Both the position numbers and the translations under genes were made by a program. 33,470 bases of DNA. Origin: Catajapyx aquilonaris (taxonomy: Eukaryota). How positions within the stretch are numbered: position 1 is the stretch's first letter; each line of letters begins with the position of its first letter. The notes under the pieces are model-generated. The model ran no database searches and was not told where the DNA came from. It saw only the letters and a list, made by a program, of their open reading frames with translations. Where the stretch lies: contig JYFJ02005644.1 of NCBI GenBank assembly GCA_000934665.2, forward strand, positions 1 through 33,470, read 5' to 3'. Below are positions 1 to 33,470 of this stretch, piece by piece.

Positions 1-290
1 GCGAGGATATGTCGAACGAAGACGATGAATCCGCACCCGTTTTTCTCCTCGCTTTGCCTGAAAAGTGGCGCGGTCGCCAGGTACCCGGCCCTCTTAAATG
101 TTTAAAATTTGCAATTTCTATCTTTTTAACGCAATTTCTGTCTACACCCCTCAGTTGTACGTTATTATAGAAAGTCAGCCAACAAAATTGTTGGATACGC
201 AATTCGTGTTGTACAGAAATTCACTCACGGAGAATAGGCCCCGCATTTTGTTCTTGCCCTAGGCCCCGCACCCACCTAGGGCCGGCCCTG
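1..290. mobile_element. Right end of a hAT-like non-autonomous element, truncating the Merlin relic
   Basis: Ends in CTAGGGCCGGCCCTG (reverse complement CAGGGCCGGCCCTAG, a typical hAT-type terminus). Merlin coding sequence starts immediately after 290. The left end is not identified. Confidence 0.45.
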
Positions 291-875
291 TGGTCGCTGT
301 TCCTGACCAGCAAGACGCTATTGAAAGTGATAAAAGACAAAATTATTGATGGTACAACCATAATTAGCGATTGTTGGAAAGCGTATGCCTGTTTACGGGA
401 ACGAGGATATCGCCATCTACAAGTGAATCACTCACTAAATTTCGTTGACCCCGACACGGGGGCTCATACCCAGAACATCGAGAGGAGTTGGCGAGAAGTG
501 CGCACCAAAGTACCCAGGTATGACGGATATATGTAATGTAGAGGAAGCCCTAATGGATATTTACCCTGATTCTGGTTACTGTATACAGATATGGTCTAAA
601 GAGCGCCCATTTCGCTGGTTATTTAGCCGAATTTATGTTTAAGAGAGCCCTCCCCGACCACAGAGAGAGTTGGCATCATTTCATGCTTGCGGCCGCAAGC
701 TTATATCCTCCTAACCAGCCTTAAGGTAAATAGCCTTCTAATCCTCCGTCTAACACGCCGCCAGTCTTGCCCTATAGTATCGATTTCTGTGCTATTAAGC
801 AATAAGGCAGGCTCGTCTATACCCAGTATCGAATTTATCGAATCCGATAATTTCGATTCCGATATTCCCAGGACC
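291..875 (+). pseudogene. Merlin (IS1595/ISXO2-like DDE) transposase relic, 5'-truncated, with one GT-AG intron and probable right TIR
   Basis: Translates as GTTIISDCWKAY...LQVNHSLNFVDPDTGAHTQNIERSW. After removing 518-588 it continues YGLKSAHFAGYLAEFMFKR...LYPPNQP* (stop 722-724). Frameshift near 307. Putative terminus ...GATATTCCCAGGACC at 875. Confidence 0.85.
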
Positions 876-1540
876 AGCTACACTGCACAATTACCGAATA
901 GTTTCGTAACCACATTGCCATATGTATATTGTCTTGTCCTGTAACAATTATCTTTCATATCCTGCTCCATGGGGAATCACTGCAAAACCACGGGTCACTT
1001 GGGCTTTTGGTTGCTCCCTTGACATTTCTCCCCCCTACACTTTAGATTTACATTTGGTCAATGAGTTCACAGGCAGCTGGATATCCCACTAATAACAAAC
1101 ACAACTGAACATGTAGCCGCTCAACTCCTTTATTATTGTAAGTGACTGCTTATACAAGGATTCAATGGCTAGGCTGACACCCTTTCATGGAGTGATGTAC
1201 AATTTTGTTTGAAATAACTTCGGTAATGTTGTATGGTAGGTATTTTGGTCATTTTAACCCCTTGAGCCCCAGCCGCCTAGAATCTAGGGGCTGAGAACTC
1301 GACCGCCAGGTACCAGCTATACCCGCCCCCACCTAGTTTTCCGCTTACTCGTGCGCTGAAGATACGAACAAGATATTTTACTAATAATAACAGCTCTACT
1401 TACCCGTTCAGGGAAAACGTTATGAATGTGTTGAAAACATTTTCCCTCCCATAGAAGTCCGTAAATTGATTTCCAAAAAGATCGCTGTAAAATGTGAAAA
1501 TCTGGGTACTACCGGCCAACTGTTATGGTGATTTAATTAT

Positions 1541-2483
1541 AACATAATAATAATAATAATTTATGTCATGGCGGTTACCCTTAGGACGGAGAGAGCTTCC
1601 CCAATACAAAATTCAGAACACAATGATACAGTAGAACACAAGTACAATAGCATCATACAGTGAAACCTGTGTATAACGGAATCGCACGGGACCCCAAAAA
1701 TTTTCGGTTATGGACAGGTGTCCGCTATAACCAGACGTTACTAATTTTTTTTGCTCGCGAGAAAGATAGGAAAATGGGGAGAGCAAAAATAAGCACCTTA
1801 CCTCAATATGGTGCAAAATCATAATTTTGCCTTCTCCATTGGACCATATCAGCCCAAACTCGGGCAATATGTTGAACCCGTGTCAACCGCTTCCTCTTCC
1901 CCGACATAACTGGACTGAACCGTGAACTAAAAGGCACCTACGAGTCACATGATCTTGGCCCGTGCCGAAAGCCAATTTTCGAGTTTCGCAACCGAAAATA
2001 GTCCCCCTCTCCTCACCCTTTCTCTTCAAGGCCACAGGCCATAGCAATTCCAGAAATTACTAGACACAAGTGGTCCAAAAAGGGTTACTCAGAGGCCACC
2101 TGGAATTGCCGATAGTGAACCCTGCTGTATAGTTTCTATTTTTGTGACTCACAGGATATAATGCGAACCTTTTGATTTCCGCTATGAACAGGGATTTTCT
2201 CTGAAGGGAGCCAAAAATTCCTTCCGTTTCCGCGTTGGGCAGGTTCCGTTATATCCGTCAAAAAATACATTGTATGCCCTATGCATACGCCCGTTCCCAG
2301 AAAAATTCCGTAATGGATAGGTTTCTTCTATATCCAGGGTCTGTTATGGGCAGGTTTCACTGTAGTATACCAGGGGGAGCTCAGTACTGCTGATATGCTA
2401 ACAAATTATAATATAATATCGGCATTTTCCAACTATAGTTTTGCTTTATTAAAGAACACATATAATTTATAAATATCCTGGGA
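1541..2483 (-). mobile_element. 5'-truncated non-LTR retrotransposon tail nested in the piggyBac-like element
   Basis: 17-bp direct repeat TATGGTGATTTAATTAT at 1524-1540 and 2484-2500; (TTA)n tail on the minus strand. The related element at 25181 is uninterrupted at this site. Confidence 0.7.
1658..2362. mobile_element. Tc1/mariner (pogo/Tigger-type) MITE
   Basis: TA-CAGTGAAACCTG...CAGGTTTCACTG-TA with internal subterminal repeats. Confidence 0.85.
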
Positions 2484-3194
2484 TATGGTGATTTAATTAT
2501 GAAATACCGTAAAATATACTGAATAACAATCTTGAGAACCATGCCAGAAGACTTTGTTGAAATCTTTGTACTTTCCGAGAAATAAATTAATACTTTTCTG
2601 CGACTTGCCTGTCACTTCGGATTACCCCCTAATCTACTTGTTTCTCAAAAAGTACGACGATTGCAGCAAATCCATGTGGCACCCTTCTCAAAACTGTCAT
2701 TCAGTAGCCTATATTTTAACCTATTTCATAACTAAATCAGCCTAACAGTTGGCCAGCAGTACTCTAATTTCGAGTTTTTACAGCGTTATATTTGGAAATT
2801 AATTTAGGGACTTCTACGAGAGGGAAATCGTTTTTAACACATTCAGAATGTTTTTCCTGGACGGGTAAGTAGAGGGGTTATTATTTGTCAAATATCTTGT
2901 TCGTATCTTCAGTGCACGAGTAAGCAGAAAACTAGGCGGTGGCAGGTATAGCTGGTACCTGGCGATCGAATTCTCAGCGCCTAGATTCTAGGTGGCTGGG
3001 GCTCAAGGGGTTAAAAAAGGCCATTACATCCAATGTGCCCTAGTGAAGTGTTTATTTCTGCCTTGTAAGTAACTGCCTCATGTTTATGTTGACTGGAATT
3101 GAGAAACTGAAGGATCTGTTTGTGCTGCAATTGTGAAGTAAGTGTTCTGCTGGGTGCATTTTATTGACATATCATGTACATTCTGTTACACTAG

Positions 3195-3806
3195 AATCCA
3201 GTACCGCATAGCCAAACGTGGTGCAGAGATGCTGTCTCCTGGGGGACGCATGGTGTACTCAACCTGCTCTTTGAACCCACTTGAAGACGAGGCTGTGATT
3301 CACCGACTATTGGTGGAAACAGATAGGGCAGTAGAACTAATTGACATTAGCAGTCAGTTGCCTGGACTGAAGTACTGTCAAGGACTCTCACACTGGGTCC
3401 CCATGTCACGGGACATGGTGGGCTATGATTCTTTTGAAGATGTACCCGAGAAGTGGCACACACAAATTCGACCAACAATGTTTCCGCCCAAGGCAGAGGA
3501 TGCGGCTGTTTTCAACTTGCATAGATGCATACGTGTTCTTCCACACCAACAAGACACTGGTGGCTTTTTTGTGGCAGTGCTAGAAAAGAAAAAGTTGTTG
3601 CCATGGGAGAAGTCAAGGACAAGTGAGGCAGCAGTTGTTGACGTTCAGCCAAGCAATTGTGATGTGGAGGCTGTTCCAAGTGATTCATTAAAAGAAGCTA
3701 AGGAGAAGGATCGTTCTCCAACACGTAAGAAGCGCAAAATGATGGGATACAAGGAAGATCCTTTTGTGTTTCTTGAATCCAATGAACCAATCTGGCCAAG
3801 CATACG
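3195..3806 (+). CDS. NSUN2: NSUN2 RNA (cytosine-5)-methyltransferase, internal exon with catalytic motif VI
   Basis: IQYRIAKRGAEMLSPGGRMVYSTCSLNPLEDEAV...HTQIRPTMFPP...RVLPHQQDTGGFFVAVL...GYKEDPFVF. Acceptor AG 3193-3194, donor GTTAGT at 3807. Upstream exons are outside the window. Confidence 0.96.
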
Positions 3807-3862
3807 GTTAGTAAAAGTAGTTGTAATCACTGTATTCAAACTAAGGGCTTGTTTTGTTGCAG

Positions 3863-3998
3863 GGATTTTTATCGGCTTGATCCAACTTTAAAGCCATCAT
3901 GGTTCCTCACAAGGTGCAAAGAAGGAAAGAAGAAGAACATATATTTCACTACTCCTGCAGTGAGAGATATAGTTATTAACAATGAAAATAAGCTGAAG
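3863..3998 (+). CDS. NSUN2: NSUN2 exon
   Basis: RDFYRLDPTLKPSWFLTRCKEGKKKNIYFTTPAVRDIVINNENKLK; TTGCAG acceptor, GTAAGA donor; frame is consistent with its neighbours. Confidence 0.94.
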
Positions 3999-4066
3999 GT
4001 AAGACACGGATATTTTTATTGCATGGGAAAGTGAAAGGTACCACTGAAATGTACTTTCTATTGCAG

Positions 4067-4141
4067 ATAATCAACACAGGAGTGAAAACTTTTGTACGCT
4101 GTGATAACAAGGGTACATGTGATTTTCGTTTGGCACAAGAG
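4067..4141 (+). CDS. NSUN2: NSUN2 exon
   Basis: IINTGVKTFVRCDNKGTCDFRLAQE; TTGCAG acceptor, GTGAGA donor, phase 0/0. Confidence 0.94.
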
Positions 4142-4467
4142 GTGAGATTCTTTCTGTATATCTCAGGCTATTTTATAATTTGTAATTGCCCTTTATCTGT
4201 AGCATCTAGTAGCATAGTGAGTCAATTTGTAGGATACTGTGTTCTACCTATATCAAGTGGGAGGGTCCACGGCTGAATTCCCCAGTTCAAGGGAATAAGT
4301 CTGTTGTGGATTGTTGACCAGGGAAATAAATTTAAAGGTCAACAACTCATTAGAAACAACCACTGGTCTCTACACTGGATTAAACATCTAGGTGGTGTCT
4401 TCCTGTGCCTTGGATGGTCATGTTGGGACTCCAAAAATAATATTGATTGTGCACTGCTCAATTAATA

Positions 4468-4778
4468 CACTACTCCTGATTCTCCATGTTTCGGATTATC
4501 CATGCATGGCTAAAACAAATAAAAGTCTGAAAAAATGTCAATTTTTCTCACAAACGAAGAAATATAACAGACTTTTTCCACAATGCAAACTAAAAATCTA
4601 TGGAAATTTGTCGAATTTTGATTGAATCTGATTTAAACCAGAATACAGTCGTTCATTTAAAACCTGTGAATAGCTCATTTTACGGTATCTAGGACCATTT
4701 TCCAATTAATTATCCATCATTTCCAATTATCCGGCGACATCCGTGCAGCCATTAGCCCAGATAATCGAGAGTACAGTG
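4468..4778. mobile_element. Tc1/mariner (pogo-type) MITE, degenerate
   Basis: TA-CACTACTCCTGATT...ATAATCGAGAGTACAGTG-TA; same family as 15056-15438 in the opposite orientation. Confidence 0.65.
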
Positions 4779-5573
4779 TATTGCAGTTGTTTTTTTGACT
4801 CCTTCTGTACTAGTTTATTTCATGCTTATATTGCCATGTAATGTAGAAATTTGCCAAAGGAGATCAAAAGCTGGTTGTGGTTGTTTTTAATATTGTTAAT
4901 TTTCAAAATAAATTCTCACTGGTTTCGGTTGTTTACGCAGCAGTAACAGGTCATGTGTCACATGCAAAAATAACTGCTGTTTCCAGCATAAAAAGCTATT
5001 GAGAAATCTACTGTCCCATCATGGTGCTCAAAAGAGGCAAAAATTGTAGTATTGATCATGACAATCTTCAAACCAGTGTATAATGGACATCAGTGGATGG
5101 AACGGTCACATCCAGTTGTCGCGACTGTAGTTAATCTCCTTAAGCTGATTGCTGGGGTAAACAAGCTATAACATCCCTTGAATCTGGGTCTCAGGCATTG
5201 CTGTTCCATGCATAAATCTCCAGCTCCTACATGCACATTATAATTCACATCAATAAGCATTCATATAGACCTGCATTTGTTACTTTGTGTTTGATTACTC
5301 CAAGCTTCCCCATCCACCAATGCCTCCTCTCCAGTTGATGTGCTACATCTGAATTTAATATCAAACACCAGGAAGTGGCATTTTGGGCATTTCTACTCTT
5401 TCACGAGATTGATTTAACCAGTCTGTGATGAAATTGAATATTGTAATAAAGCATCATGCTACATGTACTGTAGGGTATGAAACGTTATAATGCAGTTTCG
5501 AATACTAGGATTTATTACCTCATAGTATGTCATCTGGCTGGCAGTTGGCCCAAAACAAGTCAAAAATGTAGAT

Positions 5574-6323
5574 GGGAGAAAAATATAGGGACCAAAAGGT
5601 AACAAGGTAGATTACCAGGTCTGCCCCTAGAGCCTAGACACGTACACCAATACACCTTTATGTAGATCACCTGAAAGATGTATCTGTGCACCTAGAGTTG
5701 TTGCCTAGGAAGCCACGAGCATGATAATCATTACTGGTAATCTCACAAAATCCCATCAGTAATTATTATCATAGCCATGTACAGTACCGCTCATAAAGAA
5801 TGGTATGACTATGGACAAAATGTTTATTCTGTTCCCAATCCCTGGGTCACCAGCATGTTTTAGGGGTCATGAGGAGGCTGGGAAAAGGCAATTAAAATCA
5901 AGAAAAAAATAGAAGATAAAAACAAGGCAAAGTAAGAAAATGTAAGAAGGGAAATTCATCTCTAATCTATGTAAGCATTGTACCATGTTGAACATTTTGG
6001 TAATAACAAATTTCGGAAAAAGTCGGGAAGGGGTCATATGGGTCACCAGAGATCTAGGACAAGTTGTCCATAGTGTCGCGACGAAATCAGGTTGGGAATA
6101 ATGCTGGATAGTAAGAAGAAACACGTTGTCCTTAGAGTCGTACATTTCTTTATGAGAGGGACTGTACTTCTCCCCAGGCAACCACTGTTAGGTATGCAGG
6201 CCCGTCTGTCAGGCAATCTTCCTGCTAAAAGGCACAGTGCATGTTGCCATGTGTCTTGGTGGGCAGGTCAATGTGTCTGATCATCTAGTTTGTTACTGGT
6301 TGGTCCCTCGACATTTCTCCCCC
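5574..6323. mobile_element. Old unclassified TIR element
   Basis: GGGAGAAAAATATAGGGACCAAAAGGTAACAA at 5574 is an imperfect inverted repeat of TTGTTACTGGTTGGTCCCTCGACATTTCTCCCCC ending 6323. A similar end occurs near 1010-1035. Confidence 0.4.
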
Positions 6324-6766
6324 ATTATCATTGTGTCTTAGTTTGCACAACTTGATATGGTACTATCGGCACAGAATTGGTCTGGACACGTGGGAGGTGC
6401 CTGAGGGTGATGCTGGCTGCCAACACTTGCGCATTGTTGGGGCAAGTCGGAAAATTATTACAAAGAGTAATAATTTTTCTACTTGCCCTAACATCGTGAG
6501 AAAAGTGACAACACTGAAGCAGCCAACGTGGGAGGGGTGAGAGGGCAGTCTTACAGCTGAGGTGGCCCAGGGATGGGGAGTCGCACAGCCTTAGTGATCC
6601 CAGGTGACCTCTGCTGTATATGTGCACAGGGATAGCTTTTTTAGATGAAGGAAAGAAGACTGCTAATTATACACTACTAAGAGAGGGTTGCAAGGGTTAT
6701 GGAGTAAGAGACAAATTCACACATTATGTGAGACCTATCATATTCAAATAATGTAATTCAATAATA

Positions 6767-7408
6767 CAGTCGACTCCAGATATAACAGCCTTCAAGGGTC
6801 CACAGAAATCATTTTGCTATAAGTGAGGTTTGTTATACCGTATTACCTCTCATATTGCAGCATGCTGGTGTAGGTGAGGTCAACCAATTTTTAGAAATGC
6901 ATGATCTGGTGGCTATGCCGGCATGCCGGCATAAGACGAGGTATGCTGGTATAAGGCGAGGTTTTCACATAAGTTACATTATCCTTTCCGAACTTGACAT
7001 TTGCCTGAAAAGCAAAATTCACGTAAAGGCTGTCAAAAAGCCACATTTTCTGGCAAAAATCTCTATTTAAACAGTATGTTGAAGCAAGGGGTTCCCCTGT
7101 CAAAGCAGGCTGACGATGGGATTGGTCACACAATCTACATTTTTTATATGCACTGTGCAACAGAAGTTGCACATTCTCACAGCTTGTACACTCGCCCATT
7201 TTCATTGTAACATTATTTTAGTATGCTACCAGATGCATTCCAAATTTTTTTTGGCAAGGATCAAGATTACGGAAATCTACCTCCGTTATTGCAGCATGCC
7301 GGCCACCCCCGGGTTATACGGGCATGCTGGTCGACCTCGTTTCATACCGGCGTGCCGCAATATGAGAGGTAATACTGTAGCTGAAGCTGTTATATCCAGA
7401 GTCAACTG
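6767..7408. mobile_element. Tc1/mariner (Tigger-type) MITE
   Basis: TA-CAGTCGACTCCAGATATAACAGC...GCTGTTATATCCAGAGTCAACTG-TA plus internal inverted repeats. Confidence 0.8.
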
Positions 7409-7515
7409 TATATATATTCAGCGGTATAATGAGCAAGTCTATATAAAGCACAGGAGACAATGCTGCATAATTTCTTGATGAAAAGTGACTTGTTGCTATC
7501 TGCAATGAATCATAA

Positions 7516-8426
7516 AGGTGCGTTCACATATACGTGAATAAACACTAGCGAGCAATTTTCAGGTTTTGCTTTTTCACGTCTTTTGCATCACGAATCTAGC
7601 GAATTTTTGGAAAATTTTCCAGGCATTCACGTATCCACTCTGCGATAAAACTTACTCAGTAGTTATGGAGCATGCGCTGTGCAGCAGGGGAGGTAGGAGG
7701 GAGGACGGGGTCGGGGTCGTGTGGGCAGGGGGAGGTGTTGGGCTGAGAAAGATGGCGGAGCCCTGTGTTGTGGAGGCAGCCGGCATGGCAGTGAAAATGC
7801 TGCTGAACCGACCTCGGAAGGGTGTCCAGGTCACAGTGCACCAAGTGGGGCAATAGCTGGACATGGTGCGGAGGCTGGCCGGGTTGGGAGTTTGCGACAA
7901 ATAAATTGGTAACTTCCGAGCTCGGGCATTCGCATTCCTAACATGGCCGAGGAAGGCCGGCAAGTCCGCGTGGCGGCGCTGGGTGCCTCGAACCAGCTCC
8001 AAAATTTGCTCGCGTCAAAAATTCGCTTCTATCTGCCTCTGCCAGAGGAGCGTGATTTTTAGTTAATAATAATAATAATTATTATTATTATTGTTGTTGT
8101 TGTTGTTGTGGTTGTTGTTGTTGTTGTTGTTATTCTTCTTCTTGGGTAGAGGGTATGCAGCGCAGACCTTTATTGTAACTTGTAGTACATAGACCATATG
8201 CCCGGGCCCAGGGGCAGGATGACAGGAGGGGATGTGCAAGGTGCAGTGCAATGTCTTAAACGTGGCCATTTTTAGTGAACTCCCCCGGGTGGTTTAGTCT
8301 GTTGGAAATACCACCAGAGACGAAGCCAGAGGTGACCCTGAACTCTGCACGAGATGAAGGGGGTGTCCCTAGGCTGGGATCGATCCCGGGACATTAACAT
8401 CCGTGGGCGCATACGTTACTGCAGCA

Positions 8427-8471
<45 letters not shown>

Positions 8472-8631
8472 NCCGCCCCCCCGATTTTTAGTTTAGTCGC
8501 GTAAGTGACCAAAATTTGCCAGCGTCTAGGAGAAACTCGCCGATACGTGAATGCCTTCGGCCAGACGCGAATTCGCTGTAAGCTGAAATTCGCTCGCTTT
8601 TGATCAAAATCGCGTATATGTGAATGCACCT
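7516..8631. mobile_element. PIF/Harbinger-like non-autonomous element with a nested SINE
   Basis: TAA TSD (7513-7515, 8632-8634); 19-bp TIR AGGTGCRTTCACATATACG. Confidence 0.8.
8065..8482 (-). mobile_element. tRNA-derived SINE family A (tRNA-Arg(ACG)-like head)
   Basis: A/B-box head AGTGGTGCTGCAGTAACG...CCCGGGATCGATCCC. 11-bp TSD GATTTTTAGTT (8054-8064, 8483-8493). Trinucleotide tail and an (AG)n expansion inside the head. Confidence 0.85.
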
Positions 8632-9016
8632 TAAGACCTCAGAATGGGAACAGTTGTTGCTATTGTTGTTGCAATTGCTTTCGTCTGGTCAAGGGTGTCT
8701 CACTTGTCAATATTTGATCTCGTTCTGGGATAAATTCAATAACATGATGACAGGAGGCGTGGGCATTTTCCATGGCGTTATGGTTTGGCTACAAGCATAC
8801 TAGACACTGGAATATAAAATCTTCAGTGACAAACTCAATCGACATGGTAATAAGCACCTTAAATTGTAGATAAAAACCCCCATTTGTAGGTTTAGTAATG
8901 CACGATTTGGGCGCCCTTGACAGTCTTGTACTCCTGCATGAACAAGATCAAAAGATGTGTAACATCATAATACACCATATGAGGATGTATAAAAGGGTAT
9001 TTTAAGGCAATATTTA

Positions 9017-9584
9017 CAGTGAAACTTCCATAAGTCGAATCTCCATGGGATCGGGGAAAAACTTCGAGTTAGAGAAGTTTGAATTTTTTAAAGCACAGAA
9101 CTCTATACGGAAGCCTACCTCTGTATATTCAGCGATGAAAGGTGTTCAAAACTTAAAAATAACTGTCACTATCACACTTACAATGTTCCTCGTTGTTTTG
9201 TTGTAAAAAAACTCAGTGATGGACATTTGCCTACTCTTAGATTCAAGGATTCAATTTTCACAATCGAGTCAACACTACTTTCGGTACGTCCGGCAGACGG
9301 AGATCAGGATATTCCGCCTTTCTGCACATGTGGCCTACTCTCGACTCTTCTGCTGGGAAATGAGAAAATTTTCCGTACTCACGAACATGAACTTCGACTT
9401 AGGGAGACTGAAAATGCATTGATATCCCATCGTAAGGCCCTGCCAGCACTTCGAGTTATGGAGAACTTCGAGTTAGGGAAGTTTATTTCCTATTATTTTA
9501 CATTGTGACCAACCAAGCTCGTCATTTTCTTCGACTTATAGAGAACTTCGACTTAGGGAAGTTCGACTTACAGAAGTTATACTG
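9017..9584. mobile_element. Tc1/mariner (Tigger-type) MITE
   Basis: TA-CAGTGAAACTTCCATAAGTCGAA...TTCGACTTACAGAAGTTATACTG-TA; repeated TTCGASTTA motifs. Confidence 0.8.
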
Positions 9585-9752
9585 TAACTAAACCACACTG
9601 ACTTTCTTACCACATACAAAATTGATCTGTTTTGCCTTGTCCATGCTCCTCTTGAGTGGAACAAGTGGAAAATATTTTTCACTTGCATTGATGAGGCTAG
9701 CTTGCAATGGTGCGACTGAACCCAAGCCTCCTTCACTATTCTCTTTTCTTAG

Positions 9753-9903
9753 GGGGTAAAGGTAATTCGTCCATTTGTGGGGGCTAGAGTGGTCGATGTA
9801 TCCTGGGAAGACTTGGTGGTCCTGTTAACCAATGATGATGACCACAAACCACCTGAAATCATTACGTTTCATCCTGCTACCCAGCTGATGCTAAGCCTCA
9901 TAG
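9753..9903 (+). CDS. NSUN2: NSUN2 alternative exon A (putative mutually exclusive)
   Basis: CTCTTTTCTTAG acceptor, G|GTAGGC donor, 151 nt, stop-free: GVKVIRPFVGARVVDVSWEDLVVLLTNDDDHKPPEIITFHPATQLMLSI-type reading that fits between RLAQE and ETGSLVL. Confidence 0.85.
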
Positions 9904-10049
9904 GTAGGCCTTGAAACTGTAGGAGTATGAACAAGTGTGCAGAAGATGGACAAACTTGCTTTGTCCACCTTCTTGATAACCCTGCTATCCTCTTACCTTG
10001 AACCCTACTGAAGCAATTAAAAATTAGCTGCAACGCATCTTGCTTGCAG

Positions 10050-10191
10050 GGTTTGCATATCATAGCTCCCTATATATGCGCACGTAAAGTATACATGACA
10101 TTAAATGATGCCATAACCCTCTGCAGTCATCCGATGCCCTTTATGTCCAAACTGAGCTCCTCTTTACGGAATCAGTGTGATGGGTTACAAG
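10050..10191 (+). CDS. NSUN2: NSUN2 alternative exon B (putative mutually exclusive)
   Basis: CTTGCTTGCAG acceptor, G|GTAAGG donor, 142 nt, stop-free: GLHIIAPYICARKVYMTLNDAITLCSHPMPFMSKLSSSLRNQCDGLQ. Aligns with exon A and with the same NSUN2 segment. Confidence 0.8.
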
Positions 10192-10629
10192 GTAAGGGTT
10201 TGGGCAGTGTTGACCCTGCATTGCATGTCAAATACGTCAAAAGCAATGTTATGCATAAGCAGTACCCTTGGTTCTCCTCTAGCTAGTGCACAACAAATAG
10301 TGGTGTTTTGTAGTAGGCAGCAGCTCCCTAGTGTATTGCATAATTGATGGTGCTTGTGCATGAAGGCATTCAATTCAAAAAACTCGTGTGTTATCAAATT
10401 TATCATATTTACTAGAAATCTGTTCACTACAACAACAAAAAATCTCAACAGGATGCCTCTTTTGCACTGCTGTCATACAGAAAAACAGGCATCACTGCGA
10501 TGTTTGATTGAGTAGTGTAGACAGGTTTCATTGAATGATTATATTGGTAGACATTTTATGCTTGACAATTTGAGCACTACACCTCAAACCTATGCTTTGG
10601 CATCTGTGTTGCATATAATCAATGATTTT

Positions 10630-11182
10630 GCCCCCCGAGAATGCATGTCGGGCACCTCCCACTTTTCAAATTTCCACAAAGGACCCCAGGCTGCCAGATG
10701 GTGAGGTTTTTGAAAATAATGTTGTTACTTTATAAAACAATTACATACAGAAGTGCATCATATCTCAATATCACCGAAGCAAGTTGGTGTGGTGGTTAAG
10801 GAGCCCTACTGCCCGGAGCCGGCAACCCTGACTGGTTTTCAGTGGTTTTCCACGGTCCCCCCAGGCTAATTCCGGGGTTGTTTCCGTATAATAGGCCACA
10901 GCAGGGCCACAGCCACTTCCTTCCTTCCCTATCATTGGCCCCATCCAATGGTGGTACTCCACCCCCCTAATGGAGCACTGATTCTCCCAATGGGGTATAA
11001 ATAAATAAATAAATAATAATAAAAATATCTCAACATCAATTTACATGTGAAAAGCACATGCACCTGAGTAATATTTCTTTGAGGTAATGTTCGCTTCACT
11101 TGGTACCCTCACTCCCCCCCCCCTTGGAGCATGCGTAGAAATTTGAAAAGTGTGAAATGCCAGATGTGCATTCTCGGGGGGC
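10630..11182. mobile_element. Unclassified MITE containing a SINE
   Basis: GCCCCCCGAGAATGCA...TGCATTCTCGGGGGGC inverted termini with about 50-bp imperfect arms; no clear TSD. Confidence 0.6.
10773..11024 (+). mobile_element. tRNA-derived SINE family B, B-box deleted
   Basis: Starts ACCGAAGCAAGTTGG like the copies at 26617 and 30877; core GGTTTTCAGTGGTTTTCCACGGTCCCCCCAGG; (TAAA)n tail; TSD ATATCTCAAYATC at 10760-10772 and 11025-11037. Confidence 0.85.
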
Positions 11183-11234
11183 CGCTAGCTATAGTTGCAT
11201 GACCAGCAAAAAAATATTCAAGTACATTAGTGTA

Positions 11235-12009
11235 CAGGGTCATCGAAAACGAATGTCCCATTTTTAAAACCCTATAACTCGAAAACTTGCAGACATATTT
11301 GAATGATTTCGGTTTTGAAATACCAAGAAAGGTCTAAAGCTTTGGTTTCAGCTTAGTTTGTTTCGATATGGGCTTCATTTGTCGCTAGGCAGATAAAAAC
11401 GGTGGCATTTAGTCTCGTGCCAAACCCGCCCAATCATATCTGGAGTTACCATTGCCATTGGTGCTGGATATCTCTGATATTTACACCACAGACATTGTTC
11501 TTGAAGATTCAAATTTCAACTCACACCACACAAGAACTGATCACCTGGAAAACTAGTGACTATTTGCACCAAAACCTCTGAGAAGCCCCAGGGTTAAACC
11601 AAAATATGGGAAGAATGAGACAAAAGGAAATGCAGCTGATAGTTTCCGTCCTTTCCCAGTAGTGGGCCAGTAAATTGATCTCATATAGTAGCCTACCCCT
11701 TTCCTACAAACAACGGGGGGTCCATTCAAGTAGGGGTCAGTTCTTGGAAGTGAAAACATACAGAAAGGGTCAAGGGCCTATCTTAGGCTGGACATGCTGA
11801 AACATTTTTCCATTTGTGATATGACTATAGTTGTATATTGTCGCGGTCCGGAGAAAATTGCGCCATGGTCTGGGTCCGGACCGCGGTCCGCCAGTTGAAT
11901 AGCCCTGCCTTAGACATTTCTTAACATTTCACAACTTACATCATTAAGATATCTCTACAAGTTTTCGAGTTATAGGGTTTTTTATGGGACATTCTTTTTC
12001 GATGACCTG
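11235..12009. mobile_element. Tc1/mariner non-autonomous element with a nested hAT-like end (about 11840-11907)
   Basis: TA-CAGGGTCATCGAAAA...TTTTCGATGACCTG-TA; same family as 26456-27476. Confidence 0.8.
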
Positions 12010-12667
12010 TATATTAAGTTTTGGTGAATTATTTTTATTAAGCTAGTGCATGTTCCTAAGAACAATATTAGCATCATGTCCATATGCATCCTAACAGTAT
12101 GTAGCAAATAATTTTTCCTTTCAATTGAGAGTTCATAATATCAGCCTTTACAATCTGTAAATATCTGTTGGCCAATTTGATAGGCAGTTAAATATTAAGA
12201 TTATAGCAATCAGTAAAGGAACTTTTATGTAGGGATTTTTTAGAGATTTTATTATAAAAAGTCACAAAAATTATCAGGAGATTTAAAAGGAGTCAAATCT
12301 ACTGGGATTATTGTTGCACTTTAGCAGGGCACTTAAAGACTACTTGGCAACAGTAAATGTCAAAGCAATCCCACCAGGGACACCAGGGCTTAATGGCTTT
12401 TGTACTGCATGGCTTAAATATGTCTTCCACCTGTAATGGAAATATTTCTTATTGGCATGGTGAGCATGGCCCAATTCATCTGATCATTTGCTTGTCAACA
12501 ATGGGTGGAATTTTTGTCCCACTGCTAGTTACAGCTAACTTAGCAGTGCCATATAATTATGGCCAACACTGGTTGCGAAGTTAGCAGTAACTAGCCGTGG
12601 GACTAACATTCCATCCAATGACTTACCTCAACAATCATACAGTTCATTGTCACTTGTTATTTTGCAG

Positions 12668-12835
12668 AAACGGGAAGCTTAGTCCTTGTTTATGAAGAGA
12701 ACAGAAAGGACGACGACATTCCATTGCGAATAGAACTGGTGGGCTGGAAAGGAAAAACCTCGGTGAGAGCATATGTGCCTAAGAATGAACGTATTCACTA
12801 TCTTCGCCTTTGTGGGGCTGACATCTCCAAATTTG
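12668..12835 (+). CDS. NSUN2: NSUN2 penultimate exon
   Basis: ETGSLVLVYEE...LVGWKGKTSVRAYVPKNERIHYLRLCGADISKF; TTTGCAG acceptor (phase 1), GTGAGT donor. Confidence 0.94.
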
Positions 12836-12889
12836 GTGAGTTGGCAATAATCTCTCAGGTTACAATCAGTACAATATTTTGGTTTGCAG

Positions 12890-13080
12890 AACACAATAAG
12901 TTCAAGGAGAGGGAAAAGCAAGGGGATGGAACCAGCAGGGATGAGGCGGACGAGGCAAGTTTACTAGGACAAGTTAATGAAGAAGACATAGGTGACCAAG
13001 ATGCTGAGAGCAGTGCAAGCCTTCCTGATGGTGAATCAGCCTCCACTGGCAACTCTGTTAATGATGTAGAAGCCAAGTGA
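12890..13080 (+). CDS. NSUN2: NSUN2 last coding exon (acidic tail)
   Basis: EHNKFKEREKQG...NDVEAK*; TTTGCAG acceptor at 12889, TGA 13078-13080. Confidence 0.88.
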
Positions 13081-15055
13081 CTTTTGAGTTTCTCTCAAAC
13101 CAATCATGAGGCCACATTCTTCTCAGATATTGTTTTTGTATTATGTGTGACTGTTTTACAAGCAGGTCCATATTAATTTAAAGGTGGATTTGTATTTCAG
13201 AAGCACGTTGTTGGGCAACTAATACTTTGTCCATAAGTTTTATGTGCATCTTAGGCTTGAATCTACTGCCAATTTTATTGTTCAACATTTCTACTACCAA
13301 ACTTAAGAGGCTGGGAGTGGGGTCAAAGATAAGCAATTTTGGTAGGAGGATATTTGGCCAGTAGTGCCTCCTGGGTGCCACATGGTGTCATATGTTAAAG
13401 AAAAGTTGGCAAGTTGAGCTTTGAAGTTCAGAAGTAAATGCTGATTCCAGATATGTTTTCTTTTTTAAAACTTGGTAACAAATAATAATCAAATACCCTT
13501 AGGTGTAAGTTGGATTTTCCCAGTCGTTGACAGTTGTGATTGGTACTGTAGCTCAATCACCATGATTTAATTTTGTGAGGGGTCCCTGTAATGGCCTGTG
13601 TAAGGCCCAGTGTAATTGGCTCATCAAAGGTGCAATTTTGAAAGGATCAGTGCCCTTTGGCATGACCATCTATGTCCCCCACACCTTCTGTGTATTCTCA
13701 TTTTGCAATAGGGGAGCAATTGTGGAGGATTGGGTGTTTGGGGCTCCATTTGAATGATCATGCATTCCCATTCGCTTCCACGCCATCACAGAGCTTTCCC
13801 TAATTAGATTTGCTGTTAATTGCTCTTGTTCTGGGGATGTAGCTGGGGATATTTTCTTTTCCTCTCCTGCATGGCTGAGATAGGCAGGGTTTCACCTACT
13901 GTAAACCTCTTGGTAGCAGACCTGTCATCATAGCAAATATCATTGGTCCATCCATAGGCAAGTCCCTGGGGAAAAAATGAAACTGGCTCTGGATTTGGAA
14001 GCAATTTTGCAGCTCTTTCTCTTTCCAGGTAGTACAATTTTACCATAATCCAAGCTGGTGGGAAATTAGTTACCAAAAGTGGCTTAAAAACGTGATGCAC
14101 ATAAATATTCAGCATTCAGTGAAAATAAATTGTTGCAAATGATGTATAATTTGTCAAATCTCAAACAATTGCAACCTAAGTAGAACTTCCCTATCACCAG
14201 ATATGATTGATTGTGTGAGGGAGAATAATCCAAACAGCTACGGCTCTGACTACATATGAGAAACGAGCTAGATGGGGATAGTAGGACTGTGAGAGAGGGA
14301 GAGAGAGAGAGAGAAGATGGTCTGAGACTGCGCTACCCACCTCATGAAGATGTCACCGTGTATGGGGTCTATAAGGCTCACCAGGACCCTACCGAGATGG
14401 TACTGGGCATGCAACACATATCTTGCATGTTCTTAACCTTAGCAATTCACTGCTACTCAAATCACCAGTCATGACACCAACCTAACACAATCAGACTGGC
14501 CTGCATTACATGCAAAAAGAATGGTCAATGTATAAAATTTTTTAGTTATGGGCAATTCCATGCATTATGCACCAACAATTTGCACACTGTTTTTAGGCCT
14601 TGTGGCGCCACCGTGGCTGTATATTTGTCCTAATCGGAAAACTGTTGCCACCATCGTGTGCAGCACATGAATATGCATAAGAGTGATCCCATGGAGACCG
14701 CGTTCATTGGCCACCCATGTCTGTAAAATTACCAAAACTTTCATGACGCACCAACCATTGCAGGACATGCTTTTCGGGGGTGTCATACACAGGCACAAAA
14801 CTCTGCAAATGCTGAGAGCACTGCTTTTGAAGCTGAAGTGCATATGAAAGAGGAGAGTGTGAGGAATGCATTGATGCCAAAGGTTTAGGGCCATTGTCGT
14901 TATTAGCGACAGTATTGCGGAAAGTGTTAGTCATAATGCACCAACATGCATCATAACTCACCAACCCTCTGCGATTTTCCGTTACTAATATGCTTTTTTC
15001 TGACATGGAAAAGCCGCAGCAAATGAAATTCTTATGCCTCTGTAGCCCTTGGATA

Positions 15056-15438
15056 CACTGTACTCCTGATTATCTGAGCTAATGACTGCACGGGTGTCGC
15101 TGGATAACAGGAAAACCCATATAATCGGAAAATGGTCCTATATACACCATAAAAATGAGCTACTTGCAGGTTTTTAATGTGCTACTGTATAGAGCAGTTG
15201 GTTCCCAACCTGGGGGTCGCGAAGCCTTTTCTGGGGGGGTCGCACGTGGCCGCGGTAATTGTCATAAATTCTATAGGAAGTTTCATCGCAAAGGTTTTTT
15301 TTCCGAAACCTACTAACACTCGGGGGGGGGGGGGGGGGGNTTGACTATCATAAAAGAATGACAGTGCCGGACAAAAATTCGGCCAATTTTTTGATTTTAT
15401 TTCTTTGCGGTGCACAGATGATAATCAGGAGTACGGTG
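15056..15438. mobile_element. pogo-type MITE with a nested hAT/Charlie-like end
   Basis: TA-CACTGTACTCCTGATTATC...GATAATCAGGAGTACGGTG-TA; CAGTTGGTTCCCAACCTGGGGGTCGCG near 15196. Confidence 0.75.
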
Positions 15439-15798
15439 TAGTTACTAGGTCAATAATAAGGACAAGGAAAATGCCACAAAATTGCAAAACATTGCTTCTC
15501 TGTTATGTAGCCTGTATTTATTCACTCCCACAGAAATGAAAAGTAGCACATGATAGAAAAATTAATAAACAACGGAAAAAAACATGTCATTTGGCGTCTC
15601 TCTCTTCACAACAAACTGACTACCTTCCAGCTCTTCTTGCTCTTCTCTAACCTGGACTAGGTAGTTACCAAGGCTCCTGACACAGTCTACTCTGTGGGTG
15701 CGTGGAATTGGTTTTATTCCATCCCAGTGCTGCAGCTTATTTGTGTTTTCCACGATGTCCAATGAAGGGACAAGTATAACTGATATATCCAAAACTAA

Positions 15799-16008
15799 GG
15801 GAGGCGGAGTGGTGTTGCGGTAACGTATGCGCCCACGAATGTTAAGGTCCCGGGTTCGATTCCAGCCCAGGGACTCCCCCTTCATCTCGTGCAGTGTTAG
15901 GCCATCTCGGGCTTCGTCTTGGGTGGTATCTCCAATAGACAAACCACCCGGGGGAGTTCACAAAGCGACCACACATGAGACATTGCACCGCACCTTCACA
16001 TCCCCTCC
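15799..16008 (+). mobile_element. SINE family A, 3'-truncated
   Basis: GGGAGGCGGAGTGGTGTTGCGGTAACG...GGGTTCGATTCC head; body shared with the 19085 copy. Confidence 0.85.
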
Positions 16009-16289
16009 GTAGAAAGTGATGCAGTCACGCAAATGGGAAAGTGATCGGGTCGATAATAGGTCATTTCCTTGTTTTTGAGTATTTTGACATGATATAAAAC
16101 ATTAATGTCTCTCTTCTTTCATAAGTCCACTACAGCGAGCGATACGATGGCAATGCACGTTACATGTGCGGAAACCAGAGAGGGTGCGCTTTGAAACGCA
16201 AAGGATTCTGTGCCACTGGGGATGAAAGTGTTGGAAAGTAATGTGGCAAATGAAACTATGGAGTCCATTCTTGCTTTTTATGCACTTAG

Positions 16290-16291
<2 letters not shown>

Positions 16292-16370
<79 letters not shown>

Positions 16371-16624
16371 GATACTCCGTGAGAGGCTTCATTGGATGGG
16401 CCTTTTAGGGGATCATCTTTTCAACAACCGACTTTAATCATTTGTCTGTGCTCCGATGGGTTTTTCCATGTGGGAGGAAACGAGAGAGGCCAGAGAAAAC
16501 CCATGCGAACATGGAGTGAACCCATCCAAACTTTATCCACATAAGTATCCTCTGTCCGATTCAGGGATCGAACTTGGGAACCTGGAAGGCTGTGGTGTTA
16601 ACCACTACACCACCGTGCTGCCCA
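16292..16624 (-). mobile_element. tRNA-derived SINE family C with V-domain-like core and long (ATT)n tail
   Basis: Head GGGCAGCACGGTGGTGTAGTGGTTAACAC...GTTCGATCCC; core CATGTTCGCATGGGTTTTCTCTGGCCTCTCTCGTTTCCTCCCACA; TSD TTTTATGCACTTAGAT / TTTTATGTGCTTAGAT. Confidence 0.8.
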
Positions 16625-16833
16625 TTTTATGTGCTTAGATCCCACTTGTTTCGAGATTGAAAAATCGCATTTCATGTCCGCTTTTCCATGGAATTGCCCT
16701 TATTGTTTATGAGAATTATATCTGAGGTAACACTCAAATAGCTCCTGTATTTATTTTTATAATAAGAACTACTGAATATAAAGGGAGGCGAAGTGGCGCT
16801 GCGGTAGCATATTATGAGCTTATCCTGAATATA

Positions 16834-17108
16834 TTAGGACTATGCAAAAGTTCGTGCAGTTTTTTGGGAAAATCAAAACTTTGTAAAACTTGTTTGCAAA
16901 ACATTTATTAATGAAACTACTCACTGTCACTTTCAATAACTCCTTGCCAACGTCTGGGCCGCAGATGAATGCCTTGGTGGCAAAAGCTTATGGGCTTTGA
17001 CTCAAAGAAGTCAACCACCCATTCCTCGACATCAGTGAGATTGGCAAAGTGCTTGCCAGACAAGCCTTGTTGCATGAAATGGAACAGGTGGTAATCTGAA
17101 AGGGCAAA
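16834..17108 (-). pseudogene. mariner transposase 3' fragment with TIR
   Basis: ALSDYHLFHFMQQGLSGKHF...VEEWVVDFFESKPISFCHQGIHLRPRRWQGVIESDSE* (mariner C-terminus); TIR TTAGGACTATGCAAAAGTTCGTGCAGTTTTTT. Confidence 0.88.
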
Positions 17109-17146
17109 CTGAAAAGTGGTTATTTTGATCACATGCTTAGATACCT

Positions 17147-18683
17147 GGGTCATTCCATGTCAATACAGACAAGTTGGTGGCTCTGCCATCTCAGAATTTG
17201 ATATAAAAAATCATGCACGTACACACACATGAGCTGTTGCTAAAAACGAAATTTGAGCCACCCAGGTGAAAATCCCACGGAGATATGTCAACGTCTTTCG
17301 GCAACAATGGAGCCGGACTGACAATTTATTTCAGGTAGAGTTCTTGTTGTAACCCCATGATCATATATATCAAATGAATCGGAATGAAATGAGGAATATT
17401 GTGGTGGCAACAGTTTTAACCTCGAATGCAAAATAAAAATTCTAGAGAAATCGCATTATTGTGCAAAAATGGCACATTTCCGATGGCCCAATGTCACTGT
17501 TAAACACATGTTAGGAGTGTTAAATTAATATGGTAGATACAATGTCATGTATTCTCAATATAGGACTGGGCTGATTTTAAAGTTACATGTCTTAAAAGAA
17601 GCTTCTCCCCATGCTTGACCCAGACATATAAGAATGGTTTGTGCCCCCTGAGCGCTTCACCCGCAGAACATTTAAAAATCCTCCTTTAACCTACTCTACG
17701 TTATTTGGCGCTGCATTATTTTAATGTGTTGCGGGTGAACCGCTCAGGGGGCACGATCCATTCTTATATCTCTGGGTCAAGCATGGAGAGACGCTTCTTT
17801 TAAGACATGTACCTTTAAAATCGGCCCAGTCCTATATTGAGAATATGGAGAATACATGACAATGTATCTACCATATTAATTTAACACTCCTAACATGTGT
17901 TTAACAGTGACATGGGGCCATCAGAAATGTGCCATTTTTGCACAATAATGCAATTTTTCTGGAATTTTTATTTTGCATTCTAGGTTAAAACAGTTGCCAC
18001 CACAATATTCCTCATTTCATTCCGGTTCATTTGATATACAGGGTGTATCTGAACTCAGTGCCCCGACGTATATGGCTGCCTTCCTAGCCACCAGAGGATC
18101 AACTTATGTAGAGGAGTCATTATGTTTGGGCAGTCTCATTACTGAGATACACTCTTTAGCGATTTTTGCCTAATCGCTCCTTCTGACTTTTAAATAGAAT
18201 TTTCTGGTGTAACTAGCCAACGAGGCCTTACCACCTGTGGGCAACAAACCAACAAAGTCCCGCCCCCAGACCTTCCAGAGCCTTCTGACTGGGGGGAGGG
18301 TTCGATGGGTGGCCTAACCGACAGGATATTTTGTACTACATGTTTGCGGCCAATTATCTCCGTAATGCGGCGGCCAAACATAATGACTCCTATACTTAAA
18401 TCGATCCTCTGGTGGCTAGGAAGGCAGTCATATATGTTGGGGCACTGAGTTCATATACACCCTGTATATGATCATGGGGTTACAACAAGAACTCTACCTG
18501 AAATAAATTGTCAGTCCGGCTCCATTGTTGCCGAAAGACATTGCCATATCTCCGTGGGATTTTCACCTGGGTGGCTCAAATTTCGTTTTTAGCAACAGCT
18601 CGTGTGTGTACGCGCATGATTTTTTATATCAAATTCTGAGATGGCAGAGCCACCAACTTGTCTGTATTGACATGGAATGACCC
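17147..18683. mobile_element. Long foldback element (Sola2-like), about 530-bp arms and 40-bp spacer
   Basis: GGGTCATTCCATGTCAATACAGACAAG...CTTGTCTGTATTGACATGGAATGACCC; flanks ACCT/ACTT; the right arm is interrupted at a TA. Confidence 0.85.
18039..18464. mobile_element. Tc1/mariner MITE nested in the foldback arm
   Basis: TA-CAGGGTGTATCTGAACTCAGTGCCCC...GGGGCACTGAGTTCATATACACCCTG-TA; arms about 110 bp; absent from the left arm. Confidence 0.9.
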
Positions 18684-19084
18684 ACTTGTCATGATTGACA
18701 GAATTAACCAAAATCAGGCTCCTTTACCTATTGACCTAGTGCCTGATGAAGATTTGATGATAGCCAACTTTGGCTTTTCCGGTTGTGAAGCATAGGTTTA
18801 GAAGTGAAATTTGAATTTCCTGAAGTAGATAAATTGCACCAAAATAATCTTCATCCTCTGCACACCTATTCGCGTATTTATCTACAAACATTGTTCTCCT
18901 TTCTCTGAATAGTGAGTGGAGTTCACCCTCTTACACACTAACTTCTCCTTTTCTGTCTATTGCTCCTACCACCACCAGGATGACTGTCATTGGTAGAAGT
19001 ACATTCCAGGGGAAAACCCCAGGGGAAAACACAAAGGAGTCCTCCATCTGGAAAGCTGCAATAGGGTCTACTGTCATCTGTCAA

Positions 19085-19441
19085 GGGAGGCGAAGTGCCG
19101 CTGCGGTAACGTACGCGCCCACGGATGTAAGGGTCCCGGGTTCGATACCAAGCCCGGGCATCCCCTCCTTCATCTCGTGCAGAGTTGGGGTCGTCTCTGG
19201 CTTCGTCTCGGGTGGGATTTCTTGAGACTAACCACCCGGGGGAGTTCACAAAATGTACCACGTTTAAGACATTGCACTGCACATTGCACATCCCCTTCTA
19301 CTCATCCCCCCTTCGCTCGCGGTACCTGGGCGTTACGGAAAAGGACCACTTGTAAAGCTTGTACATCTGAAGCATAATAAAGGTACCGTGCCAGATGCCT
19401 AAGAAGGGCGGTGCACTAAACCCAATTATATTATTATTATA
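19085..19441 (+). mobile_element. SINE family A, full length
   Basis: A/B boxes, (TTA)n tail, TSD TACTGTCATCTGTCAA (19069-19084) / TACTGTCACCTGTCGA (19442-19457). Confidence 0.9.
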
Positions 19442-20592
19442 TACTGTCACCTGTCGAAAAGCCAACTTTGGAAATCATGTTTTGATGAAGATAATGGACT
19501 TTGACCAATTTCGCAGATTTCCTTCTCTGGTTATGGTCCTAAGAAAACTCATTTCGACCCACATCTTTGGCTGATTAGGTGCGCCTTTACTTGAAGATTT
19601 TACAGGCAGTGCCAACTCAAAAACTTGAAAAAGGAAGATGGCCACTTTTGGCAGCAATCTCCTCATATACACAATTTATGTGCTCTATGATTCCATCCTA
19701 ATCTGTACCCTAATTACTCGAATGTAAGATGCATTTTTTGTCTTTAAAAATTACGGTAGAAAATGGGATGTGTCTTAGAATTTGGTGCAAAGCATTCTTC
19801 CATTCCATAGCTAACATTTGACTATTTAAACTTGGTGTGTGACTTATATCCGAGAAAATACGTTAATAATCTACATGCAACACAACCAGTTCCTATTTTT
19901 GGGGGGAATGATGGACTCCACATGAGCCACATTGACACTGGAATATACATGCTGGTAATATATTGGTACATGTTCTTTGTGGTCGTATGCATTGAGCCAA
20001 GGGACAAGTGATGACATACATGCAAGTCAATCTACACCAAAACCATGTAATAAGTTGCAATGTGACTGCATTAATTTGACATATTCTACAACTTGATCAT
20101 TTATTTCAGTCATGTTGACATTAGCAGAGTATAGGCTACAGTGTGCTGAGAAAGATACAACATAGCTTCAATTGGATGACTATCTCAGGTGGTAGATGAC
20201 AGCTCATGTACTATATTTCTGTGATGCTGTCCAGAATGTCTGCTATAACTATTGCAATTATGAATTAGAATTCATTCAAGCCATTTTAAAGCATATCTTA
20301 CAAATTCACATAGTAAAAATCTGTTTGGAAGCAAGTTTTAATGATATATTATTACATGCAACAACAGGTTCACAAAATCAGTCTTGCAATGGTGATGAGG
20401 AAAAAAAAAAAAAAAAAAAACTGCAGCCACTGAAGAACTTGGAGGTGGAGCAGTGTCTTGCATCCTATTGTTGAGCACTTTCATTTCTACCAGGAAAGCA
20501 AAGAATGTTTCAGATTAGAAAACAGTCAACATTCAGCATAATTTACCAGATTATGTGGGGGTGAACCTTTTTATGTCAGTCACCACACAATC

Positions 20593-20878
20593 TTACTCTG
20601 TGTTGGCCTCTGCGTTGGCCTCTGTGTTGGCCACTGTGTTGGCCTCTGTGTTGGCAGCAGGTTTTCCCTTCTTACAGGCTTGTTCTTTCCAGGCATCCCT
20701 GTCTGCTGCAGCTTCTTTGATGAGATCTTCTTGTTTCTTTATTTCAGCAAGTTCTTCTTTCAGCTTTCGCTTCAACTCATGGACTCGCTGATCTTCTTTA
20801 TCTGTCACTTGTGGAAGGTGGCACCGGCGCAGTTGCTGCTCAGTTAGTCCCCTTCGGCAGGTGGGACACTTCGGAGAG
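20593..20878 (-). CDS. RING-H2/coiled-coil protein exon 2
   Basis: TTTGTTTCCAG acceptor. SPKCPTCRRGLTEQQLRRCHLPQVTDKEDQRVHELKRKLKEELAEIKKQEDLIKEAAADRDAWKEQ...(ANTE)n* completes the RING in frame with exon 1. Confidence 0.85.
20596..20655. repeat. Coding 12-bp tandem repeat x5 (ANTE/ANTV/ANAE)
   Basis: CTCTGTGTTGGC units read directly. Confidence 0.95.
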
Positions 20879-21071
20879 CTGGAAACAAATTAATTAAAGC
20901 CACACTGACTCAACAACACTCTAAAGTTGCGAGTGGGTTTAGGGCGCAAATACGAAAAATGAGAATGAGAATGGCCAATTTGCAACTTTCGAAAATGCAC
21001 TGTTTTGCATGGTTACTATGATACTATGTCATAAGCACTTATGCTATTATTGTGATATCGGTACGAGAAAC

Positions 21072-21205
21072 CTTTTCACGGAATTCACTGCGCACAACTT
21101 GTGGAACACATGTCCACACGGCGCGTAGCAAACTTCCTGGTCAATAGTAGATGAATAAGTTTTGGAGCACAGCGTGCATCCAGGAGCCGTGCGAGATAAA
21201 GCCAT
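21072..21205 (-). CDS. RING-H2/coiled-coil protein exon 1 (putative E3 ligase, TRAIP-like architecture)
   Basis: ATG at 21205: MALSRTAPGCTLCSKTYSSTIDQEVCYAPCGHVFHKLCAVNSVK; donor AG|GTTTCT at 21071. Spliced product is 139 aa with C3H2C3 spacing. Confidence 0.85.
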
Positions 21206-21601
21206 CCTGACACTACTGAGAAAACCAATCCAACAAACTAGACTAAACAAACACCATAGCGACCACAAGTAGCCGACCAAACGTTCTAATTCTGCTAAGC
21301 CAAGGTATTGTCAGATGAAAATGTTGGATCGAGCGCCGTCGGCCATATTTGATATGGTAACTGTGATCATAGCCACCTAGTGTCAGAGTCTTGTAAATTT
21401 TCAGGCGCAGTAGTTGGCGTCGTAGTATGACCATGGATGCTGGGATCTAGAGGAGGATTGTCCAGATGTCGTGTTTTTATTCATGTTTTATTCCATGAAC
21501 ACATGAGCAGCGGTTCGCTCTGTTGATTTTAAAGTTTTTATTAGGTGGTCGTATAATATTTAAATGTTGCTGTGAGTTGAAAGTGGGGTACAGGAAATGC
21601 C
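21206..21601. promoter_or_regulatory. Shared bidirectional promoter/5' UTR region of the RING gene and kappaB-Ras
   Basis: 396 bp between divergent ATGs, free of recognisable repeats, CpGs retained. YY1/Pho-like GCCATATTTG (21342-21351) and CTCF-like GCCACCTAGTGTC (21372-21384) are motif matches only. Confidence 0.6.
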
Positions 21602-21700
21602 ATGGGGAAAATTAGCAAAGTTGTGATATGTGGTATGAAAGGATGTGGGAAAACTGCAATTTTGGAACAGCTGATCTACAGCAATGTAGATAAAGGCACG
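21602..21700 (+). CDS. NKIRAS: kappaB-Ras (NF-kappaB inhibitor-interacting Ras-like) exon 1
   Basis: MGKISKVVICGMKGCGKTAILEQLIYSNVDKGT; P-loop; GTAAGC donor. Confidence 0.95.
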
Positions 21701-22145
21701 GTAAGCATGTACAACAGTGTAATATTGCTTGCACATTTTAATATAATGCAGAGAAACATCCCACACAAGGGCAAAAGGTATTATTGCTTTGCAATGCTGT
21801 TATCGTACGTACAGGTTATCATGAACTGAATAGACCAAGGAAGGATGTGACACAGTGTCACATCCTTCCTTGGTTTATTCAGTTCATGATGAAATTATGC
21901 CTGAAAGTGTCACTGACACTGAAACTGTGTCTTGTGATTTCAGGCATGCTAAACTGGTCTATGCATCTCAAAAGGGCAGTCATTTTGTATCCGAATCAGA
22001 AACATATGAGTGAAATCTAATGCTTTCAAGTTGCTCTTTCAGGGAATAAATACATAACTTATGTATTTTGTGATGGGAATGGAAAATGCATTTCTGAGGC
22101 TTCCTTATTTTTTTTTTGCTTTCATATTTGTTGACACGTATAATA

Positions 22146-22915
22146 CAAGGGTTGAGTCAAAAGTCATGGCGTGTATTTTTTTATTCAATGGTTGTAACAC
22201 ATACAGAGATGACCTTTGCTGAGTTTTGAAGATCCGGCGATTACAATTTTATCTGGCATATAGATGTCGCCCATATCGCGAGGGGGCCGGAAAACAACAG
22301 GGGATTGTGACCCCCTCACCGCACCATCGCCCTAAGACAGCCCGAGCCCGCCGCGCTGGGAGCTGTTGGATGCTGCATGAGGGACATTCGGAGATGGACA
22401 ACACTGGAGCTTGCTTTTGAGTGTGGGACAAGTCAGAGCACTATGACCGGAGCCATGTCTCATCTATCGCCACAGACAGTTTGAAAAAACCATCGCCCTC
22501 AATGTGGAGTTTCAAGCGAGGGAAAAATGGGGGCACTTTTGCACCTCAAAGAGATGGCGAGGAACCAGTGAGGATGGCAACTTCCTGAGACCTTTCAGTC
22601 TTTCAGAGTCCTAAGCATAGTGCTCTGACTTGTCCCACACTCGAAATCAAGGTCCCGTGTTGTCCATCGCCGAGTGTCCAGCATGCATCGTCCAACAGCT
22701 CCAAGCGCATCAGGCTTGGGCCGTCTTAGGGCGATGGTGCGATGGGGGGTCACATTCCCCCTTTGTTTCCCCATCCCCCTCGCGATATTGGAAACATCTA
22801 TATGCCAGATAAAATTGTAATCACCGGATCTTCAAAACTCAGCAAAGGTCATCTCGGTATGTGTTACCGTTTTTGAATAAAAAAATACACGCCATGACTT
22901 TTGACTCAACCCTCA
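22146..22915. mobile_element. mariner-type palindromic MITE, about 300-bp arms
   Basis: TA-CAAGGGTTGAGTCAAAAGTCATGGCG...CGCCATGACTTTTGACTCAACCCTCA-TA. Confidence 0.9.
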
Positions 22916-22998
22916 TAGAAGCATTGATATTTACACTGCAGTATTTTGTTCCTTACTCATGAAAAGTTGTTTGATTTCTTCTACTTGGCCCTAACATA

Positions 22999-23580
22999 CA
23001 AGGGCCATACTAAAACAATTTACAATTTATTTTTTTGCCACAAATACAGTGCCTATGCAATGCAGGTAGGCAGATAGTGATGCATTATAGATAGAGTCCT
23101 CCTGGAGCCGAATGCCATACCACCACAGGTGTGTCTACCTCTCCAGGCCCTCCAGGAACCACTTTTTGGAGGTGCCACGCACCCACTACCAGACAACTGC
23201 TCACAGTCAACAACTGTAAACAATGTCCTCTAAATGGCGTCGGCGGAGGGTTTTTTTCCTAGATCTGGGTTTGGGTGCTTCCACACCTGCCGTACTCACC
23301 CGACATTGCACCCAGTAACTTTCACCTGTTCAGAGGCATGAAAAAACCCCTTTGCCAACGCCATGTCGAGGACATTGTTGACTGTAAGCAGTTGTCCAGG
23401 AATGGGTGCGCCAGACCTCCGAAACGTTGTTCCTGAGGGGCACGGAGAGGTTCCACACCCATGACTCCTGTGTATTCGGCTCCAGGAGGATTGTATCGAT
23501 AATGTGTGCAGTGCCAACTTGAACGGGCACTGTATTTGTGGCAAAAAAAATTGATTGTAAATTATTTAGTACGGCCCTCG
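22999..23580. mobile_element. mariner-derived palindromic element built from two 3' ends
   Basis: TA-CAAGGGCCATACTAAA...TTTAGTACGGCCCTCG-TA; VLPHLPYSPDIAPSNFHLFRGMKKPL on + from about 23275, with the downstream part mirrored in the left arm. Confidence 0.85.
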
Positions 23581-23717
23581 TAAATATCGCCCTGGATAGC
23601 TACAATCATAGGCAGAAAAATGACAGTGATTCATGTTTCAAGGCTCAAGGAAATTCACTGGAAAATCCCCCACATCACCAATCTTGTAACAAAATACAGT
23701 AGCATAATTGTGACTAT

Positions 23718-23880
23718 AGGGGAGGCAGAGTTGTGTTGCAGTAACTTACCTGCCATGGATGGGAGGGTCCTGGATTTCATCCCAAGCGCAGGCATTCTCC
23801 CCCCCATGTCGTGTAGCGTTGGGTTGTCTCTTGCTCTGTATCTGGCTGAATTGCTGCTAGACTAATCCACCCAGGGGAAC
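23718..23880 (+). mobile_element. SINE family A, old truncated copy
   Basis: Degenerate head and AGACTAATCCACCCAGGGGA body motif. Confidence 0.65.
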
Positions 23881-24212
23881 TAGAACCCCGATTATCCGTC
23901 ACCCATGGGACCGGGGCACGGCCGTAACACTAAAAAGGTCGGATAATCAGAGGAGTAAAGCAAACTTTCATGGAACACGACAAAAAACATTCAAACATGA
24001 AATAATGTACAATATTATGGTTTTATAAGAAATAGGGAAGTATTTATCTCTTACATTCACACTTTACTGTATTTACAGTTTAACTATAAGGCAATACAAA
24101 ATAAATAGTACATTGCAGTATTTGATGAGAAAACTGTTATTGCTGGAGAGCATTGATCGGATATTCCAAGGAGTCGGATAATCCAAGGTCGGATAATCGG
24201 GGTTCTACAGTG
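23881..24212. mobile_element. pogo/Tigger-type MITE
   Basis: TAGAACCCCGATTATCCG...CGGATAATCGGGGTTCTA inverted repeat with CGGATAATC subrepeats. Confidence 0.7.
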
Positions 24213-24566
24213 CGGAAAACGAAACGGCGATATGACGTCATCAAGGTTTCCATGGAAATACCCTCACAGAACAATATGAGTAAACAGTAGCAACAAAGTA
24301 AGAAATGAAGACGTCAGATCGTTATTTGGTTTTCAGCACTTTATTGTACAGTATATGAGAAATTGCACATGCACCTCTCCTCCTAGTAGACATCCCTGTC
24401 CATTGACCCAGGCACCTCAAAAAAGTGTCATCATATGTATACGACAAGAAGAAGAATTTGGGTTGTGCTTGACCTCCTTATGAGCAAAGAATGGATTTCT
24501 AGGTATTTACCTACTTTATATTTTGTAGGCAGAACACCGGAACCAAAATAGCTATCCGTTTCATAA

Positions 24567-24717
24567 AGGCCCATACACACAGGCGGTCGACGGTTTTGGT
24601 CTTTGGTTGTGTTGACGCCGCGGACCAATCAACAAGGGCAACACAAGTGTTGAGCATGTTTACATGAGTCATGATTGGTCCACGGTGTCACCGCGACCAA
24701 AGACCAAAACCATCGAC
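24567..24717. mobile_element. Small palindromic MITE fragment (Harbinger-like left end)
   Basis: GTCGACGGTTTTGGTCTTTGGT...ACCAAAGACCAAAACCATCGAC; left end TAA-AGGCCCATACACAC. Confidence 0.55.
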
Positions 24718-24963
24718 AACACAAAGACCTCAAAAATCGTAGTTTTATAAAACCTAAAATTGCCTGTTTCAGATGTTGGGACCAAAATGGCCTATTAGCG
24801 CCTATTGAGCACCTATTTATGCCTTTTTGATGCATTTTCGTGATATTTTCGGCAGTTTTTACTTGTTTTCCATTCAAGTCATCCCTCCCGCTTCAACCTG
24901 TGAATAGCAAAGAAGTTGTAGCCTATAGATATGCGAGATGAACTGGCTGTATAAGACATTTAA

Positions 24964-25056
24964 CTTTTCAAGAATGATCCAGTTGCTTTGTGTGAGGTCG
25001 AAAGGTCATTTTCAGCACATAAAGTTGTACTGTCACACAGGCATCGCCGACAATAA
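24964..25056 (+). pseudogene. hAT transposase C-terminal motif remnant
   Basis: LFKNDPVALCEVERSFSAHKVVLSHRHRR matches the P-x3-C-D/E-VERSFS-x2-K-x2-LS motif. Flanking GCCTA(A/T) repeats continue past the piggyBac-like insertion. Confidence 0.7.
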
Positions 25057-25450
25057 TAATAATAAGAACTAAAATATGGAACCACTGCTAATTTTTTACG
25101 GTGTTGAAAAATTACATGGCCAAGAGTAGGCTGTAACTGAAAATAAATTATGACCTGCTTGATTTTTAGTGCCTATTTAACCCCTTCAGTACCAGATCTA
25201 GGTGATGAGATTCGCTTCTGTTCAACTTACATGTACTCTGAAGATACAGACAAGATATTTTACAAATAATAACAGCTATACTTACACGTTCATGCTTTAC
25301 ACTATGAATATGCCTGGAACAATTTTCCATTTCTAGAAGTCGCAAAATTAATTTCCATAAAAATCGCTGTAAAAACTTGAAATTAAATTACTGGTGGCCA
25401 ACTGTTAGGCTGATATAATTATGAAATACATCAAAATATACGGAATAACA

Positions 25451-25880
25451 TACACACACACATACATACATTTCCTTCACGGCATATTCCCATCAAGATG
25501 GGGTTACCAGCGATGACCAGGTAGGCCTTACAGTCCACCTGGCCATCTCGAACGACCAGTATAATGAATCCTCTGGTGACTGGTCAGGCCACGCAGAGGA
25601 TATAATGAATAGGCTGATAATGAAAAGGATGACATGAATACATACAGATACACAAACACACGCACAATACACACATATAAATATACAAAAAACCATATAA
25701 AACTATGTAAAATCTATGTAAAAATGAGTCTCCGGTGTTGAGCCATGTTGGGGTTGGAACAACCACTCTTGTGACCTTCCAGTCCAACAGCCAGGCACAG
25801 AATGGATTGTTGATGGCGATGTAAACAACCAGAACACCCAGGAAGACTCCATCTCACCAGGAGGTGCTTGTTGACCCCAG
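25451..25880 (-). mobile_element. Probable non-LTR retroelement 3' tail
   Basis: Insertion relative to the 1258-3010 element; ends in a (TG)/(TGTA) microsatellite on the minus strand. Confidence 0.5.
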
Positions 25881-26455
25881 AACAACCTTGAAAATTGTGC
25901 TATGACGAATCTGCTGAAACTGTCGTACTTGCGAGAATGAAATCAATTTTGGAGTTGTCCGAAGTGAGAGGCAAGCCACAGTAAGTATTAATGTAATTCT
26001 CATGAAGTACGACAATTTCAGCAGATTCATCATAGCACAATAAAGGGCTCAGCGCCAAACATGACTAACCCTCTTGAGGGGGTAAATGGTTTTAGGCGCG
26101 TTTTCTGAATCAGCAACCACGAATTTTCTGCCGGCAAACATGACTAGGCCACTCTCTCGATTGGAATTCTTGCTGCTACATTCTTGATTTGTGGATAGCT
26201 CTCATCAACATCTAATCAACATTTTCTCAACATTAACCTGTGAGGGTTAGTCATGTTTGGCGCTGAGGTTGTTGTTTCATATATTTTAACGTATTTCATA
26301 ATTAAATCAGCCTAACAGTTGGCCGGTCGTATTTTAATTTCGAGTTGTTACGGCGATCTTTTTGGAAATTAATTTTGCGACTTCTAGAAGTGGAAAATTG
26401 TTCCAAACATATTCACAGTATACAGCATGAACCTGCCTGTAAGTACAGGTAAGTA

Positions 26456-27476
26456 CAGGGTGATCAAAAAAGAATGCGAGCATTTTAAAACCCTATAACT
26501 TGAAAACTTGTAGACATATGTAAATGATTAAAGTTTTGAAATGCTAAGAAAGGTCTAATGTTTTGGTCTTACCATAGTTTGTTTCAATATGAGCTCCATT
26601 TGTCACTCGAAAAATAATAATTCATACCCGTTATCAGCCGGCGGCTCTTTAGGGGGGGGGGGGGGGNCCAATTTTATTTTGACAGGAACGCTTTGCTATC
26701 ATTTTTACTTTGCTTTTTGGGATGGGATAGGGACAGAAGGAAGCGACTGTGGGCTATTATTTAGGAAGCAATCCCGGAATTCTCCTGGGGGGACCGTGGG
26801 AAACCACAGAAAACCACGGTTAGGATTGCCGGCCCCGGGACTCGAACCCGGGACCTCCTGATTAGCAGTCGAACGCCTTATCCACTCCACCAAACTGCTT
26901 CGGTTTGTCACTCGAAAAATATAAATACGGCAATCGATGTCGTGCCTAACCCACTCAGACATGTCTGGCGTTGTCTGGCTTACCTTTGCAATCTTTTCCC
27001 GTAGGTGCTGAAGATGCCAAATCTTTTCATCATGCATGTGTCACCACAAAAAAGTCAATCGGGGTAAGATCTGGGCTCCTGTTGGGGCTAAGCATTGAGA
27101 AACTTCTCATTCAAGACTTGGCATATTGGGATGCCGAACAAATGAAACTTTCCTACGGCAGGTTTGTTTCATGGATGAGGCGACTTTTTATGTGCTTCAT
27201 CAAGAACAATGTGTGTGTAGAGACCCATAATATTCAGTACCTACGGGATAAGATTGCAACAGTAACTCCAGATATGATAAGCGGGTTTGGCACGAGACCG
27301 AATACCGCCTTTTAAAATCTGCCAAGCGCCAAGTAAAGCTCATATTGAAACAAACCAAAGTGACACCAAAACTTTAGACCTTTCTTACCATTTCAAAACT
27401 TAAATGACTAGGATATGTCTACAAGTCTTCGAGTTATAGGGTTTTTTAATACGCACATTCTTTTTCGATGACCCTG
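26456..27476. mobile_element. Tc1/mariner palindromic derivative carrying the transposase C-terminus in both arms
   Basis: TA-CAGGGTGATCAAAAAAGAATG...CATTCTTTTTCGATGACCCTG-TA. QYLRDKIATVTPDM on +; PDLTPIDFF and QHLREKIAKVSQTTPDM...RVTN on -. Confidence 0.85.
26617..26904 (-). mobile_element. SINE family B (tRNA-Ser(GCT)-like head)
   Basis: GAGTGGATAAGGCGTTCGACTGCTAATC...GGGTTCGAGTCCC; perfect 17-bp TSD TTGTCACTCGAAAAATA (26600-26616, 26905-26921). Confidence 0.92.
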
Positions 27477-27679
27477 TATAGCTGTAATTACTTGTAAAAT
27501 ATCCGGTCCGTATCTTCAGAGTACGTGCAAGTTGAACAGAAGCGAATCTCATCGCCTAGATCTGGTACCGAAGGGGTTAAGAGGCTAATTTAACTGTTTT
27601 CAGAACCTAAATGCCTACCTATTTGAGGATTTTTTTAGAATCTAGAAATACGTTTTTTGCTTATCAGGTATGTACTATG

Positions 27680-27975
27680 TAGCACAGACCTTCATTATTC
27701 CTGTCTGTGATACATATTGGAACCTTTTTTGCAAAGCACCTGGGTCTGCAGGGAGGGTGAGTGGGAGGGGATGTGCAGTGTGCAAGTGCAATGCCCTAAC
27801 TCAGTCATTTTGTGAACTCCCCCCCCCAGGTGGATTAGTCTAGCAGAGATTCCTCCCAAGATGAAGTCAGAGATGACCCAACTCGCACGATGAAATGGGT
27901 GAATGCTTGGGCTTGGGATCGAACCCAGGACCCTTCCATCTGTGGGTGCTTATGTTACCACAGTGCCACTCTGTT
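27680..27975 (-). mobile_element. SINE family A, diverged
   Basis: Reverse-complement head AGTGGCACTGTGGTAAC...GGGTTCGATCCC; body and tail match the 33105 copy. Confidence 0.8.
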
Positions 27976-28009
27976 TCCCAAAAAAAGTTATTCATGTATA
28001 CTGCCACAT

Positions 28010-28679
28010 AATGGGGAACTAGCCTTCATTTTGGAAACTACATAATAAATTTGCCCATATTTTTTGGATTTTTTTGGCATATTCCGTTTTAAGATATCAG
28101 TTCCCGTTCCGGAGTAATTGGGGTTTTTATGTAGGGAAATGGTGACGTCACTGTTTCCCTAGAAAATGTTGACGTCACGCGAAGTGAAATGAACGCAAAA
28201 AGGGTGTTATAGAACGCGCCCCGTCATTGTTGTAAAATGCTTCGCTGTGGTTAGCAACCGTCCCATTCCGTGAGCAAGATAGCGGCCGGGGCGCGTTTTT
28301 ACTTCACGCCGCTCAATCAGCTCAGGGGCTGGCAGGGGTGCCAACTGGCAGGAATCATCTGTCACCCGAATTCGGCACATGAAGGCCCCTTTTCTCCACC
28401 TCGATGGCCTACAGCCGCCTTGCGAATGCTTTCCGTCATGTCCGCGGTTAATTCAAAGTCAAATTCCTCATATCTCGCAGTCAACCAGGCATTTCAGTGT
28501 ACCCTTTCGATTGGCAGCGGCGTTTTTCCCGCCAATTTTGAAGGCACTTTTAAATGTGCCGTAATTTATCCAGTAATGTCATTTTGATGCAACAGAGTGA
28601 TGGAATGTATGTTTACGGGCATGGGCTAGCTAGTTATGAACAAAAATCCCAAATCCCAGACCAAGGCTAGTTCCCCATT
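28010..28679. mobile_element. Unclassified non-autonomous TIR element with a CpG-rich interior
   Basis: 17-bp perfect inverted repeat AATGGGGAACTAGCCTT / AAGGCTAGTTCCCCATT. Confidence 0.6.
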
Positions 28680-29172
28680 GTCAGGTGCAAGGTCAAGCAT
28701 TACCCCAATCATTGATAAATAGTGTGTATTCACATTGGAGTAGAGACATCATTGGTTTTCATAAAAAGTCTTTAATTTTTTGACCACTAAAGTACATCAA
28801 GTGATTTTTACCACAGGACTGGTCATTACTTCATGCTTCATTCAGACTGTGTGAGCATATCATAAATGAATAATATCGACTCCAATGAGATCCAGATGGA
28901 GGCCTATTTTGCTCTTGGAACATAAAATAAGGGAGGAACTAAGTTTTTCAATTGAGCACTGACAGTGAGTGTGAGTCTGGAAGTGTGCAGTCTGTGAGGT
29001 AGGCCCAAGGGGGAAGTCACTTTAGAGAACCGGTGTACACTCCCACTGGTGAGCCTCGGGGATTATTAGTAGCTAATAATCCCATACCCATAGGATGCAT
29101 GGTTAAAGGACATTTATAAATTACTCATATGTATAATGGGTCTGTGTTATGATCACATGAAACATTTGGCAG

Positions 29173-29415
29173 GTGCTACCATCAACAATTGAGGACATCT
29201 ATGTTGCTCACATTGAAACGGACCGAGGTACTCGTGAGAAGATACGCTTCTTTGATGTTGGTGGACTTACCTCTCCTACAAAAGATCTCCTTCCTCGGCA
29301 TTACCTGAGCTTTGGCGATGGGTACATCCTTGTGTACGATAGCAACAAACCTGAGTCATTCCAAGCACTTGATGCTGTCAAGAAAGATATTGACAAGAAC
29401 AGAGACAAGAAGGAT
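29173..29415 (+). CDS. NKIRAS: kappaB-Ras exon 2
   Basis: VLPSTIEDIYVAHIETDRGTREKIRFFDVGGL...LPRHYLSFGDGYILVY...KKDIDKNRDKKD; GGCAG acceptor, GTAAGT donor. Confidence 0.96.
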
Positions 29416-29631
29416 GTAAGTCGAGATTACCTTATTTGTGAGACAGTTGAAATTTCAACATTTAACATTATTGATGCAGAGCAAGAGCTCAAAATCAATT
29501 TCCTAATAACTATACCATTATGGGATATGTATATCCCATGATCTTGGACACTTGGACAAAACAATTCCAGTTTTGCTTTCATCCCCTGTCTAAAAACCTT
29601 TGTATGCAGGATTTATCTTGTTTCATTCCAG

Positions 29632-29868
29632 GTGGTCATTGTGGCATTGGGAAATGCCATTGGTAGTCCATCAAGTAGTCCAAAAAGAGTGGACTCAATG
29701 CAGGCACACACATGGGCAGCTAGAGAGAAAGTGAAACTGTTCGAAGTCAATGCTCTTGAGAGGCAGACATTGTTTGAGCCTTTTGTGTACCTCTCATCCA
29801 AGCTGAACCCACCCCCAAACAAGTCAACATTTCCACCACTTGGAATGGTGCGCAAGAATAAGGAGTGA
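29632..29868 (+). CDS. NKIRAS: kappaB-Ras exon 3
   Basis: VVIVALGN...WAAREKVKLFEV...LFEPFVYLSSKLNPPPNKSTFP...*; total 33+81+78 = 192 aa; no CaaX box. Confidence 0.95.
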   Translation: MVIVALGNAIGSPSSSPKRVDSMQAHTWAAREKVKLFEVNALERQTLFEPFVYLSSKLNPPPNKSTFPPLGMVRKNKE

Positions 29869-29935
29869 CATGTACTTTCCCCCTGGCAGATATTTCTATC
29901 TGTTTTAATCCTCAAATGGTGGTTATATAGCAGTA

Positions 29936-30254
29936 TAGGCAGGCCACGCTAACTTCCAATTGACGTCATCGTTTTGTTTACCAATTCTTAGTCAACGGAA
30001 ATATCCCGAACACACCCCTGGAACCTCCCACTTTTAAAGTTTCATGGAGATACCCTCATGCAACAATTAAGGCATTTGTTTGGCAATTTTTACCATATTT
30101 TTGAAGAAAAGGTAGGCAGACTTAATTGTTGCATGAGGGCATCTCCATGGAAACTTGAGTGGGAGGTTCCAGGGGTGTGTTCAGGATATTTCCGTTGACT
30201 AAGAATTGGTAAACAAAACGATGACGTCAATTGGAAGTTAGCATGGCCTGCCTG
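29936..30254. mobile_element. Palindromic Tc1/mariner-type MITE in the probable NKIRAS 3' UTR
   Basis: TA-flanked; arms of about 135 bp (29936-30071 / 30121-30254). Confidence 0.88.
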
Positions 30255-30876
30255 TAGACTATGTTTTATTTATTTATTACTGGTATTCAGTACTAGTTTA
30301 ATGTGAAATCGTTTTTAAAGCAATGTGGGCTACTTGAATTTTGATACACTGGATATTTGCTCTGCAAGTTGCAGGAAGTACTTGAGCATGAGTATTGTTG
30401 TTTTTACCCTTCCTTTTGTCAGGGCGACACAGCCTTCTCCTTGTGATGGTCATAGTTTAATCACCAGTTGGGCAGAGGATTTTATCATGTGGAAGGAGTT
30501 TTTGATGGATTCTCCTATTTTCTCGCATAATCAAAATCCATCAGCAGCAGTTATTAATAAAGTCGGATAATTTAAGTGACCTGAGATGGTGACATGCCTA
30601 TCACAGAGTAACCAATTTTTATTTCACTACCCTTTGTCATCTACCTTACGAAGGCCAGCCAAAACGAATTGAGACTGATATTTTATGTAAGAAAGAGAAT
30701 GAGTTCACTACTTGCGATGAGTAGCATCATGTTAAGCAAAATGATGGGTCACTTGACTCATTTGAGTCCTCAGTCTGGGACCATATGGACCCGTTGTTTT
30801 AGGATCAATCATCAAATTGGCAGATGTTCTTAAAACAAGTTCAAAGGGCAACCCAAACCATAACCAATGGCCAGTT

Positions 30877-31158
30877 AATAATTCATACCTTGTTATCAGC
30901 CTATCGGCTCTTTAGGGGGGAAGTTTTTTGTTTTGCCTGGAACTCATTGCTTTCATTTTACTGCGCTTCTTGGGATAGGATAGGGACGGAAGGAAGCGGC
31001 TGTGGCCTATTAATTACGGAAGCAACTCCGGAATTTTCCTGGAAGGACCGTGGGAAACCACAGAAAACCACGGTCAGAGTTGCCGGCCCCAGGATTCGAA
31101 CCCAGGACCTCCCGATTAGCAGTCGGACGCCTTATCCACTCTGCCAACCTGCTTCGGT
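30877..31158 (-). mobile_element. SINE family B
   Basis: Colinear with the 26617 copy; TSD ACCAATGGCCAGTT (30863-30876, 31160-31173). Confidence 0.9.
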
Positions 31159-31202
31159 TACCAATGGCCAGTTTAGTGTACATGGAACTGAATTATGTGT
31201 TA

Positions 31203-31561
31203 TTAATATAATAATAATATATAATAATATTGGGTAGCGCTGACCTTCTCGGTATTGCACAGACCTTATTTATTTTGCAATTTTCACACACACTTATGTT
31301 TTCATCACAACGCCCTGGTCCACGGGAGTGTGGGGAAGGGGAGGTTCCCAAGGGAGGGCGCTCTGTAGTTTCTAGTCATTGCAGACCCTCAGAGCACCAG
31401 ACCTTTTCTCCTGGCCCTGGGCAGAGTAGGGAGTTCGAGTCTGCCCGGACATGTCGGGTGAAAAGCGGAACGACCAAGCAGGGGTGACGGGGACGGGATT
31501 TGAACCCCGGACCTCCCGCTTGGCTGGCCAGTAGCATAGCCACTAGACCACCATGCCCCCC
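31203..31561 (-). mobile_element. tRNA-derived SINE family D (tRNA-Gly(GCC)-like head)
   Basis: GCATGGTGGTCTAGTGG...GCCAGCCAAGCGGGAGGTCCGGGGTTCAAATCCC; (TTA)-rich tail. Confidence 0.82.
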
Positions 31562-31799
31562 TCTATTATGTGCCATTATCTGCAGAGATAGTTCCCAAAT
31601 AAGCATTTGAAAATAGTCATAAAATCTAATATCTCCATCTGAACAATGTGATGACTTGGAGAGGGTTGTGAGAAAGGTGCTTGTTTTCTCTCGGACAGAG
31701 GTTCTTGCGATATCCAAAGGTGAAATTATATTAGTTGGATTTAGAAATTTCAATTCTATTTCCGAGATAATGGCATGTTAAGTTTACATACACATGTAA

Positions 31800-32320
31800 T
31801 GGGGAACACAGTCTATGCTACTGGTCAGCCAAGCGGGAGGTCCAGGGTTCAAATCTCGTCCCCATCACCTTCGCTTCATCAGGTCTTTTTCTTCTTTTCA
31901 CCTGGTGTGTCTGGGCAGACTTAAGGGCCGTATCCATGTAAAAGTTTTCTCGCGAACGAGGAGCCAACTGCGCATGGCTGCATCAGAGGAACGAGAAAAA
32001 GTAGAAAATTTTCAAATTTAATCCCCTTTCCGGTGGGCCTTGAGGAGACATAGAGTCCATCTCGACGGACAAGATTCCTCGAGCAAGAGGACTCATGCCA
32101 GAGAAACTTTTATGTCGATACCGGCCTTTACACTCCCTTGCCTTCTCTGCCCAGGGCCAAGAGAAAAGGTCTGGCATAAGGTCTGTCCAAAATGCCCTCC
32201 CTTGGGAACCCCCCTCCCCTCCCCACATGCCCATGGACCAGGGCGTTGTGTTGAAACAACCATGTACTTTACTGATTGTGAAAGCACAAAAAGTAAGGTA
32301 CTTGCAATACCTCATATTAC

Positions 32321-32370
<50 letters not shown>
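31800..32370 (+). mobile_element. SINE family D, interrupted by a Harbinger MITE, with (TTA)n tail
   Basis: Colinear with the reverse complement of 31203-31561 once 31924-32127 is removed. Confidence 0.82.
31924..32127. mobile_element. PIF/Harbinger (Tourist-like) MITE
   Basis: TTA TSD (31921-31923, 32128-32130); imperfect TIR AGGGCCGTATCCATGTAAAAGTTT / AAACTTTTATGTCGATACCGGCCT; empty site in the other SINE D copy. Confidence 0.8.
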
Positions 32371-32371
<1 letters not shown>

Positions 32372-32434
32372 TGTTGAATACGGATATAACAGCCTTGGCT
32401 GTAACAGACTTTCAATTATAACGGACTCGAAAGG

Positions 32435-32669
32435 ATGTCACATTCACAATATCTCATACCCATTTTTTTGGATGTCCCATTTTCATGTCATACCCATTTT
32501 TTTGTATGTTACAATAATATGATATTGTGACATACAACAAATGCATATGACATGAGAATGTGACATCCAAAAAATGGGTATGAGATATTGTAACGTACAA
32601 AAATGCGCATGACATATTGTAACATACCAAAATGCGCATGACATGAAAATGTGACATTTGCGGTACACC
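32435..32669. repeat. Tandem and inverted subterminal-type repeat block
   Basis: Repeated ATGTCACA/TGTGACAT and ATATTGTAAC-TAC-AAAATGCGCATGAC units, ending GCGGTACACC. Confidence 0.6.
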
Positions 32670-32789
32670 CTGTATCGTGGGTGCTTGGAAATGTCATTCT
32701 CCCACCATAAAAACATGATGCATATTCTGGAGTAAATCCATCGGTTTTACTGCCTTTCCCCCGGTTGGGTTGGTATGTTGTACCTAACC

Positions 32790-33005
32790 AAGCTTTGAAC
32801 CGCTCCGAACCCCGCTCCTGAACCAGGTTCAACTCCGGAGCCGTTTGCTCCGAACCCGCTCCGACCTTGGCTCCACTCTCCCCCGGAACCGGCTTGAACC
32901 CGTCCCCGTTCCGACGCTCACTCCGGACTCCGACTCTACTGCTCCGGAGCGGGTTTGATGTTATCGGGTTCACGGAGAAAGGGTTCGGTTTGGTTCACAA
33001 CCCTG
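32790..33005. mobile_element. hAT-like element end with GCTCCG/GAACC subterminal repeats
   Basis: Terminus GGTTCACAACCCTG (reverse complement CAGGGTTGTGAACC). Confidence 0.55.
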
Positions 33006-33104
33006 CTTCACAACCCTGCTTTGATGTGAAAATAAATGATCTTTGCTGTCCGGAGTGTCTTCGGACGCCCCTTTATTCCACGTTGTAGGATGAGTCCACA
33101 GATT

Positions 33105-33404
33105 AATGGTGCAGGAACTGCAGAAACATATGCACCCACGGGAAAGGGTCCCTGGTTCGATCCCAAGCCTGAGCTTTCTCCCATTCATCTCATGCAGAGT
33201 TGGGTTGTCTCTGGCTTGATCTCAGGTGGATCTCTGTTAGACTAATCCACCCAGGGGAGTTCACAAAATGACCAAGCACCAGCATTGCACATGCACCTTG
33301 CACATACCCTCCCAGTCACCCTCCCCACAGATCCGGGCACTTCGTAAATAGGTTCCAAAATGGACATAATAATGTGCACAGAAGAATAAAGGTCTGTGCT
33401 ACAT
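33105..33404 (+). mobile_element. SINE family A, diverged
   Basis: CCCACGGG...GGTTCGATCCC head, GGGGAGTTCACAAAATG body, AATAAAGGTCTGTGC tail. Confidence 0.8.
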
Positions 33405-33470
33405 AGGGGCCGTCCATAATCCGCGCGAACAGATTTTTTCACTTTTTTACCTCCCCCCCTCCCCTTTGCG

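Follow-up and report, generated by a model that had tools for sequence, protein, structure and literature searches.

The 3' part of the NSUN2 gene of Catajapyx aquilonaris contains two neighbouring exons, A and B, that appear to descend from an old tandem duplication of the exon encoding the first half of the PUA domain, and a message must carry exactly one of the two to stay in frame. Exon A is spliced into mRNA and is the default exon. Exon B is intact, and its sequence points to an exon type older than that of A. The reading that best accounts for these observations, and whose chances are judged to be about even, is that A and B form an old, intact mutually exclusive pair in which A is the default and B a rare, tissue-restricted or regulated alternative. 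Two NSUN2 isoforms would then be made from this gene. In animals, m5C in tRNA and mRNA is written mainly by NSUN2, whose choice of substrates is an open question; if exon B is used, the gene offers a natural experiment in the form of two enzymes that differ only in a PUA loop. If exon B is never used, the pair is an ordinary leftover of exon duplication.

Gene layout and reading frame

The window (the whole stretch of DNA analysed, 33,470 nucleotides of contig JYFJ02005644.1 in GenBank assembly GCA_000934665.2) holds the 3' part of NSUN2 on its forward strand, and the exons were read directly from the sequence (Table 1). Pfam recognises the end of the RsmB-F methyltransferase domain (PF01189, 3196-3804, E 6.1e-10), the window having the end of this domain only, followed by Pre-PUA_NSUN2 on the exon just upstream of the pair (PF25376, E 2.9e-06) and positions 38-87 of PUA_NSUN2 on the exon downstream of it (PF25378, 12670-12834, E 4.4e-15). 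Positions 1-37 of the PUA profile must therefore be supplied by exon A or exon B; P0001, the A-type protein of a relative, matches PF25378 over positions 1-87. Transcript evidence is taken from X1, the only public sequencing run found with this stretch, which is kept as contigs and whose kind is not on record.

Exon A is bordered by AG at 9751-9752 and GT at 9904-9905, and exon B by AG at 10048-10049 and GT at 10192-10193, with an intron of 146 nt between the two exons. Both are free of stop codons in the frame set by exon 4067-4141, both have lengths of 3n+1, and the final G of either is the first base of a GAA codon (E) whose other two bases open exon 12668-12835. With such lengths between a phase-0 border and a phase-1 border, a message must carry exactly one of A and B. 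When the gene was spliced in silico, A alone or B alone gave an open frame to the natural stop, whereas the frame met a stop 35 nt into B when A and B were joined (293 nt), and 12 nt into exon 12668-12835 when both were omitted. The preliminary description had named the gene NSUN2, placed the exon pair in the C-terminal, presumed RNA-binding (PUA-like) region, reported AG/GT sites, open frames and 3n+1 lengths for both exons, and claimed that exactly one of them preserves the frame; the Pfam matches, the direct reading of the borders and the in-silico splicing bear out all of these points.

The early stop in the A+B form could also be the purpose of exon B, which would then be a poison exon that is included along with A and lowers NSUN2 output. 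The position of that stop, upstream of two more exon junctions, would suit such a role, and the A-B intron is long enough for splicing. A poison exon, however, needs no conserved protein sequence, yet exon B is NSUN2-like along its whole length (41.6 bits) and its codon positions bear the pattern of protein selection, and the X1 contigs contain no A-B joint, all of which makes this explanation very unlikely.

Table 1. Positions of the NSUN2 exons, the candidate RNA stem and other features within the window
Feature	Positions	Strand	Evidence
NSUN2 exon, end of RsmB-F methyltransferase domain and linker	3195..3806	+	PF01189, E 6.1e-10; X1 contig, 0 mismatches
NSUN2 exon, pre-PUA region	3863..3998	+	GT..AG joints 3806>3863 and 3998>4067
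NSUN2 exon ending in RLAQE, phase 0, just upstream of the A/B pair	4067..4141	+	PF25376; joint 4141>9753
Exon A, 151 nt, 'long' pancrustacean type, seen in mRNA	9753..9903	+	Spliced contig; profile score 56.0 bits
Candidate docking element in the A-B intron	9990..10005	+	Complementary to the B 5' splice site, with a weaker match to the start of exon A
Exon B, 142 nt, apparent 'short' ancestral type, intact	10050..10191	+	Borders, frame, profile score 41.6 bits
B 5' splice site, 3' arm of the predicted stem	10182..10198	+	Fold and duplex energies
NSUN2 exon, second half of PUA domain, common to both forms	12668..12835	+	PF25378; joints 9903>12668 and 12835>12890
NSUN2 last coding exon, stop TGA at 13078-13080	12890..13080	+	Sequence; joint 12835>12890
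IS1595/ISXO2-like DDE transposase fragment	171-536	+	PF12762, E 1.8e-09
RING-finger frame, CxxC...CGHxFHxxC	20593-21310	-	RING families, E 4e-05 to 6e-03, all below cut-offs
P-loop frame, resembling a Ras-family small GTPase exon	21581-21829	+	
Frame resembling a Ras-family small GTPase exon	29161-29541	+	Weak match to PF00071, E 3.4e-04
Short interspersed repeat	~8256-8415, 15824-15960, 19081-19230, 23655-23860, 27839-27950, 31010-31130, 33036-33220	both	Similar translated frames in the list of open reading frames

Outside the exons of NSUN2, the RING-finger frame is probably a small RING gene; its neighbour on the same strand is a coiled frame rich in Glu/Lys. The X1 contigs pile up on the copy of the interspersed repeat at 8140-8475, where their summed depth is ~6000.

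Homology, exon types and selection

Residues 1-27 of A and B align with each other in register with the splice acceptor (Smith-Waterman, BLOSUM62 score 43), a score that none of 5000 shuffles reached, and this result together with the compatible phase upholds the earlier claim that A and B are homologous tandem exons. The similarity thus measured is real, but weak and old. Among the 1511 stop-to-stop frames of at least 15 amino acids in the six frames of the window, only those of A and B score above 6 bits against the NSUN2 exon profiles, so there is no third copy there. Several searches returned nothing for exon B (no alignment of A and B by BLASTP, no match of B by phmmer to the solved NSUN2 structures, and no NSUN2 family in Pfam for B alone), as might be expected of an open frame that arose, splice-like borders included, by chance; exon A alone likewise finds no NSUN2 family in Pfam, and matches human NSUN2 among the solved structures at E 0.17 only. 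The chance reading is refuted by the shuffles, of which 0 of 5000 reached the A-B score and 0 of 2000 the profile scores of B, by the alignment of B with P0054, and by the scan of the 1511 frames, which together leave it practically no probability.

The closest protein found among 5.8 billion clusters was P0001, a transcript-derived protein of the closest relative that is 64% identical to A, and in which the next exon follows the A-type segment without interruption. When 1.84 billion representatives were searched by phmmer with P0001 as the query, 234 matches had E<=0.001, and the homologue set was drawn from the best 150 of these 234; the 75-row alignment consists of A and B of the window and of 73 proteins (cluster members included) whose alignment to either exon scores at least 40. 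The homologues fall into a long class, in which a 4-residue insert is followed by Pro-Pro-x (Timema, Diploptera, Darwinula, Anopheles and Lutzomyia, all pancrustaceans), and a short class with the motif ENPF-x-SK-x-S (two lizards, hagfish, Octopus, Mercenaria, Ylistrum, Nucella, Tubulanus, Centruroides and Limulus), which is seen in vertebrates, molluscs and chelicerates; most other rows carry no species name. The insert is present in all five named pancrustacean rows and in exon A, and exon B is without it. In the 11 named species that are not pancrustaceans, the full insert is absent throughout, with a gap of 4 columns in 10 of them and of 3 columns in the nemertean Tubulanus. In the protein model of Timema podura (P0002), the downstream PUA exon is present as two adjacent, identical copies of 55 residues, which may be an artefact of assembly or annotation or a real tandem copy.

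Profiles made from the two classes separate the exons of the window. With the long-type profile, exon A reaches 56.0 bits and exon B 24.5; with the short-type profile, the values are 32.4 for A and 41.6 for B. None of these four scores was reached by any of 2000 shuffles. Real short-type members score 33.9-86.2 bits (n=23, leave-one-out), which places B at the low end of their range, above Tubulanus (33.9) and just below Nucella (43.8). The best single match of B is the short-type protein P0054, with which it aligns ungapped over 46 residues (score 100, ~48% identity). Word-index protein searches with B found no match among proteins of 84-2000 or of 25-83 residues. In a tree of the flanking exons (49 rows), the window's gene lies inside a 24-row clade with all named pancrustaceans (SH-aLRT 83), and in a tree of the exon itself (71 rows, 52 columns), B lies inside a 26-row short-type clade (ultrafast bootstrap 94, SH-aLRT 89) and A lies outside it. 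A sister relationship of A and B was not rejected by an AU test (p = 0.34, 52 columns); the substitutions by themselves therefore do not settle the placement, and separate evidence comes from the insert. Taken from sequence comparison, exon B is best understood as the ancestral 'short' exon type and exon A as the derived pancrustacean 'long' type, and B is neither a chance frame nor a recent copy of A.

The main rival to a rarely used exon pair is that exon B is a recently silenced relic, i.e., that it functioned through most of its history, as an alternative or as the original exon, is no longer spliced in and has had too little time to decay, a possibility that has to be taken seriously even if it is regarded as somewhat doubtful. 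The distribution of the exon types among relatives speaks for it to some extent, as P0001 has the A type and the copy can evidently be lost. The preliminary description had proposed to look for both exons in related NSUN2 loci, and the outcome was positive for one type only: when metagenome contigs were scanned with a 4-row alignment of the downstream exon, six related loci emerged, all six with a long-type exon (40.2-52.3 bits) and none with a B exon. The two genomic loci among them, L005 and L006 (20 kb), have no short-type exon, the best frame reaching 5.0 bits against the short-type profile, and in L006 the A-type exon is separated from the exon after it by only ~70 nt. These two loci belong to more distant relatives of the window's species, and they indicate that B is missing in at least some relatives that bear the A type.

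Codon comparison bears on how long exon B has been maintained. A and B are identical at 11 of 27 first, 19 of 27 second and 4 of 27 third codon positions, and the difference between second and third positions is significant (Fisher p = 8e-5); NG86 dS between them is not computable because the sites are saturated. Saturated silent sites combined with retained second positions point to an old split, with both copies under purifying selection for most of the time since. The duplication is therefore old, and B was kept under selection at the protein level for most of its history. Nine columns of the exon are conserved (>=60%, 62 homologues), of which B keeps eight and A seven, the one column that B misses having Cys in place of a 97%-conserved Leu. 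This Cys, together with the Met that B has where human NSUN2 has Asn635, makes B odd at two well-kept places, and along with its low-end profile score this would suit a silenced exon; against such silencing, the frame, both splice sites and eight of the nine conserved columns are intact, and the excess of second- over third-position identity reflects long protein selection.

Transcript evidence and a predicted stem at exon B

A 1857-nt contig of run X1 matches the window with 0 mismatches and with the introns absent, its joints being 3806>3863, 3998>4067, 4141>9753 and 9903>12668, all of them GT..AG, and exon B being skipped. In the bin 9820-10155, the X1 depth of 2.37 equals what exon A alone would contribute with 82 bases at depth 9.7. 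The stretch 9904-10491 is free of X1 contigs, in a data type in which rare forms are dropped. Of the four junctions that the preliminary description had put forward for RNA data, the two that involve A (4141-9753 and 9903-12668) were thus found, and the two that involve B (4141-10050 and 10191-12668) were not seen in the X1 contigs. There is no record of B in RNA, the sole spliced contig over the pair being one that uses A and joins across B, as would be predicted if B were silent; since contigs drop rare forms, however, X1 shows that A is used and not that B is never used.

A second X1 contig (depth 3) joins an internal donor within the downstream PUA exon (12762/GTGAGA) to 12890, dropping 73 nt of that exon. 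By hand translation, this joint shifts the frame and leads to a stop ~25 codons into the last exon, and the resulting form would be an NSUN2 without the last PUA strands.

The splice sites of the two exons differ in strength in opposite ways. The 5' splice site consensus is MAG/GTRAGT, and against this consensus the site of exon B (CAAG/GTAAGG) has 8 of 9 matches, better than the 6 of 9 of exon A. The polypyrimidine tract of B is weaker, with 11 pyrimidines in the 18 bases before the AG versus 16 for A. The weaker tract would be in keeping with a relic, and the well-preserved 5' splice site argues against one.

The 5' splice site of B is also buried in a stable predicted stem. As read from the predicted fold, the element at 9990-10005 in the A-B intron pairs with 10182-10198 over 16 bp with one bulged base, spanning the whole 5' splice site of B, and the element was also found as the inverted repeats I6 and I7. 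Both structures predicted for 9904-10230, MFE and centroid, contain the stem (z = -2.98, 1 of 100 shuffles folding as well), although it was found post hoc and on one sequence. The best duplex of the B 5' splice site with the 400 nt upstream has a dG of -24.9 kcal/mol, compared with -17.0 ± 2.0 for dinucleotide shuffles, none of which (0 of 300) reached it, and the upstream sides of the other five 5' splice sites of the gene are unremarkable, with 31, 74, 98, 113 and 300 of 300 shuffles reaching their values. Within 9000-11000, the best partner of the element is the B 5' splice site (-29.7), and its next best partner, overlapping windows aside, is the start of exon A (9752-9788, -20.6). A hairpin with 14-nt arms that are 93% complementary and a loop of 5 nt (I4) lies at 9941-9973 in the same intron and also appears in the predicted fold.

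Such a stem can be reconciled with either a silenced or a regulated exon: the burial of the 5' splice site speaks for a relic, and what speaks against one is that an exon out of use would have no need of a stem devoted to its splice site. On the preferred reading of a mutually exclusive pair with A as the default, the stem would hold down the use of B, so that A is used when the B donor is hidden, and pairing of the same element with the acceptor region of A would instead free B, giving a two-state switch. The 16-bp stem is regarded as a lead towards such a switch, which, if true, would be a small one consisting of a single stem on a single splice site.

The PUA loop and comparison with known systems

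Aligned to the solved human chains with HMMER, the A/B exon corresponds to human NSUN2 G607 to ~K654 (607-654) in the PUA domain, and the same alignments number the human loop as Q633-E634-N635-P636-F637. According to a preprint (bioRxiv 10.64898/2026.03.16.712100), Asn635 and Phe637 of human NSUN2 hold the CCA tail of the tRNA, the ENPF loop stacks on the tRNA 3' end, and Arg602 helps to hold the tRNA 5' end. Arg602 itself falls in the upstream exon that both forms share. At human 636-637, exon B retains Pro-Phe, and exon A has the 4-residue insert just before the loop, a Pro-Pro-Glu loop, and Glu at the place of Phe637. By analogy with the human complex, the A and B forms would differ in the pocket or loop for the tRNA 3' CCA end, the B form bringing the ancestral Pro-Phe loop and the A form the pancrustacean loop, and the m5C substrate preference might switch between the two forms, as the preliminary description had suggested. 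The fullest version of this account, in which the pair already existed before the pancrustaceans spread and acts as a two-state RNA switch between two NSUN2 enzymes with different RNA-end or substrate preferences (e.g., mature CCA-bearing tRNAs versus other targets), is considered unlikely.

No mutually exclusive exon pair in NSUN2/Trm4 was known to the preliminary description, and among the papers listed by full-text literature searches none was found that describes one in NSUN2 either. NSUN2 is absent from the main texts of two surveys, one of mutually exclusive exons (PMC5740500) and one of tandem duplicated exon substitutions (PMC9741552), whose supplements may list it, and no second copy of the A/B-equivalent exon in human NSUN2 is described in the literature searched. 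If exon B is used, an RNA-modifying enzyme joins the genes with old mutually exclusive exons, which are said in the main text of one of these surveys to be enriched for ion transport (PMC9741552).

In comparison with the human NSUN2-tRNA complex, as presented in the preprint (bioRxiv 10.64898/2026.03.16.712100), exon B resembles the human protein in retaining Pro636-Phe637 of the CCA-holding loop and differs from it in having Met at the place of Asn635, and exon A differs in its insert and in the Glu at the place of Phe637. Docking-site and selector RNA pairing is the means by which one exon of a cluster is picked in Dscam1 exon 6 and 14-3-3 xi. As in those systems, a single intronic element of the Catajapyx gene is predicted to be able to pair at either alternative exon. 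Unlike in those systems, the NSUN2 element, which is known from a single sequence, would hide a splice site rather than bring one near.

The main text of Hatje et al. 2017 (PMC5740500) recognises mutually exclusive exons as similar sequences of comparable length and the same frame whose joint inclusion shifts the frame, and also asks for junctions from every exon of a cluster to the flanking exons that bridge the other. A and B are neighbouring, similar in sequence, in the same frame and of similar length, and their joint inclusion was not seen, there being no A-B joint in the X1 contigs and early stops in silico when both or neither are joined. Unlike the clusters described in that text (PMC5740500), the A/B pair has junction evidence for one of its exons only, the bridging junctions being seen for A and none for B in the contigs of one run. 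Like the pairs attributed to tandem duplication in the main texts of both surveys (PMC5740500, PMC9741552), A and B are neighbouring homologues in the same phase, with a frame shift on joint inclusion or skipping, and, like the known mutually exclusive pairs described there, they appear to be of old origin with both copies under selection at the protein level.
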